Shown: positions 1 through 64,000 of the stretch, piece by piece
How the letters are laid out: each line of letters begins with the position of its first letter
Position numbering within the stretch: the stretch's first letter is position 1
Assembly (NCBI GenBank): GCA_002104905.1
Contig: MCFE01000076.1
Location: 118,643 to 182,642 of the forward strand
Source of the DNA: Basidiobolus meristosporus CBS 931.73
Lineage: Eukaryota; Fungi; Basidiobolomycota
Direction of reading: 5' to 3'
DNA: 64,000 nucleotides
The notes under the pieces: model-generated
The model's database searches: none
Seen by the model: the letters and a program-made list of their open reading frames with translations, nothing else
What the model was told of the DNA's origin: nothing
Made by a program: the position numbers and the translations under genes

Positions 1-1458
1 AACAAGCCAGAAAGCATAATCGGACGATGCCATTGCTGAACCATTTCCAGACAACTAGCTGTCAAATGCCCAATTTTCCTGCGACCAATATGGGATCACA
101 TACTCAAGACATATTGTTTTTCGGAATGTCTGGAATTCTTCAACTCTGTCGTATCTCAATTACGAAGATTGAGGGGGCAATCAAGAAAAATGGTGTGTTA
201 AATTTTCGGTCAGTTAATAGTATATAGCATTTTGACATTTTCATCCAAGGGAGAAACTTCACTTCGCAGAAATTGTTGGGCTCTTCTTCAGACTTGGTTG
301 AATGGAAATTACTGAGAGATCCTAGCTGGAGCGAGGTTCTTGGCGTGATCGAGGTAAAACTATTATAACCTCATTGCTTAAGCCAACAAGATTCGCTCAT
401 TCATTTATTTCAGGGCGTTGAGTTTAAAGATTCAGATCCAAAATGGCCGGGTACCAGGTATGAGGATTTGCCAGACTTACACAGGAACCAAAGCTTAATG
501 GCATTATCAGTTGGGTCAATGGTGTTGAGACATTTTCCTACTCTGTACCGCCAGTATCATTATGGAGCTCAAGCCAATTTCACTTCCAAACCTATATGAG
601 CCCAGACAAGCTTGAAAACTGGGATGAAGCATTACATTTACCTTTGACACAAAACATCGATGCAATCAATCGATGCACTGTTCCATATGGGGTGTAAGTA
701 TTTCACCTACATGTATCGGGCTTATCTAACGTCTAACCCACGGTCAACAGTGAGTATCTTCCCAAATGTGCCACCGACCTTGATCTAAATCTGGCAACAA
801 TGCTGGAGGGTAACACCAATGTTTTATTGAAATATGAGTATATACTAATATACTTACCGGGTTCCCAGAGAATATGTTAGAAGCCATAGGGACGGATCTG
901 ACCTCAACCTCAACCTCAACCTCAATCCCGCACAAACCTTTCCATCCTGTGCAAGAGCTTCGAGCAGAATATCATGAAAATGACATCTTTAACAATTTGG
1001 GGGGATTTCTTGAGGAAATGCATATTTATGAGGATCAATCAGAATTAGGGGACTTTGCTCCTGTAAGGCGATCTGATGATTACGACCCTCAAACACAAAG
1101 GCCAACGAATAATCAAAACACCAACCCATCATACGATTTGGATTGGCCAGAGTCTGATGACGAGGTACACCGGGATTATTTTTGTTCGACAAACGTGCCG
1201 CGTGAGTTTACACCGAGCGTATCCAAAGCCAGGGAAAATCACACCGATTCCTCAACAGATGATGATGAGGTGTTCCTTGAGTCATGCCCATATCCTTCGC
1301 TCCCACCTCGTGGCATTAATGATTCTCGGAGAGAGGTTAACAGAAACTGCCAGATATCTGATTTCTCTGGCTACCCATATACCGAGTCGGCTTGGACACC
1401 GCAGCCTCAGCTTCAAAACCAAGACTCACACTCCTGGGCAAGACTGTCTCGAGAGTAA
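1..1458 (+). CDS. Hypothetical protein, 3' part of a multi-exon gene entering from the left edge; acidic low-complexity last exon
   Basis: GT-AG intron signals (GTAAAA at 294, GTAAGT near 695) link short open segments to the 874-1458 ORF; no recognised domain; exon structure uncertain. Confidence 0.45.
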
Positions 1459-1535
1459 GCGATATCACATCCATGGAACCCAGACTCCCACGGCATATTT
1501 CCAATCTATTGTATTAATAGCTATATAGTTATTTT

Positions 1536-1770
1536 TCAATTATCTACACTCATATCGTGATCGTGATTTTGCAAGATGGCTTCTGTATTAAGAATTTCAA
1601 ACCGCTGAACATTGAATATAAGTTTTGATATCAACTGCAACCACCAACTGATCCCCGTCGTGTACATGGGCTAACCTGCTTTGCGTTGGTGTTGCCGTAG
1701 CCAATTGGTCAGCGAGATCTACCATGTCAGGCTGATCGTACATGGTTTGCATTCTTTATTCAATCGTAGT
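1536..1770 (-). CDS. Possible last two exons of an unidentified minus-strand gene (...QLATATPTQSSWWLQLISKLIFNVQRFEIL...*)
   Basis: A GTTAGC...CAG intron joins two open segments in frame; stop at 1536-1538; upstream exons not resolved. Confidence 0.3.
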
Positions 1771-2333
1771 TTATAGACACCTGTGCTTAACTTGATAGTT
1801 TACCAGCAATGTTGAATGTATGATAAATCGGTTTATACCATGCTTACTGGATATAGCTGGAAGCCGCCCATACATAGCAACCTAGCTCTGGTATTTTTTC
1901 TAGAATATCAACATTGCACGTGGCCATGTATCACGGCTCAAAATGGAATCAAACAACTTCACTAGGAGCTATTTGACCGTATTAGATTCCATACATATCT
2001 ACTGGACTTCCAACGATTTAGCAGCTGGTTCTCAATCACAAGCCCCAATAGCGTGATTCATGAAAGACCCCAATGTAAGATCAGCAAGATTTCAAATGTA
2101 TCAGATTATACGTGATTAACATCATCAGCAAAGCGAATCCTATTCACTCATGACAAGCATGTGGATCGGTCATGGGCCAATAATCTTTCAGAATCATATT
2201 TATCGAAACTGAGGCTAATTCAGATTCCCAAACGTAAAGATCTTGTGATATACTATACTTCGGAGAAAAGTTCATCATTCTATGTGATTAATATGATCTT
2301 CGATAACACAAAGAACCACTTGTTCATATTTCA

Positions 2334-4062
2334 ATGAGATTTCCGAAGGGTCGATACAGACAGCGTATACAGGCGATCTGCCGAGCATCCAATTCCTATT
2401 ACTCTGAAGATATAATCATTTCTGTATTATTATGTTTACTTGCTCGAAAAAAGTCTTTATTGCTGAGAACACAGACAGAAGCGGTGCACGGATTAGCAGC
2501 GTTGGTTGAACAAGTAATATTTGTAGTGTGATTTTTCCTGTTGTATATATCCTAATCAAATGTGCCTTTCAGTTGGTTCAGAATGTCTTCGAGCTGGAAT
2601 GCGCCAATATCAATTGCTCGCAATTAGCTTCACCGGCAGAGTTGTATTATATTATGATCAATAGAAGTAGAGAAAAGAAATTACGCACTCATATTAGCAC
2701 AGTCGCTCGAGCAAACACACCAAGCACAAGCACGATGCCCCAATCGGGTGGTTTAGGCAACACAAAGGCATCCCCGACCACTCTCAAGTATAATCCGAGT
2801 AGGGAATTCGTACAGTTCTCGAACTTCCCCGAAAGAAATTTTTTGACAGAAGAGCGCACCTCAGAAGATGAAAGTGCTCATAGGAGCCCACATAGACACA
2901 GCGCAAATTTAGAGCGCTTCACCGACCAGTCAGCGATTGATAAGTACACCAAAGATTTTGGTGGCATATCTTATGGTGGCACACTGGAGGTAATCCCATA
3001 CTCGCCATTCCTTTGGTTGAATCGACGCTCATACACCTATTATAATGACTCTAGAGAAACAGCCCAGTCTCGTCGCGGGATTACTACTCTCGAGCTTCCA
3101 AACAACAAAAGGATATTGAGATCATTCCCCTACAACATATTAATGGGCGGAAAGAGCAAGAACCTATTAGACAACAAAAGAGTCCCTCGGCATTATATGC
3201 TTCGCGTGTTATCAATTCCAAGAAGTTAGCGAATGTCATTATATTGGAAGGGCTGGAGAATGCTAGCAATGCGATACAATTAGCACTGTCGCAGGTAAAT
3301 GAATATCTGCTTCTGTCGATAGTCCTGTGCTAATTCTACTGGCTGTCAGATTCTGTCAAAAGGGTGGTTTCTAGATCGAAACAACGTATGCCACGTTCCG
3401 GATCCGTTTGTAATCATCGTCTTGTTACCACTGAACAATATGCCCCTTATAGCCCGACATCTAGTAAGTAGCATCAACTGTTGCCAATTGACAACCAATG
3501 CAATAACCTGTTCGGTAACATAGATGGATAAATTCTACATCAGCTATACTTATGACGGGGTTATTGGGCCACCACCTCACCCAGCAATCAAACGACCTTT
3601 TGTGTTTCCCAACGAAGTAAGCGATAGGCAGCCTACTCGGTGCTAGCCCAACATGTGCACTAATTCCACCCCAATACATGTACAGGAAGTAAAGGAGATT
3701 GCCCTACGTGTAAAAAATGTCGTTATTAGCCCCGAAATCAGTCGCTATTTACGCGATCTAATGGTTGGGATTCGTCTGAATCCGAAGTTCAGATTGGGTG
3801 CAAGCCCTCATGCATCCATGGATCTTTTCTCAGTGCTGAGGTAGGGAATGTACCTTCTTTCATCCACCCATTCTAGCTACTCACACAATCTTCAATTGTC
3901 CCTAGAGCTCTGGCAGCAATTTACGAGAAGGCCTATGTCACACCTGAACTAGTGCTCGTCGTGATCAACAAAGTACTTGGACATCGTTTGTTTTCTGCGA
4001 ATATGTTGTCGGACCAAGGAATCATCTCTGACACACTACAACTAGTGTGGCCTCCTTCATAA
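2334..4062 (+). CDS. MoxR/Mg-chelatase-like AAA+ fold protein with degenerate ATPase motifs (multi-exon)
   Basis: Spliced translation gives IIISVLLCLLARKKSLLL (MoxR-like N-terminus, no GKT), VIILEGLEN (degenerate Walker B) and lid VVISPEISRYLRDLMVGIR...GASPHAS...ALAAIYEKAYVTPELV...VLGHRL; stop 4060-4062. Confidence 0.7.
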
Positions 4063-5481
4063 TGTCATGTGACAAGCTGTAGCACTGAGCCTACTTATGT
4101 TGAGCTTGAAATAAAATATTCGAACAAGGTGAACCTTCACAATCACATGCAAATATAGCCCTGATATGAATGCTAACTTGCTGCGATCCAAATAACAGCC
4201 AAACACTTGAACTGGTTTTCCGGGGGTTGCTCCAAGAACGTATTGTACACTCGGAGAATCATCCATCTGATGTGCAGATCTGGATGTTTGATTTCTGGGC
4301 ACCTGATCCGGTAGATATTACGAGTGGAAGAAAATTTGCTCAAATCAGCTAGAAATGGCGCGTCGAGATCGTTCTTTCAAGCGGGTGCAGGTTGAATGGA
4401 ATCCAGATACACCTCGAGGATGAATGCAACAACTGGCTGCTGCAATGGCAAGAAAATATTGCATCATATCCGGTACTTTGCACCAAGACGCTCCCCACTT
4501 CGCACCTGATCACGACACCCATTTTGAATAGCTGCAATGCCTCGCTGGTCTGATTGGCTGTAGAGTGAGCGGGAATCCCATCGTGAGAAGCATAACCACA
4601 GCTTTATTCTAAAGTCAGGATGCTATACTGCAACTAAACAAACTCTGGTCGAAGTATTACGCAGTTGAGAGGAGGCGATTTGCTGGCTCAGATGGCGGCC
4701 GCTACAATTCTAAATTACGGGGTGGAAGGTGCAGTGAATTTGGAGCAGGCTCGAGACTCTCAAAGATCCTTGCCAATTTAAGCCAACTACTCCAGTGATC
4801 GCCAGGGATAGCCAATGTTGTTTGCCTCGCCATTCCGTATGAAATCCGGGGTGCTTGTTTTCGTTGTCCAGGGAAACTGTGGTTGGAGAATCACACCCAC
4901 CTATTGTAGTGTTACCATTTTCATTATAGAGCCTGGTCTAGTCGATTCAATCATAGGCAAATACGTCCCAAGATGGGTTTGCTTTTATCGTGCTATGATA
5001 TTGTCTCCAACTTGCAAGGTTAATGTACTCTCTCGTACGAGTCCTCCTCCTCCCCCCCCCCCCAATGACTGATGCTTAGAGGACTTCGACTGGCCAGATT
5101 GATTATCATTGGCTTAATATTGCACCAGTATAGCATTTCTTTGGTAATTGATCAATCACCGCTCGCTCGTTTTGAGCAACCATAGCCGCCACCTGTGAAG
5201 GATTATTCCTAATCAAGCAGGACTTTAAATTTATTTATCTAGGTGACTCGAATTTGGAAGAGTTGTTTCCTTGTTTTGGATGGTGTATTTATTGAATGAT
5301 CGCCCATTTAGACCTTCATCATTAATTGCATTTCTGTGATACGCTTGATCACAGCAACCTTTTTCGAGCGGGTTTCTGGACCTCCAAGATACGAACTTGG
5401 CCTTGGTGACCACATTTCCATCGTTCGCCATATAAATGGGCACTCCGACCCATTCCACGAGCCACTCGAGATAGTTGAATC

Positions 5482-6332
5482 ATGAGGTTCTTGGACTCGT
5501 ACATCGCTAGGATGCAGAAATCAGAGAGGACGCCGTTTCCTCCGATGCCGCCGCTTACTCATATCTTCGGCTCGTTCCTCGCCGCGTTCACTGGTATATC
5601 TATAGTCGGCCTGTTGACCTGGGAGGCAAAAATCTTCAGTGCTTACAATGATGCCCCGGTGATTATGGGTGCGTTTGGTGCCAGCTCGGTACTGATTTAT
5701 GTAGCCTTGGATAGTCCCCTGGCACAGCCTTACAATGCATGTAAGCAGCACCAAACTCATATTTCCCATCCATTCCTGGCTAATTCTGGTTTGATGTAGT
5801 TGTTGGTGGAACCATCTCGGCGTTTATCGGGGTTTCTGTCGGAAAGATCTTTGAGGCGGCCTGTGAGCATAGTACTGACCACTTGTGGCTACAGGCTTCG
5901 CTTGCTGTATCGTTGGCCATTGTTGGAATGATGCTAACACGCAGTGTTCATCCGCCAGGAGCTGCCACCGCTCTGATTACCGTGACTAGTGGGCAAAGCA
6001 TCCGAGACATCGGCTACTTTTTCCTCGTCTCTCCACTCCTTTTGGGCACAGCCATCATGATCATCGTCGCCGTGCTGTTCAATAATGTGCATCGGAAATA
6101 CCCGAAGTACTGGATCTTCAGGAAGCCGGAGCTGATTGAGCTTGGGGTCAACAAAAGGGACGGGCTTGGAGCAAAGCAGACAGCCAACCAGGATGTCGAG
6201 ATCCCAATGATCGAGCAGTCTACTCCTACCACTGAAGCCAAGCTGGGGGCGGCTGAAAAAAGAATCCGAGAGTTGGAGGCCAAGATTGCTAAGATGGAGC
6301 AATTCGCCCAGCTGGGGGTGGCATCGAATTAG
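5482..6332 (+). CDS. HPP family integral membrane protein (2 exons)
   Basis: GAFGASSVLIY...SPLAQP and SVHPPGAATAL motifs; intron 5741-5799 restores frame. Confidence 0.9.
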
Positions 6333-7064
6333 ATCGCCTAAGGGCTCCGCGAAATACCCCTCATGATCCGTCAGCTCTGTCTCGCATTCCGTAGCCATCT
6401 GATTTGCTGTGGTGGTCCTCAGACCGCATGTATATCTAAAAAGGGTGAAATATCCCATCATTCCGAGATGGCTTCTTTAAATAGGCCGATTAATCTGTGT
6501 TATATACAAATGGTTTGGTTAGCAATAAATAGAAGTGTACAATGGGCAGTGTATTTGTCAGATCTATTGCATCTCGAGAAGATTGAGCCGAACGTGAACC
6601 GTTTGCCGGAATGCTGCTTGGTGCCTATGCGTTGTCTGTAGCCCCCATCCAGATCAGCTCAACATGATGCGGGTGTGACGTGGTTGTTTTGAACACCCAC
6701 AGAGACATGGGATTCGCAGTGATCTGTGTGAAATAGAACTTCCACTGGCCGAGATTGGCGGCGATTGGTGGCGTTTACAATGAGATAGGTCTATGGTATA
6801 TGTACAATCAGCATAAAGTATGGAGTGAGTGATGGTTTACTCGAGTATCTGGAAATGCAGTTGAGATATGTAGTGACCCGCGCTATATAGATATATGGAA
6901 AGGCAGATCAAATGTGGATTTTCTAGCACTCTTCATGGTCTTGATTGGGCAAGTGACTAGGGAAAGACCCAATGGCCTATTTCTCAAGATGTTAGATAAC
7001 CATTTATAAGCCTCTCCACCGACAGTCATTCGTAGAACCAAATCTCTAACTGTCATCAGCTACA

Positions 7065-8498
7065 ATGGAGCGAAAATTTAAGCTAAAGCTACTGCTTTCG
7101 CTGACTACACTTTTCTTTTTGGCCGAATTGGTAGTAGGCTATGCTGCCGGCTCCATAGCGTTGATTGCCGACTCCTTCCATATGTTAAGCGATATGCTTA
7201 GTGTCATTGTAGCATTATACGCAATCAATGTAAGAATGCGGGATCACCCTAAATGGCGTATTTGCGCTAACCTATTCTCCAGTTGAGTGAAAGGCGGGAC
7301 TACTCTGCACAATATACCTACGGTTGGCAACGGGCAGAAGTTCTTGGCGCTTTGATAAACGGGGTATTCCTGGTCGCATTGTGCTTTTCGATCTTCCTTG
7401 AAGCAATCCAGCGTTTCTTTGAGCCACAAGGTGAACACACAAAGTTGCTTTCTATACGTTGATTCTAGACTTAGCCATGCTTCTTTCAGACGTGAAAAAT
7501 CCCGAGCTAGTTTTGATCGTAGGGGGCTTCGGTCTGGTGGTCAACATTCTAGGGTTGTCGCTGTTCCATGGTAAGTTGACCACTTCAAACCTCCATTGAT
7601 AGTCTTCTTGCTCACATGTATCTCAGAGCACACAGATGATGCACCAGAAAACAACCCAACCTTCTCCTCAGCATCCACATCGTTAATCGAAACTGCCGAC
7701 CGTGTTAAGCGAAGACGCGAGTCTATTACTTCCGTGGATGAAACGACGCCAATTCTCAACCCCGCTATCGGCGGCGAGGGCCGCCGGAATGACGGAAAGC
7801 TAAACATGCATAGCATTTTCCTTCATGTATTAGGGGACACGCTTGGCAGCGTGGCTGTGATCGTAAGCTCCGCTGTGATATGGAAGTGCGACTTTCCGTA
7901 CAAGTATGTTCTGGATCCGATCATCAGGTATGAGCCCTCTGCACGTGTATGCCTGATACAAACATCGCGAACGCTCGCTAACTTGACCGTCTAGTTTAAT
8001 AATCACGGCAATCATTTTGGCCTTCTCTTTGCCTTTAGGTGGGATTTTCTTCCTTGCCCAAAAATGCTGTATTTGATGTTGGATTGCTAATTGTTTTGAA
8101 AACAGTCAGAAGCACTTGCTTTATACTTCTTCAGGGTGTTCCTAGCTCGATCCCGGTAGACCTCATCCATGAGCAAATATCGAATGTATGGGTGTCTCAC
8201 AACCTATTGATATGACATATGCTGATACTTGTTTTAGATGAGATATGTGCGTTCGGTTCATGAACTCCATATATGGCAGTTGACCGACACTAAAGTAGTA
8301 GCCTCTGTTCATATTTGTGTTGAAGACGCGGACCAGTACAACATTCTGGCTGAGAAAATCAACGAATTGCTGAGCTCCTATGGTGTTCATTCTGTTACCA
8401 TTCAACCCGAGTTCCTAAATATCGATCAAGGCCGTCCATTCAAATGTCCCGCCGTGAACGGGATCTCCACTTGCTGTCCCCCTAATGGCACCAACTGA
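7065..8498 (+). CDS. Cation diffusion facilitator zinc transporter, ZRC1/COT1/ZnT1-like (multi-exon)
   Basis: ALIADSFHMLSD, RAEVLGALIN, LNMHSIFLHVLGD, VHELHIWQL and HSVTIQPE CDF motifs across canonical introns. Confidence 0.93.
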
Positions 8499-8680
8499 CA
8501 ATTGTGGTGGAACTTGTTTTTAATAAACAAACAATTGATTGCTTGAATACTGTTGTATATTTCTTCTGTATGACAGAGATCAATTTCTTGGTAAATTCAA
8601 CAGATGGTGTCCTCGTGCAAGACGTATTTACATATAACAAAGCCTCCATACCAGAGTTGCTGCGAGTGCTGTACTTCTGC

Positions 8681-10720
8681 CTAGAATTTTTTGTACATGA
8701 TACCCATGGTCTGGCACCATCTGGCAGCTGAGCCGAACACCCCCACGATAGAGTAGCCAGGAGGAGGCTGGAGGCTTTGATCTTGGCCACCTTTGCCACC
8801 AATCCACCCAGTGGTTTTGCCTTTGTTGCTGACAATTTCGATTCCGTCGATCCATGCGCCGTGATTAACGATAATCCTGTTGATCCAATCGTCCCGATCC
8901 AGGGATATCTCCTTGGTGTTTCCACCACCAGTTTTCCCACACACCACCTCTCTACCATCTGAATATTTGAAGACCAAACCGTCTATGTAAGCGCCGCTGT
9001 GCACACGAACTGATATCATCTGATGGCCTTGAGAAGGTAGAATGATGCTGCTGAAGTCATCGGCCTCCTGGAAATACCTGGAGCCACACTCGTTAGATTT
9101 GAACAGGTTTCCAAGGTTTCTATCTTGGATTGTCCCTTTCTGGACGAAGTCTCGGATGTCTTCCAGAGTGTTGATTTGTTGGTTTTTGGATACGACCTCG
9201 ATCCGCAATTTATCAGAAGGGCTTATATTCAAGCGAGAGTAGATTTCATTGATCTCAATGGATATCTCGGTGGGCTGTGGCACGTCATCTCGAATGAACT
9301 CAACGTGCGTCGAGTATTTTCCATTTATATGATATTCGATCATCGAGATCCCCGCTGGCGACTGTATCAAGATCCCATTGTCCATGGCTAGGAAAGAAGC
9401 GCCTTCAGTAGGTAAGGCTGGAGCGTACGGATCAGCGGGTAGACGAAAGCATGGATGGTAGCGAAGGCGAACCACATCTGTTCGGTGCCAATGGGAGCCA
9501 GCTTCATCCTGCGCATTTGGCAATATGGGTCTTTTGTTGCCTTCCTTCACCACGAACGTTTTGTTGAAGTCATTGAAACCACGGCTCATAATTCCTGGTT
9601 GAGCGCACGGCTTTAGTGTCATTGAAAATAATAGCTGGCCGAAATCATGCACATACCTGAGGCTGAATGAGCAAGTGTCAAGCAATGACCAACTTCATGA
9701 AGAAAAGCCCCCATTCCAACATTAAGGCACCGGTAATACACGCCGCATTCGTTGCTATCATTTGCCAGGTATTCTTCAGTGCATCTTTCATCCGTAAAGG
9801 CTGGGACAACTTCCTCGAGGTTTTTCGGCCAAGAGTGGACTGCGTGCGAGCCAAAAATCCCCAGGCGGATATGACCAGACCCGCCACCCAAGGCTGTATG
9901 GCCCAAGATCAAGTGCTGTTGAGGGTCATAGTGAGCGTCCATTATAAGGCCAGCAACATAACATGGTGCGTCAAATGGGGCACCGTATTCGCGAAGAGCA
10001 TCAAGAAAAATCGAGAAAAGGGATGGCTTATTAGTAGGCGGGGTGCCGGCAGGTGGTTTGTATTGCTGTGCAATATCCCGGTCTTGGATTTCCTTTACCG
10101 TACGCTGAGATCTTATCACATACACCACAGCGGTATTGCGAGGTTCGCGAGTTTGGCAGCTTAGTGTATCTGAAGGCAGATCAAGTCAGTACTAAGCCAA
10201 CTGGAGTTACTCTGGCGTAAGCACACGTACCATTTTGGAAGTTTTCGTCGATACGGAATGTCCTTCTTCCAAAACCATTTCTCATCATCTGCTCACTAGT
10301 GAACGCCTGCCACAAATATGCTGCACACCTAAATCTCTCAATAGCCCCTTCGAGGCCACATTCATGTCTCTTACACTCGGGTGCGTCAAGTTGGGCGGGA
10401 CTGTCCTTGGCCAGCATGATAACCAGCCTTAAGGGTGGGTTTTGGAGCGGAGGTATATAGTTCAGCTCTAGTTTAGTTTGCTGGCCTTCATACTGGAACA
10501 GCACTTGGTTGGGACCAGGATGAAGATGTACCAAGCACTTGAAGTGGCTATCCACCACTGGCCACTTTATTGGTGGGAAGTTGGTGCTTTGGACGGTTAC
10601 CTCGCCCTCGAAACGTGAGCCATCTGTACCTGCCCGGCCGTATATTAAGAGAACTCTCTGGTAAATGTTCTCACCGTTTTGTACATTAACAATGCTTGGT
10701 GCAGATGCGAAATGTGTCAT
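8681..10720 (-). CDS. Putative zinc metallopeptidase (YIL108W-like) with C-terminal jacalin-like lectin domain
   Basis: GAFLHEVGHCLTLAH zincin motif; C-terminal VRVHSGAYIDGL...GKTGGG...HGAWIDGI...GVFGS jacalin pattern; ORFs 10181-10720, 9619-10128, 8681-9685 joined by introns. Confidence 0.88.
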
Positions 10721-11954
10721 GACTGATCACGACTGCACAGCATAAATTCTTCGTTATATACGCTGCAACGGGCGAAAAACTGCCAGCGTAGGAACACGCC
10801 AATAAATATGACATGATTGGCTACTACAGGGTTGGACGTCATTCCATGACGTGATGTTACCTCGGGCATATAAGAACCGTCATGATTTATCGCCTACATC
10901 AGTGAGAATGGCTTAGCAACAGTCACATTCTTGAATCATCATCACATGGTGATTCGGATTTGGATGGATCCAATGAGGTGCTCCAGATCCCGGGATACTC
11001 AGAATATTCCTGAACGAACGCTGCAGCATCTCGAAACAGTAAGATCTAAAATTACGTGCAGAGAGTACAGTGCAAAACAAAGAGAATGTCGATAGATGGC
11101 CAAAATCCCTTATCTTGTAGACAAGAAGCATCCTAACCTATGGCTTCGCAGATATTTTCAAGATACATCACCATCACCAACTTTACGTAAGCCAATATCA
11201 CCAATTGACTGCCAGCGCTTGGTGCTAATTTAATGCAGATTTATGTGTCACCAGTCACTTGCTTTGAATGCCATGTCAAGCAATTCGAGCCCTGGATTCT
11301 ATCCAGCTAATATAGCGCGCAAGGTGCATTCCGCCTCTGTAGGCTGATCGAGCCAAGATACATATTCCACGCCTCACTGTCGCTGAACAGAGATATTAAA
11401 GCCTAGGGAATGTCTTAGACTGTCTTGGTGTTGGTGTGTCGCATAGCATGCGCTCGAACGCCAAATAAGTACAAATCGAGGAATTGCTGTGTGCTGCCCT
11501 ACCAAGCTTTCTGATACAGTAGAGGATAGATCTGGATCTAATATTGATGTTTGGCAATTTATCGGAGCTTCAATAGCCACGATCAATGAAATAACTGCAA
11601 TATATGACAGCGCCCAGCGATATTAGGATCTGGTCTTTACCCAGTACATGTATGCATATATGGATATTGATGTAAAAAGAAACGAGTCAATATTGATACG
11701 TTGAGTCGTTCGGCTCAGAATGCATAAACTAATTGTTTGTGAATCATTTCTTACCACTGCTCATATACACTTCTCAAATCACCTCTCTTTGGTTATTTAT
11801 AGTTACTCACTCGTCAGTGATATCCAAACAACGGTTTTTATTTTTCTCTTTCTCTTCAAACCCTTGTTTGTTTTGCGGTGGACATTTAATACTCCCAGAA
11901 GTAGATATCCTTAGGCTTGACTCAACACTTTGAATTTAAGTTGAGTAAAGGACA

Positions 11955-14588
<2,634 letters not shown>

Positions 14589-14972
14589 TGCTCCGAGAGA
14601 TCAAGATCTTTCGCCGGGAAAACCAACCAACTCTGTAGAATCGGGACTTCTCGCCGTTTTCAAGTAAATATCAGAAGATCCTGTGCCGCATTCAACCATC
14701 TAGATAATACGAAGAGCTGAGTTCTAATCCATCAATGTGAATTACTACGGTATCCCTATCACATATTTAAAATTCATGTAATATGCTGCTGGTTTTTTAT
14801 AATAAATACCTTGAATCATTTCATACATAATTCTCGGATCCAGAACGAGTAACATTATCGCCTAGGCTCCCTTCGTCCAGTCACATGACCTATCAAGACA
14901 TTCATTAGAATCATGAAATTTATCCATATCCAAGGTATCAATATACTTGCAAGCCAAGGCTAACCACGCAGA

Positions 14973-17042
14973 ATGGCTAGCAAGCGCAAGTTTTCTCGGG
15001 ACTTGAGTGTAGAAAGCGGTGAAAAAGTCCATGGAGATCTACAGCTCCATGAAAGAAATGTATATAGGTATAAGCCGCCGAATTTCGAGCAACTGGCAAA
15101 AGGGTATCCAGAATTTGGAAAATAGTAAGAGAAGAGTTTTCCCCAAACCGACAGAACAGAGTAGTGGGCTGACTTCCTTCGTATTATCTAGTGTTACTGT
15201 CAATAAAGGGGTAGGGAGGATTAACTTTCACGATCCAAAAGCAGTCCGGTAATTCGTTTGCGTTGAAATGCTTGGCCGTTGCGTGACCTCTACTCACTCC
15301 ATTCATAGCCAGCTCGCCTACACACTGTTGAAAAAAGACTTTGATTTGGAAGTGGAATTCCCACTAGATAGATTGTGTCCCATGGTAAGAAACGAAGCCC
15401 CCAGCTGTTGTATCTTTGGAAGATAGTTGGCTTGAGGAGCCTGGTATATATTATTTTGTATGCTTGGACCTAATTTCTACCAAGATTCCCAATAGGTACT
15501 ATAGAATGCAACCTGACACCACAGTGAAGTACAACCGTGCCCTAATGGAGCTGTTGGTTTTGCAGACTAAATTACTTGCTCTGGATAGACGATCTATTGC
15601 AGTCAACCAAAATGGATCAAGAAGTCGTTCGAGGGATAGACATGTACGTGACGCCTGTACGCTGGAAACTTTCTACCCGCCAGACCAACCATGCTGACCA
15701 CGTTGCCGCACAGCGGGGTTGGCGCTTCCTGCGTTTATCCATTACTAGGGTGTCGTCTGAACAGAAATTGGCATTTCTTGGGAACAGGTAGGACTCGAAA
15801 CTGGCGCAGGCACGAAGATTGTAGAAACTAAGCAGGCTTTCGTCAGAAATCGATCCACGTTCATTCTCCTATGCCAAGGCGAATGTCGAGAGAAACGGGC
15901 TGTCAGATAGGATACAGCTATTCTTGAATCCCACCTCCAAAACGCTGCCATTGGATGAGGCTGACGGAGATGCAAGGTACGGCTTGGCGCTCCACGAGGT
16001 GCTTCGGCCCAACTGACCCTTTGTTTAGGTTTTCCTTTGCCATGTGTAATCCACCCTTCTACGAAAATTACGAGCAGGTTGAGGCAGGCATCAACACGAA
16101 AAAGCTGAAACCACGCGCGGTAAGCTCGTGTACCTATCTTCGGTGGAGGCTCGGCATCTTAGTCCTCCATATAGGTATGCACCGGTTCTTCGAACGAGTT
16201 GATTACCGAGGGCGGTGAGGCACAGTTCATTTCGACAATGATCTCCGAGAGCCTGGAGCTACTGGACCGAGTAAGGTATCGCGGGTAGGATTCTCTCATT
16301 CATCGCAACATAGATTGATCGCATCCTGTGTGTGCAGCTGGTACACGACGATGGTGGGGCGTAAGGAAACCTTGGATGTCGTGGTTGCCAAACTCAAAAG
16401 CTCCAAGGTAGCTTGGTTCCTGATTTAGAGCCACTTCTTAACACTTACACCTTGCAAATACAGATCAACAACTATGCCATTACCGAGTTCTGCCAAGGAG
16501 TTACAAGACGCTGGGGATTGGCCTGGTCTTTCATGGATCAAAGGCTTAGCAAGGTCGATATGGGATGCATGGATGCTAAATCCAGTCGCGTGGTACTAAA
16601 TTCCCTTCGTTAGGAGATCGCCCAGCCAACATCAAAGCGCCTAAAGAAATTAGCACCGCCCACTACCCAATTCTGCCACACGTATCCACTAGTCCCAATC
16701 GTCTGCCGTAGCTTCCTCAAGGAGCTGATGGACGAACTGCAAGTAGAGTATAGTGCTGACGATGAGACCAAGACCCTTAGCGGTCTGACACGAGTCAATA
16801 CTTGGAGTCGATCAGCCAGACGTCTTCGTCAAAGGGGCGAATTGATGCCGGTAGCGACGGAAAACATTTTGTTCGAGTTCGAGAGCAAAGTCGACCCAGG
16901 GGAAAAGCCAGGAACTGCCTGTGTCATATTCACGTGGGTTAGGGGAGAGAGTAGAGACCTGTTCGAGTCCTTTCATAGCCACATCAAGAAGCGTATAGAA
17001 ACATACACCAATGGGTTGTCTGTAGAGCGCCAAGATAAATAA
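14973..17042 (+). CDS. METTL16: METTL16/RlmF-like RNA m6A methyltransferase (U6 snRNA methyltransferase family; multi-exon incl. 11-nt micro-exon)
   Basis: LCPMIPNRLNY, GIDIGVGASCVYPLLG, MCNPPFY, TEGGE, WYTTMVG, QGVTRRWGLAWSF motifs after splicing. Confidence 0.9.
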
Positions 17043-18058
17043 CGAGTCCTGGCTAGGCACCGTTTGGCATAGTTGGTTTATTAAACTGTTTCAAAACCAT
17101 GGATTTCTCTTTAGGCTCAGTGAATTGTTCGAGTAATTGACTAGGGTGAAGAAAGTGCCAATTGCTTCCTAAACAGCCGTCGGCTCAGCTACCGGCCCAG
17201 ATGATGCTACTTCCATGATGGTGCGGTTCTCCCCAACTTATACTACATCAGCTATCACAACTGTTACTGTTGTGTTTGGCACACTTATACGCCCACAAAG
17301 CATGGGAACACATATATTTAAAGCGACTCACACCTCAGTAGATCGTAGAAGCCCATTTGATACCGTCGGGGTGCATTTACCAAGGATATTTTCTGAAGCA
17401 TTTGTTACAACAACCGCCCATATCTACTCAATAAGAACCAGGCTATAGGTTCATCTTACTATTACCTCGAAGCTTCTCCCGCACACGCATGCGAAAGCAT
17501 ATGTTAAAAGGATGGTTTCGAAGCGGTCAAAATGGGCCGAATAATTGACGGCACTATTCGGGCGAGTATGGAATCAGGATTGTCTACTAGGTCGGGAGCA
17601 CTAACTACTGAGCACTGTATGTATGCTTGTGCTTACTGCAGCATTCGTTGCATACATGGAGCTCGTTTAATAACCCTAAGTATGGCCCAGAAGAAATCAT
17701 TGTTCTCTTGGAATCATGGCTGAATTTCTAGCGAATACCATATTAATAAATATGCCAGGACCAAATATTGCCTGCACCTTGCTCAATAGGCCACTTCAAA
17801 AATCCCAATCCTACACAGCTGTGTGGCCAATCAATCGTGATATATAAGGCATGGTCGCCATTATACCAGAAATTAGGGAGATTTTTGGAACGTCCTATTG
17901 AATCCCGAGTAGCAAATGGGATTTGGGTGATTTGAGAAATGGTGGTTTTTAAGTTGAAATCAGTCTGATAATAGGTTTCTTCCTTTTCAACCATCCTTTG
18001 GTGTTGGATATCGTATCGTTTCTCTTCGGTCACCCATCCAATTAAAGTTATTTAGAAA

Positions 18059-18672
18059 ATGCCCCCAAAGGCCGATCCCAACGAAGTTAAGATCAGTAAG
18101 TACCGCCGTTTGTCAGTCTTCGCGAACCGCCGTTAACCAGTCTACAGTCTACCTCAGAGCCACTGGTGGTGAAGTTGGTGCTTCTTCCGCTCTTGCTCCC
18201 AAGATTGGTCCCCTTGGTTTGTCTCCCAAGAAGGTTGGTGAAGATATCGCCAAGGCTACCCAAGAATGGAAGGGTCTTCGTATCACCGTTCAATTGACCA
18301 TCCAAAATCGCCAAGCCGCTGTCTCCGTTGTTCCCTCAGCTTCTTCCTTGGTCATCCGTGCCCTCAAGGAGCCCATCCGCGACCGCAAGAAGGAGAAGAA
18401 CATCAAGCACTCCGGAAACATCACCTTGGATGATGTCATTGAGATCGCCAGAACCATGCGCTACAAGTCCTTGGCTCGTGAGTTGAGCGGTACCGTCAAG
18501 GAAATCCTTGGCACCTGCTTCTCTGTTGGCTGCACCGTTGATGGTCAGAACCCCAAGGATCTCACCGACGCCATTGATGCTGGTGAAGTTGAAATTCCCG
18601 TAAGTTGACAAACCAGATACACCACACAGTCACCCGACGCTAACCACGGAATTTGTCCCATAGGAAAACTAA
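18059..18672 (+). CDS. RPL12: 60S ribosomal protein L12 (uL11), 3 exons, last exon 9 nt
   Basis: [43 protein letters not shown]...; introns 18096-18147 and 18600-18663 give canonical C-terminus EIPEN*. Confidence 0.98.
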
Positions 18673-18950
18673 ATGTCGAGGATGCGTCCCCGAATGAGGA
18701 GAATTCGTTGATAATAAACAATAAATTTGGTTTCCAAGTCACACGTCCCGTCTATGCATTTTCTTGTTCACAATCGGATTTGGCCGAATCACCCATGGAT
18801 CGTGTAGTCGGGTTGATTTTTTTTCTTGATTAATAAATTAGGTAAATCAAATTAGCGAGTTGACCGCCATTTATCTGGCGTTCCATTTGATATGAAGTGA
18901 ATCAATTTTTCTAGTCTTTGCATTGCGCGTACTCCGCAGAAAGCCACCCC

Positions 18951-19605
18951 ATGACGAGTACTTCCCAACCAAAACCACAGGTATTTGTAGTCACGCTTAG
19001 CAGACAGAGGCCATCGGTCTAATCCAAGAACAACACAGTCCAAGAAAGCCACTCTTGATAAGCTTCGTGAGGCAGAGAAAGAGCTTCAAGAGTACCTTGA
19101 GCGCAAGAAACATGTGGACCGTAAACTGGTACTTTCATTAGGTGTTATTGTCTGTTTTGTACGCCCGTTAAGCTCCTGCACCTGTAGACGGATATAGAGG
19201 TCAAGATCTATCGGATGGAGGACAACTACCTTGAAGCAACGGCCCAAAGCGGTAACGTGATCCAAGGCTTCGACAACTACCTTAGCACAAGAAGCGAAAA
19301 AAAGCGAGTCAAGACTAGCGAATCTCAGCGGATCTTCACCAAATCCTCGACCACATCGTATAAGGTACGCTTTGCTTAGAACCACCCTAGTCACCTATTC
19401 GCTAACATCCCCTCATAAGGCGATCGAGACCATCGAAGATGAAGACTCCAGCATGGGTGAACGATCCAGAAGTGTCACTCCCCAACATATGAAGTCCATA
19501 CAACGCACATACAAGAAGAAGAAGTATTCGTTGGAGACGCCCAAGAACCAGAAAAAAATCCGGTTCTCGCTAAGCAAAGATACGGAGGAAGAGTTAGATA
19601 TATGA
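18951..19605 (+). CDS. EAF6: NuA4 acetyltransferase complex subunit Eaf6/MEAF6 (multi-exon)
   Basis: ELQEYLERKKHVDRKL..IEVKIYRMEDNYLE...GNVIQGFDNYL...RIFTKSSTT matches the Eaf6 pattern. Confidence 0.88.
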
Positions 19606-19699
19606 ACAGCTCTCAGCATGGTTGTATACATATGTCTATCTTGTATAACCAGCTTCAGCCAGAACAAAATCGCCGTCGTTTTCCATGTAATTCTATGTT

Positions 19700-20470
19700 G
19701 GAGGCTGTATCTATTCACCACTCACTAGTCGTTAATATCCCATTAAATGTATTTTTACCACCATGCCTAAGAATGCTACATATTCCCAAGGCATTTTGCT
19801 TGCCAACACAAACATTTGCTACTGCATTCACGCCATCAACCTCACACATGGGCTGATCCTCCAAACAATTACACCAGTACCCGGTGAAATGAAAACGGGG
19901 ATGGATTGACGTAAAAAAAAATTCTCGAATATTCACGTCCGCCCTAGTGGATGGTATAAAAGCACAAACTTAGCCCCAAGCGGGGTAAACACATACGTTC
20001 CAATAAATCCCATTTTCCACACACACACACATACACACCGTTGCCCGTTTCACTTTGATTGCCCCAAGACGCGCATAAAGGCAGGGATCCATGAACTAGT
20101 TATTTCATGTTGGTCCAGAGTTTTTAGTAAACTACAGCGCTAGAGTAAGTACTTGATGAAAGAACACATCTGGGCCTAGCGCCCCGATGCCTTTTTTTCT
20201 ACTCATGAGACGATTTTCGGTGTATTGGAATCTAAGCTGCCATGTGTTAGAGTATATGAGCGGTTTATCCCAAACATACATTTCTACTGGTAGGTTCCAC
20301 CTATTCTTCCCCCTCCTTACCATCATTGCTTCTACTAGCACATGTTAGTATCTGTAAACAGTAATAAAGCGCTGGTCAATTCGTGAAAAGGGTGATTAAT
20401 AATCAGAGATTGAAGTAAATGGCGGCGAAAGAAGTCATGAAGCCAGGTTGGGTGATATGGGCGCATATGG
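19700..20470 (-). CDS. Probable small multi-exon gene of unknown function (ends approximate)
   Basis: Phase-0 exons 20236-20153 and 20095-20039 plus next exon splice to an open frame LRFQYTENRLMSRKKGIGALGPDVFFHQFMDPCLYARLGAIKVKRATGGREYSRIFFYVNP...; TACTAAC/CTAAC branch sites present. Confidence 0.45.
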
Positions 20471-20675
20471 CGAGGGTGAGAGTTCAAAGGTAGCCGCACT
20501 ACCGATCAGTGGGAGGTTTTCTTATCCACGTGAAAACCTGGATGCCATTTAAACTAGTTGGCAAATTAGGATTAGATGCATGTTTCGATTTAAACGAGCA
20601 TCGCATTCAGCCAAGCTCACCTATTAATTGCTAAGCATCAAATTTCAGTCGACTGAATACAACTTCTTAAATACC

Positions 20676-22010
20676 ATGGCCTTCGACCGTAAAGTAGATG
20701 AGAAGCTCAATTTCGAGACCAGCGAAGATGTCAAGGTGGTCTCCACCTTCGATCAACTAGGGCTAAAGGAGGATCTCCTACGTGGCATATATGCTTACAG
20801 TAAGTTACCGGCAATTTTATGTCTTTTGGGTTTACCCCTCACTATTGGTCTCACCTCGTCTGACGCCATCCCACCTAGACTTTGAGAAGCCTTCTGCCAT
20901 TCAGCAACGTGCCATCGCACCGATCATGAAAGGTCGTGATGTTATTGCTCAGGCACAATCGGGTACTGGTAAAACGGCCACTTTCTCCATTTCGATCCTG
21001 CAAACCGTAGACACCTCGGTCCGTGAAACACAGGCCCTCGTACTTTCACCTACTCGTGAACTTGCCACGCAGATCCAGAATGTAGTCTTAGCTCTGGGCG
21101 ATTATATGAACGTACAATGCCACGCCTGCATCGGTGGTACCAGCATTGGAGAAGATATCCGCAAGCTTGACTATGGACAGCACGTGGTGTCTGGTACTCC
21201 AGGAAGAGTTTATGATATGATTCGCAGGCGTAACCTGCGTACACGTAATATCAAAATGCTTATCCTGGATGAGGCAGATGAACTTCTTAATCGAGGTTTC
21301 AAAGATCAAATATATGATGTCTACCGGTATCTGCCACCTTCTACCCAAGTCGTCCTACTCAGCGCCACACTCCCACACGATGTACTTGAGCTTACCACCA
21401 AATTCATGACCGACCCCATTCGTATCCTTGTCAAGCGCGATGAGCTCACCCTCGAAGGGATCAAGCAGTTCTTCGTAGCCGTGGAGAAGGAGGAGTGGAA
21501 GTTCGACACGCTCTGTGATCTATATGATACGCTGACCATTACACAGGCAGTAATCTTCTGCAATACCCGGAGAAAGGTCGATTGGTTAACCGAGAAGATG
21601 CGAGAGGCCAACTTTACAGTGTCGTCGATGCACGGAGAGATGCCACAAAAGGAAAGAGATTCCATCATGCAGGAGTTTAGACAGGGCGCCAGCCGTGTAC
21701 TAATCACCACCGATGTGTGGGCTCGTGGGATTGATGTTCAGCAAGTCTCGTTGGTGATAAACTACGACTTGCCCTCCAATCGAGAAAACTACATTCATCG
21801 GTAAGTCCATCTAGGTCCCCAATGTGGATGGGATCGAGAGTGCTAACCCATTATTTTCTGTGCAGCATCGGGCGTTCCGGTCGGTTCGGTCGTAAGGGAG
21901 TCGCCATCAACTTCGTCAAGAACGATGATGTTAAAATCCTACGTGATATCGAGCAATACTACAGCACACAAATCGATGAAATGCCCATGAACGTCACCGA
22001 TTTGATTTGA
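20676..22010 (+). CDS. FAL1: DEAD-box helicase eIF4A-III / Fal1 (3 exons)
   Basis: [50 protein letters not shown]; eIF4A3-type N-terminus. Confidence 0.96.
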
Positions 22011-22661
22011 TTCGATGTGATTTAATGTAATCTAATTTGGTTCCGAGGGCTTTGTATGCAGTGGCAGTGTAAACACATCTGGTTGTATCTTTTCGCCACC
22101 ATTTCTCCAAGCGGCTCGTGCTATCCATGTGATGGGGATTTCGATGTCTCATAGGAGTCTGGCCAGGCTGGAGCTGGGTTTAGCAGTTGCAATCAATAAA
22201 TTCGGACCGTCAAACAATCCCCATCACCGTTTCATATTCTAGCACCATTGCTTCGAGTATGAGTAAAGGCAATCACGCGCATACTATATAGAGTAGATCT
22301 ACACTGAGTCATGAAAGCCCAAGTGAGCACTGATGGGCCTTGCTCCCATAGCCCTTATTGCATTTCACTAGGGGGCTTCAACAGAACCAATAGGCTATTT
22401 TATCCTCAGATAGCCGGATATGGTAATTGAGCTGGATGTGGAGTGGGTAGAAATGCATTATTATCTCCTATTTCTTGTCTCAGTACTACACCAAGGGGCA
22501 TCAGATGTGAGGGGTATCCGAGATGATAAAGATACCACGGTGGGTGGAAGGCAGCCCAATGTATCAGGACAAAATATTTATTGGATTAGCTTTGCGCACT
22601 TGAGATCTGTTCACATCGCCTTTATTCCTTCCACTCGTGCCACTTCATACTTGCTTCGATC

Positions 22662-23845
22662 ATGTCCTGGCCTGTTCACCTACCTCGTCGCTTTCGGACG
22701 ACCAATTTCATCTGTCTCACACTGCTGGTGCTGCTCTCCTTCCTATTCATACTGACTCTGACGATAACTAGCTACAACACCTATTGCCACGACGCCAGCG
22801 TCAAAGGGGTTATGACAGGCCTGAGGAAGAATTACTGGAAAGAAGGAGAGATCGATTTTCTACCCATTTTGATGCCAGTGTGCGACCGACCGGAATACCT
22901 CAAAGAGGTCCTGGATGCCCTGGCCAAGAACCATGACATCGACAAGGTAATGATTCAAGAGCACGAAACAATCTTCACTGATATTGACCATCCTCCATGC
23001 CCAGACTGTGCTAGTCGTATCTCAGGACGGGAATAACAAAGAGGTGGAGGCACTCATCAACAATGTTACCCTTCCATCGCGTGTGGTCCACTTGCGCCAT
23101 ATTCGTCCATACCTTTCTATTCCCTCCTACATCCACACTAACGAGTACGCCACCGCAGCCAACGTCAAATTTCTGTTGGAATTCGCTTTTGATTACTTGA
23201 AGGTAAGTGTATGGAGTGCCGCGAGACTACTGTGATCGCCAGCCTAACCAGTCGGGATCCCTAGGCCCCTGGAGCGATTGTACTTGAGAGTGATCTCAAA
23301 CCATCAGTTGATATGTACAATTACTTCAACTGGGCGTTCCAGAAGATTCTAAAGAATCCTCGTTACAGCCACGTTCTAAATATCAATAGCTTCAATATGG
23401 ACTCCCGGGAGGATTCCGATCCATACACCCTAACTCCAGCGGAGTTCACCGTATGGGGATGGTGCACTGCTGCTGACAGGTGGCCGCTCCTGAAAGAGAA
23501 GTGGACGAAATTTGGTAACTGGGATATCAACGTTCAGGAGAACATCAGAATTCCACACCGTATGGTCAGCATGACTCCACTTCTGGCTAGGGTTAAGAAC
23601 ATTGGCAGAATTGTAAGTGCCTTTCACTGAGGTGATTCGCGTGTCTTGAAGCTAATCATTTTCCCAACAAGGGGATCAATTTTGACATATCTGAAGAGGA
23701 TTTCTACGAGTGGGACGAAGTATACATCAATACAAACCGGGCCATTTCTTTCGATGGTCAAGAGCCCAGGATTGTCAACACCAATCTTACTGCCAAGGCT
23801 GTCGAGAACTTTGATAATCAGGGATTCATGGGAGTATTTAATTAG
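22662..23845 (+). CDS. Type II membrane GT-A glycosyltransferase, GnT-I (GT13/MGAT1)-like (4 exons)
   Basis: N-terminal TM anchor; PILMPVCDRPEYLKEVL, LVVSQDG, AIVLESDL (EDD-like), WGW, WD...P...RVKNIGRIG motifs. Confidence 0.75.
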
Positions 23846-23986
23846 TGAAACCAACCCAGCTTAGTGTACTTTGTTTACTCTAGTCTTTGAAAGCTCACGA
23901 GAATCCAGTTAGACTGATGAAATGATACATATCTGACGCAAGTGACGACTCGTACCGAGCGGGATAACCCATAGATAGAAACATCC

Positions 23987-25141
23987 TTAATGTGTTAAAG
24001 CACTACCCTCCCAGTTGACCAAGATACCAAATAAACAAAAGCTGCTATAATATACACTCCAACCACGGTTCTCATTTAACCCCTTCACACCTCCTGACTG
24101 CTCAGCCGATTTGCCGTGTGTTTTCTCAGCGACTGGAATATAGGTGACTCCATTGAGTTCGGCTACTACCTGCAATATGTTTCCCACATCGTAGAAATCA
24201 ACCGCGAGGAAGTTGGCGGTTCGATTCCTCTCCTCCCTGCATTGTATGGCATGATTTTGCAGCTGCTCTCCATTGGTCAAGGTAGCATGGCTTGCTGCGG
24301 GTATGTTGATGTTGCTCTCACCAATGTTAAGCTGAGTAAATACGAAATGATTGATTAGATACATCGCGGAATTTGACTCCTTCGGCCGATCCACGTCGCA
24401 GTTGTATGATGAATTAACTGGTATTGTGTAGGTTGTTTCCCACAAGAAATCATACTCTTCTAGAAGCCTACGATAGACCGATTCGGTTTCAGCCCAAGTG
24501 GCGTGTGATTCGAGCAGGTTATCAGGATCTACTTACCATGGCCATTTGGGGGCGACACTCCTATCAATAAAGACAACTAGTCTGGTATTGTTTCTGATCA
24601 TCTCCTCCAACGTGGGCCATTCCTCATCGACCTTCTGGGCCTTGGCGAAGCGAAGTAGCCCAGAGCTTTCAAAAACCTTCTTGATCGCATCCCCGTCCAC
24701 TTGGGCGAAGTTTTCTAAAAAGAGGGTGATCACTTCGAACGGGTTTGTGTCAAGGAAATCTTTGATGGCCACTAGCGTGTCCAGAAGCGGCCCAGCATCC
24801 AAAAAGCCACAATCTCCATGGCAGAGTTCTACAGCGTTACTACTTTTGGTAGAGATATGTAAATCCAACATTAGCCCGCGGATACCATCCTGGAGTTGGT
24901 TCACAATGGGCTTGTTCTGGTTGCCGGCAGGGCTGGGGGTTAGTGCGAATGAGTTGTGGGTTACCGCGGTTGAGACTTTCCCGTAGCTGCGCTGGCACAA
25001 TTCCTTGTATCCATTACAGGTGATTAGCTCCAAGTGGTTATGGAATGCTGTGTTATTTACAGGCACTGGGGCGTCCTGGTGAGAAATACTGAAGTGATTC
25101 AGTAAAGCAAGACTCGTCAAGATGTGGATTGGGATATGCAT
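23987..25141 (-). CDS. Secreted PLC-like phosphodiesterase (PI-PLC X-domain family)
   Basis: Signal peptide, CNGYKELC..Y..V....THNSFA, QLQDGIRGLMLDLH, LCHGDC, NPFEVITLFLEN; hydrophobic C-terminus. Confidence 0.88.
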
Positions 25142-25834
25142 CACCTCAACGACTGCTCTGGTCGCTATCTCTACTGATCATATATATTCTCTTTCCGCCT
25201 AAGCTAGCCGGCTCTTGAACTTGGAGGTGGTTGTTGATTCAGCTGCACTGTCAACACCACAGACAGCGAATAACACTCGAACAAGTCGAGCCCAACACTG
25301 GGAGCACGTAGTCAACCTAGTCAAACGATTGGACACAGAAATAACACAGCTAGCAGTAAAGTATAGAAAATATCTCTAAGCCATTCACGCAAACCCTCAC
25401 TAACTCTGTATGAGGTTGGGATTTCATAGATTGATGCAATCAAATGCATGCCAGGTGTTGGCGGCGAGCTCATGCTCTAAAAACAGTCTTACAATTTCTG
25501 GTGTTTATTCCACTCGATACTGATTACTTGGAAGTAGAACTATGCTATATTTGATGTTTGAAGGCACAGCTGTAATGAATGGTTAGACCATAGGTGGACA
25601 GTGAACTTGAAACATCTATCTATTATATCAACACTTCACCTGATCCTCATACTATGGACTGGGGTGTGAACGATTGTATATGATAGGATTGTATTCGATT
25701 ACAACTGGATAAATAATGCTATTTGGAAATAATGGAGCGATTGCTCATAACCCATTGGGCTGATGATCGGATTCAATCGTTGCCGGCACCAATGGAGGGA
25801 TCCCTCTCACACGGGCTTAGGCAGGAAGGATGGG

Positions 25835-26509
25835 CTATTTGGCCATGCTCTCAATCGAAATCTTCTTGGCAAGTGGCTTATGAAGACTCACCTTCGGCAC
25901 ATGGATAAGGAGGATTCCGTTCTCATAGACTGCTCTAACATCCTCCACCTCCACTTTCACCGGAAACACGAACGCTCTTTGGAAGCGTGTCTGGTTGCTT
26001 CTGTCGGTATCGAACATGAATTCGGTAGTAACCCCCGAACGAGTCATCTCGTTATGCATAGCACTTGCAGGATTCTCAATGCCAAGAAAAGCGTCCACTA
26101 TGTTGCCCCGACGTTTGACTACCCCGTAGACTACCATCGTTGTTTCATCCACAAATTCCAGGCTGATGTCCTTCTTCTGAACTCCAGGAAGCTCCACTTG
26201 AATCAAATAGGAGTTACTGTTCTCTACAAACACCAAACAAGTCAGTTCAGATGCTACCACGCACTGTATACACCCCTTATAAATACCAGATAACTCCACT
26301 GCAGGCTTCAAATGATTTTCGGGTTCAACCTCCGGCTCAATGGGTCGCAGAATCGTTGGTCTGGTGAGATGGATTGAATGGTAGTTCGCCACTGGCCGGT
26401 AATGCGTGTGTCCAGCCCTTCTTTGAGCGGTCGCTGACAGTGGCTCATCCAGGATAGCAACTGCGTGGCGAACGCCGGGGACAACGGAAGAGAACACACG
26501 AGAAAACAT
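25835..26509 (-). CDS. Small heat shock protein (HSP20/alpha-crystallin domain)
   Basis: ENSNSYLIQVELPGVQKKDISL and FQRAFVFP...DVRAVYENGILLIHVPK ACD motifs; single ORF. Confidence 0.88.
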   Translation of the reverse strand: MFSRVFSSVVPGVRHAVAILDEPLSATAQRRAGHTHYRPVANYHSIHLTRPTILRPIEPEVEPENHLKPAVELSGIYKGCIQCVVASELTCLVFVENSNSYLIQVELPGVQKKDISLEFVDETTMVVYGVVKRRGNIVDAFLGIENPASAMHNEMTRSGVTTEFMFDTDRSNQTRFQRAFVFPVKVEVEDVRAVYENGILLIHVPKVSLHKPLAKKISIESMAK

Positions 26510-27839
26510 ACTTATGATTTGACTGGTTAGGAAAAACGTAACAAAGTTGGGCTACCAAGATGACCAATATCTAGCCTCATTCCACGATGAGCTTCGGCTG
26601 GACCATCGCTTTTAAATATATATCTTTTGGGGGCCGGGTTTACCTGGTCCTTGGTATATTCCCGAAGCAAATTAAAGAACGGACTAGAGGCATCTCTTGC
26701 TCGGGCTACTTAGGGACAGTCACACATTGCCGTGCTACAAGCGCATTTCAGACTAAATGGCGTCTACCGTGGCAGCATATTCTGGTTGAGTTAACTGGTT
26801 GAAATGAAGGTGATTAGTGGAAATCGATTCTAAGAAAATAGTATGCAGCTTTGTGCACCATCCATGTGGGCTCTAGATTCGACTGCGTTGCCGCTCGCCA
26901 TAAAATCATTAAACATTACTTCGAGGTTCCCACCGAAATTCGCCCACAATTGATCCGAAACAAACGGCCCGAGAACTGTGTTAATGTGAAATGACCCATT
27001 TCTTTAAGTACAGCGCAGCCCAAGCTAAGCCGTATAACCACGAGATATCTCCTTGCACAACTGATGTGTATGCTCTAGTTTGCATATGTGTGTTACACTC
27101 ATCTTTTTACAGCGGATATTCAAAAGAGACTCAGTGTGTTGTGCCTCTAAGCTCTTTTCGTTAGTTTTCTTTGTGTTGTCGTGACTGTGGGATATTTTCA
27201 TGAACGAGCGCCTCGAATCGATTTGGAGAAGTATCAAGGTGGCGAATGGCACTTTGGGGAGTCTACAAACCACCCATGATCATCCCGGTATGCACTACGG
27301 ATGCTACAAAACCTGTATGGACATGATTCCAAATCAGAAAGCCCATAGGCTGATGACGAAGAGTTGGGGGAAGTCAGCATATGGTGAGGTGATAGTTCCA
27401 CTTGCGAAATCTAGTGGATTGATATGGTGCGCAATTCTAGGTCTCTATCTCCAAACCACCGGTCGCCTGAGGATTTACCGTCTTGTATTTTCAATACGTC
27501 AGTGTTTCTCTTTTCCGCTTTGGGTGGAAAAATGGAAAGGGCAGGAAACAAACAGATTGCCATCGCACAGTTCGAATTCTTTTCCGCCAGTCCAGCCCTG
27601 TGCAATAGGTTCAAAGGTGGTTTATTTTACAGCCCACTATCATATACTTTCTGGCCAGCTTTCGACCCTCCACGATGTATGGTGTTGTCATCAATAGGTT
27701 GATATTTGGCAAAGATGAGGCAAACGGATTAAATGTACATTACTATTAACTAACAAGATGGATGTGTCTTGGATATTTCTTTAGGATCAAAACAGCACCA
27801 GGTGTGCTCGGGGAACTCACTAACATACTTTATGCATAT

Positions 27840-28858
27840 TTAGGGGGTAAGGTAACCACTGATTCCAACGCATGGGTAGGGTGTACCGGTGACATTTGGG
27901 ATTCCTGAGGAGATGGGGGCCTCTTTTGGCGGTGAACAAGGTAAGTATGACCGGGTGAGCTTGTTTTCTTGTCCAGTGACGACCATCGGACTTTTCACAT
28001 GGGTGTTCCTACCCTGTTTACATCGCGCAGAAAACCGTTGGATTATGTACGGGGCAAATCGGAGGGGGCTATTTGGCTTCTGGTATTGCTTCGTGGTTAA
28101 CGGTCCCATGTGGGGCTCACGCAAGAAGATTTGCTTCTGAAGGAATCTCTCCCAATGGTGGTAAATTTTCTCGGGAATTATTAGATCATGGTCCATCAAT
28201 TTCAAGAACGTATATTCGATACAGTTCACTTCGGCCACACTAACCCCCATGATGTTGGCCCAGGTACGATTCTTGTAGTTCTTGTCCTGGGTGAACTTGG
28301 ATGTCACCATTAAAGAGGCTACAAACATTCGTCTTCCACACCGGGCAAAATCCATGCAGCTTGGATTCTCAAAACATGGCTCTTTGGTCTGGAGCTTAAG
28401 GAGGTAAAGCAAGGCCAAAGACCAGATGCCTATGGGCACCCCAGAACGTCTGACTATCTCCAAGATAAATTGTCTGGGTGGGATGGCTTCATTGACTTGA
28501 TTAAGTTTCATGGAGGCACCCTGAATGAAATTCGTAGTAATCTCTAAAGGGAATCATTCATTAGTCTACGAGCCCGTGTTAGCCTATCAAGCAGATCTTG
28601 AATCCAGGCCACTGTAGATAGCAGCAGCGGATTATTAGCAAATCAATGCTTACCAGTCAAACATTCAAGTGCAATAATATGCAGCGAAGTCGAAGGAGCA
28701 AGCGTTTTCGTGGGTGGTGCTCTGGGATTCGGATTAGTGGTGGGGTGTGGGTGGATGTCATGAGGGTTCTCAGGAGGGGTGGCCAAACAAGTGGCAGAAC
28801 ATAGAAGAGAAGGAACACATCTCAAAGCCGAACCGGGTAAATCTCCTTGCACTTTCAT
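27840..28858 (-). CDS. PHO80/PCL-type cyclin
   Basis: FILEIVRRS...LALLYL, RRMFVASLMVTSKFTQDKNYKNRTWA, EVNCIEYTFL..MDHDL cyclin box; 5' exon 28858-28654 inferred. Confidence 0.85.
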
Positions 28859-29874
28859 TGAAGATCCCACTAGATACAAAGACTATACAAGGTATAAAAG
28901 GTTGAGTTGAATGATCACTATTCAACTTGTGTCATATCTTGTACTTAAATACTAGCAACATGCTCTTGCCCAAATGTAGAATAGATTTCCTAATGGTTAT
29001 GAATATACTAGCTGTCAGTGATCCCAATTTCTGACCTCTTACCAAAAAGTAGTCACGCCTTCTGAGCCTATCCTAGGCTAGGATTCTCGGAGCCAAACTT
29101 GTTCATCTCCAACATAAGAGCCATTATTGGATGACACCATGATTGATTCACCTCACCGTTCAACTCAGAGCTCCGTTTCACCTGCTGCCATCTTTCCCCT
29201 AGCGAAGAGGCATCTGTGCAGATTGAAACTGGAATACATTAAAATAGCCTATTCGCACACTACAGAGTATGGCGGTAGTTGGATTATTTATGATGTGATT
29301 GGCCAGCTGCCAATCAGCAGGCGCGATTCCGAGCTCCATCATGGAAGGGCGAGGTCATGTCTTTATGGAACTAGTAATGGAATAGCATCTAGGACCAATC
29401 ACGGGATACGCAAGCGATGTGCTACTGGTGGATGTGCCCATTTCTGCTACAGCTTGGATACAGCAAAAGCTGCCATCCTTGAGGAAAAGCACGCCATTTA
29501 CCACCTCACGATTTACAGGAGGCATCCGACAGGCTTCCGGATCACTTCCATAAATGGACTTCCCTGGACACCCATTTGTTTGCTATAGCTTTTGATCCTC
29601 TCTAACCTGATATGTGGTGGTAGTCACTTGATGAAATGCCATCATGGTGCGAGGCTCATGGTTACTCAGCTACCTACATGTATTGGCGCATCGCCTTGCC
29701 AGACATCACGTAATATAATAAGGTTTCCTCATTCAAATCCTTATCAGGTTCAGGTAAGCGAGCGAGATCAATGTTCCGCTGTCTAACCTTAATCCCAACA
29801 ATAAGCCAAAACTCGTGTGGCCAACCCTCCTGTGACCAACTGACCTCCAAGCGCTTCCGTTACAAGTAACCTCG

Positions 29875-29934
29875 ATCCCTCATCCCTCATCCCTCATCCC
29901 TCATCCCTCATCCCTCATCCCTCATCCCTCATCC
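29875..29934. repeat. Heptamer tandem repeat (ATCCCTC)8; (GAGGGAT)n on minus strand
   Basis: Eight perfect units read directly. Confidence 0.97.
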
Positions 29935-30145
29935 ATCAGTATTCTAAATCTTTGTGCAACATCAGTCTCGTAATAGCCTTGGTCATATCGTGGCTGTGGA
30001 ATCCATGCGTTTGGTAATCACTACATTATCAATTGATACGTTTATTCACTTCAGCTGAAGCTCAACCAATGGCAAGTAACCCAGGGCAGTATGCTCCGCA
30101 GAATGGTATATACAGCTATATGGAGCGGCCTTGCATATTCAGGTT

Positions 30146-31806
30146 CTATTCAGCGGAATAGCGAAACTTTCCACGAATCTTATGGATGATGTTTTTCGCG
30201 CTAATCGTTTCGGTCTCCATAGTGGAAATAAACGGCTCAAAGCCATTGACATAGTAGAGGCCTCCCACACTGGTTGAATCTAGTTCTACTTTATGAACAT
30301 GGTCACTGCCTATTGCGTTTCGTGGGGTCATCTTGGGATAAGCCTTCCAATTCTTTTCCAGAATAGTGGATTTGTCCCAGAAGTAGAACAAGGTGTCGAG
30401 AGTCTCCGATGAGAGCTTCTCATATGAAAAAAGCTTGAACGATGAGTTGGCAGTGGTGCGGTTTAACACGGAGATCGAGATAAATGGTGGCTGATGACCA
30501 GGAATCGTATAGATGGACGTGGGAAGTATGTCGTTCTCGCCAAAATTGAAATACGTGTAATTAAGAATTCCCTGGACAAAAGTAACATGTAGTGTCTGGT
30601 ACTCCACTGGTGGGATTATCAGCTCACGATCTGGCCCAAGGTCAAGCTCAATATCACTGAGGTCCTGAAACCAAAAAGCACATCAACAAATGGCGACACG
30701 TACTTGGATGATCTTGCACTTACCAGTGGTGTAGCAATAATCACTGAATCGTATTCCTTCGCTCCACTGGATGTGTGCACAACATACTTATCGGAGGCCC
30801 TTGAGCTACACGAATTCGAAGATGTCATCCAGTTTTCTTGTTCCACCGCTAGCTGTACTCTTAGTAGGCTGAAATCGCAGACTGTGGGAGGATTGCTGGC
30901 GCTATTCGTTGTGCTCACTTTCGTGATTTTTTTAACTGCGCTGTTTAGTAGGAGATTAGCACCCGAACGTTTCGCCATTTCAACAAAAAATCGATTGTTT
31001 CCACCGTCGATGCGGTAGATAGTCTGACCCTTCGATGTTGGTGCTAAGCTGATCATCCCAGCCAATCCATGAATGTTGTACACATCCTGTGCATAATTCA
31101 CTCGGCTGGCAATTGCTAGAAACTCCTCTACCAGCTTCTTGTTGATTCCACGGTCGTTTACCAAATAATCCAGGAGGCTTTTCTCCGTCAGGGAAATTAG
31201 CTCCAGCCTTGATAAAATCCCTTCCACTGTTTCCCATTGATACTCCTCAAGCAAGTCATAGATTTTTTCGAATTTTTTGATCGTCTCTTGTGTGGTGCTC
31301 TCAACCTTCATCAAGGAAGGGAGGCCATACCGCCATATCAATTTGGCTTTCTCCCACCAGTTTTTAGGGTGATACATGAATGAGGCCTCTCTGTACGTGA
31401 ATTCAGCTCCGTCCCAGATAGCAAGAAGTGGCTTGATCCCATTCGCCAACGTAGGGCCCTGTAGCTTCAGGTTGAAGGCTTCCGCCAGGGTGCGCAGGTG
31501 TCTGTTTGCAGTTACAAAGATAGAGGCACCCACGTCAACCGTAGTTCCCTGAAAGTTAATGGTCTGAACTCTTCCGCCCAAGGAGGTTCTCTTTTCGTAC
31601 AGCTCAATATCAAACAGCGGCTCATTGAGCTCACAGGATTCCACCGGCGAAGTGGGCAAACACCGGGTTAGGTTTAAGTTATATCTACTTAGGAAGTATG
31701 CTGCCGAAGTACCACCTGCGCCACCTCCTATGATAGCAACCTTACGCACGGCCGCCACATTGACAACATGGGCGGCGAGCAGTAGTTGAGCCAGCCAGAA
31801 TTTCAT
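30146..31806 (-). CDS. PCYOX1: Prenylcysteine oxidase/lyase-like FAD oxidoreductase
   Basis: Signal peptide, VAIIGGGAGGTSAAYFL, YEK...LGGRV, VDVGASIF, RVNYAQD, IDGGN; C-terminal EYQTLHVTF...YYVNGFEPFISTMETE. Confidence 0.88.
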
Positions 31807-32233
31807 CTTTCGTAATAGACTACGATGCAGTGCTTACTTGAATGGTGAAGTGGAAGAAAAGATATCGATGCAGCACTCCTCGATACTCTGGAGGGCTGCT
31901 GGTAACACATCTCTTTGATTTTAAAGGGAATCAGGTCTCAAAGTGCCCGAATGGTATCAATCATGCGGAGATGGTTTATACGTAATGCCAAATTACCCCC
32001 TGATTCCAGCCTCACCGGTAGCTATTGTGCGGATCTTGCGCACAGAAAAGTGCACCCCAGTCTCAAGTGGGATGTTTCAAATTTTTGCGCTCCAGTGCTA
32101 CAACTCGGATCAGATCAGCCGCGGTACGTAAGTCATGCTTTTATTGACATGGTGAACAGGTTGAAGAGATGAGTCCATAAATTACATCTGGATATTGATT
32201 CTGCCTGTGAACGATTTGGAGGGCGCAATTCCA

Positions 32234-33718
32234 TTAGACAGTGGAGCTCTTGCGGGTTTTTGTCTCAGGAACGAATATCACAATATAGACAGCTGCAAGA
32301 GCAGTGATGGCCGAAAACGGCAAGAATGACCAGCCATGGAGCACCGTCTGGAGCGGTGGAAAGGCGAATCCAAACGCAAAGTTCACTAGCCAGTTGACCA
32401 CCGTTACCACCGATGAGCCGGCTTCAACTGCGGCCGGCGGGAGTAGTTCTGGAGTGATCATCCAAGGAATTGGACCTACTCCTATGGCGAATCCACAAAT
32501 AAATAATGCTACGGATACCACCATCAGAATATCGATATGCAGTACAGACCCTACAACCAGCAATATAGAAAAGATGCACATGATTATGTCGCCAACCAGC
32601 AAGAGTGGCTTGCGACCCACTTTGTCAATGACCAGACTGGATATGACGGTCATGAAGACATTTAATGCTGCTACTCCAACCGTCGCGTGAATGGCATGGT
32701 CTTCTCCAAAAGAACTGCGGAAAATCGAGGAAGAGTAATAAATAACTCCATTGATTCCCGATAGCTGCTGGATGATGTGGACGATAATTGCATTGAAAAA
32801 TCTTCCTCGAACGTGGGGAGTCGCTAGTATTTCACGAACTCCCATGCTATGATGATTTCTACTTTCGGCGTTCTCTTCATTGGAGCTGGTTTCGCTGTTG
32901 CCATGGTTCTTTATCTCCTGGAACTCTCTGTCTATGTTACATCCTGGACGTAACCGTTTCAGAGCGTTTCTTCCCTCCTCCATGTAACCTTTATGAATAT
33001 ACCAGTAGGGCGTTTCTGTGCAAAAAGGCAACAAAATCGTTTGAATGATTGCTGGGGCTATCGAGAGTCCTAGCAGGATTCTCCAGCCTGGAGGAGAGTT
33101 CAGACCCAAACCAAGCGCCTGTGAAAGCAAGATCCCAACCACGATAAACAATTGCATCATGACGCCAAGCGTCCCACGATAGCGGTGGGTGGATATTTCC
33201 GAATTGTACATTGGGACCAATACGCAGGCCAAACCGCCGCCGAAACCAGCAATCACTCTGCCTACAATAAGTTGGATGACATTTGGTGCTGTTCCCTGGA
33301 GTATCCCGGCCACAATGAAGAAGAAGTTGCCCAGTAGAAGAGTTTTTTTACGACCAAGGCGATCGGCGACAGCCCCAGCCCCGAGTGCTCCCAACAAACA
33401 TCCCAGAGCAAAGATCCCCACCGTTAGACCCCTACAAAATCCAGAATCAGCGAGTGTGCAAATATGTTTCAATTATTACTACTACCATAGACTCGGCCCC
33501 ATGGGAAGACAGGCTGGCAGTGGGGATGGAGGGTACGAGCTAGGATCACATTTGGAGACAACATGTTCTATGGTGTTGGGAGAGCCAATATGGTACCCAG
33601 TGGACAGTGAAGAAAGAACGCAGGTGAAGGCGCAAAATACTATATATGAGGATAGCCCAAAATCTTTGGAGTCGGTGGTAGCAACTACTTCGTGCTCAAT
33701 GTATGATTTTAACTTCAT
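32234..33718 (-). CDS. MFS sugar porter (GLUT/SLC2A-like), 2 exons
   Basis: ADRLGRKK, GRVIAG, PMYNSEIS, PETP-like TETP, QQLSGINGVIYYS, DKVGRK, GPIPW, VPETK. Confidence 0.95.
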
Positions 33719-35309
33719 TCTGGAGCAATATTGCGACAATTGAGGTAGTTATAAAATGAACCTTGTGGGAGTGATGGGGCATTATTTATATCAGCTTCTG
33801 CTGTCTACTGAATCGCAAGGAATGATTGTATGAGAGAAGTGAGCCGTAGTCCTCGATAATACTGCTACATTCAAGACCTTTGTAGTTCAGTAATAAAACA
33901 GTTCGATTCATGGCATGATGCATAAATCCTCAAATGGCCACACAGCTTAAGAAAGTGCATAAAGTTGACTAAATGGTGCAGATAATCATTTGCTACGGCA
34001 GTCAGCTTTGATCATCGTGATGAATCTGATTTTGGTCAACAAAGGCGAAGCAGTCTCTGGCTATGAAATTGGCATATCACCAAGCTTTATGAACAATCAT
34101 GCTTCACATGTCGCATATAACCATCGACAAATGCGTAACCAATGTCATCGCTCACATCCTACCGATCGCATTTCAAATTCTGAAATATTATCATTGCAAG
34201 TTGCTTAAGGCGATCTGAGGTTTGAATACTTTTGGTCACGATTGTTAGATCATTGCTTGCAGGCTTTGGTTCTTGGTCAACTGATGTTTAAATGACAGTG
34301 AAGCCACTCGAACATTGTAGATATTCATGCTCCGCAATTGTGAGCTGCACGCCGTTCTGAAACAACTTGTACCTATCTACCTGCAAATAACAGTCATGAA
34401 TGGTTATGCCATGGCTAGGATCCAGTAGGGGTTCTCTGCTGGGCGTGATCTATTGAACACTGTGTATCACGACCACGCTGTGATTCGATGCTTGGCAGTT
34501 GTATCTTCAATTCCATTGCTGTGGCTGGATAATGTATCCTTCTTTTATAGCATACAAATCTGGTCGACAAAGATTGTATCACATACAACCATCTTGACTA
34601 TGCGACCCTCCGAACCACGAGAGCTTAGCTCCTGTTGGCAATTTGTTGATTGTATTATACTGTGGACCAATTGTTTCCTCACACCCAGTTACCCTCTCCG
34701 TGATTAACATTGGTAATAATGCATCGTCAATGACTCAGAATAGCAGCGGAGCATTAATGGAACACTGCGCTGTATTTGTAAAACGTGAACTACAACCGGC
34801 GTGTGTAAAGAGCTAGGGCAACACTGTTAGATGTGTGTGTGATATGTAAATAGCCAATGAAAACCCGGCTTGCAAGTGACAGAACATACTTCATGTACTG
34901 TTAAAGTCTTGCAACTCAACACATCCCCTTCAAGTCGGAAAGCTACATTCAAACACTCACTGGCTTGGCATTGGCCCATTCCACATTCCAGAGCCATCTA
35001 ACGCTGCGGTCGAAATAAAACTGTCTAAAATCCCAACTAGCGAATGATTATATTGGCAATTCCGCGAATAGATTGAAAATCGTTCCCGAATTTCCCCACG
35101 GTCGCAATACAGAATATTATTTGTTAGTGGATTGTGTCATTTTCTATCTGCGAGAATCGCTCCTGGCCTTCTTACTTAAGTTGGGCTGGTATGCTCGTAT
35201 TGGAAACAACATCAGTTGTGTGACATAGCCATGTATAGTATGTGAAAATTTTTAGTACACTAGCGAGGATATATTAGCCCAGAATCCCGCCTGGGTGAAG
35301 CACAACATT

Positions 35310-35917
35310 ATGACTGTTACCATCACCACCCGTCCTTCTGGCGCTGAAGACGTTCCCGCCAACGTCGAGCATATCTATTCTATCATTAACGCCGCTTACC
35401 GCACCGGTAACTATCATCTCTTACTACATAGGGTCGTCCGATAGTCGGCTAATCTGATTCTTTTCACTCTCAAGATAAGTCCTGGACTCATGAGGCAGAT
35501 TTGGTGTCTGAGGACCGCATCGGCACCGAGGAATTAAGTCATCTGTTATTGAACAATGAGGAGCCTATTATATTGGCAGAAATTCAGAAAAACCCCTCCG
35601 AAGCTGCCGTCGTAGCCGGGACTATTCGTATCGAGAAACTTCCTGAGGAGGGTGAGTATTTACTCGGACTCCTATCTGTTGACCCAGAATTTCAGAGCTG
35701 TGGCATAGGCTCCAAGTTAGTCAAAGCAGCTGTTGAGTACATCAAAACGGAACTCAAAGGCAAGAAGGCAGTTGTTTGGGTCATCTATACAAGATCGGAG
35801 TTAATTTCCTGGTACGAGAGACTTGGATTCGTTGGAACCGGCGAAACCAAACCTTTCCCAATGCCCCAGTTCTTGAAGAAAGATGTACACTTCAACGTTT
35901 ACAAACGGGACTTGTGA
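35310..35917 (+). CDS. GNAT family N-acetyltransferase, 2 exons
   Basis: IINAAYR..SWTHE, LLSVDPEFQSCGIGSKLV (motif A), LISWYERLGF. Confidence 0.9.
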
Positions 35918-37600
35918 ATCAAACCTAGAAATTGTATTTTTAGCCACGCTACATCCAGTCAGTAATCTCAATTAATAAACACTGGTGACTAACGAGATAT
36001 GTTTCTCTGGTTATATAAGTTGGAGTTGAGAAAATACACCATCATAGTGATAGCAAGTTTCCAAGGTCGTGCTGTAGACTTGAAGTACGTGTATTTTTGA
36101 CCTACACATGAAACATAGGCCATTTTTGCATCTTGGAGATATAAGCATATGAAATTAACATAACGAGTGGCTCCGTGTGCATCATATTTGGAATTTCGAA
36201 GAGTTGCTATCAAGGAGCATGCCTCCTTCTTTCATGTGAGCCACGCAATGGATAATGAAACTTATATCTGTTGACTCGTATCACGTGAGTGCGTCGAATA
36301 CACACTCGCAATTGTTTCTTCACAGGCATGACAGCAGCTTGGGATTGTCAATCAACTCCGGATATGCGAACGATGTACGGAAACCGTCCATCAGTTGATC
36401 TAGTGGTAATGAAGAGTTTTGTAACAGATACTGATCAATCCCTGGATGGCAAAGCGCTTACTTACCAGCTTTGAACCACAAGTTAGGCATTACATACAAG
36501 TTCGCCTAATTGAAAACCGTCAGACGGTGACCACATTCTAGATCCTACGATCGAAATGCAGTGTTTCCACTTGCAATTAATGGCCAATGCGCATAAGCTA
36601 TGATGCTTACTGTGCCCAAAGATAGCATGAACTTTCAGCCCCTTATCGAACGCAGTCAGATACCCCACAAATCTGGTTGAGCCTTTCTCAGCTCTCGCAT
36701 TCGTCAATGGAAGAAATACTGGTTATCAGCCTCTATGCCTCAAACAAGTTACTGTATACCCCAGGTTGTTTGAACAGTGACTGGACACTGAGCAGGTCAC
36801 TCCAACACGGTCGGGGCAATGCTGCAAATCAGCATCAATGTGTGAAGCATTCCGCCGGCCTATACCACTAGACATCGATATATCACACGATACTTCCGAG
36901 CTTTTACTAGCCAGTAACTCATACACACCCCGTCATGTTTAATTCGATATCTGTCATCCCTGACCCTGAAATGGTATTCAGGGTGAGGAGGATTCTCTCC
37001 AGTTGACATTATCAATATCTAACAATTGAGCAACATGCATTCTGGACTTGCTTTAAATAGGAGATCTACCATTCCTGTATTTAGCCTCTATTGCGAGCCT
37101 CAGAATGGTAATCTTCACCGATATGACCCTATCAACAATATCCTGATTATTGTGAAAGAATCATGCTATTGGTACACGTGGATGATGTAGCCATGTGACT
37201 GCGTGCCGTGCCTTATTTCCAACAAAGCTCATTCGAATGTACGGCTAAGAGTATGCGGAGATGCACATCAGCCTGCATATCTAAGCCCGATCCACCACAC
37301 CTGAACTCGGGATGGATGTTTCTCATTTTCCCTACCAGCCATCCCCAATTCCAATGTGTGGATATTTGACCTGCTGAGAATTATCAGGATTGATTAATAG
37401 CATGCAGTGTCATATTTCATAGTGGTACGTTAAATTGAAAAAATCCACATCAATTGGTCAGATGGTTTGACTATTCGGAATTGGTAATATGCTAAAGGGG
37501 AGGTGGCAAATAATAAACGCGTACAAGAAATTTCTCCAGTTATCCCTAGGTAGCATAAAGCAGATAGCTGTTGTTCTAGTATCCACAAAGAATACTGGCT

Positions 37601-40244
37601 ATGAAGTACAACCATGTTCAGTTCATATTGTTGGCTGAATTTGACATAGACAAAGGCTCGTCCTTGACATATCAGTATCCAGCACCGACTGGTACAGACC
37701 CACAGTAAGTATACCTCCCTCACGTTGAAGAGACCGGTGGGGTAGTTGTTGCATCAAGACAGCTCCAGTAGCACGCCCTACAGTTCTTGTGCACCGTGAA
37801 ATTGAACCGTACTTTGTTTTTTAGTGTTTTGGCCGAGCTTATGCTTCCAGATGGTGCTCATCAGTGGGAGGACGATTGGACCATTTTCTTTTTAAACCAA
37901 AAAGTCCCAGAATCTGGTAAGAACTTTGAATGTGGTGGCGAGCCTCAGAAACAAAACCCCAACCATCAGCCATTGCTCTACGTCCTGAACCGAGTTTGCA
38001 CCAAACACGATCCAGGAGCACCTAGGTTTGTTCGCACTTTACTGGGTTGTGCAAGCGTACGTATTCACCCTTAGCCAACAATATTCAGAGGAGCCATGGT
38101 AAAAGCAATGGCTATTTGCACCAAGCATCAGTATCTGCACGTCTACAAGGTTAGGGTTGCGCCAGAATCGCAATTTCCAGACGTAGTGCTCATATAGTCG
38201 ATCCATATTTTAGCCTGTCTTACTACTAGCATTGGAAAACTATTTTCAAAACCCTTCTCAAGATATATTGGCATCACTCTTTGACGCAGTTAATTCAATG
38301 GATCTTCGAACAATGCCTGCGTTCTCCCTGAACGAGCGGTTGATTCTTCGCGCCTCTGAGAATAAGGATATGTTCGAGGAAAAGTTTGTAGAGATGGAGG
38401 AGATCAACAATCCCGATTTTAAAGATCCGAGAGAGCTGGAACAAGTCTCCGGGGATGAAATGGATGAAACCGCCCTGAAAAAAAAGAAGAGAAATACCTA
38501 CATCGACCTCTCCTCCGGACAGAAAAAGGAGATGACCACCACCATGAGCAACAAAAATAAAGATCGCCACTTCTTCGAAACCAAAGTCATATACGAAGGG
38601 CATAAATTGCCCATTCGAGTGCCGCTGACGGTTCACCCGGAGGAAGTCGGAGATGTAAGCACGCCGTTTCCATTCGCCGTTATCGGATACTAACCTTGCG
38701 CTATAGTTTTCGCTGATTAAGTTGATCACCACTTTCTCGCAAAGCTCTGCCTCGTATCAAACTATCCACCCGCATCTGCACACCAGTGGCCCACAAACCC
38801 ACCCGATCATTCTTCTGATCAACGCACTTCTCACCCAGAAGAAAATCATCTTCCTGGGTCATGGCCTTCCGTCTGGAGAGGTTGCCAACTACGTTTTGGC
38901 AGCATGTGCCATGGGCAGTGGGAGTGGCGCGGTTCTCCGGGGGTTTACTGAGCGCGCTTTCCCTTATACAAATTTAACCAATGTAGATGAGCTTCGGAAG
39001 TTGTAAGTATATATACACCCAACATGGCATAGCTCCACTTGGTTACAGCCATTTTCTGATTCTTTCGATGCAGCCCAGGGTTTATTGCTGGTGTGACGAA
39101 TCCTACGTTTGAGGAGCATCCGAAGTGGTGGGACGTGTTATGCAACATCCGCACCGGTAAAGTCACCGTGAGTGGAGAGATAAGTATGTCTGGCGTAGGT
39201 GGAGGCACCTTCGTAGGAAAAGAGAAGATTGGTAACGATCCGATGACAAAACCCGGCTCAACTACCTCACACCCACAGCGACTCGAAAACATAGCGGATA
39301 ATGACTTCATGAGCGAGGTTTGTAGAAGCAGCACGTTTCCAGTATTCATCATGATGGCTAATGCAAATGTGTTATAAATGTGGGCTAGGTCATGCTTGCC
39401 ATACAGTCTCATTACGGCGAAAACGTGATCAGAGCCAAGATCCAGGAATACATTCAAAGATTTGTTCGGCTTGCTGCTTTATATGAGGAAGAAACAAGAG
39501 GGTCAACCAACATTGGGATCACAAGCAGCAACACCAAGAGCGCAAATGAGCTCCTTGGAAACGGGCTGTATTTTCCTGATACTGGGCCTAACAGCACCAA
39601 GGAGAGGGAGTTGCTAGCCAATCGAGGCAGAATCGAGGGGTGGATCGGGACTATATCCTATCAATTTTATCAAGAAGTAGAGTACTTTCAACATGCATTG
39701 CTTGATGAACAATGGAACTGACTGGCTTTGGTAGGATTTCCAAAGCTATCTCAAATCAAGAAGCATCATCAACATCGATGTAGCTAGACAAATCATGAAG
39801 CTCAAGGTTTGTCGTGAAATGTCCTCTATAGAGGCCGAGGGCATTTTCAAAGCATTTCTAGAATCAGTGACCACTGATGATCAAGTGATTGAGGTAATCT
39901 GAGAGGCGCAAGAATTTGCCTGCATCGTCACTCATCATAGATCTCACAGCTATTAGCAAATCTGCCTCAAAACCAAGGCGGCCTGTTTGTGTTGGCTTCT
40001 GGGCTTTATCATCCTTCTAAGTCAGTGCGAGAATTTACGGTCCAGTTGTTCAACCGAATCAAACAACACAAGGTAAGCCTTGATATGTTCAGCTCAGCAG
40101 CCCCATTACTCAACTCTCGGTTAGGCTGGTGCTAGATTCGTACAGGATCTGAATCATTTTCACAAGCTCGCCTACGAACGACTATCCAGGACCAGCTCTT
40201 CCACCGACTGGAGTTTACGCAGCATTTCCAATTTCGCCCATTAA
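37601..40244 (+). CDS. mesA: MesA/Afi1-like DENN-related polarity protein (multi-exon)
   Basis: [93 protein letters not shown]...WWDVLCNI. Confidence 0.88.
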
Positions 40245-40650
40245 GAATCGGAAATGAGCGGCCTTGGACTGTTGGTCTTTCCTGTTATCTGTACATTTAT
40301 TCTTTATGAGCCTAAACTGCGTTAATTCCCATGATTATTGATATATCAGCATTGCTGGAGTTCAGTCTGTCATCGTCATAACACTAATTACATCAATTAT
40401 CGTGACTTTCAAGCCCATTGACATCATCACAATAATGATTGACTAAACTGCTATGACCTCACCCTCCTACCATAGGAATACCAACGTGAGGTCATGTATT
40501 GCTGATTTCTTGTAGATCATGCTTAATGGTATGGAAATAAATCACTTGGATCAATGGTTAAAGCACTTGTGCTCAACAAGGGCATGGGGCCATATAAAAA
40601 TAAGGACCCACCTCTAGCCGTCAATCATCATTCAATCTTCTACATCTGAC

Positions 40651-41091
40651 ATGGAGAGGTTAACGAGTACAGCGAAGTCGGCTTCAGGATATATCCAAGA
40701 GACCATTGGCGGCCTGATAGGAAGTGAGGAGATGAAAGCGGGCGGACAACTCAAACAGGCGGAGGCAGAAGCGATCTGGGATGCCTCGAACACAGTCGAG
40801 CCAAGCAAGACATCAGCAAGTGTTAAATCAGCGAAGGGCAATATGAAGCAGGTTGTGGGCGGTTTAATGGGAAATGACGAGTTGACCGCAGAAGGGCTTC
40901 GTGAGCACTCTCAAGCAGGCGCAGAGTACGAGTCTGCAAGAGTCCGAGAATATGCAGAAGGTGCTGGCGAAGAGTTAAAAGGCAAGTTCAAAGTGGCAGT
41001 GGGCGAAAAACTTGCCGATCAACAATTGATGGCTGAGGGCAAGGCAGAGCAACTCAAGGGGAAAAGCCGCATGCGAGCTAACTCTAATTAG
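40651..41091 (+). CDS. CsbD-like / Hmp1-like small hydrophilic stress protein with internal repeats
   Basis: Repeated G.(I/M)K/Q E.VGG.(I/M)G.E.(M/L).A.G units; single ORF. Confidence 0.75.
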   Translation: MERLTSTAKSASGYIQETIGGLIGSEEMKAGGQLKQAEAEAIWDASNTVEPSKTSASVKSAKGNMKQVVGGLMGNDELTAEGLREHSQAGAEYESARVREYAEGAGEELKGKFKVAVGEKLADQQLMAEGKAEQLKGKSRMRANSN

Positions 41092-42448
41092 CTTTACTTC
41101 TACTGTTAAATATTATATTCGTCTCAATAAATCTTACAACCGTTAGAAATCTCTATGGGGGTTAGTCTTCAGTAGTACGAATGAAATTACTGCTATGGTT
41201 TGTAAACCATCTGATAACAATATGATCGGGAAATCCCAGTCCCTGCCCCAAAACCGAAGTCTATACATGCAGCTGGTGAAAAGAGTGTTCGAACATATAC
41301 TGGCTCTACAAATGACATCACTGCGACTGTGCTTCTCAATGCCAATTGTGATAGTGATCTGGCTGATTGAGCAGCAGCTTGTAATCAATTTAATCTGTAC
41401 ATTGGGTCCTATCAAATTTCGACCTATACCTGAATAAATGGAACATCAAAGAGTCAGCTTATTGATTATCAGCGGCTATAGCACCTCTTCTGCAAGTAAC
41501 AAGTCTATCTAATACCTCCATATTCCCCATTCAGCCGAATGAATCACGATTCATCATATAGCCAGCTTCGTTTTTCTCATTCTTATCGACGTGATATTGG
41601 TCACTGCCATGAGAAAGCAGCCTATTGGTCTTCGGTGGTTCAGCTTACGTTTGTGTCACATCTCTTGGGCGAAGAATGAGTTCTGGGACCACGACATCTC
41701 TACCTCTGAAGGCTCCAGAGATTGAGGCCATAAGTCCGCATACCCGAAATCAGACACTTAAGCAACGGTGGCCAACTGCTTTTAACGTGTTAACAATTGG
41801 CCCTGGCTGATGCTACAATTCCAACCGAATAAAAGTAGACATCTACCAGTATTCCGATTAGGCAATTGCTCCGGGGTTTGACAAGATTGGGATTTAGGTT
41901 TGATTAGGGAAGCCATAGCTCCCCCCTTATATCTCTTCCCTAAAATGGATCTCTCGATTTGTTTTGAATCCACATTGGTTTCACCACGCCTTCAATGATT
42001 TAATGGCAGAGGAACATGCAGAGGGTTCCCAACAAAATGGGCAATCCTGAAGATCCTTATGCTTGACAATCCTGTAAATGACTGATAAAATGGGATATGC
42101 GCCTGCAATATTCAAGGGATTCTTGGTGAAGAGCAAACGAAGCCGATTGTGTCCCAATCACATTACCGAGTTTACATTTTACCTGCATTGCTGCCATAGG
42201 GAAAAGACATTCAATATTGACTAGCGTTGGTGTTAACCCACTCGTGACCCTGGATACTGTTGGCTATTTATCCGTTGAGCTTGGATTAGCACTCATTCTA
42301 TATATGATTATATATTACAAAATTTGTAGTGCATTTGATGATCTCGCACAAGCAGGATAAACACCTTGTTCAAGATGACGAAACCCAATGTATATAAATC
42401 TACACTACTTGCAAACTAGCTGGCTGTAGTAAACTTCGTCCTAACTCA

Positions 42449-44130
42449 ATGGGTGTACCTAAAATAAACGTGTTTTCCTCTAGCCAGGACATAGCTTCTT
42501 CTGGCTACGACGGCCTTATTTTGCTTTTTACAGACGTCCAAAAGCTCTCTCCCAAAGTATCCACCCTTGACGTAAGTACCGTTTCGACGTATGTAAAGGC
42601 TGACAAGCAAGCAAGCTCCAGTATCTCCTTCATAGTTGACCCCAAGGCTCCAGGTGGTAGAATCATCTTGGCCCCCACCGGAACCTTGTTTGGCGACACG
42701 GATGATCCTCGCAAAATTGGAGGTAACTCATTTTTGTTATGCATTCGTTGGACTTCCACTCTGACCCTTTACAATATCGAAAAGAAACGGTTTCTAAGGC
42801 ATTCCAGCGTGCTCGTCAAGCGGGGATTACCTCACCTCTTATACACTTTGTGGATCCTCCTAAAGATCACCCCGAATACAGGCGCTACCTAGAAGTGGCG
42901 CTTTTAGGTGCTCTAGAAGCCTGCTACGAGTATCTTGAGTACAGGGAACACCGTGAAAAAATCGGCGAAGCCTCACCTGAACTAGTCAAAGAGTTTGGCG
43001 TGTTAGAAAGCCATCTCGAAAGCTCCCAACTGGAGGCGATCATCAAGAATGCCATCGCAATTGAGGAAGGAAGAAGATTGTGTCGGGACGTTGGCAGTCC
43101 AGATCCTGAGCGCATGACCCCATTGAAATTTGCCGAATATGTCGAGGAATCCTTAGCTGGTGTCAAAAACATGAAGGTCACCACAATCAAAGATTTGGAC
43201 ATTTTGCAAAAGGAGTATCCACTGCTTCATGCTGTTTCCCGATGCTCGCTAAGTGTCGAAAGACATAAACCTTGCGTAGTACGAATTGAGTACAAATCAC
43301 CTGAGCCATCAAAAGTTAAGGAAAATCTTTACCTTGTTGGCAAAGGTGTCACCTATGATACTGGAGGTGCTGATCTGAAAGTTAATGGTGGTATGCGTGG
43401 CATGTCTCGTGATAAGCTAGGCGCCGCTTCTGTTGCTGGTTTCATGAAGACTGTTGCCGAGCAGCAACCAACTAACGTAAACATTGTCGCCGATCTGGGC
43501 TTAGTTCGCAATAGTATCGGCTCTGATGCTTATTTAAGTGACGAGGTAATTTATTCCAGGGCTGGGGTCCGTGTCCTCGTTGGCAATACTGATGCTGAAG
43601 GTCGAATGGTCATGACTGACCTCCTATGTCATATGCGTGAGCGTGTATTGGAAGCACGTGCAAATGGAGACCAGACTCCTGCAAGATTAATTACAATAGC
43701 CACTTTGACTGGGCATGCCATTAGAGCAGCTGGCCCTTATACTTGTGCTCTTGATAATGGGCCTGCGCGCAAAGACAATATCTCCATTCGTCTTTCCAAT
43801 GCTGGCGCTGAGTGGGCTGACCCATGCGAAGTTTCTACCTTGCGTAGGGAAGATATGGCTATTGTTTCTCCGGGAAGCTCTCGTGAAGATGTGATTCAGG
43901 CAAATGACAAGCCAAGCACAATGACCAACCGCGGCCATCAGTTGCCTTTTGCCTTTATGATTGTAGCTTCTGGACTTGATAAACATGGGCTTGATGCTGA
44001 TCCAAGCAAGCAGATAGCATACACCCATCTTGACATTGCTGGCTCTTCCGAAGAAGTCGTTCACGGTCTAAGCCTTCCGAACGTTACTGGAAGACCTATT
44101 CCTTCTCTCGTGGGAGCTTTCTTAGGGTAG
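42449..44130 (+). CDS. M17 leucyl aminopeptidase family protein, 2 exons
   Basis: VGKGVTYDTGGADLK, MSRDKLGAA, NTDAEGRMV, IATLTGH, HLDIAG metal-binding motifs. Confidence 0.93.
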
Positions 44131-44582
44131 ATTCTTTGCTAGATAATATAAATCGCTCTTCCCATGATTAAGACAATTCGTGCGTTGAGAAACCTTCATT
44201 TGACCGAGATCAAGCATTCAATATATCTCCATTTTAACTTCCTGGTGCTTACATCAATACTATACCAAAAATAAAGTGCTCATATCCAGTGCTTTAGATG
44301 GCGGCCTTCGATTTCACGTACTTTCACTACTAATCGAGTGGAAGGGAACCAGCACTCAAAGCGGTACCATTTTCGGTCACATGGAGAATACCGTATATAA
44401 CATTAGACGGGCACTGCGTGCATATTGGCCAAATATATTTAGAAGTGATACAGATTAACCAAGTATATTTAAGAGAGATACAAATGGCAAATTAAAGCTT
44501 CAATGAAGGATGCAAGTGGGTGGTGAGTGAAATTGGGGAGGATTTTACATTTAATTCGTGACGGTTGATCGTTGTTTCGGGT

Positions 44583-46806
44583 TTACCCTTCATACTTGAG
44601 TACGAGCGCGGTACGACTGGGAATGTACACTTGGATGTAATTAGGGCGGCCATACCACTCCTGTGGATTGGAGAAGAATTTCTGGTCAGGATTGATCCTA
44701 TCATGTCCGCCAAAGAGAGGACTGTCCGAGTTTAGAATAATGTTGTATTTTCCTGCCCAGGCGGTGCCGATCTTATAATCACTGAAGCTCTTGTTGGGAT
44801 GGAAGTTGAAGATCCAAAGTAGACCAGCACGCTCGAAAACAATAACTTTGTCTTCCTCGTGTTTATGCGAAACGTAGGCCTGTGGGGCCTCTAGCCAGCG
44901 GTATTCCCCTTCCAGAGTGTTCATCGCCCGATCAAACTCATTAAGATGTTTGAATCGAAGAAGTCCATCTTTGACCAGGTTAAATTGTCGCCTGGCATAC
45001 TGGAAACTACTGCCGTTTCCATCCCGTGGGAAGTCGAGCCATTCCGGATGCCCGAATTCGTTGCCTTCGAAGTTAAGGTAGCCCTCACCACCAAGACCAT
45101 GGGTGAGTAATCGGATCAGCTTATGAAGTGCTATGCCACGGTCAATAATAGGAGTTAAAGGACTGAGAATCGACATGTAGTCGTACATTTCCTTATCCAT
45201 TAACCAGAATGCGATAGTTTTATCGCCAACTAGAGCCTGATCATGGGATTCGCAGTATGTAATGGTCTTTTCCATGTGTCGACGGTTGGTCAGAGTGTGT
45301 ACGATGTGGCCGATATTCCAGTCATCATCACGTACTTCCTTCAGTAGCTTGATCCACATATCTGGCACTGCCATGCCAAGACGATAGTCAAATCCAACAC
45401 CTCCTTCTTGGACAGGGCGGCATAGGCCGGGCATTCCAGACACATCTTCAGCAATGGTAATGATCTCAGGATACAGCTCATGAAGCATGTAGTTGCTTAG
45501 CATTAGGTAGACGACGGCTTCCTCATCAACACTCTCGTTGAAATACTCATGATAACCCCCGCTAAAGCCTGCTCCAATTCCGTGATGAACGTACATCATT
45601 GAGGTCACTCCGTCAAATCGGAATCCATCGATTCTGAATTCCTCGACATAGAATCGAAGGTTGGAGAGCAGGAAGCGAAGCACTTCATGGTGACCGTAAT
45701 TGAAGAGGCGGCTATTCCACAGGTCGTGATGGCCTTTACCGCCCTCATGGAAGTAGCAATGGTCGGTGCCATCGAACTGGTTTAGGCCGTCAAGTACGTT
45801 GTTGGATGCATGAGAATGAACCACGTCAAGAAGGATATACAGCCCCAAGCCATGGGCGGTGTCGATAAGCCGCTTTAGATCTTCGGGAGTCCCATATCGA
45901 CTAGATATGGCGAAGAAACTGGTTACTTGGTAGCCGAAGCTGGCATAGTAGGCATGCTCCATAATGGCCATCAGCTGGATAGAGTTGTAGCCAAGACTGG
46001 CAATGTGCGGCAACACATTATCAGTAAATTCATTATATGAGGTGACTTTAGGTTCGGGACTAGAGATGCCAATATGAGCTTCATAGACCTTAAGATTCAA
46101 GGGTTTGGGTGGAGCAGCGTTCTTCCACACATAGGCGTTTTTAGGGTTCCAGAAACGAGCATCATAAGTTGCACTTACACTCAAATCTTGAGTTACTCGC
46201 TTAGACCAGGCGGGTAGTCGGTCAATTCGCTCTCCTTGGGGCGTAACCATAGATATCTTGATCTTGCTGTCATGAGGGATTGCTACTGTGCCATCAGATT
46301 TGTTAGGAACAAAAGTCTCCCACACGCCAAACTCATCTTTAGTCATTGGATTGGCTTGGTGATCCCAGTTGTTAAAATCTCCGATTAGACTGGCGGAAAC
46401 AACACTTGGTGCCCACTCTCGGTAGATAACACCTTTGGGAGTCACATTTAAACCCATACGTTCATAGCCGCGAGTAAACTGGTCGAAGCCGGACTCGTAT
46501 TGTATGATTTTATCGCACCATTCTTGGAATTTTGCATATCTACATCAAACGGTTTAATACGTGAGTGAATCTTAAAATCCAACTAAGAACCCGGCGAATC
46601 CAAGGAATACATTACCTCTTGGCGATTGCAGGAGCGTACGGCTTTAGCCAAGGATCAAGCTCGACTATCCCAGTACCAGTATTAGAAGACTCAGTGGGCT
46701 TGCTGATCTGCTGGATGCTCGGCTTGAGAAATGAGGATTTCTGATTTTTAGAAGCAACTGTCATCTTCGAGTGAGGAACAAATAGAGCAGTAGTCTTGTT
46801 CACCAT
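44583..46806 (-). CDS. GLC3: 1,4-alpha-glucan branching enzyme (GH13)
   Basis: [50 protein letters not shown]; two small 5' exons. Confidence 0.97.
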
Positions 46807-49800
46807 CTGCTAGTGCACTTTTATAGGATTTTGAAAGTGAGAGCGATTTGGGTGGTGTTGGGTTCAATATGAAATCCCGTACACCAGATTGGCATTGATC
46901 GTAGAGGATTAAGACCAATGTCGTTGTTGAGTACTGGATCTACCTATCAGTAACATCGCCAGGTTGGGGAAGGGGAGCAATGGTGTAGCAGAAGTAAGTC
47001 AATCAATGATGACCAGCATTAATCTGCTAATCATCTGATCCAATCTGTGTATTCTACTCACCAAAGGTTGAACAAGAATATCACTTATTAGGTATCTACA
47101 GATAAACCAGCGGGTGATGTCAATGAGTGAGTAGTCTTGCAAGTTGGCACTATATTGCGTAACCGGTGCCCATTTTGTCAACATACGATGCTTTTGAAAC
47201 AGCCGTAAAGCTAGCTCTGGTCAGCCATCATTGCTTGTCCTTGCGGTATGCAAGCATCATCTTACGACTTGGTGCACTGTCATGTTGGAGGGGCACAACC
47301 AGGATCGTCAGAGAAGCAGATGTGGGAATCAGGATCTAAAAATAGTGGCTTTGCAGCTGTTTGCAAGAAAAGGTCCTATTTCTAAATAATGCCATTGGTT
47401 GACTTGAGGATCTGGTTCATGGTGACGGCAAGATAGAATGGAAACTGCCACTTGGGCCCAACGCAAGATATATCAAGTGAGCTGTAATGCATTTAGTGAC
47501 ACAGACGTACCGGAAGATTCCTGCCAAGGGTGATGGCACTTGCGAGCGGGTTCAATTTGGACCATGCATCGCATGAGTGGAGTGCGCATAAGGCCTCAAG
47601 ATAAGCCGCCAGCCGAAAGATCGCCCATCACCATTCGTACCACTACCGAACAATTAGCCCTATTCTTGGGGCAGTTCGCCATATAAATGAATATGATCTC
47701 AGAGTACAAGAGACAAGTGGTATCGATTTCCACCACTGTTTCCCTACAACTTAACCAGGTCCACGAAAATCTTGGATAGATATAATGAAAAGACTGTGTT
47801 GAAATACTGGTTATCTGGATCATAGTGCCTAAAAGCCAATTATTTAGGACGACTGTCCAAAACAAGCAACCAACTTGACAGGTTTCCTATGAGTACGTGG
47901 CTGATGAATCATACTGACTATCCCACATCGTGGCACCTTGTCTGGAATATAGAAGCCCACTAGTACCAGGACGCCGAGGTTGGTAGCAACCTTCACATCC
48001 ATCTAAGCCCAGGTAGAGTCAATGCGGCTGCTTGCCGATGTCTAATTTACCAGATTTTCAAGCCACGAGTCCCATCTACCATTGTGCCTGAGTGACCTTG
48101 GCAAGAAAACTACAAACGAAACGGGCGCAGCTTCTACGATATACTGATGCACAGTAAACCTCATAGTTCCAATCAATTGATACACTCCCTAATGTGTATT
48201 TTAAATCCAAGGCGCCAGGTTAGTGGGCGCTATTGTTCCTTTGCTTGATGCTGGTTCCATGGATGGACTAGGCTATCGAAGTTGGATTCGAATCATCTAA
48301 GGCTTCCATCAAGGGTGATGAAATCGTGTGTGAAAGCAACATTTAGCTTGTGCATCAATGAGTGGTTGAGCCTTTTGAGAATAATATGGCAAATCCTTGC
48401 ACAGCGTGATCTTTAGTGTTAGGGGCAACAGGACATTCTGCCTAGATGAAGATGAGAGAGGGTCGGATTGAAGCCAGCGGTTGATTGGCCCCAATCGTGC
48501 GAGTATCTTAGATTAGAGCCAGGCAACAACATTCACAAATGTGGCGTCGAGTTAAATTTGCCCCAAGACAATGTGCGACATTCAGTTCCGACCTCTATCT
48601 TGAATAAAATAAACAATCAGATGGAGCTCAGTAAATAAGCCGGTTGATACCCGTGCATGCCGGTCCATAGCTGGCTTATTCGCATTGGTGATGAATGGGA
48701 CCAAAACAGCATATACTGATGTCAAATGGCCATCTAGAAGCACCATCACTGGGCAATCGTCTCGTGCATGATGATCACCTCTTTTGTCCCTTCATGTTAC
48801 ATACAGGATAGCCACAAAAAATCAACGCCCAACGAATACCGAGTTGCCGATACGGTGTGCTTGATTGATCAAATCCGTAGCATTCGGCACATTGTGGATT
48901 CGCGAACATGACATTTGCCCCTCGCCCAAAGAGGTTTGGCCATCTATTCCACACGGCTGAAATGGGCCACTGGTTAAACAAATTTATGTTTTGGCCAATA
49001 GGTCTGTAGGCGTCATTGCACATGAGACTTCTCTCGATTATCTATGCGAAACATCTCCCTCGTATACTGATCACCACCAAATGATCCGTATTCTACGGAT
49101 TGTGTTGAGAGTCACACCGTAGCAATAGTAACCAGATCAAGTCCTACTGGGCATTGGTCGTCACCTGTAACTGCCCACCTCACTTGGACCAATGTCTCGT
49201 CTTCGATTATTTGCATTGCATACATATCCACTGGCCATAGATACTGTCTTTGCTATGGGCTAAGCCCACATTGTTGCATGGAGTGATTCGACCGTTTCAG
49301 ACAGCCACAAAGCGCTTCTTTAATTAAGACAGCTGTTGGACTGCACGATGCATACTCACTCACACTCGGGGGATAAACCATCTGGCTTGGAAAAGGAGGG
49401 TGAAATCGGGTGTTCTTGGGGAGTTGATAATCCTATGGTTACCAACACATTACCACCGTCCCAAGAGTGTGCGAACTTTGAACCATTCATGCAAGTTTTT
49501 CCAAATGATGCATACATTTACCAGCGGTACGCATAGTAGGCTTCGCCGTGGCCATTGACCATAACCGAGCAGGAATCCCTTTGTCTCCCGGTGTTTCTTA
49601 CGCAGGCTGAGAGGAAATGAATCCTGGCACCGACCACTGGAAGGAGTGTGGCCTTCAGTATTGTGCTTGGCTTTTTCTTAAAGTAAAACCGTCGGAGGGC
49701 GCCCCTGAGTGGACAGAATAATGTGGTCACCTTCATTGAAGTGTAGACAATGCGGGTGGTCATAAGAGCCAATTGTATGGGCGGCTAGGATCCTGTATAC

Positions 49801-50591
49801 ATTCGGTGGATCATCGGCAGCCGAAGGATAGTTGAAGTAACGAATGAATCATCAGGCTATCTTTAGAAAACCTTGTGTATGGATCTAGAGTAAGAGCGGA
49901 ATACCTCAATGACTACATATGCGGCAGCCATAAAGCAGTGAATGGGTAGAACGCCCACGTAGTACCAATTCTAACCTCATTGAAACGCCATATTTGCCAT
50001 GTTATTTGCGGGATGGGGAGATCGCAATGAACGCCCTTTGACGCTCATACTTCACGAGTACGTCAAGTTTCATCCCACATGAATGATTAAGATAACTGCC
50101 GTTGAATCATACAGTTCACAATAGCCGGGTTTTTCCCCATGGGTTTTCCAATATTCACCTCGGTTTTGATTTGGTAATTTCACTGACATCAACGTGATAC
50201 GTTGGTGGATCATCCCTCTATACCATATTCCTAATCAAGTTAGGAGGGGTGGGTGAGAATTCTGCATGATAAATTATGAGGAATTGTCCAATACAATCAA
50301 GCAGCTTACCTCAGTGAGATAATCGGACTGTTGTTCGTCCCTGTCCACCAACACTTTTAAGTCTCGATTTTCTCTTCTTTTTCCGTATGTCACCTGCTTC
50401 GGTAGCTAATATCTTGAACATCTGAACTCTTTTCAGTAATACCTTGCAAATATTGAGCTCCTCGTAGCTTTCTTTACCTCTTTTTATCAATTGATTCCTC
50501 TAGCTATATCGTGCCCGTCCTGTTCTCATATCACGCTTTACCAGCTATTTCCCGCCGTGTATCCCGAGAGTGCGAGCAAGCCAGCCAAAGT

Positions 50592-51649
50592 ATGTTCAAC
50601 AGGCACAATCTCTCCATAAACTTGGAAAACGACCATATCATACTGCGTGGTAATAGCCAAGAATCGGCAGGATATGTACTCAGAGGCTACCTATTGCTGC
50701 AGCTTTGCCATCCCACGAAGATAAAATCCATTGAGTTAACCTTCTTTGGACATGCGCTCATTCATGGTAATGCAGGCTCATTTGTTCAGCCCCAGGCTCT
50801 CTTTGCCAATCCCTAACTATTCTTCCGCCGCATATTTTAGAAACAAGACCGTACAAAAATACGATAATCGAAAAGAAATGGAACTTTATTGAGTCCATGG
50901 AAAGCCCATGTCTATTCAAGAAGGGAAAGTACGAGTATCATTTTGAATTGCCACTCAACGGGAATATTCCAGAGTCAGTATGCACTCAGAAAGGGTACGT
51001 TAGTTACCAATTCAAAGCTATTGTTCGGAAAACAGGGCTCCGTAGCAGTATCGAAAGTGAGCAGAATGTGAATGTTGAGCGGTCCCTCGGCCCCTTATCA
51101 GCCGAGCCTGAGCCGTCACTCATCCGCACCGGTGATGTCCAAGGGCAGATGAAATTTTATATCGTTATACCCTGCTCCGGCTTTATCACAGGGCAAGACA
51201 TCCCCGTGATGCTAGGGATTCGGCCCATGTCGCGGGGTATCAAAGTCTTTAAAGTATATCTAAGGCTGCGGGAAGCGACAAGATATCGTACTTTCTTTGA
51301 GGAGTGGTCGGACACACATGAGGGAAAGATCGACGAGGTTTCTTGTGTGTGGCGGCCGAAACTCTCCGGTTGGTGGGAGCAAGCACTTACCCTAAAAGTT
51401 CCGAAGAATCGTAGCTCAGTGCGAGCAGACAGTCGGTCTAGATATATTCATATATGGCATTTCATTGAGGTACAAATCAGTCTGATTGATTTGTCAAGAA
51501 AAAAACGATTCTTGACCGTCCATGTTCCTGTGCATATCTTTTCCGACAAGTTGAAAGCCAGTGACGAGGTACCGCCGGCATACGAAGATGCATTGGCCAA
51601 GCCGCCGGATTATCTTTCTAGCCTTCGCCGAGCGACAGTTGCATTTTAA
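50592..51649 (+). CDS. Alpha-arrestin (ART/Rsp5 adaptor-like), 2 exons
   Basis: LRGYLLLQL..PTKIKSIELTFFG, GKYEYHFEL, GYVSYQFKA; C-terminal PPAY and PPDY (PPxY) motifs. Confidence 0.88.
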
Positions 51650-52870
51650 CCTGATATGCATGTAAACTGTAACAAAAAACACATCACTAGGTCGGAGCGT
51701 ATGCGGCATCTGCACTGGTACCATGTACCTCAAGCGTACAGCCATGTGGCATTTGGGATCAACAGTATACAGCACCTACCCTCAACTCAATGTATAGTAA
51801 TTATTGAAGTCATGATCGATTCTGACTCCATGTCGATATTCATATTTGTTAACCTTGTATATTCTAAACGAAAATTGCCAACTGCATATTCATTAAATCT
51901 CTTTGCTAAGTATGTACGGCAGTCGTCTTGAAATACTGTTACTTGAATGTGGAGATGGGCAAGCTATACAAACACGTTCGGACCAAGTGCGAAATTGGGA
52001 TCAAGCCAATGTACATTGTGGACCTGGTAATTGTCAGCCTCAGAAGAAGCTTCTCCCTAGAAATGCAACTGATTGTTGCATGAAATAAGGAATGGCTTAG
52101 AATCGATCTATATCAGTCTATATATGAGCTATAGTGCCAAGTGGCCGCTGGATTTAGATACAAAGCATACTAGTAGCTATAGATTATACAAACCATCGCA
52201 TGGAATTTATACCAGTTTTAGATGTTTTTCGCTCCTTTTACGATTGCCTGGGTTTCATGGTTACAAGACCAAGTGATTTTGCCCAGCTAATCGAGAGCTA
52301 CACTGCAACTTTTTTGATTGCCGTGTTTTTCTCATTGCTGCGCACCTCAAGTTCCACTTCGACTAGCAGCCTCGGTGGGTTAAAGCATAGAATGTAGGTA
52401 TCACATAATTGCCAATATGATTGGCTGGCTCATGAAATTCAGCAGTAAGTATACATGTATCTGGGACATTTACATTGTGAAGCTCTTAGCAATCACGGGG
52501 TATTTTGTGCGTCGTTCATTGGGAGTTACAGCCCGGCCTCATTGGCAAAGAGTATTGATATTCCATTGATAATTCGACATTTTCAAATCGGGATTAATTT
52601 ATGGTAGAATATGGCTAATTATCCCATCAACAACCAAAAATCAATCCTGCTTACTTCGGTAATATTGAATATCCCTGAATGATCAGTACACTCATCAATC
52701 CCCTTATGGTAAGTTACTTGTAGATTTGAGGTTGAGATTTATAATGGTTACTTGACGAATCGAATAAACAGACTCTTTTGTTGTAGTACGCTTCTATTAT
52801 TAATAAACCATTCGAACAACCTTCCACATCTACACACTCAACACACCAGCAAAATCACATACTTTGAAGC

Positions 52871-54750
<1,880 letters not shown>

Positions 54751-55898
54751 GTGACCGTCACTTAAATTGCCTGTGGCCTCTGCTAAGAATAGTACGTTTT
54801 ATGCCTTCCTCCTGCTTTACTTGATCTATATATCAAAGCTTCCAAGTGAAGTAGCTGCCATATTATTAAGGATCTTTCAAACACAATAATATTCCATTGC
54901 ATTCTGATTATTTACAATCCAAGATAATAAATGTTAATGTTAGATCAACAGAATTCATACATTTTCGTATTCCAATGGCTTGATGATAAAAATACCATCG
55001 TTGATGATTCACCCAAAAGAACCCTTCGCCATTATCGTGCCCTGCAGGGAATGAAAATACACTCTAACGATGGCGTGATGGCGTTCATTAGCTTACGGGA
55101 TTAATTGTAATTGAATTCCCCCGGTAATCTGTTCAGCTAACTGTCCAACTTGAACTGAGCATTCAACAGCTTGTGAGCTTGGACAGTATTCGCCCAGAGT
55201 TCTGTGAAATCTATGCTTACCTAATACTAACCCCGGAGCTGCTGTATATACGTGATTTGCAGTTAGGAAAATATTTATCGTGGAAGACAGCTGACAGGAG
55301 AATAGGCCTAGTACGGTAACCAACGTGATAGACAATGCTGTAGAAGTTTCAATTTATCGCCTAGAACCATAGAGCAAGTTACCATCAATAGGAAGGGCCA
55401 GCCTGTGAGAAATCATCCCTTCCCAGATTGACATCTATTTATTTACTATATGGTTGTTTGCCACCATGTACATGTCTTAAAGATAATTGATATTTCTGCG
55501 CTTCCCAACGAGGATTGTTGTCAAAATATTCCTATTCTGTCAACCTTACAAAACTAGGTCTGCTATATTGGACATTGGCACTGATTATTGTGAAACTGAT
55601 AGCCATAGAGCCAATAAACATGGGTACAGCAACCTTAAATACAAGTCACAGACCCGGCGAGTTTTTAATAGAAAAATTACAACCATTGAAGTAATTCATG
55701 GCTAATCTTAGGATATATGCGAATTTGGGTTATTCATAGGGCCATTCCTGATGACAACCATCGATGCTGTGATTAAAAACAAACAGCTTCTTGGGTCATG
55801 AGTATTCGTGATAGTAGAGAAATATAATCAAGGTGCTTGGACCGACTGCCACTATAAATTCACCATGGTATGCGTGGCCAAAGGTAGTTCTAACCAAA

Positions 55899-56822
55899 AT
55901 GATACTCTGTGATTTCATACAAGTAGTTCTTTGCCTGCTTTGTTTCCGGACGTTGGCCGTTGCTCATATGGAAATGGTTCAGCCACCACCGCGCCATTCA
56001 CGCTATAATCCTACATGGTCAGCAGAGCCGGATTATAATATGGTGAGCCCGTTGAGTGTCTATCCCTGTAAAGGATATGGAAAAGGGGGAGTTGTTCAGA
56101 CCGTAAAAGCAGGCGACTCAGTTCAGGTGCAAATTAGTGGTAGTGCTCCTCATGGTGGAGGGCATTGCCAATTTGCTCTCTCATACGATGAGGGCAAGAC
56201 CTTTGCTGTATTAGAAACAATTTACAGCGATTGTCTTTTTCCGAGCACCAATTATTCCGTGGGTATCCCGGTTTCTGCTGGTTCCAGCAAAAACGCCATC
56301 TTTGCCTGGGCATGGATTAACAAAATCGGTAATCGCGAATATTACATGAACTGCGCGGACTTGGAGATTCAGGGAACCGATAATGGCCATGTTGTAGGAC
56401 CAAAGTTGCTAGTAGCAAACCTTCCAGGATACCCTACCATACCAGAGTTTCTTGGCGACAAGTCCTATGATGGTAGAGATTTGCTAGAAGCTCGCCCAAT
56501 CATCACTATTCGTCCAATGAACGATGTGCCTACATCTAACTTAAATACCACATCAGCATCCACACCTGCGAATACACCGCCCACGTCTAGCACATCGTCA
56601 ATCAGTTTCCCGACCTCGACTACAAGCAAGATAAGCACGACCACAACTTCACCAATATCAAAAAATAGACGTTGCGAAGGCTCCTTAGCATGGAGTGCCA
56701 TAGTTGCATATAGTGGCTCCCGGAAGGTTACTTATGAGGGGCATCTATGGCAAGCCAAATGGTGGAATCAAAATGAGTCACCAAAAGAGAGTGGCGTATG
56801 GATTGACTTAGGCTCTTGCTAG
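55899..56822 (+). CDS. Secreted AA11-type lytic polysaccharide monooxygenase with S/T linker and C-terminal CBM5/12 chitin-binding module
   Basis: Signal peptide ends AVA-H (His at 55965-55967); HMEM..PPPR, APHGGGHCQFALSYD, FAWAWINKIGNREYYMNCAD; C-terminal AW...AY....VTYEGHLWQAKWW. Confidence 0.85.
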   Translation: MILCDFIQVVLCLLCFRTLAVAHMEMVQPPPRHSRYNPTWSAEPDYNMVSPLSVYPCKGYGKGGVVQTVKAGDSVQVQISGSAPHGGGHCQFALSYDEGKTFAVLETIYSDCLFPSTNYSVGIPVSAGSSKNAIFAWAWINKIGNREYYMNCADLEIQGTDNGHVVGPKLLVANLPGYPTIPEFLGDKSYDGRDLLEARPIITIRPMNDVPTSNLNTTSASTPANTPPTSSTSSISFPTSTTSKISTTTTSPISKNRRCEGSLAWSAIVAYSGSRKVTYEGHLWQAKWWNQNESPKESGVWIDLGSC

Positions 56823-57278
56823 GTTTCTTGTTAGTTCATGTTATTTTTTAATAAAGCAAAACCACAATACTTCATTGTTAGTTTAAAGCAAAAATGAGGG
56901 GAATTATACTGCCATGGAGGTGCATATGAGCCAAAGGCACAACATGGAACACTCATTTGTGTTATAAGTTATCCATTTGCACCCAAATATTTGCATTGAA
57001 TGATATATCTTCAGTTTTTCCATCAATTCTTGTAATTTGCACAAATGCTATAGGATTTCTTCTATGCTAAGTGCATTAATCTTGTGCAAGCTGGATGGCA
57101 CAAATTTTTTAAAGCTTAGCTTATTATGCAGAATGCTTCTCTCCATTGAATTTGTATATAATACCAAATTATATGTTTGCTATTGGGCATTATTTTAGTC
57201 TCAAGTAGGCTAATTATTTAACAAAGGGCCTGATCTCTTAGGGTGTAGATTTTATAGTAAGATTTCAAAAAGGTTGGA

Positions 57279-57305
57279 GGGTTAGGGGGGGAGACAGTTA
57301 CCAAC
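57279..57305 (-). mobile_element. 27-nt 5'-truncated stub of the LINE 3' terminus (innermost array unit)
   Basis: GGGTTAGGGGGGGAGACAGTTACCAAC matches the termini at 58272 and 63737. Confidence 0.75.
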
Positions 57306-58265
57306 TTAGGGGAGGGAAAGTCACCAAGGTAGGTGAAATCCTTATTTGATTTCAGACAAGTCTAACTACAAATAAGGAAGCCAGCTGGGAATAGAAGATT
57401 CCCAAAGTAAACACTAAGATGAATATGAATAAATCTAAGCCAAAGTTAAGGCAGTATACCAGAGTACACTGGAGTTCAGGTTCATGGGGGAGTGAAGTAG
57501 ATAAGCTTGAGAGATGTAATAATCTTTTAAGAAGTGGGTAACAGCAGGTGAAGGGGAGTTTTTGATAAGTGAGGTGAATCTTGAGAGCAGAGATTCCTCT
57601 AATGAGAAGGTCTTGTAAACTGGAGAATCAGGAAACTCTTTAAAGGCATGGTCAGTAGGTTCCCAGTAAAACTGGTCAGAGACATTTTGAGAGAATTGTT
57701 TGGCAATACTTTTGTCAAGTACTACCTCCAGAGTGTGATGGTTGATAAATCTTATGTTAACAATCTTGGATAAGTTGTAGCCTTGTTGCTTGAGATACAT
57801 CCTATGCTCAGATATGGGAATAAACTCCACATTTGCAAAGTAGCAGACAGCCCAGTCAGTAGCAGGAGGCAAATCAGAGGTGGCAGGAAGCTTTCTTTTA
57901 GTCTTGGGAGGGGCAGCAGGATGTCTTGAGGAAGCAGGATTAGACTTTTTGACAGCTTCAGAATAGGAAGAGTGAGCAGAAGCAGATGATTCTTGGGGAG
58001 TCTTGTTGGCAGGAAGAGTTGGCATAGGGACAATTGATTCTTGCAGATCAGAGAAGGCAGAAAACAGCTTTTGAACTTGTTTCTTGAGTAGAGCATTTTC
58101 AGCTTCAACAAGTGCAAGCCTTTCCTCAAGGAAAGAAATCTCTAGGGAATGGAGTGAAGGCATAAGAAACAAGAAGAAGAGGGTTGGATAGGGTGGGTGG
58201 GTGGGAAAGTTTGCAGGGAGAAGAGAAGGAAGGAATGAATATTCCAGAAGTCAGAATTTATAGAT
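57306..58265 (-). mobile_element. Non-autonomous Gag-only telomeric retroelement (about 1 kb)
   Basis: Own 5' leader, one ORF homologous to LINE ORF1, 3' UTR ending in the shared terminal module; no RT. Confidence 0.8.
57435..58163 (-). CDS. Gag/ORF1-like protein (coiled coil plus RRM-like domain) of the Gag-only element
   Basis: LPPATDWAVCYFANVEFIPISEHRMYLK...LSKIVNI...LEVVLDKSIA aligns by eye to LINE ORF1 LPPASTWTVVYLKQVPWTPISNIRKALK...LSRIVNL...LEVILDQNIA. Confidence 0.85.
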   Translation of the reverse strand: MPSLHSLEISFLEERLALVEAENALLKKQVQKLFSAFSDLQESIVPMPTLPANKTPQESSASAHSSYSEAVKKSNPASSRHPAAPPKTKRKLPATSDLPPATDWAVCYFANVEFIPISEHRMYLKQQGYNLSKIVNIRFINHHTLEVVLDKSIAKQFSQNVSDQFYWEPTDHAFKEFPDSPVYKTFSLEESLLSRFTSLIKNSPSPAVTHFLKDYYISQAYLLHSPMNLNSSVLWYTALTLA

Positions 58266-58338
58266 GGGCTAGGGTTAGGGGGGGAGACAATTACCAACAG
58301 GTGAAATCTTTATTTCAGTTGAAACAAAGAAGCCAGCA

Positions 58339-61107
58339 CTACTGTTGTAGCTTTGATACAAGAGTGTGTAGCTGAGGGGAACTTGTAGGTAAGTTAATAA
58401 GAAGTGATGATAGTTCTTGAGTGCTCAAGACACTGTTCAGTGGGAAGGGGGGTAGCAAGAGAGGTAAGAATGACTTGTGAACAACATTAATGAGGGGAAT
58501 GTGATAAGGATTGATATTCATCATAAAGGGAGTGTGCTGCTGCAGATATTGCTGCCAAAGGTCTGTCAAGTACTTCAGGTAGGCCAGCTTGGGTTTTTCT
58601 GACTGCAGAATAAATTCTGCAAACTTCTTGACTTCAGGATCTCCAAGTATAGTTCTCCAGCAGGAGCCAGGTGTTGTGTGGTGTGTTCTCTTCCAGGCCT
58701 TAATCAGTGGGTTGTTGCAGTGGTGAAGTCTGAGATATAATCTGGTTCTAAGGTAGAGAAGTCTGATCTTATAGGGCATAAACCCAAAAGCACCAAGAAT
58801 AGCATGTCTGTAGGGGCATTCAGGCAAATGAGGCACCAAGGAGGTAATGCACCATACTGCAAACTTGTCAAGCTTAGTGCAGTCTCTAGAAGTAAGAGAG
58901 AGAAGTGGTAAGCCAAATTCCAGTACAGGGAAGACAAACTGCTTGAGTAGAAGAAGGCAGCTGGGAGCTGAAGTTGTAGGAGGAGTAACAGCCAGTAGCT
59001 TGTGGAGTGCCTGTCTTGCCAGGATAATTCTCTTCTTCAGGTGTGCTCCAGAGTCTAGTCCAGTAGGAAGGAAAGGAAAGCCAAGATATGTAGCAGAAAC
59101 CTGAGCAGGTAGAGTGGAGTTCTCTAAGGTGATGGGAGAGCCCAAAGGTACTGTCTTTGCAATGGAAAGCTGGAGATTATTCTTCTGCAGATACTGGTGG
59201 ATGGTCTGGGAGTCTTGTTGCACATTGGAGGAGGATATTCTGATGTCATCAGCAAAGAGAGTAACCAGGCAGTCAGCTGAGAGTCATGGGAAATCATTCA
59301 GGAAGATGGCAAACAGTATAGGACCAAGCACAGAGCCTTGAACCACTCCATTAGGAACTGAGAACACAGCTGATTGCTCACTTGGGTGCAGAATTCTTGC
59401 TTGTGGATCCAGAAACAGGGACCTGACAAGGAGGGTGAGAGAGGTACTGGAGAAGCATTGCAACTTGGACCAAAGCAGATTTCTGTCAACTGAATCAAAG
59501 GCCTTAGTAATATCAAACAGAACTGAGGGATACTTACACTGGAGAGAGTGATCTTGGCTAAGTATGACTGCATATTCCAAGGAGAGGCCAGGAACAAAGC
59601 CAAACTGTGCAGGATGAAACTTGAGGGAGTCAGAGTAGAGCTCCTGAGCAAGCAGAAGCTCAAACACCTTTCTGCAGGTGGGCAGCAGAGATATTGGCCT
59701 GTAGGAGCTAGGATCCAGGTGCTTTCTGTTACCCTTGTACAGTGGCAGAACATTTGCAATGGACCATTCCTCAGGAGTAGAAAGCTGGGCTGAGCATTGC
59801 TGAAACAGTGGAAGCAGAAGTGCAGACATGGCCTTGGTACTAGTCTTCAGAAGCTCATAGGAGATTGTGTCCACACCTGGAGCAGTAGAGTTGGGAAGCC
59901 TCTTGAGCACATTATGGATTCTCCTTTGATCAAGTGCAAGTGGGATGGGCAGAGTCTTGAAGTCAGGATGAAAGCCAGGAGTTGAGTACTGCTTTGTAGA
60001 GAAGAAGATGTTAGCCAGCTGTTCTGTTGAAGGTAACTTCCTGGAAGAGGGCCTCATTGCCCTGTAGAGTCTTGATACTGTTCTTGTTATAGAGTTGGAA
60101 GATTGCAGAGGCAAGGAACTCATAATATGATCCCAGAGCTGAGTATGCAGAGTGTGGTGAATTGCCTTGGAGTGGTGTATTGCTGTCAGGAGGAGTTTCT
60201 CTGTTTTTGGGTTAGGGAAACTCAGGTAGCTTTGTTGCAGGGCTGAAACAATGGATTCCCATTTTCTTGAGGTAACAGCAGTAGTCTTGCATGGCAGTGA
60301 GAGGGAGGCAGACACCAGAATCAGATGCTTCACAAAGAGCCAGGCATAGTTGAGATCATCTGGCAGAGAAAGTAGCAAACTGGCAAGCTTCAAGTAGTTC
60401 CCAAAGTCTTTCTTCTGATTCTTGGTAGCTTTGTGGGTGAGCACAGTAAGTTTTGGCAGCTTCTTCTTCACAACTGGTTGCATAGAAAGGGACCAGGCTG
60501 GGTGGTCAGAGGCTCTCAAGGATCCTAGCTCAGCTCCAGAGAATTGCTTAACTTCATCCACAAAGTAGAGGGCAGCAGCAGAAGGGCAGATCCAGTCAAC
60601 ACATCTTTTCTCAGATTGAGCACCTAGTGCTAGCAGATGGCTTTCTCTCAGGAAGTTCAGTAGGAATGTAGACCTTGGCTTCATTCTTGCAGTCAGAGTA
60701 GTCTTTTTCTCAGGATGGGGAATGTTGAGATCTCCAAGCAAGATAATAGGTGTTGATATAGATTGCTGGTATTGCTGAACTTTCTGGCATATAACTTGCA
60801 CTTCCTGAAGGGCAAGACTTGGAGGCAGATAGCAGAGCACCAGACTGATAGTTGGCAACTGGAGAGCAGCACAGTAAGGGGAGTAAAGAGGAACACAGAG
60901 CTGAGGAGTATTGATGGTAGAAGAGATGAAGCAGATAGAGGAGGTATTCTTTGTTCTAGGAGTAGAAAAGCAATATAGATTAGTCAAAAGTATAGAGGGT
61001 AGCTGAACATCAATCAAACACAGGAGGGAAAATCTTGAAAGAAGTCTCTCTAGAGTTGGTCTTGATGGCTGTATGCTGTTGCAGTTAAGCAACAGAACTT
61101 CAGGTAG
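58339..61107 (-). CDS. LINE ORF2: APE endonuclease + reverse transcriptase, no AUG before the endonuclease, one internal in-frame TGA at 59284-59286
   Basis: APE: LLNCN, CYLPP, LGDLN, VDWI, SDH; RT: APGVD, YRPISLL, QFGF, FDITKAFDSV, GVVQGSVLGP, FADD (59245-59256), YLGF. Confidence 0.93.
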
Positions 61108-62616
61108 TCAGGCAGAGGTTGTAGCTTCTTCAGAGGCAGCATTAACTATGTGACCTGCAGAGTCCCAGAGCTCTTCAAATGGTGCATCACTTAAGTCAGC
61201 AAGGAGGGAAATGGCATGGTTCTTGAGGAAGTATGCCACATCATAGGAGGGGGCTTGTCTCTTGATGGCAGCAAAGAAAGACAGAATGGCAACATGGGCT
61301 GGAGGCTTGTTGAACAGTAGAGAGTCAGAGGATTCAGATTCTTCAGGCACTATCTTGAAGTCAGTTTTCAGCCAGTTAAGGTTCTTCTCCACAAAGGCAA
61401 CAAATGGGTCAGCAATGTTTTGGTCTAGGATAACCTCCAGAATCTTCCCTTTTCTCCAGGCCAGGTTGACAATTCTTGAGAGCTGAATATTGCATGCCTT
61501 GAGTGCTTTCCTGATGTTGGAAATGGGAGTCCAGGGAACTTGCTTCAAGTACACCACAGTCCAGGTAGAAGCTGGTGGTAGGTTTGCTGGGGGCTTGTAA
61601 GTCCTTCTGTGTGGCAATGGAGCTGCAGTAGTCAGATTGGAGTCCACATTCTCAGTAGAGGGTTTTCTTGATGTGTCTTGCTGAATGGTACTGGAGCTGG
61701 ATGTGTTGATAATTCTTGCTAGAACCTTGCCTGCATAAGTCTGAGGTATAGCTGAGGTGACTGTAGAGGTGGTGGCAGCTGGTGCAGGTGGAGAGGCAGA
61801 AACTGAAGCAGGAACTGAGGTCACCTGGGAGAAGGCAGTAGAAGCAGGTTTTCTGGGAGGAACAGAGTTCACTATCCAGTTGTTCTGTAAAACACTGGAG
61901 TAGCTTTTCTGTGGAACAGGATCTTGCTCTTGAACAGGAACAGAAGCAGCAGGCTGGGGCTGAGCAGTAGTGGTAAGGCAGTGGCACTCCAAGGAAGCTT
62001 TTTGCAAGGCATCTCTGGCAGTTTTCAGGGCAGTATTGGCTTCATTCTTGAGCTTCTTGCATTGGGCATCCAGTCTCTTGTTTTCAATAGCCAGGGCAGT
62101 ATTGGCAGCCTCTAAATCAGCAATTCTCTTCTCAATTGCAAGGAATCTCTGAAGAAATGCATCAGTAGAAGTGCTGGCATCTGGGAGAGCAGTGGCAGGA
62201 ATAGAGTCCATTGACAGTGGGCTTCTTGGAGGCAAGGAAAGTGGACTGGCAGATTCAGGCACAAAAGGAGATATCCTGGCAGGAGGAGAAGGAGTATCCA
62301 AGGCAGTAACAGAGGCAATTCTTGTTGGTGAAGCAGCAGCAGGGGAGGCAAGCCTGTTCAGAAACTGGGCAGGAGAGAGTGCTTGAGGAGAGGGAGTCTT
62401 CAGCTTGCCAAGCATGTCTTCCATCAGAGTGATACCAATATTCCTGGTGCATTTGCAGAGAAAAGTAAGCTTCCTGAGTCTGCCAGCTCTTCCATTCCTT
62501 CTGATAGTTCCTTTGTTTCCACAGTTGGGGCAAGAAATCTTCTTGATAGACTTGTCAAAGCAATCAAGAACCTTCCTTTCAGGTGTAGTGGGCTCCTGTT
62601 GAGGTTTTGGTGGCAT
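61108..62616 (-). CDS. LINE ORF1 (Gag-like): N-terminal CPNC...CKC zinc-ribbon-like motif, Ser/Pro-rich linker, coiled coil, RRM-like domain
   Basis: Uninterrupted ORF from ATG 62616 to TGA 61108-61110 directly upstream of and in frame with ORF2. Confidence 0.88.
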   Translation of the reverse strand: MPPKPQQEPTTPERKVLDCFDKSIKKISCPNCGNKGTIRRNGRAGRLRKLTFLCKCTRNIGITLMEDMLGKLKTPSPQALSPAQFLNRLASPAAASPTRIASVTALDTPSPPARISPFVPESASPLSLPPRSPLSMDSIPATALPDASTSTDAFLQRFLAIEKRIADLEAANTALAIENKRLDAQCKKLKNEANTALKTARDALQKASLECHCLTTTAQPQPAASVPVQEQDPVPQKSYSSVLQNNWIVNSVPPRKPASTAFSQVTSVPASVSASPPAPAATTSTVTSAIPQTYAGKVLARIINTSSSSTIQQDTSRKPSTENVDSNLTTAAPLPHRRTYKPPANLPPASTWTVVYLKQVPWTPISNIRKALKACNIQLSRIVNLAWRKGKILEVILDQNIADPFVAFVEKNLNWLKTDFKIVPEESESSDSLLFNKPPAHVAILSFFAAIKRQAPSYDVAYFLKNHAISLLADLSDAPFEELWDSAGHIVNAASEEATTSA

Positions 62617-62685
62617 ATCCAGAGTTTCAGCTTCAAATTTCAATTTTTGAGATTTTTGGGTGATTTTTGATGGGCGGGATCAAAA

Positions 62686-62699
62686 TTAGGGTTAGGGTT
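62686..62699 (+). repeat. Internal telomeric repeats TTAGGGTTAGGGTT
   Basis: Read directly, 70 nt upstream of LINE ORF1. Confidence 0.95.
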
Positions 62700-62841
62700 G
62701 CGCGCTGTGACTGCTTTTTACGATCGCAAGGTCAGAACCTAGGAAAAAATAAAAATAGTTAGTAAAGGTGATTTAATGGATGGATGGATGGATTCGGAGT
62801 CAGATTCAATCAAAAAATCAAATCGTTGACTAATTTAAAGA

Positions 62842-63371
62842 GGGTTAGGGGGGGAGGAAAGTCACCAAGTGGTGAAATCTTTATTTACTTATGACAAGTA
62901 TCTAAAGAAGCCAAGCTAATCTGATGTTATTCCTAGAAAGCTAGGTCTGAGAGATATATTCCTGGTAAGCCAGGTCTGAGAGTTGAGAAGCTGAGTGGTA
63001 CTATATTTCCTAGTTAGCTAGGTCTGAGAGTGGTTTCCTGGAAAGCCAGGCCTGAGAAGTGAGAATCTGAATATATCTGAGCTAAGTTATACTGGTTTGC
63101 GGTAGCTGAATTGTGGCCGGAATGGCCAGTAGACTGGGGGAGCTGAGATGTATTTCTGGGCAATCACTGGCCAAATTTACTAGGCAAATCTGGCCAAGTA
63201 GCATTTCAAGGATTTCAGCCAATCAGAGCCTTTACTTTGCCCGATGGTTGATCAAGCCATCTCCCAATGAGCACACATCAATTTATTGATCAAATTTTGT
63301 TGGATCCAGGATTTGAACCCACAACCATGGGTATGGAAGGGTTAGGGATAACCACAAGGCTAAGTGTTCTT
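62842..63371 (-). mobile_element. Full-length tRNA-derived SINE (about 530 bp) sharing the array 3' module
   Basis: Pol III A box 63362-63352 and B box 63319-63309 at tRNA spacing; hairpin-rich non-coding body; shared 3' terminus; second copy adjacent. Confidence 0.8.
63309..63362 (-). promoter_or_regulatory. Internal RNA polymerase III type-2 promoter (A box TAGCCTTGTGG, B box GGTTCAAATCC)
   Basis: Near-consensus boxes; T8-to-G53 distance of 44 nt as in tRNA genes; acceptor stem does not pair so not a functional tRNA. Confidence 0.75.
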
Positions 63372-63738
63372 GGTTAGGGGGAGGAAAGTCACCAAGTGGT
63401 GAAATCTTTATTTACTTATGACAAGTATCTAAAGAAGCCAAGTTAATCCGAAGTTATTCCTAGAAAGCTAGGTCTGAGAGATATCTTCCTGGTAAGCCAG
63501 GTCTGAGAGTTGAGAGGCTGAGTGGTACTATATTTCCTAGTTAGCTAGGTCTGAGAGAGGTTTCCTGGAAAGCCAGGCCTGAGAAGTAAGAATCTGAATA
63601 TATCTGAGCTAAGTTATACTGGTTTGCGGTAGCTGAATTATGGCCGGAATGGCCAGTAGACTGGGGGAACTGAGAGGAATTTCTGGGCGATCACTGGCCA
63701 AATTTACTAGGCAAATCTGGCCAATTAGCATTTCAAGG
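63372..63738 (-). mobile_element. 5'-truncated second copy of the SINE
   Basis: Near-identical to 62842-63211, lacks the tRNA-like head. Confidence 0.88.
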
Positions 63739-63830
63739 GTTAGGGGGGGAGACAGTCACCAACAGGTGAAATCTTTATTTCAGTTGAAACAAAGAAGCCA
63801 GCGCTACTGTTGTAGCTTTGATACAAGAGT
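63737..63830 (-). mobile_element. About 90-nt 5'-truncated copy of the LINE 3' end
   Basis: Matches 58272-58365 with three substitutions. Confidence 0.92.
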
Positions 63831-64000
63831 TAGGGTTAGGGTTAGGGTAGGGTTAGGGTTAGGGTTAGGGTTAGGGTTAGGGTTAGGGTTAGGGTTAGGG
63901 TTAGGGTTAGGGTTAGGGTTAGGGTTAGGGTTAGGGTTAGGGTTAGGGTTAGGGTTAGGGTTAGGGTTAGGGTTAGGGTTAGGTTAGGGTTAGGGTTAGG
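63830..64000 (+). repeat. Telomere (TTAGGG)n, G-strand running to the window end
   Basis: About 28 units read directly, with TAGGG and TTAGG variants; orientation expected for a right chromosome end. Confidence 0.99.

Follow-up and report, generated by a model that had tools for sequence, protein, structure and literature searches.

The coding region of a telomeric LINE from Basidiobolus meristosporus holds no CG dinucleotide, and in the coding sequence examined this is the state of the LINE family, which is under protein selection, not only of the copy in our window (the 64-kb stretch of DNA analysed here). On balance we think it probable that the CG-free family arose through long CG-methylation-linked mutation, filtered by selection for working copies.

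The region is a subtelomeric stack of elements, all on the minus strand, below TTAGGG repeats at the end of the window. From centromere to telomere the order is flank, unit A, an APE-RT LINE, B1, B2, a 95-bp 3′ stub and the telomere repeats. The features are listed below.

55899–56822, plus strand: host LPMO-like/chitin-binding gene with a C-terminal CBM5/12 domain (PF02839, E 3e-7), the LPMO-like label coming from a weak AA9 match (E 0.002) besides the earlier sequence reading; keeps its CGs, the last at 56795, and marks the boundary
56797–57277, unstranded: single-copy flank, the last codons of the host gene plus ~455 bp of non-coding DNA; 0 CG; depth 107, 0 differences
57278–58270, minus strand: unit A, a multi-copy element with ORF1 only (ATG at 58163 to stop at 57435, 242 aa); 0 CG
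58271–58335, minus strand: LINE 3′ tail, two predicted hairpins followed by a C-rich terminus that can pair with the TTAGGG strand, a motif common to all units
58339–61107, minus strand: LINE ORF2, 922 codons, with APE-like N-terminus, RT and C-terminal domain (PF00078, PF14529); 0 CG
59284–59286, minus strand: nonsense codon TGA in the RT, private to the window copy (family, AGA)
61108–61110, minus strand: ORF1 stop TGA in the context UGA-CUA, in frame with ORF2, a likely readthrough site
61108–62616, minus strand: LINE ORF1, 502 aa, with N-terminal Cys cluster, coiled coil and conserved C-terminal domain; 0 CG
62617–62840, minus strand: LINE 5′ leader region, with 7 CG in 62675–62840 (166 bp, o/e 1.4) and an internal telomere repeat
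62841–63214, minus strand: B1, a short non-coding element with the shared 3′ tail; 2 CG
63372–63735, minus strand: B2, a short non-coding element, 96% identical to B1; 4 CG
63736–63830, minus strand: 5′-truncated LINE 3′ stub of 95 bp, capped directly by telomere repeats; 1 CG (CA in the inner LINE)
63831–64000, plus strand: TTAGGG telomere array

The best named matches of the host gene are from Basidiobolus ranarum and B. meristosporus. Contig depth is single-copy on the flank and far higher on the units, where it climbs as the 3′ end of the LINE is approached; contigs over the units contain many truncation joints. No long terminal direct repeats were found at the elements, and 5′-truncated copies are present, as for non-LTR elements. 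The 5′ end of the LINE leader is not fixed; a family contig extends to 62770, and this contig of run X3 (62092–62770) has one difference from the window, at a non-CG site. The predicted fold of the 3′ tail has a z of −2.6 in the inner LINE and −3.75 in the distal stub.

ORF2 contains an RT domain of LINE type (PF00078, E 1.6e-16), homologous to that of human L1 ORF2p (PDB 8sxt, E 1e-13). Its N-terminus matches PF14529 at E 7e-4, below the curated cut-off. This end carries GDLN, VDW and SDH motifs, conserved in relatives, which we take to be those of an APE endonuclease; the metal-binding Glu position of the predicted domain reads Asp/Val. A Pfam match to a REL-type endonuclease was not found in the element. 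We class it as a non-LTR retrotransposon, probably of APE type, with a putative APE-like N-terminus. Relatives of ORF2 are 49–96% identical to it, two B. meristosporus proteins matching parts of it at 80% and 96%, and its closest matches outside Basidiobolus are at 26–40%. ORF1 has seven homologues (35–60% identity), and the unit A protein aligns with it at 36% identity over 142 aa (E 4e-20). A metagenome scan gave seven distant RT loci (26–41% identity) whose CG o/e of 0.21–0.75 was uninformative.

The preliminary description, made by reading the letters, had reported a CpG-free stretch at 56797–62674 between CGs at 56795 and 62675. A program count agrees: there is no overlooked CG in these 5878 bp (C 981, G 1638), where base content predicts ~273. 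The second-largest CG gap within the 64-kb window is 276 bp, and the host part (1–56796) has 2220 CG at an o/e of 0.77, in line with the statement that CG is common in the remainder of the window. The boundary is as sharp as described (within about 30 bp of the host stop): the last CG lies 26 bp upstream of the end of the stop codon of the LPMO-like gene. Nor was the description wrong that every Arg codon is AGR; the three element ORFs (502 + 922 + 242 = 1666 codons) have 65 AGR and no CGN codons, and they contain neither an NCG codon nor a C|G codon junction. As a reference, CGN makes up 64% of Arg codons in 15 long host frames of the window, picked mechanically (4966 codons). CG loss hits repeats and spares host genes, with o/e of 0 vs 0.77 within the 64-kb window. 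CHG is not depleted in the stretch and CAG/CTG is not reduced, so the depletion is CG-specific. The CpG-free stretch also takes in the 481 bp of single-copy flank, which is mostly non-coding.

From more than 1600 codons left almost stop-free, the preliminary description had concluded that the elements evolved a CpG-free coding style and did not merely decay. The 1666 codons are there, with two in-frame TGA codons among them (61108–61110 and 59284–59286). Since CG decay creates stops only via CGA, open frames alone are weak proof of recoding. In 2000 runs, the protein was reverse-translated according to host codon usage, after which every CG was made to decay. Averaged over the runs, such complete neutral decay produces 4.3 stops and changes 113 amino acids, with two or fewer stops in ~19% of runs. 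With two TGA codons in the window, and so few stops common in simulation, family data are needed, and they are what upholds the inference where the argument from open frames does not.

The family data all derive from a single sample. Variants were fully listed from four of its runs on 59201–61200, taking every site that differs in at least 8% of depth; this is 2 kb of the 4.4-kb body, and the remainder is covered by 40 of 288 listed entries (33 analysed, with seven in the host gene excluded) and by run X3 contigs, which are consensus-like and differ from the LINE at 0–5 sites each. The 2 kb hold 23 variant sites, none of which creates a CG. Eight are near-fixed, a divergence of 0.4% of the window copy from the family majority, and comprise one stop, four missense and three synonymous differences (C:G to T:A in two of the eight). 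The other 15 segregate, 12 synonymous and three missense, where 30% synonymous is expected (P 9e-5). Among synonymous transitions, 0 of 21 fall in a CG-forming context vs 20% expected (P ~0.009); on the 12 synonymous transitions of 59201–61200 alone the same test gives P 0.07. These P values are optimistic, since linkage between variants within subfamilies is possible. Listed differences in the unit A ORF are mostly synonymous and none makes a CG.

The CG-forming entries among those analysed are 58236, 63162 and 59727. Position 58236 is in the unit A leader and reads CG in the family and TG in the window copy; 63162 is in B1, with the CG-forming state at 6.5% in run X1 and 100% in run X3, possibly from B2-type contigs. 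Position 59727 was discarded as spurious, its neighbour 59728 changing together with it. Where three close relatives carry Arg (52 positions), the window copy reads R at 42, K at 8 and S at 2, and never H, Q, C or W. Decayed Arg was considered as the origin of His-rich stretches and rejected. Neither TGA is a scar of CGA: the RT stop comes from AGA (99.8% of depth differs from the window at 59286), and 61108–61110 is without a family variant.

When synonymous codons are shuffled, codon junctions are expected to hold 91.7 ± 6.5 CG and hold none, while TG rises to 214 vs 129 ± 7 and CA to 155 vs 120 ± 7. The junction CG deficit thus returns as the deamination products TG and CA. The 481-bp single-copy flank has 0 CG vs ~10 expected; the lowest of 563 same-size host windows has 8, and 20 AT-rich host windows of flank size have 8–17. 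The flank showed no similarity to element proteins or to other parts of the window. A coding style cannot have evolved in this flank, and yet it is CG-free, which indicates a regional mutational process. The flank could also be an old repeat beyond recognition. Between paired copies, three of three CG differences go from an outer CG to an inner TG or CA, small numbers though these are. The earlier alternative that the elements are evading methylation is not borne out: the CG-free flank, the match in TG and the decayed UTR CGs point to mutation pressure.

CGs persist in the LINE 5′ leader, B1 and B2, and B1 and B2 share two of them despite 14 non-CG differences, so that CG loss is neither uniform nor instant. 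If the loss is purely mutational, 0 CG at 348 CG-forming synonymous sites puts the loss/gain ratio above ~115. The region does not carry the ascomycete RIP signature of CpA-to-TpA change and TA enrichment (CA o/e 1.62, TA o/e 0.64), nor is it riddled with C-to-T changes as under RIP, given the eight near-fixed differences in 2 kb noted above. Avoidance of 6mA was tried and rejected; ApT has an o/e of 0.71 overall, but its count at codon junctions, 62 vs 73.6 ± 6.3, is not significantly low.

In our preferred explanation, the lineage would long have resided in CG-methylated chromatin, where 5mC deamination turns CG into TG or CA, and only copies with functional proteins would have kept retrotransposing. 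Mutation would have erased silent CGs (NCG and NNC|G), essential Arg codons would remain solely as AGA or AGG, and new CGs would be purged before spreading among copies. The 5′ leader may have kept its CGs because it is unmethylated or because it acts as a promoter. Methylation presumably covers the ~480 bp of unique flank and halts where the transcribed host gene begins to be reached, which would account for the sharp boundary. The C-rich 3′ tail may pair with the TTAGGG strand, so that elements would add themselves to the chromosome end.

A methylation machinery is on record for the species: the table in supplement 1 of PMC10538959 credits B. meristosporus with DNMT1, two Dim2, UHRF1 and HELLS, and with neither DNMT4 nor DNMT5. 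In Phycomyces and Linderina, 5mC is located in repeats (PMC11258239). Three points count against the preferred explanation, namely near-undetectable 5mC in early-diverging fungi, the loss/gain ratio above ~115 and the CGs shared by B1 and B2. That ratio is far above both the five-fold CG depletion of human DNA and the 10–50-fold rates of methyl-CpG mutation. The figure for human DNA (~five-fold) and the statement that 5mC is mostly near-undetectable in early-diverging fungi are both from a review (PMC13297926).

The ratio above ~115 and the CGs surviving in the B copies leave room for either selected evasion or a CG-specific mutator. Under evasion, copies that gain a CG would be methylated and silenced, and selection for expression would hold the coding region at zero. 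An absolute zero, which demands a ratio above 100, would be expected then, as would CG-forming variants staying below 8% among copies and CGs kept in the leader and short partners and absent from the ORFs. However, the single-copy flank has nothing to gain from evasion and is equally CG-free, CGs are retained in the leader, on the promoter side, although silencing should act just there, and compensation by TG is a plain mutational signature; we regard evasion as unlikely. An enzymatic, CG-directed hypermutator, RIP-like and CpG-specific, would outpace deamination and let elements survive once no substrate is left. It could supply the ratio above 100. RIP leaks into unique DNA adjoining repeats, and the spill into the flank looks like such leakage; moreover, UTR CGs are gone in a copy only ~0.4–5% from its family. 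Such an enzyme is less likely still, given that just two of the eight near-fixed differences are C:G to T:A, that CGs survive in B1, B2 and the leader, and that the species is tabulated without DNMT4 or DNMT5 (PMC10538959).

Simple decay of the window copy after insertion, its frames open because CG decay seldom makes stops, is hard to credit. The simulated stop counts and the nonsense codon in the RT would agree with it, but the family majority is CG-free across the fully listed 2 kb (59201–61200), neither TGA comes from CGA, and the ~113 amino-acid changes and Arg scars that decay predicts are not seen. It is refuted for the LINE body at 59201–61200 and stays the reading for the flank and UTR CGs. 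An assembly or polishing artefact is the least credible of all. This is a repetitive telomeric end, and the short-read runs may come from the same sample as the assembled sequence (in run X5, from another sample, the elements are covered in patches only); against this, short-read contigs match the flank (56001–57333) with 0 differences and the LINE body with 0–5 per contig, and the codon pattern is biologically coherent. Because TG stands in place of the missing junction CGs and the unique flank is CG-free, methylation-linked mutation with selection is favoured over proven evasion. DNMT4 is the RID class. A bolder and quite tentative possibility is that a telomere-extending Basidiobolus LINE, with CG only in its promoter, has been fully recoded and become immune to a CG-based defence, either 5mC silencing or, in a lineage that lacks RID, a CpG-specific hypermutator that has so far escaped notice; this might be the end point of an arms race, with a telomerase-like RT expressed by readthrough.

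ORF1 and ORF2 share one frame across UGA-CUA, and the first ATG of ORF2 is codon 142, inside the APE-like domain. No variant at or above 8% was found at this TGA in covering contigs. Six of the seven ORF1 relatives reach the junction column, and in five of these ORF1 stops no more than one residue away from it; the remaining relative is truncated. A hairpin is predicted downstream (fold z −2.3). A search for longer relatives with fused ORF1–ORF2 scored 7984 candidates and brought up nothing but distant RTs, which is weak evidence. UGA-CUA is a known type II readthrough context (PMC3159437); the site described here is in frame and without a usable ORF2 start. In-frame readthrough across the ORF1 stop has been proposed for the Group 3 non-LTR elements of Paramecium (PMC5405496), also APE-RT LINEs with both ORFs in one frame; unlike these, the Basidiobolus LINE is fungal and telomeric, and readthrough is putative in both. 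The UGA-CUA junction is likely a readthrough site, by which ORF2 would be produced.

The arrangement has parallels. Head-to-tail non-LTR arrays in TTAGGG telomeres are formed by MoTeR1 and MoTeR2 of Magnaporthe oryzae (PMC7367193) and by the FoTeRs of Fusarium oxysporum (PMC12857005), which likewise have a telomere-like 3′ end, a non-autonomous partner sharing it and 5′-truncated copies healed by telomere repeats. MoTeR1 combines a REL endonuclease with one RT ORF (PMC7367193), whereas our LINE has an APE-like N-terminus and a 502-aa ORF1; FoTeR decay is of the CpA RIP type (PMC12857005), whereas that of the Basidiobolus array is in CG only. By analogy, the LINE appears to work like a MoTeR and is not a member of that group. 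Drosophila HeT-A/TART is also a telomeric stack in which a Gag/ORF1-only partner accompanies a two-ORF RT element (PMC5009743), but the Basidiobolus chromosome ends in a canonical TTAGGG array, and the likeness is one of arrangement. Human LINE-1 is homologous but distant in its RT, and ends in poly(A). L1 has a CG-rich 5′ leader and a CG-poor body, a pattern like that of the Basidiobolus LINE; its body retains CGs, unlike the ORFs here.

CG deficiency of transposable elements has been described in Basidiomycetes and some lower fungi (Clutterbuck 2017, Fungal Genet Biol 104:16, as cited in PMC11451569). Those elements resemble ours in that loss is confined to repeats, with a C-to-T signature in CG, in a fungal host group with DNMT1-type machinery. 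They differ in that loss here is complete (0 in 5.9 kb), proteins are conserved, the copies are recently spread and multiple instead of immobilised, and CGs are retained in the 5′ leader. A literature search, weak on subscription journals, found nothing on the CG content of Basidiobolus repeats, no Basidiobolus telomeric LINE and no CG-free active fungal retrotransposon. The CG-free LINE family is likely a process of CG loss already known in fungi, taken to an extreme, and not a proven case of hiding from methylation.

Two situations that are usually confounded can be told apart with this family: a repeat losing its CGs as it dies, and a family that thrives despite having lost them. With a multi-copy LINE at zero CG and its proteins under selection, escape of a transposon from methylation by recoding becomes directly testable. 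If the loss/gain ratio above 100 is mutational, it would imply that Zoopagomycota, in which 5mC is said to be almost absent, have a CG mutator of unusual strength.

The multi-copy LINE, an APE-RT element of the subtelomeric array, carries ORF1 and ORF2 in one frame, separated by a single stop. The features discussed are as follows.

53926-54750, plus strand: AAA ATPase exons (PF00004, E 5e-24)
55899-56822, plus strand: LPMO-like gene with a bacterial-type CBM5/12 module
57278-63830, minus strand: units that all carry a common 3′ tail, in which a TCACC/GGTGA hairpin is combined with a C-rich end
61108-61110, minus strand: ORF1 stop at the UGA-CUA junction, across which ORF1 and ORF2 share one frame
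62675-62770: LINE leader, with a GGGCGG box, an internal TTAGGGTTAGGG and five CGs in 52 bp

The UGA-CUA junction shows no variation within the LINE family, the position of the ORF1 stop is conserved among relatives down to 36% identity, and a hairpin is predicted 15 nt 3′ of the junction. This junction is a candidate readthrough site in a fungal LINE. The leader, matched by a high-copy contig, is a putative internal promoter.

All units share the 3′ tail, whose C-rich end is complementary to TTAGGG, and at joints in short-read contigs truncated copies are linked to the neighbouring unit by a few letters of telomere sequence. Depth ratios, which are approximate and do not give a true copy number, point to a number of LINE copies of the order of 100 or higher. 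Chromosome numbers reported for Basidiobolus range from 60 to many hundreds (PMC3281927).

The last host gene ahead of the telomeric array is the LPMO-like gene, a member of a family expanded in Basidiobolus. The AAA ATPase exons are presumably Vps4-like.

The element proteins (58339-62616, minus strand) are poor in Gly (about 2%) and low in Arg (3.9%), as are those of close relatives; medians among 144 distant RT matches are 4.3% and 5.7%, respectively. At 60191-60231, loose ends in two short-read runs (X3 and X4) represent a related, diverged element with only a short stretch in common, and therefore further subfamilies exist.

Follow-up and report, generated by a model that had tools for sequence, protein, structure and literature searches.

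One chromosome of Basidiobolus meristosporus CBS 931.73 ends in a 6.7-kb array of LINE, Gag-only and SINE-like units that carry a common 3' tail, all point the same way and are capped by telomerase-type repeats, and this anatomy recurs at other chromosome ends and in a second species. We propose, with a probability of about 0.6, that the end was built by a genus-restricted consortium of telomere-specialised elements of these three kinds, which would add to bare ends by TPRT alongside telomerase. Positions refer to the window, that is, the whole 64,000-nt stretch of DNA analysed (contig MCFE01000076.1, positions 118,643 to 182,642).

Architecture of the terminal array

Six minus-strand units are stacked head-to-tail at 57279-63830, each with its 3' end inward and its 5' end outward, and Tandem Repeats Finder delineated the cap beyond them as 29 copies of the 6-nt telomere unit (Table 1). 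The sequence GGTTAGGGG occurs 6 times in the window compared with 0.36 expected by chance, and five of these occurrences are unit starts. Junctions within the window bear 0 to about 1.5 telomere repeats; spacers overall are uniformly 0–2 repeats, as against 29 in the terminal tract, and at junction 57305/57306 there are zero telomeric bases between the stub and the next tail. A repeat search recovered the LINE 3' end (58271-58365) again at 63736-63830 and the SINE-like sequence 62850-63149 again at 63377-63676, both with 97% identity, as well as a short tail motif at 57256-57305, 58249-58298 and 63714-63763, the 57279-57305 stub thus resembling the LINE tails at the latter two positions. The initial annotation had described these six units and their borders, their polarity, a (TTAGGG)n cap and the lack of visible target-site duplications; units and borders are all present in the sequence, the polarity is uniform both here and at other ends, the cap consists of 29 telomerase-type repeats, and re-inspection of the junctions in the window sequence again revealed no target-site duplications. 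The fungal host assumed in that annotation is likewise borne out. Positions 57239-57278 probably represent one more unit, the seventh, which lies inward of the other six and belongs to a different element type ('Z'). This is suggested by a weak match (81% identity across 42 nt, E 4e-4 in a small search) to locus L012, where the matching sequence comes after the (CCCTAA)3 on the distal side of the truncated LINE. The remaining 57 kb of the window contain neither element copies nor tails.

Table 1. Features of the terminal array and of corresponding loci at other chromosome ends
Feature	Position or species	Strand	Description
Putative unit 'Z', 3' end	57239..57278	-	TTAGGG + 34-nt stub; most proximal array unit
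LINE 3' stub	57279..57305	-	27 nt; tail only, stops within tail hairpin loop
Gag-only element	57306..58265	-	960 nt; 3' tail 57306-57350
Gag-only ORF	57435-58163	-	Intact, 242 aa; coiled coil and conserved ORF1 C-terminal domain
LINE, full length	58266..62841	-	4576 nt; 3' tail, ORF2, in-frame UGA, ORF1, 5' UTR
LINE 3' tail	58266..58320	-	AATAAA motif, hairpin arms 58291-58295 and 58300-58304, C7 run, TAACC
ORF2, C-terminal part	58339..59283	-	RT from FADD motif on; stop TAG 58339-58341
Premature TGA	59284..59286	-	Inside RT, between conserved GPILF motif and FADD motif
ORF2, N-terminal part	59287..61107	-	APE-fold endonuclease (about 60350-61107) and first 2/3 of RT
In-frame UGA and stem-loop	61073..61110	-	UGA 61108-61110, context GCC-TGA-CTA, between ORF1 and ORF2
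ORF1	61111..62619	-	503 aa; CxxC...CxC zinc-ribbon-like motif, coiled coil, conserved C-terminal domain
LINE 5' UTR	62620..62841	-	(TTAGGG)2 at 62686-62697
SINE-like element, full length	62842..63371	-	530 nt; non-coding
SINE-like second copy	63372..63737	-	5'-truncated; 3' 366 nt, 97% identical
LINE 3' stub	63738..63830	-	93 nt; 97% identical to full LINE 3' end
Telomere cap	63829..64000	+	(TTAGGG)29; G-strand runs 5' to 3' up to window end
L012	B. meristosporus		Truncated LINE capped by (CCCTAA)3, 1.1 kb from contig end
L013	B. meristosporus		LINE tail adjoins ~5 degenerate telomere repeats
L009 and L015	B. ranarum		Gag-only at contig starts; tail directly on unique gene-bearing DNA

An APE-type LINE with an in-frame UGA

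The long unit is an APE-type LINE in which ORF1 is followed by an in-frame UGA and then by the endonuclease and the RT. As had been anticipated from the letters of the DNA, both enzymatic domains are identifiable. The RT matches Pfam RVT_1 (1.6e-16) and the RT of human L1 ORF2p (7e-14, compared with 0.06 for R2) and bears a FADD motif; the closest RTs outside the family share at most 35% identity. For the endonuclease, Pfam gave a sub-threshold match to Exo_endo_phos_2 (7e-4) and a sequence search against the PDB gave zero matches, while Foldseek comparison of its AF2 model (pLDDT 82) returned APE1 (3e-10) and the L1 and TRAS1 endonucleases (1e-9). The motifs N, GDxN, D and SDH are kept, and replacement of the catalytic E by a conserved D is the sole catalytic change. 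A restriction-enzyme-like endonuclease downstream of the RT, as in the CRE-like elements, was considered and rejected: the C-terminal 314 aa contain only the end of RVT_1 in Pfam, and the endonuclease is N-terminal and APE-type. The C-terminal domain of ORF1 has the order beta-alpha-beta-beta-alpha-beta plus helices, and a Foldseek search with ORF1 gave zero significant matches, with RRM folds among the weak ones.

Comparison with L002 yielded dN/dS values of 0.09–0.24, with the endonuclease at 0.12, equal to the RT, which indicates purifying selection on ORF1, endonuclease and RT. Even between lineages that share only 50% protein identity, the ORFs have stayed intact and under constraint. The window copy, the only full-length LINE seen in the B. 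meristosporus genome, cannot itself be an active source because of the premature stop within its RT. This TGA is copy-specific, with a sense codon in five relatives and in two other B. meristosporus copies, and the L012 ORF2 is open.

The frame relation of ORF1 and ORF2 and the TGA-CTN context of the in-frame UGA are identical in 6/6 lineages, and in most lineages there is no ATG ahead of the first endonuclease motif. A stem-loop (61073-61098) begins about 9 nt downstream of the UGA; the stem is kept in 5/6 lineages, with 4 pairs changed on both sides. Further upstream, the 5' UTR is the sole CpG-containing part of the element and holds a CCATCCATCC...TAAAT motif common to Gag-only elements; the 5' terminus carries the motif TCTTTWAAT, common to the window LINE and its relative L010.

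Gag-only and SINE-like partners

The protein of the Gag-only element is 36% identical to LINE ORF1 over 142 aa (E 7e-20), which makes it a diverged ORF1 homologue and not a fresh deletion, in agreement with the earlier description of a Gag-only partner. Its 5' UTR bears a CCATCTATAAAT motif, and homologues are present at contig ends of B. ranarum.

The SINE-like unit contains four 21-nt hairpin motifs at 62932-63057 and two sites that resemble pol III promoter boxes, box B at 63309-63319 and box A at 63352-63362; judged by eye, TAGCCTTGTGG and GGTTCAAATCC each fit the box consensus at 10/11 positions and lie ~40 nt apart. The unit had been labelled a tRNA-SINE, and the tools do not support this label: ARAGORN at default settings found 0 tRNA genes in it and at relaxed thresholds made a spurious call only, and Rfam cmscan at E up to 10 found none. 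The head is thus not recognisable as a tRNA, and what can be recognised is limited to the box A/B-like motifs.

A common 3' tail complementary to the telomere

All three unit types end in a tail of ~45 nt comprising an AATAAA motif, a CACC/GGTG hairpin of 4–5 bp, a run of 5–7 C and UAACC(C); its final bases form the complement of the telomeric G-strand. An alignment of 13 tails from at least 4 element types, which bore out the proposal of a common 3' end, is invariant from AATAAAGATT via CACC..TGGTG to the C-run, and upstream of the tail the aligned sequences have zero similarity. The tail core GGTGAAATCTTTATTT occurs 5 times in the window, always within the array, compared with 0.81 expected. 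In the 13-tail alignment, 94% of hairpin cells are paired; covariation is minimal, with one pair changed on both sides and a score that was also attained in 186/500 shuffles. From the AAUAAA motif one would predict polyadenylation, but the unit 3' ends of the array copies show no A-tract or poly(A), an observation that counts against the mechanism proposed below.

The tail of the SINE-like unit is 90% identical over 42 nt to that of the window LINE and 93% identical to that of a second LINE lineage (L004), and the SINE-like and Gag-only tails fit the L004 lineage tail at least as well as the window LINE tail. The initial annotation held that one LINE RT mobilises both partners; in view of the match to the L004 lineage this is overstated, and movement of both by a single RT is no more than plausible.

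Recurrence at other chromosome ends

Five chromosome ends in all were located via annotated proteins. Units with the common tail, stacked in the same polarity, were seen again at two further contig ends of B. meristosporus and at two of B. ranarum, so that the predicted telomere preference extends to four further ends and two species, and tail-to-head junctions are also found on short contigs from further samples. Relatives with matching stacking and tail show 49–84% protein identity. In every copy examined, the 5' end faces the contig end. The L013 LINE now lies about 12.8 kb from its contig end, which counts against the mechanism proposed below. The observed copies are located only at ends and have neither target-site duplications nor an A-tail, in contrast to dispersed APE-type LINEs, whose 3' ends are A-rich or made of simple repeats. 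Copies are 97–99% identical with an excess of synonymous change, and unit order, truncation points and basal flanks differ from end to end.

Proposed addition to bare ends and alternative explanations

In the mechanism that we favour, the LINE protein would be made as an ORF1–ORF2 fusion through read-through of the conserved UGA and would recognise the tail in cis and, mobilising the riders, in trans. The last 6–9 nt of the RNA would base-pair to the telomeric G-strand or else be placed on a bare 3' end, and reverse transcription would be primed by the terminal G-strand 3'-OH; the 3'-end-in, 5'-end-out placement would arise because each addition is primed there. Incomplete copying, template switching at the hairpin or later erosion may cause the frequent 5' truncation, and an added unit would then receive either a further element or a new cap from telomerase. 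As the primer, a natural or uncapped chromosome end appears somewhat more probable than an endonuclease nick. At 4/5 ends, the basal unit sits on unique DNA without a telomere tract, and no common target motif was found in the flanking bases; such junctions fit addition to bare ends.

A less probable but live rival is site-specific insertion, in which telomere repeats or an existing tail are nicked on the G-strand by the APE endonuclease and the tail then anneals for TPRT, as in TRAS/SART and as proposed for MoTeR. Arrays would then lengthen through one insertion after another where the telomere tract begins. This rival is kept alive by the purifying selection on the endonuclease, since a domain as constrained as the RT would be unexpected if it had no role in integration. 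The APE fold with its catalytic residues (one E-to-D change), the presence of the telomere-specific TRAS1 endonuclease among the Foldseek matches, and the 2–5 telomere repeats proximal to a tail at the L013 and L004 junctions point the same way, while the four arrays that begin on unique DNA, without proximal tract or common flanking motif, and the 57305/57306 junction without any telomeric base do not. The uniformly short spacers, compared with a terminal tract of 29 repeats, would also argue against such insertion; however, MoTeR units are spaced by half a repeat to >20 TTAGGG repeats (PMC7367193), and because these arrays are thought to be made by an endonuclease, short spacers do not discriminate.

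An unlikely alternative is that recombination or break-induced replication has carried the array from end to end as a subtelomeric repeat block, with elements that are relics and no longer transpose. Local segmental duplications distal to the L013 LINE, the nearly coincident truncations of the L012 and L013 LINEs (1160 vs 1144) and the defective window LINE would be in keeping with such a history, but the differences in unit order, truncation points and basal flanks at every end, the near-identity of copies with synonymous change in excess, the constrained ORFs of distant lineages and the open L012 ORF2 would not. Very improbable is an ordinary LINE and SINE merely accumulating in gene-poor subtelomeres, or an assembly artefact: the window is seen in one assembly, and in relatives the short-read contigs are interrupted at the elements, but independent contigs of two named species and of further samples show the same tail-to-head junctions, the polarity is uniform, and the telomere-complementary tail is absent from 57 kb of adjacent DNA.

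Relation to known telomeric elements

Arrays of this kind are known from HeT-A/TART, Athena, TRAS/SART and MoTeR1/2. New are the combination of an APE-type enzyme, Gag-only and SINE-like riders and a telomere-complementary 3' tail, and its occurrence in an early-diverging fungus; we found no earlier description in the literature of a Basidiobolus-type array as a fungal counterpart of Drosophila or MoTeR telomeres. The genus is known for very many small chromosomes. Tentatively, and with less confidence than in the consortium itself, Basidiobolus might be regarded as an intermediate between telomerase-only and Drosophila-type telomeres, in which the LINE and its riders add endonuclease-independently to bare or critically short ends through pairing of their RNA tail with the G-strand; if true, the elements would heal and lengthen chromosome ends in partnership with telomerase.

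HeT-A, TART and TAHRE form terminal head-to-tail arrays in which the 3' end faces the centromere and the 5' end is truncated to varying degrees; they attach to non-telomeric (broken) ends, and the Gag-only partner must borrow an RT. Basidiobolus arrays are likewise terminal, head-to-tail and 3' end proximal, and combine an APE-type LINE with a Gag-only member. Their G-strand is G-rich (GC skew +0.28), as is the end-directed strand in Drosophila and in other telomeric retroelements (PMC10088271). In contrast to the oligo(A) junctions of Drosophila, they join by a C-run and TAACC, a telomere-complementary tail, and in contrast to Drosophila ends, which have no telomerase repeats, they are capped by (TTAGGG)29. 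We know of no SINE-like third partner among the Drosophila elements, and the ORF1-UGA-ORF2 fusion frame belongs to the Basidiobolus elements only.

Athena of bdelloid rotifers and Coprina of basidiomycetes are endonuclease-deficient Penelope-like elements with a telomerase-like PLE RT. Terminal Penelope-like elements are among the subjects of 10.1101/2021.04.23.441226. Similar to these, the Basidiobolus elements have a 3' end that carries the telomere repeat in reverse complement and could pair with the G-overhang, together with 5'-truncated stacked copies, short telomere spacers and coexisting telomerase. Unlike them, with their PLE RT and neither endonuclease nor ORF1, the Basidiobolus LINE has a LINE-type RT, an APE endonuclease and ORF1.

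MoTeR, FoTeR and Cnl1 (Magnaporthe oryzae, Fusarium and Cryptococcus) belong to the CRE-like clade with a restriction-enzyme-like endonuclease; to our knowledge they have no ORF1 and MoTeR2 no Gag, and the 5' end of MoTeR bears variant repeats that resemble the telomere. In MoTeR arrays the order is always head-to-tail, with the 5' ends facing the chromosome terminus, MoTeR1 and MoTeR2 form an autonomous and non-autonomous pair with common terminal sequences, and truncated copies are re-capped by telomerase (PMC7367193); FoTeR arrays of Fusarium also contain autonomous and non-autonomous members, with the same polarity and short TTAGGG spacers (PMC12857005). The suggestion that such a division of labour at fungal telomeres was undescribed is thus overstated in its general form. 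Basidiobolus shares with MoTeR the fungal head-to-tail telomeric arrays, the distal 5' end, the short TTAGGG spacers and a non-autonomous partner, but its endonuclease is N-terminal and APE-type, and it is an early-diverging lineage whereas the hosts of MoTeR, FoTeR and Cnl1 are Dikarya.

TRAS1 and SART1 of Bombyx mori are R1 clade APE-type LINEs at one fixed site in long TTAGG tracts, end in poly(A) and are flanked by repeats on both sides; we know of no Gag-only or SINE riders among them. Here, too, an APE-type LINE is dedicated to telomeres that retain telomerase-type repeats, and the endonuclease fold is comparable, with TRAS1 (1wdu) among the top structural matches. The Basidiobolus units differ in the absence of poly(A) and in the basal position on unique DNA at 4/5 ends. 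Stringent LINE–SINE pairs such as eel UnaL2/UnaSINE1, which have the same short 3' stem-loop tail as presumed RT recognition site, are inserted throughout the genome, and their 3' ends are short simple repeats. The non-autonomous Basidiobolus elements similarly bear the short 3' stem-loop tail of the LINE, but this tail finishes with the complement of the telomere, and every copy observed is at a chromosome end.

Organization of the terminal array

On the + strand, the 6-nt telomere unit is repeated 29 times at the close of the window (63829-64000, 97% matches). The window therefore reaches the right-hand end of a chromosome, where the G-strand points outward. In the adjoining array, a repeat search of the window revealed that every unit opens with one short common motif, that the LINE 3' end at 58271-58365 recurs at 63736-63830 with 97% identity, and that the 530-nt SINE-like unit has a second, 5'-truncated copy (62850-63149 compared with 63377-63676, 97%). 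The sequence GGTTAGGGG was counted six times in the window against 0.36 expected, with unit starts accounting for 5/6, and all five occurrences of a 16-nt core of the common 3' tail fall inside the array. The sixth GGTTAGGGG match, at 16937, was dismissed as a further unit start, being isolated and without a tail core nearby. Junctions between units hold 0 to about 1.5 telomere repeats, and no target-site duplications were seen at the array junctions in the window. The repeat search, the GGTTAGGGG and tail-core counts and the inspection of junctions thus bear out the stack of units listed in the initial annotation.

On the faint resemblance of a seventh stub to sequence at another B. meristosporus locus (L012), whose first 34 distal nt resemble window positions 57245-57278, the array probably extends 40 nt further inward and contains a fourth type of element. 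Directly proximal to the array lies a CpG-free stretch of about 440 nt (56796-57238) outside recognized elements. One open reading frame of the window, of 623 amino acids, encodes a glycogen branching enzyme 100% identical to the B. meristosporus CBS 931.73 protein, whose contig measures 182,642 bp; further ones are ordinary fungal genes. Basidiobolus is a member of the early-diverging fungal phylum Basidiobolomycota.

Features of the array and of related loci. L001-L015 are the loci compared; L002, L004 and L010 carry LINE relatives, L012 and L013 are from B. meristosporus, and L015 is from B. ranarum.
Feature	Position	Strand	Description
Seventh stub	57239-57278		Single TTAGGG and 34-nt stub; weak resemblance to L012 sequence distal to the fossil telomere
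Gag-only unit	ORF 57435-58163		960 nt; intact 242-aa ORF; coiled coil kept; without endonuclease or RT
LINE	58266-62841	minus	One frame, ATG 62619 to TAG 58339, broken by two TGA codons
Premature TGA	59284-59286	minus	Inside RT; private to the window LINE copy
ORF1/ORF2 TGA and stem-loop	61073-61110	minus	Relatives: L001 2112; L002 1449; L004 2669; L010 1666; L011 905
CCATCCATC 5' motif	62765-62785; 58245-58262		Elsewhere: L010 58-73; L015 44-59, 146-161
L012			LINE truncated at position 1160; tail directly on unique DNA
L013			LINE truncated at position 1144; tail adjoins about 5 degenerate telomere repeats

A common 3' tail recurs at other contig ends

Thirteen tails from LINEs, Gag-only elements, the SINE-like unit and unidentified fragments, taken from the window and seven loci, can be aligned over about 45 nt, and the similarity stops upstream. 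Their order is invariant: AATAAAGATT, CACC, a loop of 4-6 nt, TGGTG, a short T-rich spacer, 5-7 C and TAA, to which most tails add CC(C). Pairing of the hairpin holds in 94% of the alignment cells; its core never varies, hence covariation offers no proof of the pairing. On the sense strand, the final 6-9 nt are complementary to the telomeric G-strand. Two very short stubs, of 27 nt in the window (57279-57305) and of 20 nt in the B. ranarum contig L009 (about 641-660), both end at the hairpin, which suggests, with n = 2, that the RT stalls and switches template there.

Among 5.8 billion clusters, just five are close to the RT-bearing protein (49-84% identity), the next match being at 35%, and ORF1 has 14 matches among 1.84 billion representatives, all named ones from Basidiobolus. 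The relatives' contigs terminate in the same tail, after which either another LINE begins with its 5' end or truncated units with tails of their own follow. In a distant ORF1 relative (L014), both the tail and CpG loss are absent. Searching metagenomes for the tail pattern returned 0 matches, and an RT-profile scan returned distant LINEs only, without the tail. One (CCCTAA)2 locus was unrelated.

Two further B. meristosporus LINE copies, L012 and L013, were reached via annotated ORF1 fragments. At L012, a (CCCTAA)3 cap is followed by 1.1 kb of sequence, termed 'Z', as far as the contig end. This sequence distal to the fossil telomere (L012 1-1141) contains CpG, two GC-rich hairpins and a roughly 170-bp unit in three tandem copies; it may represent a fourth terminal element or else a subtelomeric repeat. 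At L013, the LINE tail, the degenerate telomere repeats and unique DNA follow one another at 14470-14515, and about 12.8 kb, including locally duplicated DNA, now separates the LINE from the contig end; from this arrangement, the tail appears to mark a former chromosome end that was internalized behind duplicated segments. In B. ranarum, a Gag-only element opens two contigs, with its tail next to unique DNA that carries genes, and in one of these contigs (L009) the 20-nt stub of another tail lies between the two. The 5' end points toward the contig end in every case examined, a polarity that is meaningful because these loci, which do not amount to a census, were found through protein annotation and not by position.

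The LINE encodes a divergent APE-type endonuclease

In the 503 amino acids of LINE ORF1, a CxxC...CxC motif and a coiled coil accompany a conserved C-terminal domain. Beyond the first TGA lie a compact endonuclease and, after it, the RT. The RT is recognized by sequence (Pfam RVT_1, 1.6e-16), its best solved relative being human L1 ORF2p (7e-14). For the endonuclease, Pfam gave 7e-4 at best and a PDB sequence search gave no match; structure comparison alone identified it because the divergence is too great for sequence methods. The AlphaFold model, built on 16 sequences with a pLDDT of 82, matches APE1 at 3e-10 and the L1 and TRAS1 retrotransposon endonucleases at about 1e-9. The motifs N, GDxN, D and SDH are retained, with a conserved aspartate in place of the catalytic glutamate.

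At the site of the premature TGA, a sense codon is present in five relatives and in the two further B. meristosporus copies; the only full-length LINE of the window is therefore defective. The context of this codon, TGA-CTC, is that of the conserved stop codon between ORF1 and ORF2 in some relatives.

In the 5' UTR, two perfect telomere repeats (62686-62697) lie beside a CpG-rich patch and are absent from the 5' UTRs of the relatives inspected; they may constitute a binding site for a telomere-repeat protein. LINE and Gag-only elements have in common a 5' motif consisting of CCATCCATC and a TATA-like (A/T)TAAAT, and at L015 a 5' segment of about 100 nt bearing it is tandemly duplicated.

A conserved in-frame UGA separates ORF1 and ORF2

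A single TGA in the context GCN-TGA-CTN parts ORF1 from ORF2, which continues in the same frame; in 6/6 LINE lineages the last residues of ORF1 are ...SA and TGA-CTN comes next. The first endonuclease motif lies 4-5 codons past the TGA, and in most lineages no ATG precedes it. A stem-loop of 7-10 bp lies about 9 nt downstream in 5/6 lineages, with four pairs changed on both sides. Because codon, context and frame are conserved in all six lineages, this TGA is not damage; we infer from the alignments that it is the signature of programmed stop-codon read-through, by which ORF2 is probably made as an ORF1-ORF2 fusion. To our knowledge, such a fusion is unusual for a LINE. An alternative genetic code with TGA as a sense codon was ruled out for the two in-frame TGAs, because the first and its context are conserved, all other copies have a sense codon in place of the second, and the host gene matches at 100% when translated with the standard code.

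The Gag-only and SINE-like units

The C-terminal 142 amino acids of the Gag-only ORF share 36% identity with the corresponding part of LINE ORF1 (E 7e-20), and B. ranarum has Gag-only homologues that are 32-48% identical. Judged by its sequence, the Gag-only unit is a separately evolving element and not a recent deletion derivative. The domain common to both proteins is modelled as a beta-alpha-beta-beta-alpha-beta unit followed by helices (pLDDT 79). A Foldseek search with the model of the ORF1 domain gave no significant match; RRM folds were among the weak ones, so an RRM identity is a suggestion.

The SINE-like unit has no ORF. Neither ARAGORN, with default and relaxed settings, nor Rfam, at E up to 10, detected any known RNA, tRNA included, in the unit, and the tRNA origin that the initial annotation had assigned to it was dropped; box-A-like and box-B-like motifs are readable by eye only. 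The unit contains four copies of a 21-nt motif (62932-63057 and 63459-63584), whose 5-bp hairpin switches between CCTAG/CTAGG and CCTGG/CCAGG, so that double changes inside a single element preserve the pairing.

At L004, a second LINE lineage (1-533) is found upstream of the main one. Its tail (GGTGACTTTCC...) is closer to the SINE-like and Gag-only tails of the window than the window LINE tail is; by this comparison, the true RT donor of the two units may be a LINE absent from the window.

Proposed priming at the chromosome end

We propose that reverse transcription would be target-primed from the G-strand 3'-OH at the chromosome end, because polarity, 5' truncations, the telomere-complementary tail and TTAGGG re-capping all fit. 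The 3'-OH could be provided by a natural or uncapped end or by an endonuclease nick, and we favor the former at roughly 60:40. In support of end-priming, the array base lies on unique DNA without a telomere tract or common flanking motif in 4/5 cases, and one internal junction lacks any telomeric base. Nicking, for its part, is supported by an endonuclease as strongly conserved as the RT, and the MoTeR arrays attributed to an endonuclease also have spacers down to half a repeat (PMC7367193).

Relation to known telomeric retroelements

Telomere-dedicated retroelements are rare. The Basidiobolus system resembles HeT-A/TART of Drosophila in its terminal arrays and in pairing an APE-type LINE with a Gag-only partner, the Penelope-like Athena elements in its telomere-complementary RNA tail, and MoTeR1/2 in its fungal host and coexistence with telomerase, yet defining features of each family are missing from it. 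It joins traits previously seen only apart and adds a SINE-like third rider. Literature searches found no account of Basidiobolus telomeric elements. The initial annotation went too far in treating the arrangement as wholly undescribed in fungi, since fungal telomere LINE arrays are known; the combination of traits is new. The fungal telomere LINEs described (MoTeR, FoTeR, Cnl1) belong to a CRE-like clade with a restriction-like endonuclease (PMC7367193, PMC12857005).

Each independent case informs the question of how telomerase could be replaced in Drosophila, and that of the relation between telomerase and retroelements. Because telomerase repeats persist here, the division of labor between two routes of end maintenance could be examined directly, in an organism that can be cultured.

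Selection and base composition

Relative to the L002 lineage, dN/dS is 0.13 overall (ORF1 0.24, endonuclease 0.12, RT 0.09), rough values since dS is high (1.1-1.6). Two B. meristosporus copies differ by 21 synonymous and 19 non-synonymous changes, with a dN/dS of 0.29. The constrained ORFs rule out RIP-type decay.

The LINE body and Gag-only element (57306-62640) contain zero CpG in 5.3 kb, an o/e of 0.00 compared with 0.77 in the rest of the window, and sense-strand TpG is in excess in CpG-free element bodies. The LINE 5' UTR keeps its CpG (o/e 1.3). Relatives down to 50% protein identity have the same pattern, with o/e of 0.00-0.10. The sense strand is also G-poor, with about 17% G and 28% C; as a result, the strand of the array that runs outward shares the G-richness of the telomere, as is reported for telomeric retroelements generally (PMC10088271). 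Together with the conserved UGA read-through, the CpG-free, G-poor coding strand provides handles on how the host tolerates or uses these elements.

Near L013, further CpG-free stretches (1-2500 and 14496-16000) lie outside recognized elements, so CpG loss may be a general property of the repeats of this genome; these stretches and the one directly proximal to the array may be older elements or products of a general repeat-directed process.
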